A DNA stretch of 64,000 nt from an uncultured Actinomycetes bacterium (GCA_963767005.1 CAVYCN010000002.1:512001-576000); one strand, 5' to 3'. Counted from the first letter of the stretch, positions 1 to 64,000 are shown. A program made the numbers and translations. The notes: generated from the sequence alone by a model not told the origin.

Positions 1-506
1 CGCTTGATCTCGCCGATGATGTTCGGCGTGGCGTACGTCGTGAGCTCGACGCCGCGGGTGAGGTCGAACCGGTCGATCGCCTTGATCAGGCCGATCGAGC
101 CGACCTGCACGAGGTCGTCGAAATGCTCGCCCCGCGACGAGTACCGCCGCGCCAGCGAGCGCACGAGCGGCAGATACATGGTGATGAGCTGGTCGCGGGC
201 GCGGCGGTCGCCGTGCAGGTGATACCGGCGCAGCAGGAACTGGTCGAGCTTCTCGGACTCGTCGCGACCGCGCGAGGTGCGCGGCACGACGCGCGCGATC
301 GCGTCGTCGCCCTCGACTTCGTCTTCGTCGACCTCGGCCTCGTCGTCGTCGTGCTCGTCGCGCTCCTCGTCGTCGGGCTCGTCGGCCTCGTCGTATGGCT
401 CGAGCGCCTCGTCGTAGGCGTCGTCGGATGCGCGCGGACGCGGGTTCTCGTCGTCGTCGGGCGCGAACGACCCGTCGAGGGGGTCTATCGGGTGAGCGTC
501 TCCCAC
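1..506 (-). CDS. SigB/SigF-family alternative RNA polymerase sigma factor (5' part; runs off the window start)
   Basis: Manual translation from GTG 506 (SD GAGGAG at 511-516): acidic N-terminus, then [20 protein letters not shown]...[40 protein letters not shown] (regions 2.1-2.4 of the SigB/F/G group). Missing from the ORF track because it has no stop in the window. Confidence 0.92.
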   Translation of the reverse strand, partial: [168 protein letters not shown]

Positions 507-514
507 GGGACTCC

Positions 515-907
515 TCAGGCCGCGCCGCGCCGCTTGGCAAACACGACGCAGTAGCAGTCGTCGGGGACCGCGCAGACCTCGACGGACCCGACTACGCCGT
601 GCATCAGGGTCTTGAGGTCGAGCCCGACGTCGCCCACCCCGCCGGCGAGGCGGGCGCGCAGCCCATCGGAACGGAACGGCCCGGCGCTGACCGCCAGCCC
701 GTCGTCGCCGACCTCGACGATGAGCTCGTGACGGGGCTCCTCACCGGAGCTCGCCGCGGCCCTGAGCAGCTCCTCGACCGCCACGTACAGGTCGTCGATC
801 TCGTCGAGCGACAGGTCGACGCGCGCCGCGACGCCGCCGAGCACCATACGTACGACGGAGAACGCGGCCGGTGTGGCCGTCACCTGAAGACGGATGACGT
901 CTCGCAC
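515..907 (-). CDS. RsbW-like anti-sigma factor (HATPase-like fold, degenerate)
   Basis: VVRMVLGGVAARVDLSLDEIDDLYVAVEE is typical of RsbW/UsfX N-termini; directly upstream of the sigma gene. GTG 907 preferred to the ORF-track start 925. Confidence 0.75.
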   Translation of the reverse strand: MRDVIRLQVTATPAAFSVVRMVLGGVAARVDLSLDEIDDLYVAVEELLRAAASSGEEPRHELIVEVGDDGLAVSAGPFRSDGLRARLAGGVGDVGLDLKTLMHGVVGSVEVCAVPDDCYCVVFAKRRGAA

Positions 908-921
908 GGTGCCTTCGCCTT

Positions 922-1191
922 TCAACTCGCCGTACCTGCCTCGTGCGGCGCGGCCGCGCCCAGGGAACGATCGACCTGCAGACCGCGATCGCGCGCCGCC
1001 TGGAGACCGTCGCCCAGAGCGAGCTGCGCCCGGCGACGCACCTCGCCGAACCCGTGGCGCGCCTCGGACGGCAGCTGGCGCAGGACCTCGAGGTAGCTCT
1101 GGCCGGATTGCTCCTTGCGATCACGCACGTAGTACGCAAGCCCGGCGCCGGCCAGCGCCGTGCCGAAAAGGAGAGTCCCCCAGAGCCTCAC
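922..1191 (-). CDS. YtxH-like small membrane-anchored protein
   Basis: 89 aa with N-terminal hydrophobic LLFGTALAGAGLAYY followed by helical charged region; overlaps the stop of the DUF948 gene, like ytxG-ytxH. Confidence 0.6.
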   Translation of the reverse strand: MRLWGTLLFGTALAGAGLAYYVRDRKEQSGQSYLEVLRQLPSEARHGFGEVRRRAQLALGDGLQAARDRGLQVDRSLGAAAPHEAGTAS

Positions 1192-1832
1192 CCGCCGCTC
1201 ACCTCACTCGTCTCGTCGGTCGCCGTACCGCTCGGCGCACCCTCGGCAGATGCACCCGGCTCCGCGGCGGCCGTGCCCTGCGTGGGCCGACCGGTCGTTT
1301 CGTCACCCGACATACCCGCGGCGGCCGTCGCCGAAGCCCCGGCCGTCGGCTCGCTCCAGCCGGTGAAGGGCTGGCTCGCGGCCGACGCCGCCGCGCCGGC
1401 AGCGCCGCCGCCAGCATCGCCGCCGGCCGACTCTTCCGGCTCGGCGCCCCGATTGAAGAAGCTCGAGACGGCCTGCGAGACTCCGGCGCCGAACGCGGCG
1501 GCCTTGCGGGCCGGTACGCTGATCGCCGACTCGACCGCGCGCGTCGTCTGATCGACCTTCTCGGTGACATCGACCACGCTCGACATGACCACGTCGACCT
1601 TGTCGAGCTCGGCGTTGACCCCGTCGAGCGTCTCGGTGGCCTGCTTGAGCAGCGGCACCACCTCGCCGTCGACGTCGCCCAGCAGCTTGTCGGCCGACTT
1701 CAGCGCGCCGCCGAGCCGCACCAGAGCGTAGATCAGGCCGATACCGACGACGACCAGGAAGAACGCGGCGGCGTACCGCAGGGCCATCGAGGGGGCGCTC
1801 GCGGCCACGGTCAGCAGCAGTGGGTCAGTCAT
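1188..1832 (-). CDS. DUF948 (YtxG/YoxC-like) membrane protein with Ala/Gly/Thr-rich tail
   Basis: One TM segment, then coiled-coil VVPLLKQATETLDGVNAELDKVD; ATG 1832 with SD GGAGG at 1841-1845. Confidence 0.75.
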   Translation of the reverse strand: MTDPLLLTVAASAPSMALRYAAAFFLVVVGIGLIYALVRLGGALKSADKLLGDVDGEVVPLLKQATETLDGVNAELDKVDVVMSSVVDVTEKVDQTTRAVESAISVPARKAAAFGAGVSQAVSSFFNRGAEPEESAGGDAGGGAAGAAASAASQPFTGWSEPTAGASATAAAGMSGDETTGRPTQGTAAAEPGASAEGAPSGTATDETSEVSGG

Positions 1833-2947
1833 CGATGTCGCCTCCATCGCCGCGCGTGCCGGCCTCGGGTTTGCGCGCACACCCTATCACACCGTCACAG
1901 GCCTCGGCGGCGCCCGCGACGACGCCCCCGCCGACCACGACGTCGTCGCGGTAGAACACGGCCGACTGGCCAGGGGCGACACCGCGGAACGGCTCCCGCA
2001 GCTCGACCAGGGCCCGCCGCCCGGGCCGCCGCAGCACGCGCGCGACCCCCACCGCCGCCGACCTGTACCGCAGCTGCACAGAGAGGTCGCAACCGTCGCC
2101 CAGCCCGCGGTCGACGACGTCGCGCAGGGCGACCGCGCGAAGCGGCGAGGGCGTCGGCCGGGCCGACGACCACACGGTCACGCGCGACGTCGATCGCGAG
2201 CACGTACTGGGGGGCCGCGGCGCTCAGGCCGAGGCCGCGGCGCTGGCCCACGGTGAAGCGCCAGCAGCCGTCATGCCGGCCGAGCACGCGGCCGGCACGA
2301 TCGACGATCTCGCCGCTCCCCGGCGGCGCGCCGCGCGCCGCCAGGAACTCGCGATGGTCGCCCGGGGCGAAGCACACCTCCTGACTCTCGGCCTCGTCGG
2401 CGACCGCCAACGCGGCGCGCCGGGCCCGCTCGCGCACCGCCGTCTTGGTCAGCTCGCCCAGAGGCAGCACGAGCCGCGCGAGCGTCGCTTCGGGCACCCG
2501 CCAGAGCATGTACGACTGGTCCTTCGCGCGGTCGCGCCCGCGCGCCACGTAGGGGCGCCCGTCGAGCCACACCACGCGGGCGTAGTGACCCGTCGCCACC
2601 CAGGCGGCGCCGAAGCGGTCGGCGAGCGCGACGAGCCGGGCGAAGCGGCCCGGGTTACAGTCGACGCAGGGGTTCGGGGTCTCGCCGGCGAGGTAGCCGG
2701 CCACGAACGGGTCGACGACCTCGGCGGCGAAGCGGGGCTCGTCGTTCACGCTGAAGTGGGGCGCTCCGATGGCGTGCGCGCTCTCCCGCGCGCGCAGTAA
2801 GGCGGCCGGTGAGCAGCAGCTGCGTTCGTCGTCGCCGGGCCAGAGCCTCACGGTCGCGGCGCGCACCTCGTACCCGCCCTCGCGCAGCACGAGGGCGGCC
2901 ACGGCGCTGTCGACGCCGCCGCTCAGGCCTACGACGACGCTTTTTTT
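1825..2947 (-). CDS. mnmA: tRNA 2-thiouridine(34) synthase MnmA; no in-frame start codon, plus an internal frameshift near 2135-2142
   Basis: VVVGLSGGVDSAVAA PP-loop, SCCS, TPNPCVDCN, ATGHYA, KDQSYML, ESQEVCF, TVGQRRGLG. The C-terminal VQLRYRS...VAPGQSAVFY lies in a second frame (ORF 1825..2181). Confidence 0.93.
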
Positions 2948-3342
2948 CCGAGCACCTTCGCGACGTCGTCGGCCCTGCCCGCCTTGGTCAGGTAGTCCTC
3001 GATCGCGAGGTGCAGCGCGTCGGCCGCCAGGTTCGAGCAGTGCATCTTCTGGGCCGGGAGGCCGCCCAGCGCCTCGGCGACGGCGCGGTTCGAGATCTCG
3101 GCCGCCTCGTCGAGCGTCTTGCCCATGACCATCTCGGTCACCATGCTCGAGGTGGCGACCGCCGCCCCGCAGCCGAAGGTCTTGAACTTGACGTCGGTGA
3201 TGCGATCGTCCTCGACCTTGATCGTCATGCGCATGACGTCGCCGCAGACGGGGTTGCCGATCTGGCCGGCGCCGTCGGCGTCGTCGACCTCCCCGACGTT
3301 GCGGGGGTTGGCGAAGTGGTCCATCACGAGATCGGTGTACAT
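2929..3342 (-). CDS. iscU: Fe-S cluster scaffold IscU/NifU-N
   Basis: DHFANPRNVG, GNPVCGD, FKTFGCGAA, KMHCSNL: all three ligand Cys present. Confidence 0.95.
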   Translation of the reverse strand: MYTDLVMDHFANPRNVGEVDDADGAGQIGNPVCGDVMRMTIKVEDDRITDVKFKTFGCGAAVATSSMVTEMVMGKTLDEAAEISNRAVAEALGGLPAQKMHCSNLAADALHLAIEDYLTKAGRADDVAKVLGKKASS

Positions 3343-3346
3343 GCGG

Positions 3347-4504
3347 TTACCTCTTGACGTAGAGCGGGCTCATGTCGCGCAGGCGCGCGACGATGGACGG
3401 AAAGACCTTCAGGAACTCGTCGACATCGGCGTCTGTGTTCTCGCGGCCGAGCGTGAGCCGCACGCTGCCGTGGGCCTCCTCGGCGCGGTAGCCCATGGCC
3501 AGGATGACGTGCGACGGCTCGAGCGAGCCCGAGGCGCAGGCCGAGCCGCTCGACACGGCAAAGCCCTTGCCGTCGAGCTGCAGGACCATCGACTCGCCCT
3601 CGATGTAGGCCACCGAGACGCAGACGTTGCCGGGCAGGCGCTCGGTCGGGTGGCCCAGGTTGATCGTGTCGTCGATAGCCTGGACGATGCCCTCGGAGAG
3701 GCGGTCGCGCAGCGCCGCGAGGCGTGCCGCCTGCGTGGGCAGCTCGGCGACGGCGAGCTCGAGGGCCATGCCGAGCCCGACGATCGCCGGCACGTTCTCG
3801 GTGCCCGAACGCAGCCGGCGCTCGTGGCCGCCGCCGTGCAGGATGGGGCCGATGCGGGTGCCGCGCCTGATGTAGAGGGCGCCGATACCCTTGGGGCCGT
3901 AGAGCTTGTGGCCCGACAGCGAGAGCAGGTCGACGCCGAGCGCGCCGACGTCGATCGGCAGGGCGCCGACCGCCTGCACCGCGTCGGTGTGGAAGGCGGC
4001 GCCGTGCTCGTGGGCGATACGGGCGAGCTCGGCCACCGGCTGCAGCGTGCCGACCACGTTGTTGGCGAACATGATCGAGGCCAGGCGCGTGTCGGCGCGG
4101 AAGGCCGCGGCGTAGGCGTCGACGTCGACGACGCCGTCGCGGTCGACGGCGGCGAAGGTGCAGTCCCAGCCCTGGCGCATGAGGGCGCGGGCCGTCTCCA
4201 TGACCGCCGGATGCTCGACCGCGCTCACGACGAGGTGACCGGGCTCGAAGCGCTGCAGATAGCCGGTGAGGGCGAGGTTGTCGGCCTCGGTGCCGCCGCT
4301 CGTGAAGACGATCTCCTTGTCGGCCGCCCCCAGCGCCACCGCCACCTGGGCCCGCCCGCGCTCGACCGCGGCGCGCGCCTCGCGGCCCGGTGCGTGGATC
4401 TCGGACGCGTTGCCGTAGCGCTCCACGAAGTAAGGCTCCATCGCCGCGAACACGCGCGGGTCGACCGCGGTCGTCGCCGCATGATCGAAGTACACGTAGC
4501 TCAT
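3347..4504 (-). CDS. iscS: Cysteine desulfurase IscS/NifS
   Basis: YFDHAATT, FTSGGTEADN, HTDAVQ, SGHKLYGPKG (PLP Lys), SSGSACAS (catalytic Cys); ATG 4504 overlaps the Rrf2 stop. Confidence 0.96.
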   Translation of the reverse strand: MSYVYFDHAATTAVDPRVFAAMEPYFVERYGNASEIHAPGREARAAVERGRAQVAVALGAADKEIVFTSGGTEADNLALTGYLQRFEPGHLVVSAVEHPAVMETARALMRQGWDCTFAAVDRDGVVDVDAYAAAFRADTRLASIMFANNVVGTLQPVAELARIAHEHGAAFHTDAVQAVGALPIDVGALGVDLLSLSGHKLYGPKGIGALYIRRGTRIGPILHGGGHERRLRSGTENVPAIVGLGMALELAVAELPTQAARLAALRDRLSEGIVQAIDDTINLGHPTERLPGNVCVSVAYIEGESMVLQLDGKGFAVSSGSACASGSLEPSHVILAMGYRAEEAHGSVRLTLGRENTDADVDEFLKVFPSIVARLRDMSPLYVKR

Positions 4505-4914
4505 GTCGTGATCGCCTCCACCGAGAGTTCGTCGAGACTGATGTCGCCGAGCGCCCTGCTGATGGCGTCGTCGAGCCGGCGCCACACGCGTTGCGACGCG
4601 CAACTGCCGGCGCGGGCGCAGCCGCCCTCGTCGGGCAGGCAGCCGACCAGCGACAGCGGGCCTTCGATGGCCGTGACGATGTCGGCGACCGAGATGGCCC
4701 CGGCCGGACGCGAGAGGCGGTAGCCGCCGCTCGCGCCGCGCGTGCTGGCGACGAGCCCGCCGTCACGCAGGCGGGCGAGGATCCGTTCGAGGAAGGCGGT
4801 CGGCATGTCTTCGCCGTGGGCGATCTCGGTGAGCGGCACGGGCTCTTCGCGCGCCGCGCGCGCCAGGTAGATCATGGCGCGCAGGCCGTACTCGCAGCGG
4901 GACGAGATGCGCAC
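4501..4914 (-). CDS. Rrf2-family regulator, IscR-like (3 Cys)
   Basis: EYGLRAM, FLERIL, STRGASGGY wHTH; CLPDEGGCARAGSC cluster-ligand pattern; heads the isc operon. Confidence 0.92.
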   Translation of the reverse strand: MRISSRCEYGLRAMIYLARAAREEPVPLTEIAHGEDMPTAFLERILARLRDGGLVASTRGASGGYRLSRPAGAISVADIVTAIEGPLSLVGCLPDEGGCARAGSCASQRVWRRLDDAISRALGDISLDELSVEAITT

Positions 4915-4941
4915 GTGAGATGGCCTCCATGGCTCGCGGCC

Positions 4942-4994
4942 AATACCGACAGAAAAGGTCGGGATTATCGTACCACGCCGGCCGCGCTCGTCAA
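4942..4994 (-). promoter_or_regulatory. sigma70 promoter plus IscR type-1-like operator for the rrf2-iscSU-mnmA operon
   Basis: TTGACG (4994-4989) and TGG-TACGAT (4972-4967); 25-bp inverted repeat AATACCGAC-N7-GTCGGGATT (4942-4966) over the predicted start site. Confidence 0.75.
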
Positions 4995-5070
4995 ACGATG
5001 CTTGGGGTGCCGATGCGGCGACGCCGCCCGGAAGGGCGGCGTCGCGCTGGTGACCGGGTGTCGGCGGGCG

Positions 5071-5610
5071 CTACTGGGCGAGCGCGTTCGCGACGACCTG
5101 GGACATGACCTTCTCGCTGATCCAGCCGGTGTACTCCTGGTACACGCTGCCGTTCGGCGAGATCACGACGAACGCCGGTGGCTGGGTGATCTTGAGCTGG
5201 GCGAGCACGTCGCCGAGCTCGGAGGCCTTGTGCGCCTCGAACGCGAAGAACGAGCCCTGCGCGGCGTACTTGGCCTTGACGTCGTTGAACTGGGTCAGCA
5301 TCTGCTGGTCGACCGTGCCGCCCGCGAGGTACACGAGCAGGATGACCCCGCGCTTCTCGGCGAGCGGGTTCTTGATGAACGACGGGATGTTGTTGCTCTG
5401 GCTCGAGATGGAGAGGGTCGGGTAGCCGGTGATGCCGTAGCTGCCGGCCGTGTTGTAGTTGCCCGACACCACCGTGCCGGTCGTTGTGGCCGCGGGAGCA
5501 TTCGTGGCGAGGACGATGCCGCCTGTGAGGAGGGCCATGATGCCCACACCCATGACGACGATCAGGCCCGCCTTGATAAGGAAGGACCGGTACGAGGGCT
5601 GGCCAATCAT
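5071..5610 (-). CDS. Membrane-anchored protein with probable Cys-less thioredoxin-like domain
   Basis: N-terminal TM helix; C-terminal LKITQPPAFVVISPNGSVYQEYTGWIS resembles the Trx cis-Pro/beta3-beta4 region; no Cys; SD GGAGG before ATG 5610. Confidence 0.6.
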   Translation of the reverse strand: MIGQPSYRSFLIKAGLIVVMGVGIMALLTGGIVLATNAPAATTTGTVVSGNYNTAGSYGITGYPTLSISSQSNNIPSFIKNPLAEKRGVILLVYLAGGTVDQQMLTQFNDVKAKYAAQGSFFAFEAHKASELGDVLAQLKITQPPAFVVISPNGSVYQEYTGWISEKVMSQVVANALAQ

Positions 5611-5629
5611 CTGCGCCTCCAAGGAAAAG

Positions 5630-5774
5630 GCTCCACCTTGCCGTGTTCGCTTTCTTATTGAACCTGCAAGTGCAGGTGGGTGCCCTCCCGGCGGTCCACG
5701 GACCGGCCGGAGCCGGGCTCCCGGCGCGTGAGTGTTGGCTCAATAACGCCGCGAATCACGCACAAGGTCGAGCG
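5630..5774 (-). ncRNA. ssrS: 6S RNA (SsrS), Firmicutes-type, compact (~145 nt)
   Basis: Rod structure: GCUC/GAGC, ACCUUG/CAAGGU, UUCGC/GCGAA, UUAUUGAGCC/GGUUCAAUAA, GGGAGCCC/GGGCACCC. Hallmark GGCACCCACCUGC..GCAGGUUCAA..CACGGC; extended -10 TGC-TATCAT at 5789-5781; located downstream of aspS as in Firmicutes. Confidence 0.88.
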
Positions 5775-5919
5775 GTCGGCATGATAGCACGACGAGCGCT
5801 CATCCTGTGAACTTAAGTCGGCAGCACGGCGAAATGCTTGAGCGCTTGAGCCTGACCGACGCCGCCCCACGCCGTGGTCGAGCCGGCCTCGAGCGGCGGC
5901 GACGCCGTCGCTCGACGGT

Positions 5920-7683
5920 CTACGACAGGCGCAGGTGCAGGTCGCGCAACTGGCCGGGGTCGACCGCCGCGGGCGCGCCGGTCATGGGGTCGGAGCCCGA
6001 CGCCGTCTTGGGGAAGGCGATCACGTCGCGGATCGAGCTCTCGCCGGCGAGCAGCATGACGATGCGGTCGAAGCCCAGGCCGATGCCGCCGTGCGGCGGC
6101 GCGCCGTACTGGAGCGCCTCGAGGAACCAGCCGAACGCCGCCTCGATGCGCTCGTCGTCCATGCCGAGCGCGTGCAGGACCGCGCGCTGCACGGCGGCGT
6201 CGTGGTTGCGCAGACAGCCGGAGCCCAGCTCGACGCCGTTCAGGACGAGGTCGTACTGCTCGCCGCGCAGCGACAGCGGGTCGCTCTCGAGCAGCGGGAG
6301 CTGCTCGGCCGTGACGAGGCTGAAGGGGTTATGGCCGTAGGTCAGCCGGCCGCTGTCGGCGTCGATCTCGAAGAGCGGGAAGCCGACGACCCACACGAAC
6401 GCGTGGCGCCGCGACGGGGCGATAGCGAGCCGCTCGATGAGCGCGAGGCGCAGCGCACCGAGCACGGCGGCCGCGACCGACGCAACGTCGGCGGCGAAGA
6501 CCACGAGGTCGCCGGGCCGTGCCCGGGTGCGCTCGACCAGGGCGCGCTGCTCGGCTTCGGCCAGGAACTTGACGATGGGACCGCGCAGGCCGCCGTCGGC
6601 CGCGACCGTGACGTACGCCATGCCGCCGGCGCCGTGCGCCCGGGCGACGTCGGTCAGCGCGTCGAGCTGAGCGCGCGACAGGCCGGCGCCGCCTTCGGCC
6701 CTGAGGGCGCGCACGACGCCGCCGCGCTCGAGCGCGTCGCGGAACACCCGGAAGCCACTGTCGGCGAATGCCGCCGAGAGCTCGACGATCTCGAGGTCGT
6801 AGCGCAGGTCGGGCTTGTCGGAGCCGTAGCGCAGCATCGCCTCGTCGTAGGTCAGCAGCGGCAAGGGCAGCTCGAGCGGCCCCCGCCCCACGCTCTCGAC
6901 GATCGCCGCCATGAGGCCCTCGAGCAGCGCCAGGATCTCGGGCACGGTCATGAACGACATCTCGACGTCGATCTGAGTGTGCTCGGGCTGACGGTCGGCG
7001 CGCAGGTCTTCGTCGCGGAAGCAGCGGGCGAGCTGGTAGTAGCGGTCGACGCCGGCCACCATGAGGATCTGCTTGAACATCTGGGGCGACTGCGGCAGCG
7101 CGTAGAAGCTGTGCGCCTGCAGGCGCGACGGCACCAGGAAGTCGCGCGCTCCTTCGGGCGACGAGCGCGTCAGCAGCGGCGTCTCGATCTCGAGGAAGCG
7201 GCGTTCGTTCAGATACTCACGCGCCGCCCGTGCGGCGCGGTGGCGCAGCTCGAGCCGGGCGAGCATCGCTGGACGGCGCACGTCGAGGTAGCGGTACTTG
7301 AGGCGCAGGATCTCGTCGACGTCGTGGCCCTCGCCGGACTCGACCTCGAACGGCGGCGTGCGCGCGCTCGACAGCACCTCGGCATCGGCGACCCGGACCT
7401 CGACCTCGCCGGTGGGCAGCGCCGGGTTGACCGTGGCGGCCGCGCGCGCCACCACCGCGCCCTGCACGCGCACCACATATTCGGGGCGCAGCCCTTCGGC
7501 GAGGTGATGCGCCGCCGGCGCCGTACCCGGGTCGAACACGAGCTGCACGAGGCCGGAGCGGTCGCGCAGGTCGACGAAGATGAGGTTGCCGTGATCGCGC
7601 CGGCGCGCCACCCAGCCGGCCAGCAGGACCTCGCGGCCGACGTCGGTCGCGCGCAGCGTGCCGGGCAGGGTGTCGCGGATCAC
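5920..7683 (-). CDS. aspS: Aspartate-tRNA ligase (probably non-discriminating)
   Basis: [64 protein letters not shown]; true start GTG 7683 overlaps the hisS stop. Confidence 0.97.
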
Positions 7684-9011
7684 GCCTCTCCCCCGCCGAG
7701 CGGGTTGCCGTTGCCGTTGCCGCCGTGGTTGTGGCCGCCGGCGCCCTCGTCGTCGAGCCAGTCGTCGAACCAGTCGCCAAGGTCGGCGACCGCGACGTCT
7801 TCTTCGTCGCCCGTGTCCAGGTCGCGCAGGCGGACCTCGCCCTCGGCGACGTCGTCGAGGCCGACGAGCAACGCGAGCTCGGCGCCGCTGCGACCGGCCT
7901 GTTTGAGCTGGGCCTTGGGGCTGCGGCCGGCGAGGTCGCACTCGGTGTCGACCAGGAGGTCGCGGCGCAGGAGCTGGGCCAGCGCGAAAGCGTCGGTGCG
8001 GCTCTCGGGCGTGAACGACACGACGTAGGCGAGCGGGCCTTCGTCCTCGGCCTCGTCGAAGCCGGCCACGAGGCCGACCCGCTCGAGGCCGCTGCCAAAG
8101 CCGAAGCCCGGCGTCGGCGGGCCGCCGATCAGCTCGACGAGGCCGTCGTAGCGCCCGCCGCCGCCGATCGTGCTCTGCGCGAACCCGAGCGCGTTGGACT
8201 GGTACTCGAAGGTCGTGCGCGTGTAGTAGTCGAGGCCGCGCACCAGGCGGAAGTCGAGCACCGGGTCGAGGCCGACGCGTCGCAGGAGGGCGAGCACCTC
8301 GTCGAAGTGACGGCGGCACGGCTCGCAGAGGTGGTCGACCAGGCGCGGCGCCTCGGCCATGATCGCCCGGCAGCTCTCGACTTTGCAGTCGAAGGTGCGC
8401 AGCGGATTGGTGCCGATGCGTTCGTTGCACTCGCCGCAGAGCTCGGCGGCGTGCTCGGTCAGGAACGCGCGCAGCAGCTCGACGTAGGCCGGCCGGCACT
8501 GACCGTCACCCATGCTGTTGACCGCCAGGGTGAGGTCGCCGATCTCGAGCTCGTCGTAGATCTGGCCGAGCATGGCGATGACCTCGGCGTCGACCAGGGG
8601 GTCGTCGGAACCGAGCGCCTCGGCGCCGAACTGGTAGTGCTCGCGGTAGCGCCCGGCCTGCGGGCGTTCGTAGCGGAACATCGGCGCGTAGTACCACAGC
8701 TTCACCGGCTTGGTCTGCTTGAACAGCCCGTGCTCGACGTAGGCGCGGCAGACTGGCGCCGTGCCCTCGGGACGCAGGGTCATCTCGCGCCCGCTGCGAT
8801 CGGTGAACGAGTACATCTCCTTGCGCACGATGTCGGTGGCGTCGCCGACGCCGCGCGCGAACAGACCGGTCTCCTCGAACTCGGGCGTCACGATCTGGCG
8901 GAAGCCATACGACGTGAAGACGTCGGCCGCCACGGCAACGATGTCGGCACGCCGCTCGGCGGCCGCCTGGATCAGGTCGTAGGTGCCCTTGGGGGCCTTG
9001 GGTGCGTTCAC
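7680..9011 (-). CDS. hisS: Histidine-tRNA ligase
   Basis: [36 protein letters not shown]. Confidence 0.97.
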
Positions 9012-9673
9012 CAGCGATGCTCCGGGTCGTAGCGCAGGGGCGCGAGGAACGGGTTGAGGGCAAGCTCGCGGCCGAGCGACGTGTCGGGTCCGTGGCCACA
9101 GTGCACGAGCGTGTCGGCCGGGAACCGGCGGATCAGGCCGGCGATCGAGTTCAGCAGCTCATCTGACGACCCCCCGGGCAGGTCGGTGCGCCCGACGCTG
9201 CCCTGGAAGAGCAGGTCGCCCGAGAAGAGGTGGCCCTCGACGGAGAACGAGACCGAGCCGGGCGAGTGGCCCGGGGTCGGGATGGCGGTGAGCGGCACGA
9301 CCAGGTCGAGCTCGCGCTCGCCGTCGATCAGCACCGGGTCGACCGACACCGCCTCGACGGGAAAGCCGGCGAGCGGGCCGCTGGCCGGTCGGGCGAGCAG
9401 GCCGGCGTCGGCCGCGCCGCAGTAGACCGGCACGCCGTAGCGCCGGGCGAGGGCATCGACCGCGCCGATGTGGTCGAAGTGGCCGTGCGTGACAAGGACG
9501 GCCTGCGGTGTCGCCCTCACCTCGTCGAAAGCGCCGACGAGGGCGTCGCCTTCGTCGCCGGGGTCGATGACGAGCGCCCGCCCGCCGCTCACCAGGATGA
9601 AGCAGTTCGCGGCGAGCGGTCCGAGGGTCAGCATGAAAACGTCGAAGTGATCGGCCATCTGGAGTTCCTTCAC
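9008..9673 (-). CDS. MBL-fold metallo-hydrolase (glyoxalase II/YcbL-like)
   Basis: THGHFDH, TPGHSPG, SGDLLF, GRTDLPGG, GHG; conserved position between rel and hisS. Confidence 0.92.
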   Translation of the reverse strand: MKELQMADHFDVFMLTLGPLAANCFILVSGGRALVIDPGDEGDALVGAFDEVRATPQAVLVTHGHFDHIGAVDALARRYGVPVYCGAADAGLLARPASGPLAGFPVEAVSVDPVLIDGERELDLVVPLTAIPTPGHSPGSVSFSVEGHLFSGDLLFQGSVGRTDLPGGSSDELLNSIAGLIRRFPADTLVHCGHGPDTSLGRELALNPFLAPLRYDPEHRW

Positions 9674-9778
9674 GTCACGGACGAACGGCAGCCGCTTACG
9701 CTATCAGGAGCGCCGGGCGGTCGTCGAGCGACGTGGCCCGCCCGGCCGGCCGGCACCGGCCCGGCGCGCCCCGCGTGG

Positions 9779-12049
9779 TCAGCTCGACACCACGCGGTAG
9801 GCGTCGTACACGGTGCCGATCGCCTTGAGGTTCATGATGATGTTGGCGAGCTGGTGGACGTCGCCGATCTCGAGCACGAAGCGGTCGCGCACGATGCCGT
9901 CGGGCAGGGTCTGCACCGCCGCGCCGATGATGTTGACGCCCGAGTCGGACAGCGTGCGGGCGATCTCTTCGAGCAGGTGGTTGCGGTCGAGCGCCTCGAC
10001 CTGGATCTCGACGCGGAAGGCCTGGGCGCCGAGACCCTCCCAGCTCACCGTCGTGAAGCGCTCCGGGTTCTTGCCGCGCAACGCGCTCGCGTTCTTGCAC
10101 TCCGAGCGGTGGATGGTCACGCCCTTGCCGAGCGAGATGTAGCCGAGGATCTCGTCGCCGGGGATCGGCTTGCAGCACTTGGCCATGCGCACGACGATGT
10201 CGCTCATGCCCTCGACGGTGATGCCGAACTCGCTCGACGCGGCGCTCGCCAGGGCGCCCTGCTTGGGCTCGGTCGGCAGCATCTCGACCTCGGGCACCGC
10301 GGCCTTCTCGCCGCCGCTGCGCTGGAGCACCTTGGTCACCACGGCGCGCACCGGGATACGGCCCGAACCGAGCGCCGCGTAGAGGTCGTCGGCCTTCTGG
10401 TAGCCGAGGTCCTTGACCACACGCGGGAAGACGTCGGACGAGAGCAGCTTCTGGGCGGGCAGGCCCTGCCGCCGCAGCGTCTCCTGCAGCAGGTCGCGGC
10501 CCGAGTGCTCGGAGTCCTCGCGCTGCTCGCGCCGGAAGTGCTGGCGGATCTTCTGGCGGGCGCGCGGCGTGGTCGCGATGCCGAGCCAGTCGCGCGACGG
10601 CCCGCGACTCGAGCGTGAGGTGATGATCTCGATGATGTCGCCCGAGTTCAGGCGCGTGTGCAGCGGCACGATGCGACCGTTGACCTTGGCGCCCACGCAA
10701 TGGGCGCCGACGTCGGTGTGCACCGAGTACGCGAAGTCGATCGGCGTCGCGCCGGCCGGCAGGCTCTTGACCTCGCCCTTGGGCGTGAACACGAAGACCT
10801 CGTCCTCGAACAGGTCGATGCGCAGCGTGTCCATGAACTCGCGGGGGTCGCCGGCGGTCTCGGACTGCCACTCCATCATCTGCCGCAGCCAGGCCAGCTT
10901 GTCGGCCGGACGATCGCCGTCGCCCTTGGCCTTGTAGAGCCAGTGGGCCGCCACGCCGAACTCGGCCGTCTGGTGCATGTCGAACGTGCGGATCTGGATC
11001 TCGAGCGGCTTGCCGCCGGGCCCGATGACCGTCGTGTGCAGCGACTGGTACAGGTTGAACTTGGGCATCGCGACGTAGTCCTTGAAGCGCCCCGGGATCG
11101 GCTTCCAGACGGCGTGGATCACGCCGATCGCCCCGTAGCAGTCCTTGACCGTGTCGACCAGCACCCGCAGCGCGGTCAGGTCGAAGATCTCGTTGAACTC
11201 CTTGCCGCGGCGACTCATCTTCACGTAGATCGAGTAGAAGTGCTTGGCGCGGCCGGTGATCTCGGAACGGATGCCCACCTTGGAGAGCTCGTCCTCGAGG
11301 AAGCGCGCCGCGTCGTGGATGTACTCCTCGCGGTCGGCCCGGCGCTGCGACACCAGGCGCTCGATCTCGCCGTACTTGCGCGGATGGAGGGTCGAGAACG
11401 CGAGGTCCTCGAGCTGCCACTTGACGCTGTTGATGCCGAGGCGATGGGCGAGCGGCGCGTAGATCTCGAGCGTCTCCTTGGCCTTCTGGATCTGCTTCTG
11501 CTTGCCCAGGTAGCAGAGCGTGCGCATGTTGTGCAGACGGTCGGCGAGCTTGATCAGGATGACGCGGATGTCCTCGGCCATCGCCACGATCATCTTGCGG
11601 TAGTTCTCGGCCTGCTCCTCTTCGGTCGAGGTGAAGCTGATCTTGGTCAGCTTGGTGACGCCGTCGACGAGCATGGCGATCTCGTCGCCGAAACGCGCCC
11701 GGATCTCGTCGATCGGCGTGTCGGAGTCTTCGACCACGTCGTGCAGCAGGGCGGCGGCGATGGTGGCGTCGTCCAAGCGCAGCTCGGCGCAGAAGATGGC
11801 CGTGCCGACGGGATGGTTGATGAAGGCCTCGCCGCTCTTGCGGCTCTGGCCGCCGTGCTTGATGCAGGCCATCTCGAAGGCGCGCGTGATCAGGCCCTCG
11901 TCGAGGGCAGGGTTGTAGACCGCGACCGCGGCCAGGACCCGCTCGAGCAGCTCGCGCTGGCGCTCGGCCTCGGGGGCCAGCGGCGCCGCTACAGGCGGAT
12001 CGTCAGGCAGTGCCTGAGAAACGTCGTCGTGTGGAATCGTTCGTGCCAT
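9779..12049 (-). CDS. rel: Bifunctional (p)ppGpp synthetase/hydrolase Rel (long RSH)
   Basis: RKSGEAFINHP, LLHDVVED (intact HD), IKLADRLHN, GRAKHFYSI, YQSLHT, EIQIRT; TGS (DFAYSVHT), CC and ACT domains. Start approximate. Confidence 0.96.
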   Translation of the reverse strand: MARTIPHDDVSQALPDDPPVAAPLAPEAERQRELLERVLAAVAVYNPALDEGLITRAFEMACIKHGGQSRKSGEAFINHPVGTAIFCAELRLDDATIAAALLHDVVEDSDTPIDEIRARFGDEIAMLVDGVTKLTKISFTSTEEEQAENYRKMIVAMAEDIRVILIKLADRLHNMRTLCYLGKQKQIQKAKETLEIYAPLAHRLGINSVKWQLEDLAFSTLHPRKYGEIERLVSQRRADREEYIHDAARFLEDELSKVGIRSEITGRAKHFYSIYVKMSRRGKEFNEIFDLTALRVLVDTVKDCYGAIGVIHAVWKPIPGRFKDYVAMPKFNLYQSLHTTVIGPGGKPLEIQIRTFDMHQTAEFGVAAHWLYKAKGDGDRPADKLAWLRQMMEWQSETAGDPREFMDTLRIDLFEDEVFVFTPKGEVKSLPAGATPIDFAYSVHTDVGAHCVGAKVNGRIVPLHTRLNSGDIIEIITSRSSRGPSRDWLGIATTPRARQKIRQHFRREQREDSEHSGRDLLQETLRRQGLPAQKLLSSDVFPRVVKDLGYQKADDLYAALGSGRIPVRAVVTKVLQRSGGEKAAVPEVEMLPTEPKQGALASAASSEFGITVEGMSDIVVRMAKCCKPIPGDEILGYISLGKGVTIHRSECKNASALRGKNPERFTTVSWEGLGAQAFRVEIQVEALDRNHLLEEIARTLSDSGVNIIGAAVQTLPDGIVRDRFVLEIGDVHQLANIIMNLKAIGTVYDAYRVVSS

Positions 12050-14561
12050 CGGCGATACGTGGCGGAGGCGGTCAGGTCGACCTTGCCCTCCGCCTGTTCG
12101 ACTCCCTTCTTGCCGTGGCCGTCGGTCAGCAAACCGACCTCGGACAGCGTCGCGAGCGCGGCGGCCAGCGTCGCGAGGCCGGGCAGGCGACCCTGAGCGA
12201 GCAGCGCGGACATCGTATCGGCAGCCTCGTCGCCCGTCCCGAGGGCACGGTAGACGCGGCGGCACGCGGCGTCGAGGTCGTATCGGTCCGCTACGACGGC
12301 TCGCGTGAAGTCTACCTCAGCCTCGCCCCAGAGCGCCGAGACGCAGGCCTCTGGCGCGAGCGCGGTGAGCAGAACGGCGAGCAGGCCGCCGTCGAACGGC
12401 GGGTCGACGAGCGCGACGTGGTCGAACGCGGCCACGAGCTCGGGGCTGGCCGCCGCGGCCACGAGGTCGGCCATGACGATGTCGGGCTCGTCGACGGCCC
12501 CGTCGCCGCACACCGCGAGGCCGAGCCGGGCCGGCGCGCAGGCATCGTGCAGGTACAGGCACGAACGGCCGAGCTGCGGCAGGCAAACGTCGCGGGTGAG
12601 GAGCGGGCGCCGCGCGGCGACGTCGGCGACGAGCACGAGCACCCTCCCCCCCGCCGTGGCGAGGGCCGCCAGCGACGCGCCGAGCGGGCGGCGGCGGCGG
12701 TCGAAGAGGCGCCGCTCGCGGCGCAGGGCGGCGACCGTCGCCGCCGCCCCGTCGGCGCCGACCGCCCCCGGCAGGTCGAGGCCCTCGAGCGCCTCGAACA
12801 GCTCGTCGTCGGACACGAAGCTCGGGCACTCGGCGGCGCAGTCGGTCTCGCACAGGTCGACGGCCGGTCGCGCCACCTGGAAAGCGCCCTTGAGCTGCGC
12901 CTGGGGCCGTACCACGCCGTTGAAGGCGTTCTTGACGTAGCACACGGGCACGTCGTACAGCGCGCCAGGCTGCAGCTCGCACACCGCCGAGAAGCCGAAC
13001 CGCACCCCGGGCGCGCTCACGCCGTCGAGGCGCAGGTCGCACTGCAGGTGACGGCCGTTGCGCGTGAGCCGGCAGGCGCCGATCTGGGCGCCGTGCAGCA
13101 GCAGCAGCGGCCGCGGATTGCCGAGGCCGTGGGGCGCGAACAGGTCGAGCTCGTCGGTGAGACCGAGCGTGAGCTCGTCGCCGGCGGCCACGGCGTCGAC
13201 CGTGGTGACGCTGCGAAAGTCGGCTTCGCCGAGGCGCTCGCCGGCATAGCCGGCGAGCGCCTCGGCGAAGCCCGCCACGTCGGCGGCGCGCAGCTCGAGA
13301 CCGCAGGCGGCCCGGTGGCCGCCGTAGCGCACGAGACGGTCGGAGCAGGCGGCAACGCCCGCCAGCAGGTCGAAGGCGGCGATGCTGCGCCCGGAACCCT
13401 TGGCCACACCGTCGGCCTCGCAGAGCAGCACGGTGGGCCGGCCGGTCTGCTCGACCACGCGCGACGCGACGATGCCGATCACGCCGGGGTGCCAGTCGGG
13501 CGACGACAGCACGAGCGCCGCCGGGAGCGGCTCGGGCAGCGCGCCAGGGCCTCGCGCAGGATGACCTGCTCGATCTCCTGGCGCTCGGCGTTGAGCGCCC
13601 CCAGGCGCTGGGCGAGGGGCAGCGCGGCGGCGCGGTCGGGGGCGCCCAGCAGCTCGACCACCTGCGAGGCGTCGTCGAGCCGCCCGGCCGCGTTCAGCCG
13701 CGGCGCCAGGCGGAAGGCGACGGCGCCGGCGTCGACGTCGTCGGGCCGGGTGTCGCTCACCTCGAGGAGCGCGGCGAGGCCGGGGCGCGGCGCACTGCGC
13801 AGCCGGCCGACGCCCATGGCGACCAGGCTGCGGTTCTCGTCGCGCAGGGGCACGACGTCGGCCACCGTACCGACGGCCACGACGTCGAGGTAGGGCCGCA
13901 GCGCGAGCGGCAGCTCGACGCGGTCGTCGCGGCGGTCTTCGAGCAGGGCGTGGGCCAGCTTGAGCGCGACGCCGACGCCGGCGAGGTCGGGGAACGGATA
14001 CCGGCCGATCTTGGGGTCGATCACGATGCAGTCGGGCAGCGCCCCGATGGGCTCGTGATGGTCGGTCACGATGACGTCGAGGCCGAGGCTGCGGGCGTGC
14101 TCGACCTCGGCGCGCGCGCCGATCCCGCAGTCGACGGTGACGACCAGACCGGCGCCCGCCGCCGCGAGCTCGTCGAGCGCCTCGGGCGCGACGCCGTAGC
14201 CTTCGCTCAGCCGGTTGGGCAGCCGCCAGAGCACGTGGCCGCCCATCTGGCCGCCCAGGAAGTCGGCGAGCAGGAACGTCGCCGTGATGCCGTCGGCGTC
14301 GTAGTCGCCGTAGACGGCGATGGTCTCGCCCGCCGACAGGGCCCGGTCGATGCGCCTGCGGGCCTCGGCCACGCCGTCGAGCAGGTACGGGCTGTGCACG
14401 AGGTAGTCGGGATGCAGGAAGGCGCGCGCCGCCGCCGGGTCCGTCAGGCCGCGCCGCGCGAGGATCTCGGCCGTGACCCGGCCGACGCCCAGCTCGTCGG
14501 AAAGGACGGCGGCCGCGCGCAGGTCGACGGGCGCGATCTGCCAGGTCTGCTCTCTTGCCAC
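11989..14561 (-). CDS. recJ: ssDNA exonuclease RecJ with long C-terminal extension; 1-nt frameshift near 13541-13543
   Basis: YGDYDADG, TVDCG, TDHH, DLAGVG, APRLNAAGRL in ORF 13479..14561; WHPGVIGIVASR, KGSGRS, GGHRAACG (DHHA1) in ORF 11989..13512. Confidence 0.92.
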
Positions 14562-14609
14562 GAGTGCCAGTCTAGCGGAAGGCCGCGACAGAGGGAGCGC
14601 CGGTTCGCG

Positions 14610-14957
14610 TCAGCGCGGTTCGGGCGGAGCCGCCAAGCCGGCCGGCGCAGGCCCGCCGCCCTCGAGCGGCGCCGCGCCGGTGGAACCTGCCTCGGCGGCG
14701 CGCAGCCGGACATAGGTGCGTTCGAGCTCGTCGTGCAGCACCCGGCGGTCGCGACTCCGGCTCAGGTCGACGGCCACGCCCGACAGCACACCGACCACGA
14801 CGAGCAGGGCCGCGACGACGGCGGCGAGAGACAGCAGCGATACCTGATGCCACGTGCCGGCCACGTAGTCGAGGTCGACGCGCGAGCCGTGGCTCGCGAT
14901 ACCCACGGCGAGCACGGCGACGGCGAGGACGAGCAGCGCGGTGACGACGTTCTTCAT
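14610..14957 (-). CDS. LapA/DUF1049-like small membrane protein
   Basis: Two TM segments separated by VDLDY..W, then a charged helix; TATACT and SD GGAG upstream. Confidence 0.65.
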   Translation of the reverse strand: MKNVVTALLVLAVAVLAVGIASHGSRVDLDYVAGTWHQVSLLSLAAVVAALLVVVGVLSGVAVDLSRSRDRRVLHDELERTYVRLRAAEAGSTGAAPLEGGGPAPAGLAAPPEPR

Positions 14958-15032
14958 GGGGCGGCTCCGCTCTCGACGGTGGGCCGAGTATACCGCGCCG
15001 CCCGGCCGGCGGCCGGTCTTGCCGGCAAGCCG

Positions 15033-15998
15033 CTACGCCCCGGTCGTGACGCGGGCGGTCGCGCGGACACGGACCAGCCAGGCCTGGAGCAGCGCGGCCT
15101 GGCGCTCGCTCACGAGCTCGGCGACGATGGCCGGCCGCGCCGCGGCCAGCGACTGCGTGTGCGCCGCCCGGCGCCCCAGCACCTTCAGCACGTGCCACTC
15201 GCCGGCCGCCTTCACGGGGTGCAGGACGACGTCCGGGCGGGCGGTCGCGGCGGCCTTGGCGAGCGCCGCCGGCAGCGACGACGTCTCGACCCAGCCGAGC
15301 ACCCCACCGGCGGCCACCGACTCCGAGTCCATCGAGTAGGCCCGCGCCACCTCGGCGAAGGGGTAACCGAGCGCGAGCCGGCCGATCACCGCCTCGGCCA
15401 GCGACCGCGTCTTGACCACGATCTCCGCCAGCCGCACCGCGGCCGGCGTCGTGAGCTGCGCGCGATGCGCGTCGTAGAAGGCGCCGATCTGCCGCCGGCT
15501 GGGCACGACGTGCGGGAACTTGCGCGCGGCCAGGCGCTCCGCAAGCAGCCCGTCGCGCACCTCCTGCCGGTACTGGGCGAGGCTGACGCCCGCGGCGGAC
15601 AGCGCCGACTGCAGCGCCGCGCTGCCGCCCAGGCTGGTAGCGACCTGGTCGAGCCGGCCCTGGACGTCGGCCGCCGTCACGACGACGCCGAGCCGCACGG
15701 CCTCGGTGCGCAGCAGGTGCTGGCGGATGACGGCTTCGAGCGCCTGACGGTACGTCAGGGTCTGCGAGGACAGGCTCGCCATGGCGACGGTCAGGTCGAC
15801 CTCGCCGCGGGTGACCACCTGGCCGTTCACGTGGGCGACGACCGCCGCCGCGCTGGCGCGGCTGGGTGAGGTCGCGGGCGAGGGGCCGCCGCCGCAGCCG
15901 GCGAGCGCCGCGGCGACGAGCACGAGGACGCCCAGCGCCGTGACGACGCGCGGGCGCGCCGCACGCCGCCGGCAAGCAGGGGTATCGCAGGGTGCCAT
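15033..15998 (-). CDS. PrsA/SurA-like parvulin PPIase lipoprotein
   Basis: Lipobox ALAGC; VAHVNGQVVT SurA-N-like domain; FAEVARAYSMD...GGVLGW rotamase motif. Confidence 0.85.
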   Translation of the reverse strand: MAPCDTPACRRRAARPRVVTALGVLVLVAAALAGCGGGPSPATSPSRASAAAVVAHVNGQVVTRGEVDLTVAMASLSSQTLTYRQALEAVIRQHLLRTEAVRLGVVVTAADVQGRLDQVATSLGGSAALQSALSAAGVSLAQYRQEVRDGLLAERLAARKFPHVVPSRRQIGAFYDAHRAQLTTPAAVRLAEIVVKTRSLAEAVIGRLALGYPFAEVARAYSMDSESVAAGGVLGWVETSSLPAALAKAAATARPDVVLHPVKAAGEWHVLKVLGRRAAHTQSLAAARPAIVAELVSERQAALLQAWLVRVRATARVTTGA

Positions 15999-16020
15999 TC
16001 CCGTCCGGCCGCCAGTGCCG

Positions 16021-17037
16021 TCAGGCGTTCTTGGTGACGTGCCCGGCCTCGTCGTAGAGCGTCGGGAAGTAGCAGGCGACACGGTGACCGTCGCCGAGGT
16101 CGTCGATGGCCTCGAGCGGCGGCACCGCCTTGGTGCAGGGATCGGGCTGCATGCGCGGGCAGCGCGGGTGGAACACGCACCCGGACGGCGGGTTGGCCGG
16201 GCTCGGCACGTCGCCCTCGAGGATGAGACGGCGGCGCTCGCGCTCGGTGCGCGGATCGGGGATCGGCACGGCCGACAGCAGCGCCTCGGTGTAGGGGTGC
16301 TGTGGCCTGACGTACAGCACGGAGCTGTCGGCGATCTCGACGATCTTGCCCAGGTACATGACGGCGACGCGGTTCGAGATGTGCTTGACCACGGACAGGT
16401 CGTGCGCGATGAACAGGTACGTGAGCCTGAGGTCGCGCTGCAGGTCCTCGAGCAGGTTGATCATCTGGGCCTGGATGGAGACGTCGAGGGCGCTCACGGG
16501 CTCATCGCAGATGATGAGGCGCGGGTTGAGCGCGAGGGCGCGCGCCACGCCGATGCGCTGGCGCTGGCCGCCGGAGAACTCGTGCGGGTAGCGCTCGGCG
16601 TGCTCGACGGTCAGGCCGACCGTCTCGAGCAGCTCGAACACCCGGCGTTTGCGCTCGGCCTCGGTGCCGATCCCGTGGATGCGCAGCGGCTCCGCGATGA
16701 TGTCCTTCACGCGGCGGCGGGGATTGAGGCAGGCGTAGGGGTCCTGGAAGACGATCTGCATGTCGCGGCGCAAGCGCTGCAGCGCCGTGCGCGACGCGGC
16801 CATGACATCGGTGCCGTCGAACTTCACGTTGCCTGCCGTCGCCGGTAGCAGGCGCAGCAGGACCCGGCCGGTGGTCGACTTGCCGCAGCCGCTCTCGCCG
16901 ACCAGACCCAGCGTCTCGCCCTCGCCGATCGAGAACGACACGCCGTCGACCGCATAGACGTGACCGGTGGTGCGCTTGAGCACACCCGACTTGATCGGAA
17001 AGTGCTTCTTCAGGTCGGTGACCTCGAGGATGTTCAC
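16021..17037 (-). CDS. oppF: Oligopeptide ABC transporter ATPase (OppF/DppF)
   Basis: [44 protein letters not shown]; start GTG 17037. Confidence 0.93.
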
Positions 17038-18059
17038 GAGGCGGCCTCGCGAAAGCGCGGCAGAGCGGCGCGGACCGCCTCGCGCTCGGCGGCCGGGACC
17101 CAGCAGTGCACGCCGTGGCCGGGGGCGACGATCTCGAGCGCGGGGAACTCGCCGCGGCACACCGGCATCTCGTAGGGGCAGCGCCCCGAGAACGGACAGC
17201 CGTCGGGCAGCAACAGCAGGTTGGGCGGCTGACCTTCGATCGGCGTGAGCCGCTGCTTCTGCGTCTCGTCGAGGCGCGGCAGCGAGCCCAGGAGGCCCCA
17301 CGTGTAGGGCTGCTGCGGGTTGTAGTACACATCGTCGACCGGGCCGTACTCGAGTGTATGGCCGCCGTACATGACCATGACCTTGTCGGCCATCTGGGCG
17401 ACCACGCCCAGGTCGTGCGTGATCATGATCACGCCGGTGTGATACTGGCCCTGCATGTCGCGGATGACGTCCATGATCTGCGCCTGGATCGTGACGTCGA
17501 GGGCGGTCGTGGGCTCGTCGGCGATCAGGATGTCGGGGTTGCACGAGATCGCCATGGCGATCATGGCGCGCTGCCGCATACCGCCCGAGAACTCGAACGG
17601 GTACTGGTCGACGCGCTTGTCCGGATCGGGGATGCCGACCTTGGCGAGCAGGTCGGTCGCCATGCGCCACGACTCGCGCTTGGACTTGCCCTGGTGGCGA
17701 CGGATGACCTCGGCGATCTGGTCGCCCACCTTGAACACGGGGTTCAGGCTCGTCATGGGGTCCTGGAAGATCATGGCGATGTCGTTGCCGCGGATCTCGC
17801 TCATCTCGGCCTTCGACACGGACAGGAGATCACGGTCCTTGTGGCTGATCGTACCGCCTACGACACGCCCCGGCGGGTCGGGGATCAGACGCATGACCGA
17901 CATCGCCGCGACCGTCTTGCCCGAACCCGACTCGCCGACGATGCCGAGCGTCTCGTCGCGGTCGAGCGTGAAGCTCACGCCGTTCACGGCCTTCACCACG
18001 CCGGCGTGCGTGAAGAAGTGCGTGGACAGGTCGGCGACTTCGAGGAGGCGTTCGGTCAT
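17034..18059 (-). CDS. oppD: Oligopeptide ABC transporter ATPase (OppD/DppD)
   Basis: [27 protein letters not shown]; start ATG 18059. Confidence 0.93.
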
Positions 18060-18061
18060 GC

Positions 18062-19030
18062 CTATTCCTTGAGCTTGGGGTCGGTCGCGTCGCGCAGGCC
18101 GTTGCCGAACGAGATGAAGCCGAACACCGTGATCACGAGAGCGAGGCAGGGGAACAGCTCCATCCACCACTGCCCGGCTTGCAGGTAGTTCAGGTAGTCC
18201 GAGATCATGTTGCCCCAGCTCGCGTTCGGCGGTTGCACACCGATCCCGAGGAAGCTCAGCGCCGCCTCGGTGACGATGGCGCCGCCGACGCCCATGGCGG
18301 TCGCGACGTAGACGGGGGCCATGCTGTTGGGCAGCACGTGGCCGAACACGATGCGCAGGTCGCTCGCGCCGGCCGCCTTGGCGGCCTCGATGTACTCCTG
18401 CGTCTTCACCGACAGCACGGTGCCGCGCACGATGCGGGCATAGGACGCCCAGCTCAGGATGCCGATCGCGACGAACACGTTGCGGAAGCTCGGCCCGAGA
18501 ACCACCACGAGCAGCATCACGAAGAGGATGTACGGGAAGGCGAAGAAGACGTCGGCGACGCGCATGATGGCCGAGTCGATGCTGCCGCCGTAGTAGCCGG
18601 CGACCGGCCCCAGGCCAAGCCCCAGGGCAAGCGAGATGCTCACCGCGATCACGCCGACGAGCAGCGAGATGCGCGAAGCGACCAGGGTGCGCGACAGGAC
18701 GTCGCGGCCGATGTAGTCGGTGCCGAACAGATGGTGCAGCGAGGGCGGCGCCTTGGCGATCGAGTAGTCGACGGCGTTCGGGTTGAAGGGCGCGAGGTAG
18801 CCGCCGTGGAGGCCCGTCACCCAGAAGACGATCTCGACGAGGCCGACGATGGTGAACACCATCACGATGCCGAGTCCGACGAGCGCCAGCCTGTTGCGCC
18901 TGAGACGGCGCCAGGTGTCGGCCCACAGGCCGAGCGGCTTGACCTCGAGTGGCTCCTGCTCGGAGCCGACCGGGAGCGGCGCAGTGGCCTGTGGCTCGGC
19001 GGAGGGCGGTCCGTATCCGATGGCGCTCAC
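18062..19030 (-). CDS. oppC: Oligopeptide ABC permease OppC/DppC
   Basis: FGTDYIGRDV, EYIEAAKAAG (EAA loop), EAALSFLGIG..WGNMI. Confidence 0.93.
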   Translation of the reverse strand: MSAIGYGPPSAEPQATAPLPVGSEQEPLEVKPLGLWADTWRRLRRNRLALVGLGIVMVFTIVGLVEIVFWVTGLHGGYLAPFNPNAVDYSIAKAPPSLHHLFGTDYIGRDVLSRTLVASRISLLVGVIAVSISLALGLGLGPVAGYYGGSIDSAIMRVADVFFAFPYILFVMLLVVVLGPSFRNVFVAIGILSWASYARIVRGTVLSVKTQEYIEAAKAAGASDLRIVFGHVLPNSMAPVYVATAMGVGGAIVTEAALSFLGIGVQPPNASWGNMISDYLNYLQAGQWWMELFPCLALVITVFGFISFGNGLRDATDPKLKE

Positions 19031-19035
19031 GGCTG

Positions 19036-19992
19036 CTACTCGTACCTGATGCGCGGGTCGACGTAGGCGTAGGCGACGTCGACCACGAGGTTGGCGATGA
19101 CGTAGACCAGCGTGGCGAACAGCACGCCGGCCACCACGACCGGCAGGTCGCGGGCGATGATCGCGTTGTAGATCATGAGGCCCACGCCCGGCCGCGAGAA
19201 GACCGTCTCGGTCAGGATGGCGCCGCCGAGCAGCGCACCCAGGTCGATCCCGGCGATGGTCATCACCGGGATCAGCGCGTTCTTGAGGCTGTGCTTGAGG
19301 ATCACCGAGCGCTCGGGCAGGCCCTTGGCCCTGGCCGTGCGGACGTAATCGGAGCGGATGACCTCGAGCATGGAGGCGCGCTGCATGTACGAGATATAGG
19401 CGACCTCGATGAGGCCGAGCGTGACTGCCGGCAGGATGAGATGCGAGAAGTTGTTCCAGTCGGTCGGGATGACCCAAAGGAGCCTGCTGCCGCCCGTGCC
19501 GAAGAACGGCAGCACATGAAGGTAGACGCCGAAGACGTACTGCAGGAAGAGGCCGAGCACGAACACCGGGATGCCCCAGATGATGAGCGCCGTCGTGGTC
19601 ATGCTCGTGTCCCAGATGGTGTACTGGCGCAGGGCCGAGTACACCCCGAGCGGTATGCCGAGCAGCTCGATGAGAATGGCGGCGAAGGCGAGTTGGGCGG
19701 TGTTGGGGATGGCCGCGGTGAGCATGCCGCGCACCGGCCGCTCGAACTGGTACGACTCGCCGAAGTTACCGTGTATGAGCCGGTCGACGAACCGCGCGTA
19801 CTGGATGTAGACCGGCCTGTTGAGGCCGAGCTCGACCCGCACCTCGGCCACGCGTTGCGGCGTCGCGTTCTTGCCCGCCAGCAGGTAGGCCGGGTCGCCG
19901 GGGATGAGGAACATGATGAGGAAGGTGATGATGCTCACGCCGATCAGCACGATCACGAGCTGCACGAGCCGCCTGGCGATGTAGCCGAACAC
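19036..19992 (-). CDS. oppB: Oligopeptide ABC permease OppB/DppB
   Basis: IPGDPA, DYVRTARAKGL, GAILTETVFS. Confidence 0.93.
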   Translation of the reverse strand: MFGYIARRLVQLVIVLIGVSIITFLIMFLIPGDPAYLLAGKNATPQRVAEVRVELGLNRPVYIQYARFVDRLIHGNFGESYQFERPVRGMLTAAIPNTAQLAFAAILIELLGIPLGVYSALRQYTIWDTSMTTTALIIWGIPVFVLGLFLQYVFGVYLHVLPFFGTGGSRLLWVIPTDWNNFSHLILPAVTLGLIEVAYISYMQRASMLEVIRSDYVRTARAKGLPERSVILKHSLKNALIPVMTIAGIDLGALLGGAILTETVFSRPGVGLMIYNAIIARDLPVVVAGVLFATLVYVIANLVVDVAYAYVDPRIRYE

Positions 19993-20072
19993 GAGCGGTG
20001 GCCTTTCCTGTCGGTCGATCCGTCCTAAGAACCGGCTCCGGTGCTGCGCGGCGCCGAAGGTGAGGCTGCGGC

Positions 20073-20108
20073 GCGGTGGGCCGGCGCCCTGGGGCGCCGG
20101 CCCACCGC
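20073..20108 (-). terminator. Intercistronic 16-bp GC stem-loop between oppA and oppB
   Basis: GCGGTGGGCCGGCGCC-CTGG-GGCGCCGGCCCACCGC is a perfect inverted repeat; no U-tract. Confidence 0.55.
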
Positions 20109-20177
20109 ACGTGCGGTGCTGGCAGTGTACGCGGTCGTCAGGCCGCGGACAACCTGCCCGCAGGCGTGGTCAGCCGG

Positions 20178-21854
20178 TTACTTCTGAGCGACCCAGACGA
20201 GGTTCATGTCCTCGCCGCCCATCGGGTTGTGCTGCTGCCCGTCGACCCGCGTGTCCATGATGCGATAGTCGCGGTAGAAGTACAGCGGGATGACCGCCAC
20301 GTCGGCCAGGATCTGCTTCTCGGCCTCGGCGTAGATCTGCAGGCGTTGCGTCTCGTCGACGGTGCCCCGCGCCGTAGCGAGCAACCTGTCGACGGTCGGG
20401 TTCGAGTAGAACGAGAACGTGTTCACACCCGACACGCTGCTCTGGAAGAGCGGATACAGGAAGTCGTCCATCGACGGGTAGTCGGCCAGCCAGCCGAGCC
20501 GATAGAGCTCGTCCTGCGTGCCCTGCGAGCACTTGGTGAGGTAGGTGCCCCACTCGAGGCCGGTCATCGTGACCTTGAGGCCGATGGCCTGCCAGCCGGC
20601 CTGCACCGGGGCGAGGATCTTGTCGTGGTTCGCACCGGTGTTGTACCAGAGCTTCAGCGTCGGGACGTTGCCCAGGCTCTGCACGATCTGCTTTGCCTTG
20701 GCCGGGTCGTACTTGTACGGCAGCGTCGAGAGGTTGCTGCCGGGGATGCCGATCGGCACGACGCCGTTCGGCATGAGCGGCACGCCCTCGGAGACGGTGT
20801 TGATGACGGCGTTGCGGTCGACCGAGTACGACAGGGCCTGGCGCAGCGGCAGGTTCTTGGCGCCGCCGACGACCGGGTTCTTCTGGTTGATGCCGATGAA
20901 GTAGATGCCGAGGTTCGGCCACTTCTTGGCGATCCAGCCCTTCTGGGTGGCCATCTGCTCGGACGAGGCGACCTGTCCCGTCGGCACCGACGTGAAGTCG
21001 ATCTGGCCGGCCTGGAAGGCGAGCCACTCCGTCGAGGGGTCGGTGAACTCGGGCATGTGGATGGTGTCGACGAACGGCCCGTTGGTCGCGCTCGCGTTCC
21101 ACCAGTGCGGGTTCTTGACCAGGTCGACCTCCTGGTTGTGCACCCACTTCGAGAACATGAAAGCACCGGTGCCGACCGGCTTCTGGTCGAAGGTCTTGAG
21201 GCCTTCCTTCATCGCGTAGTCAACCGGCCACACCGACAGGATCGGGTGACCGAGGCTGGCCGGGAACTCAGCGAACGGGTACTTCAGCGTGACCTGGAGC
21301 GTCCACTTGTCGAGCGCCTTCACGCCGGTCAGGCCGTGCTTGGCCGCGCCGGTCTCGTCGGTGCCCACGATGGGCTCGAGGATGTAGGCAGGAGTGCCGG
21401 TGACCCAGTTCTTCGCGTCGGCGACGGCGTTCCAGCTCTTCACGAAGTCGTAGGCCGTCACCTCGGTGCCGACCGGCTGCTGGAAGTAGACGCCCTGACG
21501 GATCGTGAACGTGAACACCTTGGCGTCGGGGCTGACCGTGTACTTCGTGCACAGCCACGGCACCGTGTCCATGGTCACGCCATCCTTGGCGGTCTCATAC
21601 TTCATGAGACCTTCGAACATCTGCGTCGTGACGTAGTAGCCGATGCTCTCCTGCTGGGTGACGGGCGCGATGCCCACGGGCTCGCCGTCGAGCGGGAAGT
21701 TATAGGTACCGCCGGGTGTCGGCGTGGCGGCGGTCGTCGGCGTGCTGCTCGAGCTTGGCGAGCTGCTGCCGCAGGCGACCAGGACGAATGCGAGCGCCAC
21801 CAGCAAGATGCCTGCGATGAGCGCCCCCCGTGACCTCATACCGAGGTTCTTCAA
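20178..21854 (-). CDS. oppA: Peptide ABC transporter substrate-binding lipoprotein (SBP family 5)
   Basis: Lipobox LVACG, FEGL, FTFTIR, PVGTGAF, LGWLADYP; TTG 21854 with SD GGAGG. Confidence 0.92.
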   Translation of the reverse strand: MKNLGMRSRGALIAGILLVALAFVLVACGSSSPSSSSTPTTAATPTPGGTYNFPLDGEPVGIAPVTQQESIGYYVTTQMFEGLMKYETAKDGVTMDTVPWLCTKYTVSPDAKVFTFTIRQGVYFQQPVGTEVTAYDFVKSWNAVADAKNWVTGTPAYILEPIVGTDETGAAKHGLTGVKALDKWTLQVTLKYPFAEFPASLGHPILSVWPVDYAMKEGLKTFDQKPVGTGAFMFSKWVHNQEVDLVKNPHWWNASATNGPFVDTIHMPEFTDPSTEWLAFQAGQIDFTSVPTGQVASSEQMATQKGWIAKKWPNLGIYFIGINQKNPVVGGAKNLPLRQALSYSVDRNAVINTVSEGVPLMPNGVVPIGIPGSNLSTLPYKYDPAKAKQIVQSLGNVPTLKLWYNTGANHDKILAPVQAGWQAIGLKVTMTGLEWGTYLTKCSQGTQDELYRLGWLADYPSMDDFLYPLFQSSVSGVNTFSFYSNPTVDRLLATARGTVDETQRLQIYAEAEKQILADVAVIPLYFYRDYRIMDTRVDGQQHNPMGGEDMNLVWVAQK

Positions 21855-22094
21855 GGCTCCCTCCTTCGGGTTACACGGAAAAGTGGGACGACCCTGCACG
21901 GGCCCCCAGTCGCGATGCGCCGACGTGATGGCGCTCCGCCCCGCACGTTCGCCGACAGACGCTACCCCCTTTCGTGATCGCACAGCCTGCCCCGTGCTTC
22001 GAAACCTCGTCCATGAGGTTCGTGGCCACCATACCACGTACCTGCAGAGCGACCTAGCCGGACCCAAAACCGGTCGCTTGCGGGCAGTTCACTA

Positions 22095-22313
22095 CTACAG
22101 GCGCCACACGAGGACGAAGGTGTTGATGAACAGCACGACGCCGGCGATGATCGTGTAGCGCGTGAGGTTGCGCTCCATGACACTGGCCTGGGCCGCAAAC
22201 GAGAACCCGGTCGTGCTGCTCATGCCGGCGTCCTTGCCGGAGTGCAGCAGCACGAGCACGATGAGCAGCACGCACACGACGAGCTGCAGGACGATGAGAA
22301 ACGCGTTCAGCAC
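22095..22313 (-). CDS. secG: Preprotein translocase subunit SecG
   Basis: LIVLVLLHSGKDAGMS...ERNLTRYT, two TM segments; conserved position after the glycolytic cluster; SD AAGGAG. Confidence 0.9.
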   Translation of the reverse strand: MLNAFLIVLQLVVCVLLIVLVLLHSGKDAGMSSTTGFSFAAQASVMERNLTRYTIIAGVVLFINTFVLVWRL

Positions 22314-22361
22314 CGAGGGACTCCTTCGTGTTCGCCGATACGCCCGACTGCGGGCGTGCAC

Positions 22362-22393
22362 TTCAGGATAGTAATCCTGAAACGCCTATGCAA
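22362..22393 (-). promoter_or_regulatory. secG promoter overlapped by a palindrome
   Basis: TTGCAT-17 nt-TATCCT; TTCAGGAT-AGTA-ATCCTGAA (22362-22381) covers the -10 element. Confidence 0.6.
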
Positions 22394-22461
22394 CAGCCTC
22401 GTGCCGGCTTCGTCCGCGCCGGCGCCGCCCGAGCGCGCCGCGCCTCCTCCCCACGCCGCTC

Positions 22462-24072
22462 TCACGGCGCCGCCACGAGCAGAACACGCCCCGTCATCTC
22501 GGGCGGCGCGGGCACCCCGAGCAGGGCGAGGATCGTCGGCGCGATGTCGGCCAGCACGCCGCCGGGACGCACGGCGGTCCCGGCGACGGTGGCGACGAAC
22601 GGCACGGGGTTAGTGCTGTGCGCCGTGTTCGGCCCACCGTCGGGCTCGACCATGTTGTCCGCGTTGCCGTGATCGGCCGTGATCAGGCAGGCGCCGCCGA
22701 GCTCGAGGACGCGCGGCACCAGGCGGCCGAGGCAGGCATCGACCGTCTCGACCGCGGCGATCGCCGCCGCGAGCACCCCGGAGTGACCGACCATATCGGC
22801 GTTCGCGTAGTTCACGACGACGAAGTCGAGGTCGCCCTTGTCGAGCTCGCCCAGCAGCGCGTCGGTCAGCTCGGGCGCACTCATCTGCGGCTTGCGGTCG
22901 TAGGTGGGTACGTCGCGGGGGCTCGGCACCAGGACGCGCCGCTCGCCGGCCACGGCCCGTTCGACCCCGCCGTTGAAGAAGAAAGTCACGTGCGCGTACT
23001 TCTCGGTCTCGGCGATGTGCAGCTGGTGCAGGCCGCGCTCGGCCAGCACCTGCGCGAGAACGTGGGCGACCGGCTCGGGCTCGAAGGCCACGGGCAGCGG
23101 GAACTCCTTCTTGTAGCGCGTCATCGTGACGAAGTCGACGCGCGGCGGTCGCTCGCCACGGTCGAACTCGGCGAACGACTCCTCGGACAGCGCCCGCGTG
23201 AGCTCCCTGGCCCTGTCCGGACGGAAGTTGAAGAACAGGCAGACGTCGCCCTCGCGCACGCGGTGCTGGTCGCGGCGCCCGATGACCGTGGGGGCGACGA
23301 ACTCGTCGGTCTCGCCGCGCCCGGCCGCCTGGGCCACGGCGCTCGACGCATCGGGCGCCTCGTGACCGGCGCCGTGGACGATGGCGTCGTAGGCGAGCAT
23401 GACGCGCTCCCAGCGGTTGTCGCGGTCCATCGCGTAGTAGCGCCCGCACACCGTGCCGTACACGCCCACCCCGACCGTCCGCATGTGCTCCTCGATCTCG
23501 CCAAGGTAGCCCGGCGACGAGTCGGGCGGCGTGTCGCGGCCGTCGAGGAACGCGTGGACGACGACGTCGACCACGCCCTCGCGGCGCGCCATCTCGAGGC
23601 AGGCCTTGAGATGGCCCAGGTCGGAGTGCACCCCGCCGGCCGACACGAGGCCGAGCAGGTGGAAGGTCGCGCCGCGCTCGCGCGCCGTGGCGAACGCGCG
23701 CACGAGCACGGGGTTGCGGAAGAACTCGCCGTCGGCGATGGCCTTGGTGATGCGTGTCAGGTCCTGATACACGATGCGCCCGGCTCCGATGTTCAGATGC
23801 CCGACCTCTGAGTTGCCCATCTGGCCGTCGGGCAGGCCCACGGCACCACCCGAGGCTTCGAGCGTGCCGTGCGGCCAGCCCGTCCACAGGCCGTCGAACG
23901 TGGGCGTGTCGGCCAGCTCCACGGCGTTGCCGGAGCCGACCGGGGCGCGGCCCCAGCCGTCGAGGACGGCGAGCACGACGGGACGGTAGGTGCGCCCGTT
24001 CGGCGACAGCGCGGCGTCGGTCCCCGACGCCGCGCTGTCGCGCGCCGGGGGCTGTCCGGGGGCATCGGTCAC
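22462..24072 (-). CDS. gpmI: 2,3-BPG-independent phosphoglycerate mutase
   Basis: VLDGWG, GQMGNSEVGH, GRYYAMDRD, NFRPDRAR, ETEKYAHVT, DMVGH, TADHGN. Confidence 0.96.
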   Translation of the reverse strand: MTDAPGQPPARDSAASGTDAALSPNGRTYRPVVLAVLDGWGRAPVGSGNAVELADTPTFDGLWTGWPHGTLEASGGAVGLPDGQMGNSEVGHLNIGAGRIVYQDLTRITKAIADGEFFRNPVLVRAFATARERGATFHLLGLVSAGGVHSDLGHLKACLEMARREGVVDVVVHAFLDGRDTPPDSSPGYLGEIEEHMRTVGVGVYGTVCGRYYAMDRDNRWERVMLAYDAIVHGAGHEAPDASSAVAQAAGRGETDEFVAPTVIGRRDQHRVREGDVCLFFNFRPDRARELTRALSEESFAEFDRGERPPRVDFVTMTRYKKEFPLPVAFEPEPVAHVLAQVLAERGLHQLHIAETEKYAHVTFFFNGGVERAVAGERRVLVPSPRDVPTYDRKPQMSAPELTDALLGELDKGDLDFVVVNYANADMVGHSGVLAAAIAAVETVDACLGRLVPRVLELGGACLITADHGNADNMVEPDGGPNTAHSTNPVPFVATVAGTAVRPGGVLADIAPTILALLGVPAPPEMTGRVLLVAAP

Positions 24073-24833
24073 AGCGGCTCGAAGCGCACGATGCGGGCGA
24101 ACTCGGCCGGATCGAGGCTCGCGCCGCCGACCAGCACGCCGTCGATGTCGGGCTGCGCCATGAGCTCGTCGATGTTGCCCGCCTTCACGCTGCCGCCGTA
24201 GAGCACGCGCACGGTGTCGGCCGCCGCCCCGAGGTTCTGCCGCACACGAGCGCGCACGAAGGCGACGGTCTCCTGGGCGATCTCGGCCGTGGCCGTCTTG
24301 CCCGTGCCGATCGCCCAGATCGGCTCGTAGGCGATGGCGACACGGGCCAGGTCGTCGGGCGTGAGCGTCGCGAGGTCGCGGTCGATCTGGCCGCCGATCT
24401 TCTTCTCGGTCCGGCCGGCGACGCGCTCCTCGTCGGTCTCGCCGCAGCACAGGACGGGCAGCAGGCCGTGGTCGAGCGCGACGCGCACCTTCTGGGCGAG
24501 CTCGGTATCGTTCTCGGCGAAGTACTGCCGGCGCTCGGAGTGGCCCAGGATGACCGCGTGCACGCCGACCTCGGTGAGCATCGCGGCCGAGACCTCGCCG
24601 GTGTAGGCGCCCTCGGCCGCCCAGTGCATGGTCTGGGCCCCGACCCCCACGTTCGTGCCCGCCGTCGCCGCGACGAGCGCGGTCAGGTCGGTGAACGGCG
24701 CGCAGAGCAGGACGTCGCGGTCGTCGACGCCCGCCACGAGCGGGACGAATGCCTGTGCGTAGGCGCTCGTGTCGATCTGCGTCTTGAACATCTTCCAGTT
24801 GCCCGCCATGAGCGGCCTGCGCGCGGCTTCCAT
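24069..24833 (-). CDS. tpiA: Triosephosphate isomerase
   Basis: AGNWKM, GHSERR, AYEPIWAIGTG, YGGSVK, VGGASL. Confidence 0.97.
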   Translation of the reverse strand: MEAARRPLMAGNWKMFKTQIDTSAYAQAFVPLVAGVDDRDVLLCAPFTDLTALVAATAGTNVGVGAQTMHWAAEGAYTGEVSAAMLTEVGVHAVILGHSERRQYFAENDTELAQKVRVALDHGLLPVLCCGETDEERVAGRTEKKIGGQIDRDLATLTPDDLARVAIAYEPIWAIGTGKTATAEIAQETVAFVRARVRQNLGAAADTVRVLYGGSVKAGNIDELMAQPDIDGVLVGGASLDPAEFARIVRFEPL

Positions 24834-24879
24834 GCTCCGGTCTCCTTCCGGCGCCCGGTGGGCGCCTGTGGTGTGAACG

Positions 24880-26061
24880 TCAGGCGTCGAGCAGCGCCTC
24901 GACGCCGGGCAGCGCCTTGCCTTCGAGGAACTCCATCGAGGCGCCGCCGCCGGTCGAGACGTGCGTGATGCGGTCGGCCAGGCCGAAGCTGCGGACGGCG
25001 CTCACCGTGTCACCCCCGCCGACCACGCTCACGCCGGGACACCCGGCCACGGCCTCGCCGACCGCGCGGGTGCCGGCGGCGAAGTCGGGCACCTCGAACA
25101 GCCCCATGGGGCCGTTCCAGAACACCGTCCCCGCGGCCCGCAGGCGCTCGGCAAAGGCGGCCGCCGTGGCGGGCCCGATGTCGAGCCCCATCTCGGCGGA
25201 GGGGATGGCGTCGGCCCCGACCACGTGCCGCGCTGCTCCGGCTGCCGGCTCGGCCGCCACCACCACGTCGCTCGGCAGGACGAGCTCGCAGGTCGCGCCG
25301 GCCGCTGCCGCGAGCACGGCGCGGGCCGTTTCGGCCGTCCCCTCCTCGACCTTCGAACGGCCCACCTCGAGGCCCTTGGCGAGGAGCAGCGGAAAGCACA
25401 TCGCGCCGCCCACCAGGAGGGTGTCGGCGACGGTCAGCATCTTCTCGATGACGCCGATCTTGTCGGACACCTTGGCGCCGCCCAGCAGTACGACGAAGGG
25501 GCGCGCCGGGTCGGTCAGCAGACGCCCGAGCACCTCGAGCTCGCGCCCCATGAGCAGACCGGCCACGCCGGGCAGCACCCGCGGCACGCCGACCGTCGAG
25601 GCATGCGCCCGATGGGCCGTACCGAAGGCGTCGTTCACGTAGACATCGGCGAGCGCGGCGAGGGCCGCCGCGAAGGCCGGGTCGTTGGCCGTCTCCTCGG
25701 CGTGGAAGCGCAGGTTCTCGAGCAGCAGGAGGCCGCCCGGCTCGAGCGCCGCCGCGGCGGCGCTCGCCGCCGGTCCGACGCAGTCGCCGGTCGTCGCCAC
25801 CGGTCGGCCGAGCAGCTCGGAGAGGCGCCGCGCGACCGGCTCGAGCCGCAACTCGGGCACGACCTGGCCCTTGGGACGCCCCAGGTGCGAGGCCAGCACG
25901 ACGCGGCAGCCCCGCTCGACCAGGTACGTGATGGTCGGCAGGGCGGCACGGATGCGCGTGTCGTCGGCGACCTCGTCGCCGGTGAGCGGCACGTTGAAGT
26001 CGACGCGCAGGAACACCCGCTTGCCGTCGACCGGATAGTCGGTCACAGCACGCTTGGCCAT
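24880..26061 (-). CDS. pgk: Phosphoglycerate kinase
   Basis: RVDFNVP, SHLGRP, LENLRF, NDAFGTAHR, GGAKVSDK, STGGGA. Confidence 0.97.
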   Translation of the reverse strand: MAKRAVTDYPVDGKRVFLRVDFNVPLTGDEVADDTRIRAALPTITYLVERGCRVVLASHLGRPKGQVVPELRLEPVARRLSELLGRPVATTGDCVGPAASAAAAALEPGGLLLLENLRFHAEETANDPAFAAALAALADVYVNDAFGTAHRAHASTVGVPRVLPGVAGLLMGRELEVLGRLLTDPARPFVVLLGGAKVSDKIGVIEKMLTVADTLLVGGAMCFPLLLAKGLEVGRSKVEEGTAETARAVLAAAAGATCELVLPSDVVVAAEPAAGAARHVVGADAIPSAEMGLDIGPATAAAFAERLRAAGTVFWNGPMGLFEVPDFAAGTRAVGEAVAGCPGVSVVGGGDTVSAVRSFGLADRITHVSTGGGASMEFLEGKALPGVEALLDA

Positions 26062-26149
26062 ACGGCCCTCCTTCCCTCGCGGATCGGCGCGATCATCGGG
26101 CGCTCGACAAGGCCGCGCAACCTGAGCGGCGTCGCGGCCTCTCGACGGT

Positions 26150-27241
<1,092 letters not shown>

Positions 27242-27261
27242 TCAGTGCGCGGCGCGAGGGC

Positions 27262-28260
27262 CTACGAGCGCGAGCGGTCCGCGCCGGCGCGGCGCGCGCG
27301 GCCGGACGGCTCGCCCGGACGTTCGCGGGCGGCGCGCCGCAGCTCGCTGCCAGCCAGCGCCTCGAGCCGCCGCAGGCGATGGTTCAAGGCCGACTTCGAG
27401 AGCGGCGGGCGGGCCTTCGCGGCGAGCTCGGCCAGGTTCAGATAGGGATGGCGCAGCCGCAGCTCGGCCGCGGCGCGCAGCGCGGCCGGCAGGCGGCCCC
27501 ACTGGTCGCCGGCCCTGAGTCCGCGCAGCGCCTCGACCTGACGCAGGGCGGCGCGCGCGGCACGTCCGGCGTTGGCCTGGTCGCAGTTGGCCAGACGGTT
27601 GGCGCGCCCGCGGACCTCGCCGAACACGAGGTGCTCCTCCCAGGCGAGGCGCGCGCTGTGCGCGCCGAGCAGGGCGAGCAGGTCGGCCGCCACCTCGCCG
27701 CGCTTGGTGTAGCAGGCGACGTTGCGGGCGCGCGTGACGATCCTGAAGTCGAGCCCGAGACGAGCGAGCAGGCGGCGGCAGTCCTCGGCGAGCTCACCCG
27801 ACTCGAAGGTGAGCTCGGCGTGCACCGGCGCGCCGGGCGGTGAGACCGAGCCGCAGCCCAGGAAGGCGCCGCGGGCAAAGGCCACCCGGCAGCAGCGCCG
27901 GGCGACGACGCGCGGCGGCACGCCAAGCTGCACCCGGAACGAGTCGGACAGCACGCCCGCCTCGTTCAGCACCTGCAGGTGGCGCGGGTCGTCGCCCAGC
28001 ACGACCTCGTAGCGCAGGCCGGCCGGCGGCGTGTCGGCCGTGCGCAACTGGGCGTGCGTGCCCATCGGTCGCAGCAGCGACAGCACCGAGCGCGCCACCG
28101 CTGGCAGGCGCGAGCTCACCCGTACCGTGTACTGGCCGCCCGAGGCGATCTCGAACGTGCCGGCCGCGAAGAGCAGCCCCGCGAGCTGAGCCCGAGCGCA
28201 ATGACTCTCGACCGGCACGACGGCGGCGAGCTCGCGCTTGACGTCCTGGGTGAAGGTCAC
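27262..28260 (-). CDS. whiA: WhiA (degenerate LAGLIDADG plus HTH)
   Basis: FTQDVKRELA, ARGAFLGCGS, ANRLANCDQAN, SKSALNHRLRRL; start GTG 28260. Confidence 0.93.
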   Translation of the reverse strand: MTFTQDVKRELAAVVPVESHCARAQLAGLLFAAGTFEIASGGQYTVRVSSRLPAVARSVLSLLRPMGTHAQLRTADTPPAGLRYEVVLGDDPRHLQVLNEAGVLSDSFRVQLGVPPRVVARRCCRVAFARGAFLGCGSVSPPGAPVHAELTFESGELAEDCRRLLARLGLDFRIVTRARNVACYTKRGEVAADLLALLGAHSARLAWEEHLVFGEVRGRANRLANCDQANAGRAARAALRQVEALRGLRAGDQWGRLPAALRAAAELRLRHPYLNLAELAAKARPPLSKSALNHRLRRLEALAGSELRRAARERPGEPSGRARRAGADRSRS

Positions 28261-29531
28261 GGGGTGCGCGCCAGGCGCAGCACGGCGTCGGCCAGCCGGC
28301 CCGCGTCGTGACGGAAGTAGTCGCCCGCGTGGGCGAGGCGGGCGTGCACCACGCGCACGCCGAGCCCGGCGAGCTCCGAGTCGTCGGCCACGACCGGCGC
28401 CGCGCCGCCCGCCCGGTAGACGGCGGCCAGCTCGCGCGAGGCGGGCGTGTCGTTCACGAGGACGTCGTCGACCACACCGGCCGCGCCGTGCCGGAAGAGC
28501 GCACGCAGGTGGTCGGCCGCCGAATGGTCGTCGGTCTCGCCCGGTTGCGTCATCACGTTGCACACGTACACCACGCGCGCTCTGGTGCGCGCCAAGGCCT
28601 CGCGCACGTCGGGGATGAGGAGGTTGGGCACGATGCTCGTGTAGACGCTGCCGGGGCCGAGCACGACGAGGTCGGCGGCGGCGATCGCCTCGAGGGCCTG
28701 AGGCACCGCCGCCGGTCTGCCGGGGTCGAGCCAGACGCGCAGCGGCAGACCGTCGTGGGCCGTGATCGTGGATTCGCCGGCCACCCGCTCGCCACCCTCG
28801 AGCTCGGCGTGCAGCGTGACGCTCTCGAGCGTGGCCGGCAGCACCCGGCCGCGCACGTTCAGGACGCTCGTCGACTCCTGCACGGCGCGCTCGAAGTCGC
28901 CGGTGACGCCGGCCAGGGCCGCCACGAAGAGGTTGCCGAAGCTGTGGCCCTGCAGGCCGCCGTCTTCGGGGAAGCGGTACTGGAAGAGGCGGCTCATGAG
29001 CGACTCGTCGTCGGCGAGGGCGACGAGGCAGCTGCGGATGTCGCCCGGCGGCAGCACACCCAGGCTGCTGCGCAGCAGACCCGAGCTGCCGCCGTCGTCG
29101 GCCACCGTGACCACCGCGGTCAGGTTGCTCGTGTGCTGCTTGAGGCCGGAGAGCAGCACCGACAAGCCGGTACCGCCGCCGATCGCCACGATACGCGGGC
29201 CGCGGGCGAGCCGGGCGTCGTGGCGCAGGCCGAGCACGCCCGGCTCGCCCGCCGCCCGCGCGAACCGGTAGAGGCTGCGCGCGCCCAGCAGGACCACGAG
29301 GGCGCCGGCCACGAGGCACGCGACCGCGAGGCCGATCGCCGTGCTCACGTGGCCCGTGATCCAGGTGCCACCGACGTCGTGGCGCCGGCCGCTCGTCACG
29401 ACGATACCGAGCGCGAGCCAGAGGGCGCTGCCGACCAGCGCACCGCCGGCACAGACGGCGACCAGCCGGCGCTTCATGCCGAGCCCCGGATAGAGCCACT
29501 GGAGCCTGCTCAGGCGGGACCGCGGCGCCAC
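28257..29531 (-). CDS. yvcK: YvcK/GlmR (UPF0052) with N-terminal TM segments
   Basis: IGGGTGLS, VADDGGSSG, PPGDIR, GHSFGNL, GPGSVYTS, NVMTQPGET. Confidence 0.93.
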   Translation of the reverse strand: MAPRSRLSRLQWLYPGLGMKRRLVAVCAGGALVGSALWLALGIVVTSGRRHDVGGTWITGHVSTAIGLAVACLVAGALVVLLGARSLYRFARAAGEPGVLGLRHDARLARGPRIVAIGGGTGLSVLLSGLKQHTSNLTAVVTVADDGGSSGLLRSSLGVLPPGDIRSCLVALADDESLMSRLFQYRFPEDGGLQGHSFGNLFVAALAGVTGDFERAVQESTSVLNVRGRVLPATLESVTLHAELEGGERVAGESTITAHDGLPLRVWLDPGRPAAVPQALEAIAAADLVVLGPGSVYTSIVPNLLIPDVREALARTRARVVYVCNVMTQPGETDDHSAADHLRALFRHGAAGVVDDVLVNDTPASRELAAVYRAGGAAPVVADDSELAGLGVRVVHARLAHAGDYFRHDAGRLADAVLRLARTP

Positions 29532-29545
29532 CGCACGCCCCTCCG

Positions 29546-30415
29546 TCAATCTCTGTTCATGTCGCGGTGGCGCACCGTCGTCTGCAGACCCTCGGCCGCG
29601 TAGTGGTCGGCCAGCCAGGCGGCGATCGTCACCGAGCGGTGGCGGCCGCCGGTGCAACCGATGCCGACGGTCAGGTGCGCCTTGCCCTCGGCCACGTAGC
29701 GCGGGAACAGGTAGTCGAGCAGGGGCAGCAGCACCTCGAAGAACTCGGCGCCGTCGACCGACTGCAGCACGTACTCGCGCACCTCGCGGTCGAGGCCGGT
29801 GAGGGGCCGCAACCCGGGGTCGTAGAACGGGTTGGGCAGAAAGCGCACGTCGAACAGCAGGTCGGCGTCGATCGGCACGCCGTACTTGTAGCCGAACGAG
29901 ACGAAGCTGAAGGTGATGCTCTGCCGCCCGCCGCGGTGGATGATCTGCTCGTTCAGCAGCAGCTTGAGCTCGTGGATGCTGATGCCGCTCGTGTCGATGA
30001 TGTGGTTGGCGCGCTCGCGCAGCGCCTGCAGGAGCTCGCGCTCGCGGGCGATGCCGTCGAGCACCGTGCCGTGCCCGGCGAGCGGGTGGCGCCGGCGCGT
30101 CTCCTTGAAGCGCGCCACGAGGACCTCGTCGGCGGCCTCGAGGAACACGAGCGAGTACTCGACCCCGGCCGCACCGAGCTCGTCGAGCACGCGCTCGATC
30201 TCGCCGAAGTACTCGCCGCCGCGCACGTCGCAGACGACCGCCACGCGCCGCACCTTGCTGCCCTCGATGCGGAACAGGTCGACGAGCGGCGACAGGAGCT
30301 GAGGCGGCAGGTTGTCGACGCAGAAGTAGCCGGCGTCCTCGAAGGCGTCGATCGCCTGCGTCTTGCCTGCGCCGGACAGGCCGGACAGGATGACGAAGGG
30401 CATCGGGTTGGTCAT
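29546..30415 (-). CDS. rapZ: RNase adapter RapZ/YvcJ
   Basis: SGLSGAGKT, DNLP, ETRRRHPL, SFGYKYG, DVRFLPNP, GCTGGRHRSV; start ATG 30415. Confidence 0.95.
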   Translation of the reverse strand: MTNPMPFVILSGLSGAGKTQAIDAFEDAGYFCVDNLPPQLLSPLVDLFRIEGSKVRRVAVVCDVRGGEYFGEIERVLDELGAAGVEYSLVFLEAADEVLVARFKETRRRHPLAGHGTVLDGIARERELLQALRERANHIIDTSGISIHELKLLLNEQIIHRGGRQSITFSFVSFGYKYGVPIDADLLFDVRFLPNPFYDPGLRPLTGLDREVREYVLQSVDGAEFFEVLLPLLDYLFPRYVAEGKAHLTVGIGCTGGRHRSVTIAAWLADHYAAEGLQTTVRHRDMNRD

Positions 30416-30948
30416 GTCCGACCCCCACGGCCGGCGGTCGGCAGCGCGCCCTCGAGCTCGAGCAGGCGGCGCTTCCAGGAGGGGTCGTCGCCGTAGCGGC
30501 CGAGCTCGCCGTCGCTGCGCGTCACGCGGTGGCAGGGCAGGATCACCGGCAGCTCGTTGCGGGCCATGACCGAGCCGGTCGCGCGCCAGGCCGCCGGATG
30601 ACCGGCGTCGCGGGCGAGGTCGCGATAGCTCACCGTGCGACCGTAGGGCACGCGCGAGAGGGCGCGCAGCACGTCGGCTTCGAAGGCCGTGCAGCCGAGT
30701 CGCGCGAGGTACGCGTCGAGGTCGAGCGGAAAGACGACCCGCTCGCCGGCGAAGTAGCGCCGCAGCAGCTCGCACCAGCGCCCCTCGTCGACGGCGGCGC
30801 CCGGCGGCGGCACTCGCCCGGGCTCGGGGATGTCGAGCGCCACCGGGCTGCCGGCGCGCAGCTCGAGACGCCCGACGCCGTACGGCGTCTCGAAGAACAC
30901 CTCGCGGCGCGGCTCGTCGTGGGCGGCGGCGCCGTCGCTCGTCGTCAT
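30412..30948 (-). CDS. ogt: Methylated-DNA--protein-cysteine methyltransferase
   Basis: VPYGRTVSY, RATGSVMARN, LPCHRV active-site motif, KRRLLELEG. Confidence 0.92.
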   Translation of the reverse strand: MTTSDGAAAHDEPRREVFFETPYGVGRLELRAGSPVALDIPEPGRVPPPGAAVDEGRWCELLRRYFAGERVVFPLDLDAYLARLGCTAFEADVLRALSRVPYGRTVSYRDLARDAGHPAAWRATGSVMARNELPVILPCHRVTRSDGELGRYGDDPSWKRRLLELEGALPTAGRGGRT

Positions 30949-31104
30949 CTCGTCACCTTTCGTCCGACCGCTCCCCTCGCGCCGCGCGCTGCCCGGCCAC
31001 GTCGCGCGCTGCCCGACCGCGCTGGCGGCGCGCCGCTCGCTCCGAGTCTGCCAACGGCGCGCCGGACGCGGCTCGTCGGCACGTCGCGCCCTGTCCGCCG
31101 GCGG

Positions 31105-33057
31105 CTAGCCGGCCTTGTGCAACTGCCCGTAGATCTCGCGGGCGACCCGGCGCGGCAGGCCGGGGACCTGCTCGAGCTCGTCGCGCGATGCCGAGAGGAA
31201 CCGCTCGGGGCTGCCGAAGTGCTCGAGGATCGCCCGCCGTCGCACCGGCCCCACCTTGGGCAGCTCGTCGAAGATGGAGGCGCGGCGCAGGTCGGTGCCG
31301 CGGCGCTGCCGATGGAAGGTTACTGCAAAGCGATGTGCCTCGTCGCGTATGCGTTGCAGCAGCAGCGACGCGGGGTCGTCGGGGCGCAGCTCGAGGGGGG
31401 TCGACCGGCCCGGCACGAACACCTCCTCGCGCTGCTTGGCGAGCCCGATCACCGCGACGTCGAGCCCGGCCGCCCGCACCGCCTCGAGGGCGGCCGAGAG
31501 CTGGCCCTTGCCGCCGTCGATCACGAGCAGGGCCGGTCGCGCCGCGAAGCTCTCGTCGTACCCCGCCGCGGCGTAGCCGGCCCCGACAACGCCGTCGGCC
31601 GCCCGCGACGCCGCCCCTTCGCCGCCTTCCACCAGCCGCGACGCTGCCCCCTCGCCGGCGCCGTCGAGGCGCCGCAGGCGCCGTCCGACGACCTCGCGCA
31701 TCATGGCGAAGTCGTCCTGCCCCCGCACGGTGCGGATCGCGAACTTGCGGTAGTGCGCCTTGCGCGGCCGGCCGCCCTCGAAGACCACCATCGAGCCCAC
31801 CGCGTGCTGCTCGCCGAGGTTGGAGATGTCGTAGCACTCGATGCGCAGCGGCAGATCGACGAGCCCGAGCGCGTCGCGCAGGCGGACGAGCGCCGCCTCG
31901 CGCGTCGCGCGCGTCCGGGCCAGGCGCGCCTCTTCGTCGCGCGCCGCCTGGCCCGCGTTGCCCTGCGCCATCTCGAGCAGACGCCGCTTGGGGCCGCGCC
32001 GCGCGCGCCGCACCTCGACCCGCGCCCCGCGCCGCGCCGCGAGCACGGCGGCGAGCTCGGCCGTGCCTTCGTCGAGCGGCACGATCACCTGACCGGGGAT
32101 GCTCACCCCGTCGCCGTAGTAGCCCAGCGCGAACTCCTCGACCACGTCGCGCGCCTCGCGGTCGGCCGTGTTCTCGACGAAGAACGTCTGGCGATCGACC
32201 AGCGCGCCGTCGCGCACCCTGAAGACCTGCAGGTTGCCGCCGGGCTCGCCCTGCCAGAGGCCGAGCACGTCGAACGACCCGGCGCCCTCGCTCTCGACTG
32301 CCTGGCGCTCCTGCACGTGACGCACCGCGTCGAGCCGGTCGCGCAGCAACGCCGCCTTCTCGAACTCGCGGGCGGCCGCGGCGGCTCGCATGTCGCGCTC
32401 GATGCTGTGTTCGACGTCGGCCAGCTTGCCGCGCAGAAAGTCGATCACCTGGTCGATGACCTCGAGGTACTCGTCGCGCGAGACGCGATCGTCGCACGGT
32501 CCGAGCGAGCGGTCGATGAAGTACTGCAGGCAGGGCGAGCCGCTCGGCCGGCCGGGCCGCTCCGCCTTGCACTTGCGGTACGGGAAGATGCGCCCGATCA
32601 GCTCCAGCGTCTCGCGCACCTTGCGGGCGCTGGAGTAGGGCCCGAAGTAGAGGTTGCCCGGCACGTGGCGGCCGCGGAAGAAACGCACGCGCGGCCACTC
32701 GTCGTTCAGCGTGATCTCGATGAACGGGTAGCTCTTGTCGTCGCGCAGGCGCAGGTTGAACGGCGGCCGCGCCTCCTTGATGAAGTTGTCCTCGAGGAGC
32801 AGCGCCTCGGTCTCGGAGTGGGTCACGACGTAGTCGATGCTGCGCGCGCGCGAGACCATTTCGGCCGTACGCGCCAGCGGGGCGGCGGCGCCGCCCCGAA
32901 AGTACGACGACAGGCGCTTGCGCAGGTCCTTGGCCTTGCCGACGTAGAGCACGTCGCCGGCCGCGTCGAGCCAGCGATAGACGCCGGGCGCGGCCGGCGC
33001 CCGACGGGCGATCTCGTGCAGCGCGGTCAGCGCGTCGTCTGAGCGTTCGTCGATCAT
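31105..33057 (-). CDS. uvrC: Excinuclease ABC subunit C
   Basis: PGVY..YVGKAKDL (GIY-YIG), FGPY, ECYDISN, DGGKGQL, RDEAHRFA, HhH; start ATG 33057. Confidence 0.96.
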   Translation of the reverse strand: MIDERSDDALTALHEIARRAPAAPGVYRWLDAAGDVLYVGKAKDLRKRLSSYFRGGAAAPLARTAEMVSRARSIDYVVTHSETEALLLEDNFIKEARPPFNLRLRDDKSYPFIEITLNDEWPRVRFFRGRHVPGNLYFGPYSSARKVRETLELIGRIFPYRKCKAERPGRPSGSPCLQYFIDRSLGPCDDRVSRDEYLEVIDQVIDFLRGKLADVEHSIERDMRAAAAAREFEKAALLRDRLDAVRHVQERQAVESEGAGSFDVLGLWQGEPGGNLQVFRVRDGALVDRQTFFVENTADREARDVVEEFALGYYGDGVSIPGQVIVPLDEGTAELAAVLAARRGARVEVRRARRGPKRRLLEMAQGNAGQAARDEEARLARTRATREAALVRLRDALGLVDLPLRIECYDISNLGEQHAVGSMVVFEGGRPRKAHYRKFAIRTVRGQDDFAMMREVVGRRLRRLDGAGEGAASRLVEGGEGAASRAADGVVGAGYAAAGYDESFAARPALLVIDGGKGQLSAALEAVRAAGLDVAVIGLAKQREEVFVPGRSTPLELRPDDPASLLLQRIRDEAHRFAVTFHRQRRGTDLRRASIFDELPKVGPVRRRAILEHFGSPERFLSASRDELEQVPGLPRRVAREIYGQLHKAG

Positions 33058-33145
33058 GTCTCGGGGACGATTATCGCACCGCGCCGCGGGACCGCGCGCT
33101 ACGCGAGCGGCCGAGCCGTCTCGCGGCCGCCCCGCCGGTCGCCGG

Positions 33146-36094
<2,949 letters not shown>

Positions 36095-36255
36095 GAAGGC
36101 AGTGTCACTCCAGTCGGTCGGAAACGAACGGCGACGGGCCCGCGCCGACGGGCAGCGGGCCGGCCGGCACGGGGTCGGGATCGCGCCAAGCGATGCGCGC
36201 CGGCGCGCCGGCGGGAGAGATAGGTGGTCATGGTCGCCGCCCCGGCCAAGGCACG

Positions 36256-38271
36256 TCAGCCAACCGCGGCCTCCCTTCGAGAGAGCTCCTTGCCGAGCTC
36301 CCTGATCTCGTCGCGCAGCTTGGCCGCGTACTCGAACTTGAGCTGGTCGGCGGCGGCGAACATCTCGGCCTCGAGGTTCGTGATGAGCTTCTCGAGGTCG
36401 GCGACCGGCATGGCCGCGCGCTCGCCGGCCGGGCGCTGACCGCGACGCCGCCCCTTGGGCGTGGCCGCCTGCTGCGAGCTCATCTGGGCGATGTCGGTGA
36501 CCGCCTTGACGATACTGCGCGGCGTGATGCCGTGGTCGTCATTGTAGGCCATCTGCCGGCCGCGGCGGCGGTTCGTCTCGTCGATCGCGCTGCGCATGGC
36601 CTCGGTCACGCGGTCGGCGTACATGACGACCGTGCCGTTCACGTTGCGGGCCGCCCGGCCGATCGTCTGGATGAGGCTCGTCTGGCCGCGCAGGAAGCCC
36701 TCCTTGTCGGCGTCGAGGATGGCGACGAGCGTGACCTCGGGCATGTCGATGCCCTCGCGCAGCAGGTTGATGCCGACCAGGATGTCGAATTCGCCGAGGC
36801 GCAGCTCACGCACGATCTCGAGGCGCTGCAGCGTGTCGATCTCGCTGTGCAGGTAGCGCACGCGGAAGCCGTTCTCGACGAGGTAGTCGGTGAGGTCCTC
36901 GGCCATGCGTTTGGTGAGCGTGGTCACCAGCACGCGCTCGTCGCGCTCGATACGCCGCCGCGCCTCGTTCATGAGGTCGTCGATCTGGCCGGTCGTGGGT
37001 CGCACCTCGACCTGGGGGTCGACGAGGCCGGTCGGACGGATGATCTGCTCGGCGATGTTGACGCTCTCGCGCAGCTCGAACGGTCCGGGCGTGGCGGACA
37101 CGAAGACGATCTGGGGCACCTTGGTGATGAACTCGTCGAAGCGCAGCGGCCGGTTGTCGAGGGCGCTCGGCAGGCGGAAGCCGTAGTCGACCAGTGTCTG
37201 CTTGCGCGAGCGGTCGCCTTCGTACATGCCGTGGATCTGGGGCACCGTCATGTGCGACTCGTCGATGAACACGAGGTAGTCGTCGGGGAAGAAGTCGAGC
37301 AGGCAGTTGGGGGTGGCCCCGGGCTGCTTGCCGAGCAGGATGCGCGAGTAGTTCTCGATGCCGTTGCAGAAGCCCATCTCGCGCAGCATCTCCATGTCGT
37401 ACTGGGTGCGCTGGCGCAGGCGGTGCGATTCGAGCACCTTGCCGTGCTCGTCGAACCACGCGCAGCGCTCGTCGAGCTCGCGCCGCATCTCGGTCAGCGC
37501 CCGCTCGATCGCGGGGCCGCTCGTGACGAAGTGCGTCGCCGGGTACACAGCGACGTAGGCCGGCTTGTCGACGACTTCGCCGCTCACCGGGTCGTAGCGC
37601 ACGATGGTCTCGATCTCGTCGCCCCAGAGCTCGACCCGCAGGAGCGTGTCCTCGTCGGCCGGCCAGACTTCGAACGAGTCGCCCCGCACGCGGAACTTGC
37701 CGCGCGTGGGCTCGTAGTCGTTGCGCTGGTACTGGATGTCGACCAGCTTGCGCAGCACGGCGTCGCGGTCGATGTGGTCGCCGGTGCGCAGCAGCACGAC
37801 GCTCTGCAGGTAGTCGTCGGGCGAGCCCAGACCGAAGATGCAGCTCACGCTCGCCACGATCACGGTATCGCGTCGCATGAGCAGCGCGTTGGTGGCGGCG
37901 TGGCGCAGCCGGTCGATCTCGTCGTTGATCGACGAGTCCTTCTCGATGTAGAGGTCCTGCTGAGGCACGTAGGCTTCGGGCTGGTAGTAGTCGTAATAGC
38001 TCACGAAGTACTCGACCGCGCTGCCCGGCAGGAACTCGCGGAACTCGTTGCAGAGCTGCGCCGCGAGCGTCTTGTTGTGGGCGATCACGAGCGTCGGCTT
38101 GCGCGCCCGGGCGATGACGTTGGCCATGGTGAAGGTCTTGCCGGAGCCGGTGACGCCGAGCAGGGTCTGGAACCGGTCGCCGCGGGCCACGCCGGCGGTC
38201 AGGCTGTCGACGGCCTGCGGCTGGTCGCCGGTCAGCGCATACCCGGCCTCGATCTGGAAGGTATCGGTCAC
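36256..38271 (-). CDS. uvrB: Excinuclease ABC subunit B
   Basis: [19 protein letters not shown] beta-hairpin, [13 protein letters not shown]-terminal UVR domain; start GTG 38271. Confidence 0.98.
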
Positions 38272-38324
38272 GTGGTCGTCTTTCGTGTCGCGCGCGCCGC
38301 GGCCGTACGCCCGGCCGCGGCAAG

Positions 38325-38353
38325 ATGCTAGCAGAGCGAACGTACGTTCGCAA
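38325..38353 (-). promoter_or_regulatory. uvrB promoter with LexA (Cheo/SOS) box
   Basis: Perfect palindrome GCGAAC-GTAC-GTTCGC (38336-38351) fits GAAC-N4-GTTC and overlaps TTGCGA-17 nt-TAGCAT. Confidence 0.85.
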
Positions 38354-38369
38354 TGCCCGCCGTGACGGC

Positions 38370-38951
38370 TCAGCCCCCGGGCGGCGGGCCGAGGCTCGAC
38401 CCCCACGCGCGCCGGTACGTTTTCTGCAAGTCGAGCACGGCGGCGACGTAGTCGCGCGTCTCGCTGAACGGGATCTCCGCCGTCGTGAGCTTGCCCCCCG
38501 TGACCGACAGCCACGCATCGACGTTGGCCTGACCGGCGTTGTAGGCGGCGATCGCGGCGACCATCGCGCCGTGATAGTGATCCAGCAACTCGCGCAGGTA
38601 GTAGCAGCCGTACAGGACGTTGACCCGCGGATCGGTGAGGTCGGTGACGACGAAGTCGGTGCCGCCCGTCTTGCGCGCGATCTCCTGAGCCGTCGAGGGC
38701 AGGACCTGCATGAGGCCGACAGCGCCCTGGTGCGAGCTCACGTCGTCGCGGAAGTGGCTCTCCTCATAGATGACCGCGGCCACGAGAGCCGGGTCGAGCC
38801 GGTTACGCGCGGCCGCCGCGTGGATCGCGTCGACGTGCGAGAGCGGGTAGACGATGCGCAGGTACCAGGCGGGCCGGGCCGCCGCCAGCACGCCCCAGGT
38901 CAGCGCCAGCGCCGCGACGGCGAGGCCGACGATGAGCAGGCCGCGACGCAC
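38370..38951 (-). CDS. Lytic transglycosylase (SLT domain)
   Basis: AVIYEESHF (catalytic Glu), [24 protein letters not shown]; N-terminal TM anchor. Confidence 0.93.
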
Positions 38952-38954
38952 CCG

Positions 38955-39740
38955 TTAGCGGGTCGGCGAGTCGTCCCGCCGGCCCCCTTCCGCGAGGATG
39001 GTCGCGTAGATCTCCCCGACGTAGCGCCGCAGGTTCTCGCGGCTGCCCACGTTCTCGACCACGAAGTCGCTGCGCGCCGCCTTCTCTTCTTCGGACAGTT
39101 GCCGCGCCGCCCGCCGCGTGAACTCCTCGGCCGTCACCTTGGCGGACAGGCGCCGCCGGCGTGCGGCCTCGGGCGCCGTCACGAGCAGGATGTAGTCGAA
39201 GATGTCGGCCATGTCGGTCTCGAAGAGCAGCGGCACCTCGGCGACGAGCAGCGCCGGCCGCGGCCGGCGCGCCTCCTGCTCGCGGGCCCAGTCGTCGATC
39301 AGGCGCTTGACGTGGGGGTGGAGCAGGCTCTCGAGCCAGACGAGCTCGCCGGCGTCGTTGAAGACGATGCTGGCGAGCGCCGGTCGGTCGACCTGCTCGT
39401 CGTCGAGCACGTCGCCGCCGAAGTGGCGCTCGACGCGCGCGATGATGGCTTGCTCCTCGAGCAGGTGGTGGACGAGCTCGTCGGCCGATACGACGGCGGC
39501 CCCCAGCTCGGCCAGGAAGGCCGTGGCCGTCGACTTCCCGGAGCCGATGCCGCCGGTCACGCCGAGCCGCGGGACGCGGCGCGCCGTGCTCGCGGCGATG
39601 CCGGTCGTGCGGACGGCGCGGCGCTCGCGCGCCGCGCCGTCCGCCGACCGGATCGCCTGATCGTCAGTCCTCGACCGGCTCGTCGGAGGCCTCGCCGTCG
39701 GCGGCCTCGTCGGCCGCGTCGTCGGCACGCCGCTCGGCAC
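38955..39740 (-). CDS. coaE: Dephospho-CoA kinase (start uncertain)
   Basis: LGVTGGIGSGKST, VDRPALASIVF, LHPHV, EVPLLFE. Nearest plausible starts are GTG 39740 or 39728, both inside the end of rpsA. Confidence 0.9.
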   Translation of the reverse strand: MPSGVPTTRPTRPPTARPPTSRSRTDDQAIRSADGAARERRAVRTTGIAASTARRVPRLGVTGGIGSGKSTATAFLAELGAAVVSADELVHHLLEEQAIIARVERHFGGDVLDDEQVDRPALASIVFNDAGELVWLESLLHPHVKRLIDDWAREQEARRPRPALLVAEVPLLFETDMADIFDYILLVTAPEAARRRRLSAKVTAEEFTRRAARQLSEEEKAARSDFVVENVGSRENLRRYVGEIYATILAEGGRRDDSPTR

Positions 39741-41193
39741 CCGCCGGGAACACCTCATCGGAGAGGCCCAGGGTCGGCGTGTCCTCGACCACGGCGGGTT
39801 CGTCGTCGGGCGTCTCGACGGCCTCGGCCGGCTCGTCGGCCGACTGCTCGACATCGACCACCGCGACCGGCTCGGTCTCGACCGCCGCCTCGGCCTCCTC
39901 GGCGACCGCGGCCTGCTCCTCGGCCTCCTCGACGTCCTCGGCCTCGGGCTCGACGTCCTCGGCGACCTCGGTCTCGAGCTCGACGTCCCCGGCCTCGGGC
40001 TCGACGTCCTCGGCCGTATCGGGCTCGACCCGCCGCATGGGCTCGACCTGCTGGCCCTCGACGCGCTTGATGGAGAGGCTCAGGCGGCGCCGGTCGGAGT
40101 CGATCTCGATGACCTTGACCTGCACCTGCTGGCTGACGGAGACGACTTCGTCGGGACGCTCGACGTGACGGTTGGCGAGCTCCGAGATGTGGACGAGGCC
40201 CTCGATGCCCTCGTAGATCTCGACGAACGCGCCGAAGGCCACGATCTTGGTGACGCGGCCCTGCACGACGTCGCCGATACGGTGCTCGGCCACGATCTTC
40301 TGCCACGGGTCTTCCTGGGTCTGCTTGAGGCCCAGGCTGATGCGCTGGCGGTCGCGGTCGATGTCCAGGACCTTGACCTTGACCTCCTGGTTGACCTGCA
40401 GCACCTCGGACGGGTGGTTGATGTGCGTCCAGGACAGCTCGGAGATGTGGATGAGGCCGTCGATGCCGTCGAGGTCAACGAACGCGCCGAAGTCGACGAT
40501 GTTCGAGATGGTGCCCGTGACGATGTCGCCGACGTTGAGCTCGTCGATGATCTGCTGACGGACCTCTTTGCGCTCCTCCTCGAGGACCGCGCGGCGCGAG
40601 AGCACGACGTTGTTGCGGTTGCGGTTCATCTCGATGACGCGACAGGAGAGCTCCTGACCGACGTACTCGGAGAGGTCCTGGACACGGCGGATGTCGACGA
40701 GCGAGGCCGGCAGGAAGCCGCGTACGCCGAGGTCGAGGATCAGCCCGCCCTTGACGACCTCGATGACCGTGCCCTGGACCGGCACGCCACTCTCGTGCGC
40801 CTCTTCGATGCGCTTCCAGGCCTTCTCGAAGCGGGCCCGCTTCTTGGACAGGATCAGGCGCCCGTCGGCGTCCTCTTTCTGCATGACGAGCGCGTCGATC
40901 TCCTCGCCGAGCTGGACCTCTTCGGAGGTGTTGACCGACTTGCGGATCGAGAGCTCGCTGACGGGGATGACGCCTTCGGACTTGTAGCCGATGTCGACCA
41001 GGACCTCGTCCTTGTCGATGCGGACCACGTGGCCCGTCACGATGTCGCCCTCGCCGAAGATGTTGATGGTGAGGTCGTAGTTGGGGACGATCTGCCCGTC
41101 GACCTCGGTGAGGTAGCCCTCGCTCTCGGCGATGATGCGGGCGTTCTCGGCGGAGATCTGGGTGGGGGCGGCTTCTTGGGTGTCTTCGGTCAT
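39664..41193 (-). CDS. rpsA: 30S ribosomal protein S1 (four S1 domains plus acidic tail)
   Basis: EVLVDIGYKSEGVIP, RGFLPASLV, FGAFVDL, GLIHISELSW; actinobacterial type. Confidence 0.97.
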   Translation of the reverse strand: MTEDTQEAAPTQISAENARIIAESEGYLTEVDGQIVPNYDLTINIFGEGDIVTGHVVRIDKDEVLVDIGYKSEGVIPVSELSIRKSVNTSEEVQLGEEIDALVMQKEDADGRLILSKKRARFEKAWKRIEEAHESGVPVQGTVIEVVKGGLILDLGVRGFLPASLVDIRRVQDLSEYVGQELSCRVIEMNRNRNNVVLSRRAVLEEERKEVRQQIIDELNVGDIVTGTISNIVDFGAFVDLDGIDGLIHISELSWTHINHPSEVLQVNQEVKVKVLDIDRDRQRISLGLKQTQEDPWQKIVAEHRIGDVVQGRVTKIVAFGAFVEIYEGIEGLVHISELANRHVERPDEVVSVSQQVQVKVIEIDSDRRRLSLSIKRVEGQQVEPMRRVEPDTAEDVEPEAGDVELETEVAEDVEPEAEDVEEAEEQAAVAEEAEAAVETEPVAVVDVEQSADEPAEAVETPDDEPAVVEDTPTLGLSDEVFPAGAERRADDAADEAADGEASDEPVED

Positions 41194-41326
41194 GTCGGTC
41201 GCTTGCCTTCCTTTCCGGCGTGCACAGGCGGTCCGTCGCTTTCCGGAGGTTGAGCCGGCGACCCAGCTGGACCGTGAAGGGTCGCCAAACTTAGGGATTG
41301 TACCACCGGGCCCGATTTCGTCGCCA
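41194..41326 (-). promoter_or_regulatory. rpsA promoter and structured 5' leader
   Basis: TGG-TACAAT (41302-41297); leader hairpin GGCGACCC-N14-GGGTCGCC; SD AAGGAAGG. Confidence 0.55.
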
Positions 41327-41403
41327 GGCAGACCAGCGTCGCGACGGCTCGCCTGTGCCGTCCGAGCCGAGGCCCCGCGCGGTCGCCGAGCGCCGCCGGC
41401 TCG

Positions 41404-44007
41404 CTACTTGGCCGCCAGCCAGGTGTCGCCCACGCCGATCGAGACGTCGAGCGGCGGCTCCATGGTGAAAGCGCCGCACATGGCGTCGCGCACGATCGGC
41501 AGGACGGGATCGACCTCGTCGTCGGGGCTCTCGAAGACCAGCTCGTCGTGGATCTGCAGCACGAGGCGCGTGATCAGGCCGGCCGCGGCGAAGGCCTTCG
41601 TCACGCGCAGCATCGCCACCTTGATGATATCGGCCGCGCTGCCCTGAAGCACGGCGTTGACGGCCAGGCGCTCGCCGAGCGAACGCTCGCGGAAGCTCGC
41701 GGCGCGCAGCTCGGGCACGGCCCGGCGGCGACCGAAGACGGTCGTCACGAAGCCGGCGTCGGTCGCCTCGGCGATCACCTTCTCGCGGAAGGCCTGCACC
41801 CGCGGGTAGCGCGCGAAGTAGGCATCGATGAAGGCCCTGGCCTCGTCGACCGGCATGTCGACCTGCTCGGACAGACCGAAGGCCGACAGGCCGTACATGA
41901 TGCCGAAGTTGGTCGCCTTGGCGCGCTCCCGCTGGGCCTTGGTGACCTGCTCCACCGGGATGCCGGCGACGGCCGCCGCCGTGACTCGGTGCACGTCCTC
42001 GCCGCGTTCGTAGGCGGCGATCAGGGCCGGCTCCTGGGCCAGGTAGGCCATGAGACGCAGCTCGATCTGCGAGTAGTCGGCGACGATCAGCCGCATGCCC
42101 TCGGCGGCGATGAAGCAGTCGCGGATCTGGCTGCCGAGCTCGGTGCGAATCGGGATGTTCTGCAGGTTGGGGTTCGTGCTCGACAGGCGGCCGGTCGAGG
42201 CGACCGTCTGGCGGAACGTGGTGTGCAGGCGGCCGGTGCGCGGGTCGATGCGCGCCGGCAGCGGCTCGAGGTAGGTGTTCACGAGCTTGGTGAGCTCGCG
42301 CCATTCTTCGACGAGCGGCACGAGCGGGTGCTGGTCGCGCAGCTGCCGCAGCACCCGCGCGTCGGTCGAGTAGCCCGTCTTGCCCTTGCGCATCGGCTGC
42401 AGGCCGAGGCGCGAGAACAGCACCTCGGCGAGCTGCTGGGGCGAGCCGACCGTGAACGGGCCGCCGGCGAGCTCGTACAAGCGGTCGCGCACCTCGTCGA
42501 TGCGGTCGCTCAGGCGCGCCGAGATCTCGCCGAGGCGGTGCGTGTCGATGGCCACGCCGACGGCCTCCATGCCGGCCAGCACGCGCACGAGCGGCAGCTC
42601 GATGTCGTGGAACAGCGTGTCGAGTCCGAGCTCGCCCAGCCGCACGCGCTGCTCGGCGGCCAGGCGCAGCGTCAGCACGGCCCGCGTGGCCGCCAGCGCC
42701 TCGAGGTGGGGGCCGTCGACCAGGTGCTCGGCGTCGGCCTGGGCGAGCGTGAAGAGGTCGTCCTCGGGCCGCTCCGGCTGGAGCAGGTAGGCGGCGATGT
42801 CGGTGTCAAAGGCGGGGTCGGCCGCCGCCGTCGGGAACTCGGGATACGACTTGGCGTCGTGAGCCACGACGTGCGGCGCCAGACGCCAGATGGCGCGCCA
42901 GTCGGCGCTGTCGAGACGGGCGGCGACGGCCTCGTCGCCGCCGTCTGCGACGGCGGCGACCCAGCCGTCGCCCTCGGGCACGAAGCCCACGGCTGCCGGC
43001 CCGCGCCCGAGGACGGCGAGCAGGGGCGCCGCGTCGGGCGCTACCACGAGGCGCGGGAAGGGGACGGCGGCGAGGCCGCCGGCCTCGCCGCCGTCCCCCG
43101 CTCCCTGCGCCGCTGCCATCTCGCGCAGGCGGCGTCCCAGGCTGTTGAACTCGAAGCGTCGGCAGAAGACCTCGGCCTCGCGATACGGCAGGGCATAGCC
43201 GGTCCGCCCGACGATTTTCACGATGTCCTCGTCGAGGGGCACGTCGAGCACCATGCAGGCGAGGTGCTTGGAGAGGCGCGCGGCCGGCTCGTGCTCGGCG
43301 AGCAGCGCGCGGCGCTTGTCGGAGCTGACCTCGCCGAGGCGCTCGTACAGGCTCTCGACCGTGCCGAACTGCTGCACGAGGGCGGCCGCCGTCTTGTCGC
43401 CGACACCCGGGATGCCGGGGATGTTGTCGGACGTGTCGCCCTTCAGGCCGATGAAGTCGGGGATCTGCGCCGGCGTCACCCCGAAGCGCTCGACCACCGC
43501 GGCCGGCGTGTAGATCTTGACGTCGGTGACGCCCCTGCCGGTGGTCACGACCCAGATGTCGTCGTCGACGATCTGCAGGGCGTCGCGGTCGCCGGTCACG
43601 ACGAGCGAGCGCCGGCCCTGGCGCTTGGCCTCTTCGGCGAGGGTGCCGAGGATGTCGTCGGCCTCGTACCCTTCCTTCAGCAGGTTGGGGATGCCGAAGG
43701 CGTCCATGAGTCCCGGCAGGTGCTCCCACTGCAGGGCGAGCGGGTCGGGCATCCGCGGCCGCTGCGCCTTGTAGCCGTCGAACTCCTCGTGGCGGAAGGT
43801 CTTCTCGCGCCCGTCCCAGGCCACGGCCACCGCCGACGGCTCGAACTCGGTGATGAGCTTGACGAGCATCTGGGCCAGGCCGAAGAGCGCGTTCGTGGGA
43901 AAGCCGTCCCGCGTGGCGATCGACTCGGGCAGCGCGAAGTAGGCCCGGTAGGCCAGGCTCGAGCCGTCAATGAGGATCAGGCGGTGCTTGACCGCGGCGT
44001 CGTCCAT
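41404..44007 (-). CDS. polA: DNA polymerase I
   Basis: IDGSSLAYRA, EADDI, GDTSDNIPG (5'-3' exonuclease); TGRLSSTNPNLQNIP, ADYSQIELR, KATNFGIMYG, QIHDEL. Confidence 0.98.
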   Translation of the reverse strand: MDDAAVKHRLILIDGSSLAYRAYFALPESIATRDGFPTNALFGLAQMLVKLITEFEPSAVAVAWDGREKTFRHEEFDGYKAQRPRMPDPLALQWEHLPGLMDAFGIPNLLKEGYEADDILGTLAEEAKRQGRRSLVVTGDRDALQIVDDDIWVVTTGRGVTDVKIYTPAAVVERFGVTPAQIPDFIGLKGDTSDNIPGIPGVGDKTAAALVQQFGTVESLYERLGEVSSDKRRALLAEHEPAARLSKHLACMVLDVPLDEDIVKIVGRTGYALPYREAEVFCRRFEFNSLGRRLREMAAAQGAGDGGEAGGLAAVPFPRLVVAPDAAPLLAVLGRGPAAVGFVPEGDGWVAAVADGGDEAVAARLDSADWRAIWRLAPHVVAHDAKSYPEFPTAAADPAFDTDIAAYLLQPERPEDDLFTLAQADAEHLVDGPHLEALAATRAVLTLRLAAEQRVRLGELGLDTLFHDIELPLVRVLAGMEAVGVAIDTHRLGEISARLSDRIDEVRDRLYELAGGPFTVGSPQQLAEVLFSRLGLQPMRKGKTGYSTDARVLRQLRDQHPLVPLVEEWRELTKLVNTYLEPLPARIDPRTGRLHTTFRQTVASTGRLSSTNPNLQNIPIRTELGSQIRDCFIAAEGMRLIVADYSQIELRLMAYLAQEPALIAAYERGEDVHRVTAAAVAGIPVEQVTKAQRERAKATNFGIMYGLSAFGLSEQVDMPVDEARAFIDAYFARYPRVQAFREKVIAEATDAGFVTTVFGRRRAVPELRAASFRERSLGERLAVNAVLQGSAADIIKVAMLRVTKAFAAAGLITRLVLQIHDELVFESPDDEVDPVLPIVRDAMCGAFTMEPPLDVSIGVGDTWLAAK

Positions 44008-44166
44008 CGTCCGATTCTACCGCGCGCGCCGGCGCCGGCGCGGCGCGTGCGTCGATACCCGGCGCGGCGCCCGCCGCCGCACGTTCACCGTGGTGCATAC
44101 TTGGCGGGCAGAGCGGCGCGGCCCGCCGGGTGGCGCCGTCCCACCGCCGGCAAGGAGCGATGCGAC

Positions 44167-44598
44167 ATGGGCAGTCTCGAGTTCGCGACGGGCAGGACGA
44201 TCGTCGCCCGTCTCGCGCACGGCGCCGACCTTCTCGAGGAGATCGTCGGCCTGGCCGAGCGCCACGGCATCGAGGCGGCCGCGCTCCAGGGCCTCGGAGC
44301 CCTGCGGCGCGCCCGCCTGGCCTCGTACGACCAGGCGGCGCAGGCATACGCGGAGTTCGACCTGGACCGCCCGCTCGAGCTCACCTGCCTGGCCGGCAAC
44401 CTGTCGCGCCGCGACGGGGCGCCCGCGGCGCACGTGCACCTGACGCTCGCCGACCACGACGGCCGCGCCTGGGGCGGCCACGCCGCGCCCGGCTGCGTCG
44501 TCTTCGCCTGCGAGCTGATCGTGACCGAGCTCCTTGGTCCGGCCCTCGACCGCGCCTCCGACGAGGTCACCGGTCTGCCGCTCTGGCGCGGGCTGTAG
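44167..44598 (+). CDS. PPC/DUF296 domain protein
   Basis: RLAHGADLL, GLGAL, LAGNLS, HVHLTL, GGH motif; SD AAGGAG. Confidence 0.88.
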   Translation: MGSLEFATGRTIVARLAHGADLLEEIVGLAERHGIEAAALQGLGALRRARLASYDQAAQAYAEFDLDRPLELTCLAGNLSRRDGAPAAHVHLTLADHDGRAWGGHAAPGCVVFACELIVTELLGPALDRASDEVTGLPLWRGL

Positions 44599-44633
44599 GC
44601 GGAAGACCGCGACGGCTGCGGCGGCCAGTCGGT

Positions 44634-44674
44634 GCCACCTGATCCGGCGCCGCCGCGCCGCCGGATCAGGTGGC
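44634..44674. terminator. 16-bp stem-loop between convergent genes (possible bidirectional terminator)
   Basis: GCCACCTGATCCGGCG-N9-CGCCGGATCAGGTGGC; includes the stop codon of the PAS gene. Confidence 0.6.
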
Positions 44675-45832
44675 GGACGACCGCGCCCGCGTGATCACGC
44701 AGATGCCCCCGACGATGTCGCCGTCGGGGCCGAGGACGGGCTGGACGTGGAGGTTCACGGACATGGCGTGAATCCCGTCCGGCGCGATACGGGCGCTCTC
44801 GAAGCTGCCCTCGCGGCCCTGCAGCGCGGCCACGAGGGTGTCGGTGAACGGCCGGCCGCGCAGGTCGGCGGCCATGATGCGTTCGCGGGGAGAGCCGACC
44901 ATCGCCACCGCCGCGTCGTTGCACGACGTCAGGCGCAGGTCGGTGTCGAACAGACAGATGCCGACCGGCGCGCGCTCGACGAACGACCGGTACATGCGCT
45001 CGGAGCGGGCCAGGGCTTCTTCGGCGCGGCGCTGCTCGGTGATGTCGCGCACGACCACGACGCAGCCGCTGTCGGGCAGCCCGACGACACGCGCCTCGAA
45101 CCAGGCCGGCCCGTCGGGGGTGGCCACCGAGACCTCGCACGACTCGGCGACGCCCCAGCGGCGCGCCCGGTCCAGCGCCCTCGTGAGCGCCGGCGCGGCG
45201 TCGGCCGGCAGGACGTCGATCAGACGGCGGCCGAGCAGGTCGTCCGAAGTCAGGTGACGGTCGAAGCCCGAGTCGATGTGGAAGTCGACCACGGCGCCCT
45301 CGTGATCGATCCTGAAGTAGAGGTCGGGCAGCGCGTGCAGCACGCCGTGGAGCTCGTCGGCGACGCGCGCGTAGAGCGCTTCGGCCGCCTTCTGCGAGGT
45401 GATGTCGGTGAGCGTCACGATCACCGCCGGCGGCGCCCACGGCGGCAGATCGAGCGTGCGCTGGGCCGACACCAGCAGCCAGACGGGCTCGGCGCCGGCC
45501 GGCCGCATTCCCAGGACGGTGGGCACGATCGAACGGCCGGCGCGCAGGTCGGCGAGCGCGGTCTCGCCCAGACGCTCGGCCGGGCTGCCGTCCTCGAAGA
45601 ACGGTCGTGCCGGCAGCCAGGACAGGTCGACGATGCTGTGCCCGACGATCTCGGCGGGCGGCAGCAGCAGCAGACGCGCGGCCGCCGCGTTGCAGTCGTG
45701 GATCACGCCGTCGCTGTCGCAGACCACGACGCCGCTCGAGACGCAGTCCGCGTACAGGTGGTTGATGTCGTCCCACGTCTCTGGTTCGTGCGCCTCGTCC
45801 GCCATCTCCATCGCGCCGTCCGCTTCGTCCAC
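44666..45832 (-). CDS. Multi-PAS (three PAS/PAC) protein with no output domain
   Basis: GVVVCDSDGVIHDCNAAA..DIT; LPDLYFRIDHEG..RDITEQRRAEEAL; APVGICLFDTDLRLTSCNDAA; ends right after the third PAC. Confidence 0.85.
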   Translation of the reverse strand: MDEADGAMEMADEAHEPETWDDINHLYADCVSSGVVVCDSDGVIHDCNAAAARLLLLPPAEIVGHSIVDLSWLPARPFFEDGSPAERLGETALADLRAGRSIVPTVLGMRPAGAEPVWLLVSAQRTLDLPPWAPPAVIVTLTDITSQKAAEALYARVADELHGVLHALPDLYFRIDHEGAVVDFHIDSGFDRHLTSDDLLGRRLIDVLPADAAPALTRALDRARRWGVAESCEVSVATPDGPAWFEARVVGLPDSGCVVVVRDITEQRRAEEALARSERMYRSFVERAPVGICLFDTDLRLTSCNDAAVAMVGSPRERIMAADLRGRPFTDTLVAALQGREGSFESARIAPDGIHAMSVNLHVQPVLGPDGDIVGGICVITRARSSAT

Positions 45833-45975
45833 AGGGAGGCCACCCCGCCGCGCCGCACCGCCACCGGTCCAGAGCCACTATACGCTCGCCCGCGACCCGG
45901 ACGGAGAGACGCCGGATACGCCACCCGAGGCGTCGTGCGTACCGGCGCGACGCGCCCATCGACCGGAAAGGGGGG

Positions 45976-46064
45976 TGGTGTCGGAAGGGGGACTTGAACC
46001 CCCATGAGGTAATGCCCTCACTAGGCCCTCAACCTAGCGCGTCTACCAATTCCGCCATTCCGAC
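45976..46064 (-). tRNA. tRNA-Leu(GAG)
   Basis: GTCGGAA/TTCCGAC acceptor stem with encoded ACCA, D-arm GGCGGAATTGGTAGACGC, CTAGG-TTGAGGG-CCTAG anticodon arm, long variable arm, GGTTCAAGTCC T-loop. Confidence 0.97.
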
Positions 46065-46099
46065 ACGCGGCGAACGGGCGCATGACGCCCGGGCGAGAC

Positions 46100-46129
46100 A
46101 GTATAGTCCGCCGCGCCGAGGAGGGTCAA
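46100..46129 (-). promoter_or_regulatory. sigma70 promoter of tRNA-Leu
   Basis: TTGACC-18 nt-TATACT. Confidence 0.7.
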
Positions 46130-46139
46130 CGCAGGCGCG

Positions 46140-46326
46140 ACGGGTCGTGTGGGTGATGGAGTCTGTCGGCGACGCCAGACGGAACGGACTCTCTCATCCG
46201 GGTGCGCGCCGGACCAGCCGCCGCGCCCCGCGCCGGGTAGCGTCCGGCGAGGACCGCTCGGGTAGCGCCACAGTGCGCCGCCGACAGACGGACTGGCGAC
46301 CGTGACCGACGGACACAGCCGCCGTC
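46140..46326 (-). ncRNA. Candidate structured non-coding RNA (unknown family)
   Basis: Downstream of TTGTCA-17 nt-TATAGT; 15-bp helix 46289-46275/46175-46161 with a G-U pair on the minus strand; internal hairpins; repeated CGCUACCCG; no convincing ORF. Confidence 0.45.
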
Positions 46327-46332
46327 CCCGTC

Positions 46333-46361
46333 ACTATAGGACGACCACCGGGACGTGACAA
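46333..46361 (-). promoter_or_regulatory. Near-consensus sigma70 promoter
   Basis: TTGTCA (46361-46356)-17 nt-TATAGT (46338-46333). Confidence 0.7.
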
Positions 46362-46451
46362 CGTGGACGATGACGCCGCCGGCCGCGCCGCGGCAGGTCC
46401 CCGGGGTACACTGCGGGCGTACCGCTCGAGAGGCGACACGCGGAGGCGCGC

Positions 46452-47492
46452 ATGGACAGCCGGGCCGGCCGGATCCTCGTCGGCAACTGCTCGTGGACCG
46501 ATCCCACCCTGATCGCCTCGGGCGGTTTCTACCCGCCGGGCACCACCAGCGCGGCGCGGCGTCTTGCCTACTACGCCACGCAGTTCCCGATCGTCGAGGT
46601 CGACTCGACCTTCTATGCCCCGCCCGACGTCGGCAACGCCACGCGCTGGGCCGAGCGCACGCCGCCCGGCTTCGTCTTCGACGTCAAGGCGTTCGCCCTG
46701 CTGACCGGCCACGGCGCGGCGCCCGAGCGGCTCACGTCCGAGCTCCGGTCCTGCCTGCCGGCCGACGCCGCCGGCAAGCGCAACGTCTACCTGCGCGACC
46801 TGCCGGCCACGGCCGAGACCATCCTCTGGGACGCCCACCGCCTCGCCCTCGCGCCGCTCCAGGCCGCCGGCAAGCTCGGCGCCGTCCTCTTCCAGTTTCC
46901 ACCCTGGTTCAGCGCCAGCCACGAGAGCCGCGAGCACATCCGCAAGGCGGTGCGCGAGCTGCACCCCTACCGCGTCGCGGTCGAGTTTCGCGGCGGCGGC
47001 TGGCTCGCCGACGAGGCCGGCATCGCCCGCACCCTCTCGTTCCTCGAGTCGGCGGGGGCGAGCTACGTGTCGGTCGACGAGCCCCAGGGCTTCCCGAACA
47101 GCTCGCCGCCGCTCGCCGCCGCGACCTCCGACCTGGCCGTGGTCCGTTTTCACGGACGCAACACCGACACGTGGCAGATCCGCGGACGGGCGGCGTCCGA
47201 CCGCTTCAACTACCTCTACCGCGGCGAGGAGCTCGGCGAGTGGGTGCCACAGATCCGCGCCCTCGCCGAACGGGCGGCGACCGTCCACGTGCTGTTCAAC
47301 AACAACTACCGCGACTACGGCGTGCGCAACGCCCGCCAGATGACCGCCCTCCTCGGACTCGACGACGCCTGGCCGGCCGCCGACCCCCCGGGTGGGGGCG
47401 TGAGCGCCGGGCGACGACAGGCTCCCGACGACCGCGGCGACGAGTCGTCTCCGGCGCGGCGCGCGGCGCCGGGGCAGCAGCGGCTGCTGTAG
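46452..47492 (+). CDS. DUF72 (YecE-like) protein
   Basis: VGNCSW, LAYYA, VEVDSTFY, FDVKA, LFQFPPWF, VEFR, VRFHGRN, FNNN. Confidence 0.92.
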   Translation: MDSRAGRILVGNCSWTDPTLIASGGFYPPGTTSAARRLAYYATQFPIVEVDSTFYAPPDVGNATRWAERTPPGFVFDVKAFALLTGHGAAPERLTSELRSCLPADAAGKRNVYLRDLPATAETILWDAHRLALAPLQAAGKLGAVLFQFPPWFSASHESREHIRKAVRELHPYRVAVEFRGGGWLADEAGIARTLSFLESAGASYVSVDEPQGFPNSSPPLAAATSDLAVVRFHGRNTDTWQIRGRAASDRFNYLYRGEELGEWVPQIRALAERAATVHVLFNNNYRDYGVRNARQMTALLGLDDAWPAADPPGGGVSAGRRQAPDDRGDESSPARRAAPGQQRLL

Positions 47493-47559
47493 GCCGGGGG
47501 CCCGCGACCGCCAAAACCGATATCATCGTGCCGCAGGCGAGCGGCGAAAGGATGCGGCG

Positions 47560-48924
47560 ATGCAGGTTCCGGGCTTGGCGCGCGACGAGTGCAGAGCGAT
47601 CGAGCGCGAGGCCGTCGCGCTGCTGGCGGAGCTGCTGCGGACCGACACCACCAACCCACCCGGCAACGAGACGCGCGCGGCGCTCGTCCTGCGCGAGTAC
47701 TTCGCCGGCCACGGCCTCGACGCCGAGCTCATCGGCGAGTTCCCCGACCGGCAGAACCTGATCGTGCGACTGCCCGGGACGCGGCCGGGACCCCGTCTGG
47801 GGCTGCTCGGCCACCTCGACGTGGTGCCGGCCGAGGCCGCCGAGTGGACCGTCCCGCCGTTCTCGGGCGAGGTGCGCGACGGCTACGTCTGGGGCCGCGG
47901 CGCGACCGACATGAAGAACCAAGTGGCGGCCCAGGCGGTCGCCCTCACCCGTCTGGCGCGCGCCGGCACGCCGCTTGCCGGCGAGATCGTGTTCATCGCG
48001 ACCGCCGACGAAGAACGTGGCGAACACTGCGGTGCGCACTGGCTCGTGACCGAGCATCCCGACCTCGTGCACTGCGACTACCTCGTGAACGAGGGCGGCG
48101 GCACCTTCTCGGTCGCCGGCGGCGTGCGCCTCTACCCCCTCACGGTGGGCGAGAAGGCCTTCGCCGACTTTCGCATCACCGTCCGCGGCCGTGGCGGCCA
48201 CGGCTCCGTGCCGCTGCACGACCTCAACCCCGTCGAACTGCTGGGCCGCGTCATCGCCGCCCTCGCCGACCACGAAGCGGCGGTCGCGATCGCGCCGTTC
48301 ACGGCGCGCTACATCGACCGCCTCGTCGCCGACCCCGACCTGCGCGCCGCGCTCACCGACCCGGACCGTGCCCGCGCCGCCGTTCGCCGGCTGCACGAGC
48401 TCGATCCCGAAGCCGCCTATCTCATCGAGCCGCTGCTGGGCGTGACGTTCTCGCCGACCATCGTGCGCGGCGGCGGCGAAGCGGTGAACGTCATCCCGTC
48501 CCACGCGGCCGTCGACATCGACTGCCGCATCCTGCCGGGCCAGACCGGCGACGACGTGCGCCGCGAGGTCGCCGCGGCTCTCGCCGGCATCCCCGGCTGG
48601 GAGTTCGCCTGGACCGACCTGACGAGCGGCAACGAGTCGCCCGTGCCCACGGCGCTCTCCGCCGCCGTCGAGAGTGCCATGGCCGAGCTCGTGCCCGGCT
48701 GCGACGTGGTGCCGCTCCACCTCTGCGGCTTCACCGACTCGCGCTGGTTCCGCGAGGCGTTCCCCGACATCGTGGCGTACGGCTTCTGCCCGTTCGTGGC
48801 CGAGGACGCCGCCACCATGGGCGGGCGCGAGCACGCCCGCGACGAACGCATCGCCGTCTCCGACATCTCGTTCCAGGTGCGCTTCTTCGAGCTGCTCGCG
48901 GACGCCCTGCTCGGGGAGGCGTGA
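47560..48924 (+). CDS. M20/M25/M40 metallopeptidase (ArgE/DapE/Acy1-like)
   Basis: TTNPPGNE, GHLDVVP, WGRGATDMK, ADEE, NEGG, GHGS, FTDSR, EHARDERI. Confidence 0.92.
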   Translation: MQVPGLARDECRAIEREAVALLAELLRTDTTNPPGNETRAALVLREYFAGHGLDAELIGEFPDRQNLIVRLPGTRPGPRLGLLGHLDVVPAEAAEWTVPPFSGEVRDGYVWGRGATDMKNQVAAQAVALTRLARAGTPLAGEIVFIATADEERGEHCGAHWLVTEHPDLVHCDYLVNEGGGTFSVAGGVRLYPLTVGEKAFADFRITVRGRGGHGSVPLHDLNPVELLGRVIAALADHEAAVAIAPFTARYIDRLVADPDLRAALTDPDRARAAVRRLHELDPEAAYLIEPLLGVTFSPTIVRGGGEAVNVIPSHAAVDIDCRILPGQTGDDVRREVAAALAGIPGWEFAWTDLTSGNESPVPTALSAAVESAMAELVPGCDVVPLHLCGFTDSRWFREAFPDIVAYGFCPFVAEDAATMGGREHARDERIAVSDISFQVRFFELLADALLGEA

Positions 48925-49949
48925 CGGCAGCCGATCCGCCGCCGGCCGGACCGGGCGACCCCCAGGGCGCCGCGGCCGAGGTCGCCTGGCAGCCGGCGGC
49001 GCTCGGGCGGCCCGTGCCCCGCGATCGTTTTCGCGGCGCGCTCCTGGGCCTCGCCGTCGGCGACGCCATGGGCGCGCCCGCCGAGTTCCTCACGCCCGCG
49101 CAGGTGCGCGAGCGCTGGGGTGTGCTCGCCGAGATGGTCGGCGGCGGCTGTCACGAGGTGCGTCCCGGCGAGGTCACCGACGCGACCGAGATGATGCTCG
49201 CCCTCGCCCACAGCCTGGTCGGCGTCGGCGGCTTCGACGCCGAGGACGTGCTCTCGCGCTACCGCGCCTGGTTCGCGGCCGGGCCACGCGACGTGAGCCT
49301 GACGACGCGCACCGTGATGCTCATCCTGACGGCCGGCACGCCCTGGGACCGCGCCTCACGACGCGCCTACGAGGTGCTCGGCTTTCCGACCGCCGGCAAC
49401 GGCAGCGTCATGCGCTGCGCCCCGGTCGCGCTGCGCTACGCCTGCGACGGCGACACGCGCCGCCGGGTCTCGCTGCGCGAGTCCATGCTGACGCACTACG
49501 ACCGGCTCGCCGGCTGGTCGTGCGTGGCCCTGAACGAGCTCATCGTGGCGGCGATGGCCGGTGCGCTCGACGAGAGCCTGCCGGCCATCGCCGCCGCGCT
49601 CGACATCGAGGAGGCGCGCGTCTCGATGACGCTGCGCGACGCGGTCGTGGCCGAGCCCGACGAGATCGAGCCGGCCGCCTTCGTGCTCGACTCGCTGCGC
49701 GCCGCCGTCTGGGCCGTGCTCCACACCGACAGCTTCGAGGGCGCCATCCTCGAGATCGTCAATCGCGGCGGCGACTGCGACACGGTGGGCGCCGTAGCGG
49801 GCGCCCTGGCGGGCGCCCGCTACGGCGCCGCGGCCATCCCCGCCCGCTGGCTCGACCCGCTCCGGGTGCGCGACGAGGTCGCTGCGGCCGCCGACGCCCT
49901 GGCCGACCTCGCCGACGCCGACGCGCCGGCCGACCCGGTCTCGGCCTGA
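48921..49949 (+). CDS. ADP-ribosylglycohydrolase (DraG/ARH family)
   Basis: GALLGLAVGDAMGAPAEF, TDATEM, AGNGSVMRCAP, GGDCDTVGAVAGALAGA; GTG 48921 overlaps the upstream stop. Confidence 0.9.
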   Translation: MTAADPPPAGPGDPQGAAAEVAWQPAALGRPVPRDRFRGALLGLAVGDAMGAPAEFLTPAQVRERWGVLAEMVGGGCHEVRPGEVTDATEMMLALAHSLVGVGGFDAEDVLSRYRAWFAAGPRDVSLTTRTVMLILTAGTPWDRASRRAYEVLGFPTAGNGSVMRCAPVALRYACDGDTRRRVSLRESMLTHYDRLAGWSCVALNELIVAAMAGALDESLPAIAAALDIEEARVSMTLRDAVVAEPDEIEPAAFVLDSLRAAVWAVLHTDSFEGAILEIVNRGGDCDTVGAVAGALAGARYGAAAIPARWLDPLRVRDEVAAAADALADLADADAPADPVSA

Positions 49950-50201
49950 CCAACACGCGGGCCGGCCCCGCACACCGCCGCACGTCCCGACACGCTCGCC
50001 GGCCTTCGTGTACGACGGTCCAACGCCGGCCGGCTTTTCGCGGCCTTTCTTCGTAGGAGATACTGGCGCCGAGACGCCGCCGCGAGATCCTCGGCGCGAG
50101 CCGGCGCGGCGGTGCCGGCGCAGGGCCGCTGCCGACCAGGCGGCCGGTCACCGGCGAGGCACGCCGACTCGCGGGCGACCGCAGACACCGAAAGGAGCAT
50201 C

Positions 50202-50777
50202 ATGCCGAAGCACGACTCCAAGGACGCCAAAGCGGCGCGCGGCAGCGCGCGCAAGGCCGGCGGCACACGCGACGTGAAGGCCGCGGCGACCACCCGCGGC
50301 ACGCAGGCGGCGACCGGCACGGTCGCCGGCTCGCCGGCGCGCAGGGCCGGTCGCGCCCCGATCACCAGAGGGGCGCTCATCGACCACCTGAACGACGATC
50401 TCGCCAAGGAGTTCCAGGCCCTGATCCAGTACGTGCAGCACGCGGCCGTGATCACCGGGCCGCAGTACGACGCGATCCGCGCCGAGCTCACGATCCACTC
50501 CAACGAGGAGCACACCCACGCGATCTCGCTCGCCGAGCAGATCGACTTCCTCGGCGGCACGCCGGGCGTCGACGTGGCCAGGGTGCAGGTCTCCGAGGTC
50601 GCCAAGGTCATGCTCGAGCAGGATCTCGAGGGCGAGCTCGACGCCATCGGCCGCTACAAGGCGCGCATCGCCCAGGCCGAGCAACTCCAGGAGTACGGGC
50701 TGCGACGCGCCCTCGAGGACATCCTCATGGTCGAGGAGGAGCACGCCCGCGACCTGCAGAACGCCCTCGACCTGTAG
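50202..50777 (+). CDS. Bacterioferritin-like (ferritin superfamily) protein with basic N-terminal tail
   Basis: LAKEFQALIQY, EEHTHA, LGGTP, EGELDAIGRY, EEEHA diiron ligands; SD AAAGGAG. Confidence 0.88.
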   Translation: MPKHDSKDAKAARGSARKAGGTRDVKAAATTRGTQAATGTVAGSPARRAGRAPITRGALIDHLNDDLAKEFQALIQYVQHAAVITGPQYDAIRAELTIHSNEEHTHAISLAEQIDFLGGTPGVDVARVQVSEVAKVMLEQDLEGELDAIGRYKARIAQAEQLQEYGLRRALEDILMVEEEHARDLQNALDL

Positions 50778-50783
50778 GCGCGG

Positions 50784-52073
50784 CTAGTCGACGTCGGCCA
50801 GCGCGCCGGCCGGCCCCGGCCGGCGCGCTCCGACCTTGCCGCGCAGCAGCGCGAACAGCACGGCGCCGGTCAGGCCGACCACGAACACGATGCCGAACGT
50901 CGGCCGGCCGCCGAGCGTCTGCATGGCCCAGCCGCCGAAAGCCGGGGCGAGCGACGCGCCGCCGTTCCAGACGATCGTCCAGGCGCCGTTGTAGCGGCCG
51001 CGGATCGCCTCGGGCGCCATGTCGGACACGACGGCTGCGGCGACCGGCCCGAGCAGGACCTCACCCGCGCTCAGGACGCAGACGAGCGCGTAGAGCTCCC
51101 AGCCGCGATGGGCCAGCGCCGTGCCGCCCAGGCCGACGGCGATCAACACGCTCGAGCCGGCGAGCAGCAGCATGCGGTCGACGCCGGCGACGGCGCGCAT
51201 CGCCGGGTAGCTGAGCACGGCGACGACCGCCGCGTTCAGGGCGAGCAGCAGCGCCCAGGTCGTGTTCGACACGTGCAGGAAGCCCGTGATGTAGAGCGAG
51301 AACATGGCGCCGAACATGCCGAAGCAGAAGACCGGCAGCACCGCGACCGCGCAGAACAGCAGGAACTGGCCGTCGCCGAGCACGATCGCCCAGCCCGTAC
51401 GGCCGGCGGCATCGACGTGCCGGGCGGGGTGCCGGGCGCTCTCCGGCCGCGTCTCGCGCAGGGCCACGGCCACGAGCGCGAGGAACGCCAGGCAGCCGAC
51501 GGCGGCGGCCAGGAACAGCTCCCGGAACGAGGCTCCCAGGCCGAGCGCGAGGCCGCCGATCGGCGGCCCGCCGACGACGCCGACGTTGATCGCGGCGCGC
51601 AGCAGGCTGAACGCGTCGGCACGGCGCTCCTCGGGCAGCAGGTCGGCGGTCATGGCATTGGCCGCCGTCTGGAACAGCGGCCAGCCGAACGCGCCCTCCA
51701 TCGCGACCAGGATCGCCACCTGCCAGGCGTTGTGCGCCGCGGCGAAGCCCACGAACCAGACCGCGGCGCTCACCCCGGCCACGAGCATCATGCTCTTGCG
51801 CCCGAAGCGGTCTGTGAGCGTGCCGCCCAGCACCTGGAAGGGCATCACCGCGAGCGTCACGAGGCCGAACACGACGCCGATCATGAGCAGCGAGATGTGC
51901 AGCGTCTGGCGCATGTACAGACCCTCGAACGGAAAGCCGAGGGCGGCGACGCCCGTGTAGACGAACGTGCCCACGACGAGGAGCCAGAACTGGCGCGGAA
52001 ACCCGCGCAGGCCGGTGCGCAGGCTCGCCATGCCCTCGCCGAAGCGTCCCGAAGCCCGAGTCATCTCCCCCAC
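50784..52073 (-). CDS. MFS transporter
   Basis: About 12 TM segments; GTLTDRFGRK motif A; APEAIRGRY. Start uncertain. Confidence 0.9.
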   Translation of the reverse strand: MGEMTRASGRFGEGMASLRTGLRGFPRQFWLLVVGTFVYTGVAALGFPFEGLYMRQTLHISLLMIGVVFGLVTLAVMPFQVLGGTLTDRFGRKSMMLVAGVSAAVWFVGFAAAHNAWQVAILVAMEGAFGWPLFQTAANAMTADLLPEERRADAFSLLRAAINVGVVGGPPIGGLALGLGASFRELFLAAAVGCLAFLALVAVALRETRPESARHPARHVDAAGRTGWAIVLGDGQFLLFCAVAVLPVFCFGMFGAMFSLYITGFLHVSNTTWALLLALNAAVVAVLSYPAMRAVAGVDRMLLLAGSSVLIAVGLGGTALAHRGWELYALVCVLSAGEVLLGPVAAAVVSDMAPEAIRGRYNGAWTIVWNGGASLAPAFGGWAMQTLGGRPTFGIVFVVGLTGAVLFALLRGKVGARRPGPAGALADVD

Positions 52074-52168
52074 TTCTGCCGCGGCGACGGTCGCCCGTGC
52101 GGCCGCCGCCCGGCCCCATGGTATCGGACGCGAGGGGGGCCGGGCGAGCGTGAGCGGTCCGCCCCGTG

Positions 52169-52203
52169 TTGACCGTGCCGCCGTATTTGGCTAGCTTCCA
52201 CTC
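52169..52203 (+). promoter_or_regulatory. sigma70 promoter giving a leaderless mRNA
   Basis: TTGACC-17 nt-TAGCTT, then 6 nt to ATG 52204; no SD. Confidence 0.65.
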
Positions 52204-53298
52204 ATGTACTTGAGCGTGCAGCTCGCGGCGCGCCGGCTCGGCGTCTCACCCCATACCATCCGTCGCTGGACGGCGTCGGGCTTCCTGCCGTGCACCCGGA
52301 CGGCCGGCGGCCACCGTCGCATCCGGCGCGAGGACGTCGACGAGCTCGCCGGCCTCATCCACGACGGCGACCACCTGAGCGCCCGCATCGCCCGGGAGCG
52401 CGAGCTCGAGACGCTGGTCGAGACCTCGATCGCCCTCACCAGTCGCCTCGACCTGCCTGAGCTGCTCGTCGAGATCGCGCGCCGCATGACCGCCCTGCTC
52501 GACTGCCACTTCTGTGCCATCTCCGACTACGACGAGCGCTCCGACACCGTACGCGTGCTGGCCGACTTCGACCGTCACGGGCGGCGCGTGGCCGACTGGC
52601 AGCCCTACACCCTCAAGGACTTCCCTTTCACCAAGCGCCTCATGGCCGAGCAGGAGCTGGGCGTCATCAACGTGAGCGACCCGCGCGCCGACCCCGCCGA
52701 GACCGCCATCATGCGCCACTGGGACGACAAGGCGCTGCTCCTCGTCCCCCTTGTCTACCACGAGCATCCCGTGGGCCTGCTCGAGGTCCTGGACGGGCTG
52801 CGGGAACGCCGCTTCACCCGCCAGGAGCTGCGCCTCGCCCGGGCGCTCGCCGGCCTCGCCGCGGTCGCCCTGCAGAACGCCAAGGCCTTCGGCCGGCTCG
52901 CCCACGGCGAAGGCGAAGGGCGCGACCTGCAGACGGCGCTCGAGCGGACGGTCGCCGGCCTGCCGGCGCTCGCGGCCGCGAGCTCGGTCGACGACGCGCT
53001 GGCGGGAGCGGCGACGCTCGCCGCCACGGCGCTGCCGGCCGTCGCCGCCGTCGCCCGCCGCGGCGAGCTGACCGCCCAGGCCGGCGCCGGCCTCTCGGAC
53101 GGCCCCGCCGTGCCGGCGGAAGCGGCGGGCGCGCGGCCCGACCCCCGCGTGAGCACGGCCGTGGCCTCCACGCGTGGCGGCGACCTCGTCCTGACGGTCG
53201 CCCTCGACAGGCTGCCGACCGATGGTCACGCCGCCCTGGTGCGTCTCATCGCCCTGAGCGCGGCGCAGGCGGTCGACGCCGCCGCGGCGACCGCCTGA
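52204..53298 (+). CDS. BldC/excisionase-like MerR-type HTH fused to a GAF domain
   Basis: AARRLGVSPHTIRRW...RTAGGHRRI; GAF segment LLLVPLVYHEHPVGLLEV..RRFTRQELRLARALAGLAAVALQNA. Confidence 0.85.
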   Translation: MYLSVQLAARRLGVSPHTIRRWTASGFLPCTRTAGGHRRIRREDVDELAGLIHDGDHLSARIARERELETLVETSIALTSRLDLPELLVEIARRMTALLDCHFCAISDYDERSDTVRVLADFDRHGRRVADWQPYTLKDFPFTKRLMAEQELGVINVSDPRADPAETAIMRHWDDKALLLVPLVYHEHPVGLLEVLDGLRERRFTRQELRLARALAGLAAVALQNAKAFGRLAHGEGEGRDLQTALERTVAGLPALAAASSVDDALAGAATLAATALPAVAAVARRGELTAQAGAGLSDGPAVPAEAAGARPDPRVSTAVASTRGGDLVLTVALDRLPTDGHAALVRLIALSAAQAVDAAAATA

Positions 53299-53369
53299 CA
53301 CGCGGAGGCGGCGAAGGTCCACCCCTCCGGGCCGATCGCGGCCCGACACCCTGTGCTACGCTCGGCCCG

Positions 53370-56318
53370 ATGCCAGCGCCACCGCTAGAGCTCGTCGTCC
53401 TCGACACCGAGACCACCGGCCTCGACCCTGTACGTGACCGTGTCGTCGAGATCGGCGCCGCGCGCCTCGACGCCGGCCTGCGCGTCGTCGCCACCTGGGA
53501 CACCCTGGTCGACCCCGGCTGTCCGCTGCCGCTGCAGATCGCGCGGCTGACCGGCTTGAGCCCGGACGACCTCGCCGCCGCGCCGCCCTTCGGCGACGCC
53601 TACGCCGCCCTGCGCGACTTCCTGGGCGACGCCGTCGTGGTCGGTCAGAACGTCGCCTTCGACCTCGCCATGCTGGGCGCGGCGGCGGCGCGCTGCAGCG
53701 CGCCGCCGCCGCACCCGCGCGTGTTCGACACGCTCGAGGCGGCGCTGCTGCTCCTCCCCGAGCTCGACCGCCACGGTCTGAGCTCGCTCGCCCTCACGCT
53801 CGACCTCGGCGACGCGCCCCATCGCGCCCTGCCCGACGCCCTGGCGACGGCGGCCCTGCTGCGCGAGCTCGCGCGACGCGCCGCCGGCCTGTCCGACGCG
53901 GAGCGTCGCCTGCTCACGGCCGCGGCCTGGCGGCCGCTCGATCTGCTCGACACGCTGAGCGTGGCACCCGACGACCTTCCCGCGAGGCCCACGGCCGCGG
54001 CGCCAGAGCACCTTCGCGGCGTCGCTCGCCGCCCGGCCCTCACGGTGGACCGCGCCGGACCTGCCGCCGACGAGCCCCCGCCCGACGACGCCGAGCCGGC
54101 CGGCGCCGAGGCCCGTCCGGCCTCGCTGCCCTGCCGCGCCGACGGCTGGCGCGCCGCCTTTGCCGCCGACGGCGCCTTGGCGGCGGCGCTCGAGGGCTTC
54201 GCCGTCCGCCCCGGCCAGGTCGAGCTGGCCGGCGAGGTGGCCGACCTGCTCGACGGCGGCGGCCTCGCGCTCTTCGAGGCCGGCACCGGCATGGGCAAGA
54301 GCCTGGCCTATCTGCTGCCGGCTGCCTTCCGCGCGGGCGCGAGCGGCACCCGCGTCACGGTCAGCACCAAGACCAAGGCGTTGCAGCGCCAGCTCGCCGA
54401 GCGCGAGCTGCCGCTCGTCGCCTCGTGCCTGCCGGACGGCTTTCGCTGGACACTCCTCATGGGCCGCGAGAACTACGTGTGCCGCCGTCGCCTCGACGAG
54501 GCGCTCGCGAGCGCCGGCGCCGACCTGTTCGACCGCGATCGCGCTCTCGCCCTGGCCTGGCTCGCCGGCCGCCTCCGCCGCGGCCAGGTCGACGTCTCCG
54601 CGCTGCCCTTCGGCGCGACCAGCGCGCTGCCGGCCCTCGCCGAAGCCGCCCACGAACTGCGCGCCCACGCCGCGGCGTGTCTGGGCGGACGCTGCCGCGC
54701 CCGCGACGGCTGCCTCTGGCGGCGCGCTCGCGCCGCTGCCCGCGCCGCCCACCTCGTCTGCGTGAACCACGCCCTGCTGCTCGCCGGCGGCGACGCCCTG
54801 CCACCGTTCGACGACCTCGTGATCGACGAGGCCCACCTCCTGCCCGACGAGGCCGTGTCGGCCTTCACCGAGCGGGTGGACCAGGCCGCGATCGACGCGC
54901 TGCTCGACGAGGTGCGCGGCGGCCGCGGCGGCCGGCGGCCGCTGGCCGCGGTCGTTCGGCACGCGGCGAGCACGGCGCCGGCCGAGGTCGCCGCGACGCT
55001 CGAAGGCGCCGCCGTGGGCTTCGAGCGCGCCGCCACGGCCCTCCCCGGTCTCGCGGCCGACCTCGCGACGGCGCTCGAGGCGCTCGTCGCGGCGGCCGCG
55101 CCGCCGGCCGACGGCGAGGCTGCCGAGCTCTACGGTCGCACCCTGCTGCTCACGCCCGGCCTGCAGGAGCAGCCCCTGTTCGACGACGTCGCCACCGTCG
55201 GCAGCGCGCTCGGGGCCGCGCTCGCCGGCCTCGCCCGGGCATCCGCCACGGCCGCCGACGCGCTGCCCGACGAGCACCGTGAGCGGCCGCGAGCGGTCTC
55301 GGTGGGCGCCGAGGCCGCGGCTGCGGCACGCCTGCTCGACGACGCGAACCGCCCGCCACTCGCCGACGTCGTGTCGTGGGCCGAGCACGCCCGCCGGCCC
55401 GTCCGGCAGGCCGGCCGCGCCGCACGAGGCGGCTCCGTGTGGTCGCTCAACCGCGCACCGCTGTCGCCGGCTCCCCTCGTGCGCGAACGCCTGTGGGACC
55501 GGTTACGCAGCGGCGTGCTCCTGAGTGCCACGCTCGGCGTCGCCGGCTCCTTCGACTACTACCGGGGCGAGGCCGGCCTGGCCGCCGACCTGGACGTGCG
55601 CGAGCGCGTCTTCGCCTCGCCCTTCGACTACCGCCGTCAGGCGGCGCTCGTCCTCGAGCACGATCCCGCGGCGCGCTACGACGCCGCCGCGCGGCCGGCC
55701 CGCCTGGCCGCCCATCTGCGGCGCCTCACCGAGATCACCGGCGGCCGGCTGCTCGCCCTGTTCACCAACCGCCGCGAGGTCGAGGACGTGGCCGGCCGCG
55801 TCGGACCCCACGTCGAGGACGAGGGTGTCGTCCTCCTCGCTCAGGGCGTCCACGGCGGCGCGGCCGCCCTCGCCGAGGAGTTCCGCAGCCACTCGGCGAC
55901 CGTGCTGCTCGGCGTCGACGCCCTCTGGACCGGGCAGGACTTCCCCGGCGACGCCCTCGTCTGCCTGGTGATCGCACGCCTCCCCTTCCCGCGTCAGGAC
56001 GCGCGCTTCCAGGCGCGCCGGCGCGTCGCCGAGCAGGAGGGCCGCGACTGGTTCGCGTCGTTCTACCTGCCCGAGGCCGTCCTGCGTTTCCGTCAGGGGT
56101 TCGGACGCCTCATCCGCACCGAGACCGACCGGGGGGTCGTCGTGGTGCTTGACCAGCGCCTCACGCAGAAGTCGTACGAGCGCCGGTTCCTCGACAGCCT
56201 GCCGGCGCTCGACACCGTGCGGGTCGCGCCCGACGAGCTGCCGGCGGCCGTCGCGACCGCCCTCGCCCACCTGGGGGTGGAGCAGCGGTCGTCATCCGGC
56301 GCCGTGCGTCCCGGCTGA
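53370..56318 (+). CDS. dinG: DinG-family helicase with N-terminal DEDDh 3'-5' exonuclease
   Basis: LDTETTG, QNVAFD, HRALPDA; EAGTGMGKS, DEAH, Fe-S Cys (YVC..ACLGGRC..GC), SATL, QGFGRLIR. Confidence 0.92.
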   Translation: MPAPPLELVVLDTETTGLDPVRDRVVEIGAARLDAGLRVVATWDTLVDPGCPLPLQIARLTGLSPDDLAAAPPFGDAYAALRDFLGDAVVVGQNVAFDLAMLGAAAARCSAPPPHPRVFDTLEAALLLLPELDRHGLSSLALTLDLGDAPHRALPDALATAALLRELARRAAGLSDAERRLLTAAAWRPLDLLDTLSVAPDDLPARPTAAAPEHLRGVARRPALTVDRAGPAADEPPPDDAEPAGAEARPASLPCRADGWRAAFAADGALAAALEGFAVRPGQVELAGEVADLLDGGGLALFEAGTGMGKSLAYLLPAAFRAGASGTRVTVSTKTKALQRQLAERELPLVASCLPDGFRWTLLMGRENYVCRRRLDEALASAGADLFDRDRALALAWLAGRLRRGQVDVSALPFGATSALPALAEAAHELRAHAAACLGGRCRARDGCLWRRARAAARAAHLVCVNHALLLAGGDALPPFDDLVIDEAHLLPDEAVSAFTERVDQAAIDALLDEVRGGRGGRRPLAAVVRHAASTAPAEVAATLEGAAVGFERAATALPGLAADLATALEALVAAAAPPADGEAAELYGRTLLLTPGLQEQPLFDDVATVGSALGAALAGLARASATAADALPDEHRERPRAVSVGAEAAAAARLLDDANRPPLADVVSWAEHARRPVRQAGRAARGGSVWSLNRAPLSPAPLVRERLWDRLRSGVLLSATLGVAGSFDYYRGEAGLAADLDVRERVFASPFDYRRQAALVLEHDPAARYDAAARPARLAAHLRRLTEITGGRLLALFTNRREVEDVAGRVGPHVEDEGVVLLAQGVHGGAAALAEEFRSHSATVLLGVDALWTGQDFPGDALVCLVIARLPFPRQDARFQARRRVAEQEGRDWFASFYLPEAVLRFRQGFGRLIRTETDRGVVVVLDQRLTQKSYERRFLDSLPALDTVRVAPDELPAAVATALAHLGVEQRSSSGAVRPG

Positions 56319-56330
56319 CGCCGGCTGATC

Positions 56331-56518
56331 GTTGCGCGCCTCGTCCGGCAGTCGACTTCGTCGGCGCCGCTCAGGCGGGCGTGACTACGTTGCGCGCCTA
56401 GTCCGGCGATCGACTTCGTCGGCGCCGCTCAGGCAGGCGTGACTACGTTGCGCGCCTAGTCCGGCGATCGACTTCGTCGGCGCCGCTCAGGCAGGCGTGG
56501 CTGCGCTGCGCGCCTAGT
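56331..56518. repeat. 58-bp tandem hairpin repeat, about 3.2 copies
   Basis: Units start at 56331, 56389, 56447 and 56505 (partial); consensus GTTGCGCGCCTAGTCCGGCGATCGACTTCGTCGGCGCCGCTCAGGCAGGCGTGACTAC; no spacers. Confidence 0.92.
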
Positions 56519-56981
56519 GCTTGCGGCCGCCGCGGCGCTGCGGCGCGCGACGGGCGCCGCCCTTGGCGGGGCGTCCGCTCTGGCCTCCGCTACGCTCCCG
56601 TGAGACGTAGGGGTCGGCGGGCGCGTCGCCGGTCGTCATCTTCAGGGCGACAGCCCTGGTGCGCTGGCCGCAGCGCGGGCAGGTGAGCGACTTCCAGGTG
56701 TGGTAGGTGCCGTCCGGGTTGCGGCCCACCCCGGAAAAGGTCAGAAGGTTGACGACCGTCGGCGCCCGGAAGGCGTGGCCGCAGTTGCCACAGCGATACG
56801 AGTAGGTGCGCGAGAAGGCGCGCACCAGCATGAGCGTCAGCAGCAGCATGATGAGGACCGTGAAGGCCAGGCCCCAGCGCGGGTAGATGAACATGACGAC
56901 GAAGGCGAACGCCACGCCGAAACCGAGGGCGATCCCGATGCGGTAGAGCGCTTCGCGCGGGTTGTAGCGGGACGGACTCAC
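56514..56981 (-). CDS. Small 2-TM protein with CxxC...CxxC zinc ribbon and basic tail
   Basis: Two hydrophobic helices, YRCGNCGH...LTCPRCGQ; GTG 56981 just after the permease stop. Confidence 0.75.
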   Translation of the reverse strand: MSPSRYNPREALYRIGIALGFGVAFAFVVMFIYPRWGLAFTVLIMLLLTLMLVRAFSRTYSYRCGNCGHAFRAPTVVNLLTFSGVGRNPDGTYHTWKSLTCPRCGQRTRAVALKMTTGDAPADPYVSRERSGGQSGRPAKGGARRAPQRRGGRKH

Positions 56982-56988
56982 GTGAGCA

Positions 56989-58080
56989 TCACTCCCAGCG
57001 GAAGAAACGGACGGACAATACGAAGAAGAAGCCGGTAACGACCGCCAGGATGAGGATATCCCAGCGCACCGCCCACAGCGCAAAACCCTTGACCATGACG
57101 TCGCGCATGGCGTTGGCGAGGTAGTAGAGCGGCATCGCCTTGACCACCGGCTGGATCCAGGCGGGCGCATTGTTCATGGGAAAGAAGATGCCGGACAGGA
57201 ACATCATGGGCGTGCCGATCACCTGACCCAGGGCGGCGGCGATCTCGGCGTTGTGCGAGACGGCCGCCACGAAGAAGCCGATCGACACGAACCCCCCCGA
57301 GCCGAGCAGGGCGAGCACCGCCATGCGCTCGAGGGTCGGACCACTCGCCATGTGCACGTGGAACATGCCCACGCCCACGGCGATCACCAGGGCGGCCTGG
57401 ATGAGCGCGAGGAACAGGTGGACCAGCACGCGCGAGCCGACGAAGCTCGGCAGCGGCATCGGCGTCGCCTTGAGGCGCCGCAGCACGCCGCGCTGGCGGT
57501 AGGTGACGAAGGTGCCGGAGACCCCGTAGATGCCGTTCGTCATGAGCGCCATGGCGACCACGCCGGGCACGAGGAAGCTGATGTAGTTGAAGCTCGAGCT
57601 CGCGATGCCTTGCGAGGTGAGCTCGAACTTCGGCTGCGAGCCGGTCGCCCGGTCCGAGAACTGGGTCATCACCGTCTGGGTGACCATCGTCACCGTGCCG
57701 GCCTGTGACAGCGACGTGTTGTCGTAGTAGAAGGGCAGGTGGGCGACGCTGCTCGCAAAGCTCTTCTCGAGGCCGGCCGGCAGCACGAGCACCGCCGCGT
57801 AGTCGCCGTTTCTGAGCGAGTGGAGCGCCCGCTGCCTGCCGGTCACCTCGGAGACCTGCAGCGCGTCGACCTTCTGGAAGGCGCCGACCAGGGCGCTGGC
57901 CATCGGCCCGTGGTCCTGATCGACGATCGCCAGCTTGGTGGTGAACGAGCCCGACTGGCCGAACACGACGCCCAGCAGGAACATCAGCAGGACCGGGAAG
58001 AAGAACGTCCAGAACAGCGCCTGGCGATTGCGCACGGTGATCTGGACGTCGGACTTCACGAAGTCCCAGAAGGTGCGCAT
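56989..58080 (-). CDS. ABC-2 type exporter permease
   Basis: FWTFFFP, FLVPG, LRRLKATP, FLSGIFFP, MPLYY, FFRWE. Confidence 0.93.
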   Translation of the reverse strand: MRTFWDFVKSDVQITVRNRQALFWTFFFPVLLMFLLGVVFGQSGSFTTKLAIVDQDHGPMASALVGAFQKVDALQVSEVTGRQRALHSLRNGDYAAVLVLPAGLEKSFASSVAHLPFYYDNTSLSQAGTVTMVTQTVMTQFSDRATGSQPKFELTSQGIASSSFNYISFLVPGVVAMALMTNGIYGVSGTFVTYRQRGVLRRLKATPMPLPSFVGSRVLVHLFLALIQAALVIAVGVGMFHVHMASGPTLERMAVLALLGSGGFVSIGFFVAAVSHNAEIAAALGQVIGTPMMFLSGIFFPMNNAPAWIQPVVKAMPLYYLANAMRDVMVKGFALWAVRWDILILAVVTGFFFVLSVRFFRWE

Positions 58081-59088
58081 CTACCGGCCTCTCCCCCAGC
58101 CGAAACGCCGCTTCTTGGGCGCGGCCGCGGCCTCTTCCTCGTCGTCGCTCAGCTTGCGCCCGGTCATGCTGAGGAAGACGTCCTCGAGGTCGGCGCCCTT
58201 TACGTCGAGGTGCGCGACCCGCAGGCCGCGGGTCCGGGCGAGGTCCAGCAGCGAGACCACCGTGCGCTGGGCGTCGTCGGCGATCACCTCGTAGCCGTTC
58301 TCGACGGCCCGGCAGGCGGTGGCGCCGTCGAGGTCGCATAGGTCGTCGGCCGCCATCCGCTGGCTCAGGTCGAACCGCACCGTGGCCTCGGTGCCGAGCT
58401 GCGTGATCAGCGCGCGCGGCGCGTCGAGGGCCATGACGCGGCCGCGGTCCATCACGGCGACGCGATCGCACAGACGCTCGGCCTCCTCCATGTAGTGCGT
58501 CGTCAGGACAACGGTCGTGCCGTCGCGGTTGATCTCGCCGATCACGTCCCAGAGCGCCCGCCGGGCGCGCGGGTCGAGCCCGGTGGTGGGCTCGTCGAGG
58601 AAGGTGACGACCGGGTCATTGACGAGCGCCAGGGCGATCGAGAGGCGCTGCGCCTGGCCGCCGGACAGCTCGCTGGCGAAGGCATCGGTCTTCTCGGCGA
58701 GGCCGACCCGGTCGAGCAGCGCGACGCAGTCGCGCCGCTCACGGTAGATGCCGTAGCAGGAGCCGAAGATGTAGATGATCTCGTGGAGCCGCTGGTAGTC
58801 GAACAGGGCGGTCGCCTGGAGCTGCACGCCGATGCGTCGCTTGACGGCGGTCGGGTCAGGCCAGACCGGCAGGCCGTCGACCGTCACCTCGCCGCCGTCG
58901 GGCCGCCGCAGCCCCTCGACCATCTCCAGGGTGGTCGTCTTGCCGGCGCCGTTGGGGCCGAGGATGCCGAAGATCTCGCCGCGCTGCACGGCGAGCGAGA
59001 TGGCGTCGACCGCCACCAGGTCGCCGTAGCGCTTGGTCAGGCCGCTGACGCGGATGACGTCGGGATCGTCGGGCGTGATGGTGACCAG
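58081..59088 (-). CDS. ABC-2 exporter ATPase; probable CTG start
   Basis: [36 protein letters not shown]. The conserved VIRVSGLTKRYG lies upstream of the ORF-track start; SD GAGGAG precedes CTG 59088. Confidence 0.92.
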   Translation of the reverse strand: MVTITPDDPDVIRVSGLTKRYGDLVAVDAISLAVQRGEIFGILGPNGAGKTTTLEMVEGLRRPDGGEVTVDGLPVWPDPTAVKRRIGVQLQATALFDYQRLHEIIYIFGSCYGIYRERRDCVALLDRVGLAEKTDAFASELSGGQAQRLSIALALVNDPVVTFLDEPTTGLDPRARRALWDVIGEINRDGTTVVLTTHYMEEAERLCDRVAVMDRGRVMALDAPRALITQLGTEATVRFDLSQRMAADDLCDLDGATACRAVENGYEVIADDAQRTVVSLLDLARTRGLRVAHLDVKGADLEDVFLSMTGRKLSDDEEEAAAAPKKRRFGWGRGR

Positions 59089-59186
59089 CGTCGCTCCTCG
59101 TGGCGCTCTCGTTCGTGCGGGTCACCGTCGAGTATACCGGCGTCGCTTGCCGCGGCGCACGCATCGGGACGGCCGGGCGTGGACGA

Positions 59187-60338
59187 TCAGGCGCGCGGCG
59201 GCTCGGGCGGCGCCGGCGGCGGACCGGGCGGCGCCGCTGGCGGCGCCGGCGGCTGCGAACGGCTCCAGGGCGGAGGCTCGCTCACCCAGGGTCGCGGCTG
59301 CTCGGGCTGCGCGCCGGGCGGCGACGCCTGTTGCGGCGCTCCGCTCGGAGCGCCGGACGGCGGCGCGGAGGGCGGCGACCCTGGTGCCGCGTAGGGCGGC
59401 GGGCCGTACGGGGCGACCCCGGGTGGCGGCTGCGTGGAGGGGGCCCAGCCGGAAGCGGCCGGCGGGCCGTACGGGCCCCGCCCTCCCGCCGGCGCGTACG
59501 GCGGCGGACCGTACGGCCCCGCGGCGGGCGGCGCGTACGGCGGCGGCCCAGCCGGGGCGGAGTACGGCGCGGGTCCTGTCGCGCCCCAGGCCGGCTGCCA
59601 GGGTCCGAACGACCACGAGTAGACCACCCCGCCCTGCCAGGCCGCCGACGGACCGGGGAAGCTCGAGGGCAGGGCCCCACCCCCACCGCTCGCCTGCAGG
59701 TACATCGAGGAGTAGGCGGCGAACTGCCACGGCGTGAGGACCACGGCAGCGACGAGACCGCCGATGCCGAACGTCACGGAGCTCAGCAAGCTGTTCGCCA
59801 TGCCGGCGATGAAGCCGACCAGGAAGATGGCCAGGAAGGTGATCCAGAAGCCGCTGCCCGAGACGAGCTCGCGGCTGGCCCTGAGCGCGTCGACCACGCC
59901 GAGCCGGCGGTCGGCCATGAGCGGCAGCCAGTAGACCCAGACGGTCCCGAGGTAGGCCGCCACGAACGCGGCGGCGATGGCGGCGATCATCGTCAGGAAG
60001 ATACCGAAGGCGCGTGCGCCGGAGTCGCGCACGACGAGCAGCAGCAGCGGCGCGCCGACGACGACGGCGAAAGCCAGAGCGACACCGACGAACAGCAGGT
60101 AGGCGAGCAGGAACGCGCCGATCCGATCGCAGCAGTCGAACACGTTGCGCATCTCGGGCTTGCGCCCCTCGCGCACGCGGCGCAGCATCATCAGGTAAAG
60201 GCCGGCGCACAGGGGCGCGGCCAGGATGCCGACGGTGACGACAGACAGGGCGAGCGTGATCAGGGCGCCCAGTATGAGTACGCCCCAGTCCTTGGTGAAG
60301 ATCACCCACGAGTCCTTGAGGACCCGGCCGATGTCCAT
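59187..60338 (-). CDS. Integral membrane protein with long Pro/Gly/Tyr-rich C-terminal tail
   Basis: MDIGRVLKDSW, about 5 TM segments, VDALRASRELV; tail of GPYGPP/PPYAP repeats. Confidence 0.8.
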   Translation of the reverse strand: MDIGRVLKDSWVIFTKDWGVLILGALITLALSVVTVGILAAPLCAGLYLMMLRRVREGRKPEMRNVFDCCDRIGAFLLAYLLFVGVALAFAVVVGAPLLLLVVRDSGARAFGIFLTMIAAIAAAFVAAYLGTVWVYWLPLMADRRLGVVDALRASRELVSGSGFWITFLAIFLVGFIAGMANSLLSSVTFGIGGLVAAVVLTPWQFAAYSSMYLQASGGGGALPSSFPGPSAAWQGGVVYSWSFGPWQPAWGATGPAPYSAPAGPPPYAPPAAGPYGPPPYAPAGGRGPYGPPAASGWAPSTQPPPGVAPYGPPPYAAPGSPPSAPPSGAPSGAPQQASPPGAQPEQPRPWVSEPPPWSRSQPPAPPAAPPGPPPAPPEPPRA

Positions 60339-60590
60339 GCCGTCGTCTCCCCCGTCGTCGCCCGCGCGCGGCGGCCGCACGCGTGCCGCGGCCCGCTCAC
60401 GGGCCGCCGGACCCATCGTCGTTGCCCCGTCGTCGTCGCCGCCCGCACACGGGCCCGCGGAAACCGCCGTGGTTGCGGCCCGCGCCCGAGCCTACGGAGC
60501 ATCTATCGGCCTCGTGCGCCCTGGACATGAAGCGGCACGGCCGCGGGCCCGCGGGCCGTGACCGTCCGGCGCCGGACCGAGCGCCGCCGG

Positions 60591-61523
60591 TTACACGGTC
60601 GCCAGGACCGCCGCCAGGTTGCGCGCGAGCGCGACGCCCAGGAAGTCGTCGTCGTAGGAGAGCAAGCCGAGCTCGTCGAGCTTGCCGCACAGGCCGCTCT
60701 CGCGGGCCAGCACGTCGCGGTCGAGACCGGCGAGCAGCAGCGCCGTCTCGCGCTCGTCGAACACGGCCGTCTCGGCGAGCTTGTCGCGCCCGGCGAGGTT
60801 CTCCGGGCAGCAGCGCTGGCAGCGCAGGCAGCCCCAGAGGCAGTGGTGCCAGGACGGGTCGATCCAGGCGGGGAACGGCCGGTCGCTCTCGTTGTGCAGG
60901 GTCAGGCAACGGTCGCCGTGCAGCAGAAAGCGGTCGGCGCCGATGGCGCCGGTGGGACAGGCGCGGCGGCACGCGTCGCAGGTCTCGCAGCGCTCGAGCA
61001 GGCGCGGCCCCGTCCAGAGGTCGTCGCCGGCAGGGAGGTCGGTCGCGCACACGGCGAGCTCGCAGAAGCTGCCGCACCCCTCGGCGTAGAGGATGTTGTT
61101 GCGGCCGTACCGCCCCAGGCCGGCGCACGCCGCGACCAGCTTCTCGGGCAGCGCGACGAGCGCCGCCCGGCGGCCCGACGGAGCGAGGGCCGCCGACACG
61201 GCGCTCAGGACCTCGGCCTGGGTCTCGGTGTGATGGCAGTAGGTGGTGGGGATCGGCACGTCGTGCTCGCGACCGTCCCGGGTCACGGTCACCCGCGCGC
61301 AGGCATGCGGCACGACGGTCGCGACGAGCGACCGCGTCCCCTGCAGGCCGGCATCGAGGTCGACGTTGCGCGCGAGGACCTCGCGCACCCCCGGGTCGAG
61401 CTCGGCGCGACCGGCGTCGATCTCGGCGCGCAGGTCGTCGAGACGCTCCACCGGCACCACCGCCACTCGCCAGCCGCGCCCGGTCAGCGTGGCGCTCAGA
61501 CGGTCACTCGTCAGGTCGCTCAA
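60591..61523 (-). CDS. QueG/reductive-dehalogenase-like 2x[4Fe-4S] protein
   Basis: AGLGRYGRNN, CETCDACRRACPTGAI, RCLT, WGCLRCQRCCPEN. Confidence 0.8.
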   Translation of the reverse strand: MSDLTSDRLSATLTGRGWRVAVVPVERLDDLRAEIDAGRAELDPGVREVLARNVDLDAGLQGTRSLVATVVPHACARVTVTRDGREHDVPIPTTYCHHTETQAEVLSAVSAALAPSGRRAALVALPEKLVAACAGLGRYGRNNILYAEGCGSFCELAVCATDLPAGDDLWTGPRLLERCETCDACRRACPTGAIGADRFLLHGDRCLTLHNESDRPFPAWIDPSWHHCLWGCLRCQRCCPENLAGRDKLAETAVFDERETALLLAGLDRDVLARESGLCGKLDELGLLSYDDDFLGVALARNLAAVLATV

Positions 61524-61680
61524 AGCCTGCCTCCCTCGCGGCTCACGGGCAGGCCAAGGGTAGCCCGGATCGCGGCCGCAAGTACAGCCGGCCGGTCAAC
61601 CCGCGGCGCCTTGTGGCCGATACCCTCGCCAGGACCGGCGGGCGGCGCCCGCCGGTCGAGACGACGACAAGGAGCGCGGC

Positions 61681-62163
61681 ATGCGCAAGACCTGTCTGCT
61701 GATCGCCGCCTGCCTGCTCTGCGCGGCGGCCGCCATGCTCGCCGGCTGCAGCCTGACGAGCGTGTCGAGCGGCCAGGGCAGCAAGAACGTCGACGTCACC
61801 ATGGGCGGCCACGTGACGACCGACGGCACCCTCGACTTCAAGGCCGTCGGCTACAGCGGCAACGGGCTCCAGATCGAGAACTCGGCGACGCAGGCCAAGC
61901 TTACGATCCAGCCCGGCACGCCGATCTATGCCGGCGACGGCAGCGTGGCGGCGCGCGTCGTCGGCACGGCCGCCCTGACGCTCGCCCCCGGCCAGACCGG
62001 CACGCTCGTCCTGAGCGCCGAGCTGGCTCCGGGCGAGGAGTACTACCTGGGCGCCACCGACGGCGGCACGCCCTCGATCCGCCAGCTCTTCCTGTGCCCC
62101 GGCGATGCGGCCGGCACGGGCTCCGCCGACTCCACCGGCAGCGCCCTCGACAACCTGCCGTGA
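61681..62163 (+). CDS. Lipoprotein of unknown function
   Basis: Signal peptide with lipobox LAGC; beta-rich mature part; SD AAGGAG. Confidence 0.75.
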   Translation: MRKTCLLIAACLLCAAAAMLAGCSLTSVSSGQGSKNVDVTMGGHVTTDGTLDFKAVGYSGNGLQIENSATQAKLTIQPGTPIYAGDGSVAARVVGTAALTLAPGQTGTLVLSAELAPGEEYYLGATDGGTPSIRQLFLCPGDAAGTGSADSTGSALDNLP

Positions 62164-62167
62164 GCGT

Positions 62168-62204
62168 GCCGCGCGGCGGCGGCGGGACGCCGCCGCCGCG
62201 CGGC
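62168..62204 (+). terminator. GC stem-loop after the lipoprotein gene
   Basis: GCCGCGCGGCGGCGGCG-GGA-CGCCGCCGCCGCGCGGC perfect 17-bp inverted repeat; no U-tract. Confidence 0.5.
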
Positions 62205-62302
62205 GCCGGCCCACCCGCCACGCCCCCGACTGCACGTGCGGCGTGCGGCCCGCGGCCGCTCGACGCCGACCGCCGCGGGCCGGTCCCGTATACTGGTCGC
62301 CC

Positions 62303-64000
<1,698 letters not shown>

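Follow-up and report, generated by a model that had tools for sequence, protein, structure and literature searches.

How does a bacterium translate an enzyme whose reading frame lacks a canonical start codon? The question is raised by a locus within a 64,000-nucleotide stretch of DNA from an uncultured Actinomycetes bacterium (GCA_963767005.1, CAVYCN010000002.1:512001-576000; hereafter the window), in which mnmA, encoding the tRNA U34 2-thiouridylase, overlaps the end of the Fe-S scaffold gene iscU in another frame. A first-pass annotation of the window had proposed that a programmed -1 shift at this junction delivers both free IscU and an IscU-MnmA fusion, a claim now backed by a heptamer in the same phase in 65 of 83 genomes of the family and in 12 metagenome contigs. 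Judged by this comparative evidence, the end of iscU very probably harbours a genuine and conserved, probably ribosomal, -1 frameshift through which the start-less mnmA is expressed, and in most members of the family slippage is likely the only route to this housekeeping tRNA-modification enzyme.

The iscU-mnmA junction

The operon lies on the minus strand and comprises rrf2 (4914-4501), iscS (4504-3347), iscU (3342-2929) and then mnmA. Its first gene encodes an Rrf2-family regulator, IscR/CymR-like (TIGR00738 above cutoff; PF02082), the second an IscS/NifS cysteine desulfurase (TIGR03402, E 1.4e-153, slightly below cutoff) and the third, read in the 0 frame, a 137 aa IscU/NifU Fe-S scaffold in which all three Cys are present (TIGR03419 NifU_clost, 203.6 bits versus a cutoff of 187.9; PF01592). 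A promoter scan of 1700-5200 returned a sole sigma-70-like match, at 4967-4994 (minus strand) upstream of rrf2-iscS-iscU-mnmA, versus 0.1 in shuffled sequences, and nothing resembling a promoter at the iscU-mnmA junction, which has no Rfam match either. The mnmA frame (1825-2941, minus strand; NF001138, TIGR00420, PF03054, PF20259, PF20258) is -1 relative to iscU and open from a TAA at 3349. From this TAA down to a GTG at 2902 it contains no ATG, GTG or TTG, and the GTG is reached only after the SGGVDS codons of the PP-loop (2906-2923, minus strand), so that MnmA is indeed devoid of a usable canonical start, as had been claimed.

The 3' end of the iscU ORF reads GGA AAA AAA GCG TCG TCG TAG. 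The sequence confirms that the heptamer A_AAA_AAA at 2941-2947 (minus strand), followed by G, lies in the codon phase of iscU and is suitably placed for a predicted -1 slip into mnmA. The earlier remarks on codon choice around it were equally accurate: seven of the nine iscU Lys codons are AAG, the exceptions being the AAA AAA pair of the slip site, and the iscU stop TAG (2929-2931, minus strand), three codons past the heptamer and within the codons of the first MnmA beta strand, arises from a GTA Val codon of mnmA. Among the 712,129 codons of 1461 long ORFs of this genome AAA makes up 5.6% of Lys codons and the in-phase A_AAA_AAA occurs once; the 3.44 Mb genome has five A7/T7 runs and no longer ones. 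A single strong PF03054 match indicates that mnmA is single-copy, and the only NifU_N match of the genome is the iscU itself.

The encoded MnmA combines the PP-loop with a complete CC-CxxC-C motif (CC, CxxC and the third Cys), in agreement with its earlier assignment, which is one by motif, to the C-type, [4Fe-4S]-dependent enzymes. The window had also been suspected of holding other probable indels, and one was located in mnmA: a genome-specific one-base insertion at 2128-2142 (minus strand), which interrupts the gene near 2135 and leaves the C-terminal domain out of frame. The break is absent in all five relatives aligned, and the C-terminal PGQ motif is in frame in 9/9 other full-length loci of the same genus; it is likely an assembly error.

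Conservation of the candidate slip site in the family

The family consists of uncultured Thermoleophilia represented by 89 genomes, 83 of which gave an mnmA match, and all 83 junctions were examined. An X_XXA_AAA heptamer in the codon phase of iscU, with mnmA in the -1 frame, is found in 65 of them, covering 8 of the 11 genera, as A_AAA_AAA in 17 genomes (genera g1, g2, g3, g4, g5, g9 and g11) and as C_CCA_AAA in 48 (g10). Aligning the junctions of relatives, as had been advised, thus revealed a conserved A-rich run and -1 offset in these genomes and in the 12 metagenome contigs; the family genomes being related, such counts are not independent events. The motif is also present in G005 (contig edge) and G064 (broken PP-loop), which were left unscored, and a second copy in G059 (L090, with an indel) was dropped. 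The two forms of the heptamer lie at two distances from the PP-loop and the codon phase is always kept. In all 65 shifting loci the A-site codon is AAA, the base 3' of the heptamer is G and the 0-frame iscU stop follows after 1-7 codons. No canonical start exists within 50 codons before the PP-loop in 57 of the 65; the remaining eight have an in-frame start upstream of it, two of them at codons -4 and -5, from where a near-complete enzyme would be possible. The junctions therefore display the features by which bacterial programmed -1 frameshifts are recognized, an in-phase X_XXY_YYZ motif and a start-less overlapping -1 ORF that completes a known protein, in genes that standard annotation would label truncated or broken.

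Codon usage at the site departs from that of the surrounding genes. In g10 (43 sequences, after dropping 5 with a cut or broken mnmA) the slip codons are CCA in 42/42 and AAA in 42/42, versus 33 CCA in 1019 Pro codons and 10 AAA in 384 Lys codons elsewhere in the genes. In the A7 group (14 sequences, 3 having been dropped, this genome among them) both slip-site Lys codons are AAA in 14/14, versus 10/149 elsewhere in the same genes. Ahead of the two Lys stands Gly, Arg, Leu or Pro, in every case with a codon ending in A (GGA, CGA, CTA or CCA, each at 1-6% of codons in this genome), so the P-site amino acid changes and the run survives. The top windows of synonymous conservation (of 462 and 465) fall on the site and 5-10 codons past it. 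Part of this signal is upkeep of the 0-frame stop; as read from the alignments, nucleotide conservation at the slip site itself exceeds what the protein needs. In g10, the CTC GTC and AGC found among codons +5 to +9 past the slip are synonymously invariant as well (41-42 of 41-42), and no structure explaining this was found there. At the protein level, the catalytic Cys and the PP-loop of MnmA are all conserved, and C33, C58 and C102 of IscU are invariant in 44/44 aligned sequences.

The heptamer is missing from 16 family genomes (12 of g6, 2 of g7, G018 and G051), in which iscU and mnmA are separate genes, and in 15 of the 16 its loss coincides with the gain of a canonical in-frame start (ATG, GTG or TTG) a short way upstream of the PP-loop. 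An ordinary mnmA start in relatives had been named as evidence that would count against recoding; such a start is far from general, 65 of the 83 junctions being shifted, but it does exist in those 15 genomes. The junction of G018 (L232) has neither slip site nor ATG, GTG or TTG, and an AGGAG Shine-Dalgarno (SD) sequence followed at 8 nt by ATC suggests a non-canonical start. In part of g6 (L233 = G098, L237 = G099) iscU is reduced to a 33-codon remnant or lost, and iscS adjoins mnmA. The 0-frame iscU tails past the slip site are His/Glu/Asp-rich in g10 and g6 (L020, L018, L021, L053) and are kept or enlarged in the separate genes, hinting that free IscU may use its C-terminus.

Beyond the family genomes, 80 metagenome loci comprised the 12 shifted junctions, 9 of them C_CCA_AAA, together with 35 in-frame fusions, 32 loci without an IscU match and one without a PP-loop. 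The closest named record (L091), titled Thermoleophilia, has the same C_CCA_AAA junction.

Probable mechanism of the shift and alternative explanations

At the heptamer, the tRNAs in the P and A sites (Lys and Lys in this genome, Pro and Lys where the site is C_CCA_AAA) would slip back by one base, after which reading would continue as G-K-K-S-V-V-V-G into MnmA, supplying its beta strand and PP-loop. One mRNA would then yield mostly free IscU and a minority of IscU-MnmA fusion, and a low slip rate would fix a high scaffold-to-enzyme ratio from a single Rrf2-controlled operon. Both heptamers are reported to shift above 0.10% in E. coli in the absence of stimulators (PMC4066793). In the same host A_AAA_AAA is described as a weaker site than A_AAA_AAG (PMC5009743); in the present genome, which has two tRNA-Lys genes with anticodon CTT and one with TTT, tRNA-Lys(CTT) should make AAG less slippery.

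The first-pass annotation had further pointed to two candidate stimulators, neither of which is supported. The SD-like GAAGGTG is present (2959-2953, minus strand), but it ends 5 nt before the heptamer and this spacing is not conserved, being 5 nt in g1 and about 18-20 nt in g10, the C_CCA_AAA group; 5' SD stimulators of -1 shifting sit 9-14 nt from the site (PMC5009743), a distance at which none was found with a generic anti-SD, used because a search for the genome's own 16S 3' end found none. The motif is thus probably not a stimulator. A downstream GC/GU stem can be drawn as well, but it shows no selection over and above that on the protein: the candidate helix pairs equally well in non-shifting relatives, two of its pairs are broken in 8/48 g10 loci, and the family junctions revealed no compensatory changes or covariation. 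Bacterial -1 shifts commonly, though not obligatorily, have a 5' SD and a 3' stem-loop or pseudoknot that lies 5-8 nt downstream. At the iscU-mnmA junction, downstream folding exceeded shuffles mildly (mean z of -0.92) and gave, against synonymous recoding, z of -0.93 (A7), -1.68 (C_CCA_AAA), -0.93 (non-shifting family members) and 0.09 (fused relatives, a value that may be biased by codon weights taken mostly from this family). The slight excess is shared by the non-shifting relatives, and the most stable local structure around the mnmA site is about -11 kcal/mol. Since no strong stimulator is apparent, the shift rate is probably low.

A genome-wide scan provided a control site in the form of a second in-phase -1 A_AAA_AAA candidate, outside the window on the minus strand (G000:C7:119335; L238:1530-1536), where a MoxR-type AAA ATPase is joined to a vWA domain and a hairpin of -24.5 kcal/mol lies 5 nt downstream. 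Among the best 25 loci of the 83 genomes with this gene, 24 use A_AAA_AAA (13) or C_CCA_AAA (11), followed by G. The use of the same two heptamers by an unrelated gene pair indicates that these motifs are the -1 signals of the family. In this genome a T_TTT_TTG -1 candidate also occurs in an ORF pair that is present twice in inverted orientation (C2:678015 and C2:679326) and presumably represents an insertion sequence, which it resembles.

Other readings of the iscU-mnmA junction have to be weighed against tRNA slippage. It is extremely unlikely that a sequencing artefact conceals a true A8, and thereby a plain fusion, or that mnmA is a pseudogene. The A8 error had been raised as a caveat from the outset, the mnmA of this assembly does contain a second error-like one-base break, and plain fusions predominate elsewhere in the class; a homopolymer error is nonetheless rejected because the pattern of phase and heptamer conserved across genomes is beyond what it could produce, the same phase recurring in 64 other genomes and the 12 metagenome contigs, 48 and 9 of which, respectively, have four A's. 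The A7 of this very assembly rests on such relatives, one of which contributes a short-read contig that bridges 2839-3136 with 0 gaps, and the conserved catalytic Cys and PP-loop argue against a pseudogene. Slippage of RNA polymerase on the A-run, with one A added to give a minority mRNA coding for the fusion, is the means by which Thermus, endowed with two Lys tRNAs, expresses dnaX (PMC5009743), and A7 runs, found in 17 of the 65 loci, can give rise to mRNA indels (PMC4066793). However, 48 of the 65 loci offer merely four A's, no run is longer than seven, the motif is fixed in ribosomal codon phase at every locus, and the hairpin 3' of the MoxR/vWA control site is of the type that accompanies ribosomal shifting. 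We consider this origin of the fusion very improbable, the four A's of most loci and the constant phase favouring slippage of tRNAs over that of the polymerase.

Separate synthesis of MnmA is also conceivable, through coupled re-initiation at a non-canonical codon, for instance a CTG immediately ahead of the PP-loop overlapping a TGA stop. CTG or TTG precedes the PP-loop Ser codon in 63 of the 65 loci, an ATG or GTG stands at codon -4 or -5 in two, and the AGGAG-ATC arrangement of G018 may illustrate a start of this kind. A start at that position would, however, remove the hydrophobic beta strand that leads into the PP-loop (127-134 of the fusion model), a strand whose sequence the -1 frame conserves, and re-initiation leaves unexplained both the invariant heptamer of rare codons and its disappearance at precisely the loci that gain a start, so that we regard it as quite improbable. 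Ribosomal -1 slippage remains the preferred explanation.

A possible feedback on tRNA thiolation

The sole tRNA that decodes AAA is tRNA-Lys(UUU), whose U34 is thiolated by MnmA. It is therefore tempting to speculate that the frameshift doubles as a feedback sensor, comparable to that of prfB (release factor 2) and self-correcting, in which scarcity of sulfur or of Fe-S clusters would leave this tRNA unthiolated and more prone to slip, and more scaffold-bearing MnmA would be made. In E. coli without tRNA-Lys thiolation, -1 shifting at the G/T site of lambda is reported to rise (PMC3296357); together with the decoding of AAA by tRNA-Lys(UUU), this makes such feedback mechanically possible. The constancy of AAA in the A site, the single tRNA-Lys(TTT) gene and scarce AAA codons of this genome, and the persistence of the shift where a second NifU-type gene is present would all fit. 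On the other hand, the lambda G/T result concerns an AAG codon, and loss of the U34 mnm5 group either lowers or raises -1 shifting depending on the site (reviewed in PMC13602947). Moreover, the MoxR/vWA pair has the same heptamers and 3' G in 24/25 loci, even in genomes whose mnmA is non-shifting, and so AAA appears as the default of the family and not as a sign of feedback. The invariance of AAA was accordingly rejected as evidence for feedback, the motif not being specific to mnmA. Both the sensor and its response to sulfur or Fe-S shortage are thus rather doubtful additions to the frameshift explanation; if true, a tRNA-modification enzyme would govern its own synthesis by frameshifting, within a living intermediate of a class-wide gene fusion.

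Likely evolution of the gene pair and probable role of the tethered scaffold

The MnmA sequences of the family form one clade (SH-aLRT 100; quick trees with midpoint root) whose deepest branches carry the shifted state, and the same-class rows group with Gaiellaceae and Miltoncostaeaceae. AU tests on 34 rows, covering 20 of the 83 family genomes and with groups named after the first tree was seen, rejected monophyly both for the shifted rows (p-AU 0.004) and, though weakly, for the separate-gene rows (p-AU 0.038). The deep position of the shifted state and these rejections suggest that the common ancestor of the family likely had the shift, which was resolved several times to separate genes and at least once, in one contig, to an in-frame fusion. 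The latter is metagenome contig L271, a single contig falling inside the family tree, in which iscS is followed by an intact three-Cys IscU in frame with MnmA and there is no A-run. Shifted, separate and fused states of one gene pair within a family would constitute a rare natural record of fusion in progress.

A look at the 1.5 kb flanks of 28 iscU loci in other families and classes yielded no mnmA. One of 80 named genome loci, from Syntrophaceae (L130), has an iscS-iscU-mnmA order with its own TTG start for mnmA; at its junction stop and start overlap in the form TTGA, after which MnmA begins with A-rich sequence, a layout that may show how a slip site could arise.

Constitutive IscU-like/MnmA fusions, which the first-pass annotation mentioned for related Thermoleophilia, do exist: 18 of 25 same-class loci from other families are in-frame fusions and none is shifted, the other seven having a long open N-terminal extension with no IscU match (Pfam, run on 4). 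The fused gene occupies the same locus in nine genomes of other families, after hisS and mostly before DUF948, without rrf2-iscS, and a separate strong IscU match is also found in six sampled genomes of families f4 and f6. The IscU domain of these fusions is usually worn. Its first scaffold Cys is invariant in 28/28 aligned fusions and the third is missing from 34/34 class-type metagenome fusions (motif search); the natural fusion L175, which keeps it, is predicted to fold as one unit (pTM 0.92). A fold search with the fusion model retrieved MnmA and IscU structures separately and no chain spanning both, and a complex prediction with the two proteins as separate chains scored 0.26 against a mark of 0.32, a value that counts neither for nor against their association. 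In Gaiella-like relatives (L027, L030, L190 and many metagenome loci) MnmA has an N-terminal extension, shortened and eroded, that no longer scores as IscU.

What the tethered domain contributes can be approached through these distributions. It probably helps to load or resupply the sulfur or [4Fe-4S] cluster of the C-type MnmA, and a class-wide fusion in which one scaffold Cys is invariant suggests a direct hand-off of sulfur or cluster from IscS to IscU to MnmA that bears on how C-type enzymes are loaded. The earlier notion of an MnmA carrying its own scaffold is supported as far as the predicted fused product goes, but the need for tethering is weakened by the 16 family genomes that encode MnmA alone, in which an enzyme without the IscU domain indicates that the domain is not essential. 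Neither can the need for free IscU alone explain why the shift persists, since at least two NifU_N matches (matches, not copy numbers) are present in 46 of the 48 g10 genomes that shift. The argument that free IscU is the sole scaffold, so that a fusion cannot become fixed, fails for most g10 genomes; it holds for the present genome, with its one NifU_N match and no SufBD, and for g1, throughout which SufBD is absent. SufBD is present in 44/89 genomes of the family.

Comparison with known frameshift genes

To our knowledge, few chromosomal bacterial genes depend on -1 frameshifting. In E. coli dnaX the shift truncates its product, whereas in iscU-mnmA it would be the sole route to a second enzyme. 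In both systems a housekeeping gene offers an X_XXY_YYZ heptamer for tandem slippage of Lys/Lys tRNAs, dnaX giving tau and gamma; dnaX differs in combining A_AAA_AAG with an SD stimulator, in place of A_AAA_AAA or C_CCA_AAA with no SD at 9-14 nt (PMC5009743). The nearest relative in design is chlD, of the Mg/Co chelatases, where a chromosomal -1 shift at A_AAA_AAR likewise extends a stand-alone short protein into a fusion, in-frame fusions occur in other genomes and the A-rich heptamer is under purifying selection (PMC9227772, PMC5009743, PMC3711429). Unlike chlD, the products of iscU-mnmA belong to different processes, Fe-S scaffolding and tRNA thiolation, no strong 3' structure is seen, and the shifting tRNA would be a substrate of the very enzyme synthesized.

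The comparison with prfB is one of logic, both being obligatory shifts for a translation-related protein of which non-shifting versions arose in several branches; that of prfB is +1 and autoregulatory, while that of iscU-mnmA is -1, has an upstream ORF encoding a full functional protein, and involves feedback as a hypothesis only (PMC5009743). The lambda G/GT pair also makes a short product and a rarer -1 extended one with a Lys tRNA in the A site, sensitive to U34 thiolation in E. coli, but it belongs to a phage, uses an AAG codon and is uncoupled from MnmA synthesis (PMC3296357). On the enzyme side, the C-type [4Fe-4S] MnmA of Thermus thermophilus has the same CC-CxxC-C motif and PP-loop, and the main text describing it contains no mention of IscU or NifU and no such fusion (PMC7025502).

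A literature search, with subscription papers mostly outside its scope, retrieved nothing on a frameshift or fusion between iscU/nifU and mnmA. The accessible part of PMC5009743 contains neither mnmA nor nifU, NifU does not occur in the text and two of the three supplements of PMC3711429, and the accessible parts of PMC10219651 and PMC13066941 describe no natural IscU-MnmA fusion. Therefore, although the -1 mechanism itself is known, with the frameshifted chlD as its nearest example, this gene pair and the obligatory role of the shift for a tRNA-modifying enzyme appear undescribed.

Some features of the genome were recorded along the way. Upstream of the operon, the window encodes at 5071-5622 (minus strand) a 183 aa membrane-anchored protein that has no Pfam or NCBIfam match and is conserved at the same locus across the family, f4 and f6. 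Besides the Lys tRNAs, ARAGORN predicted a tRNA-SeC and a tRNA with a CTA anticodon in this genome. A 6S RNA (RF00013, 67.9 bits) is located at 5626-5776 (minus strand) of the window, between aspS and the next gene.
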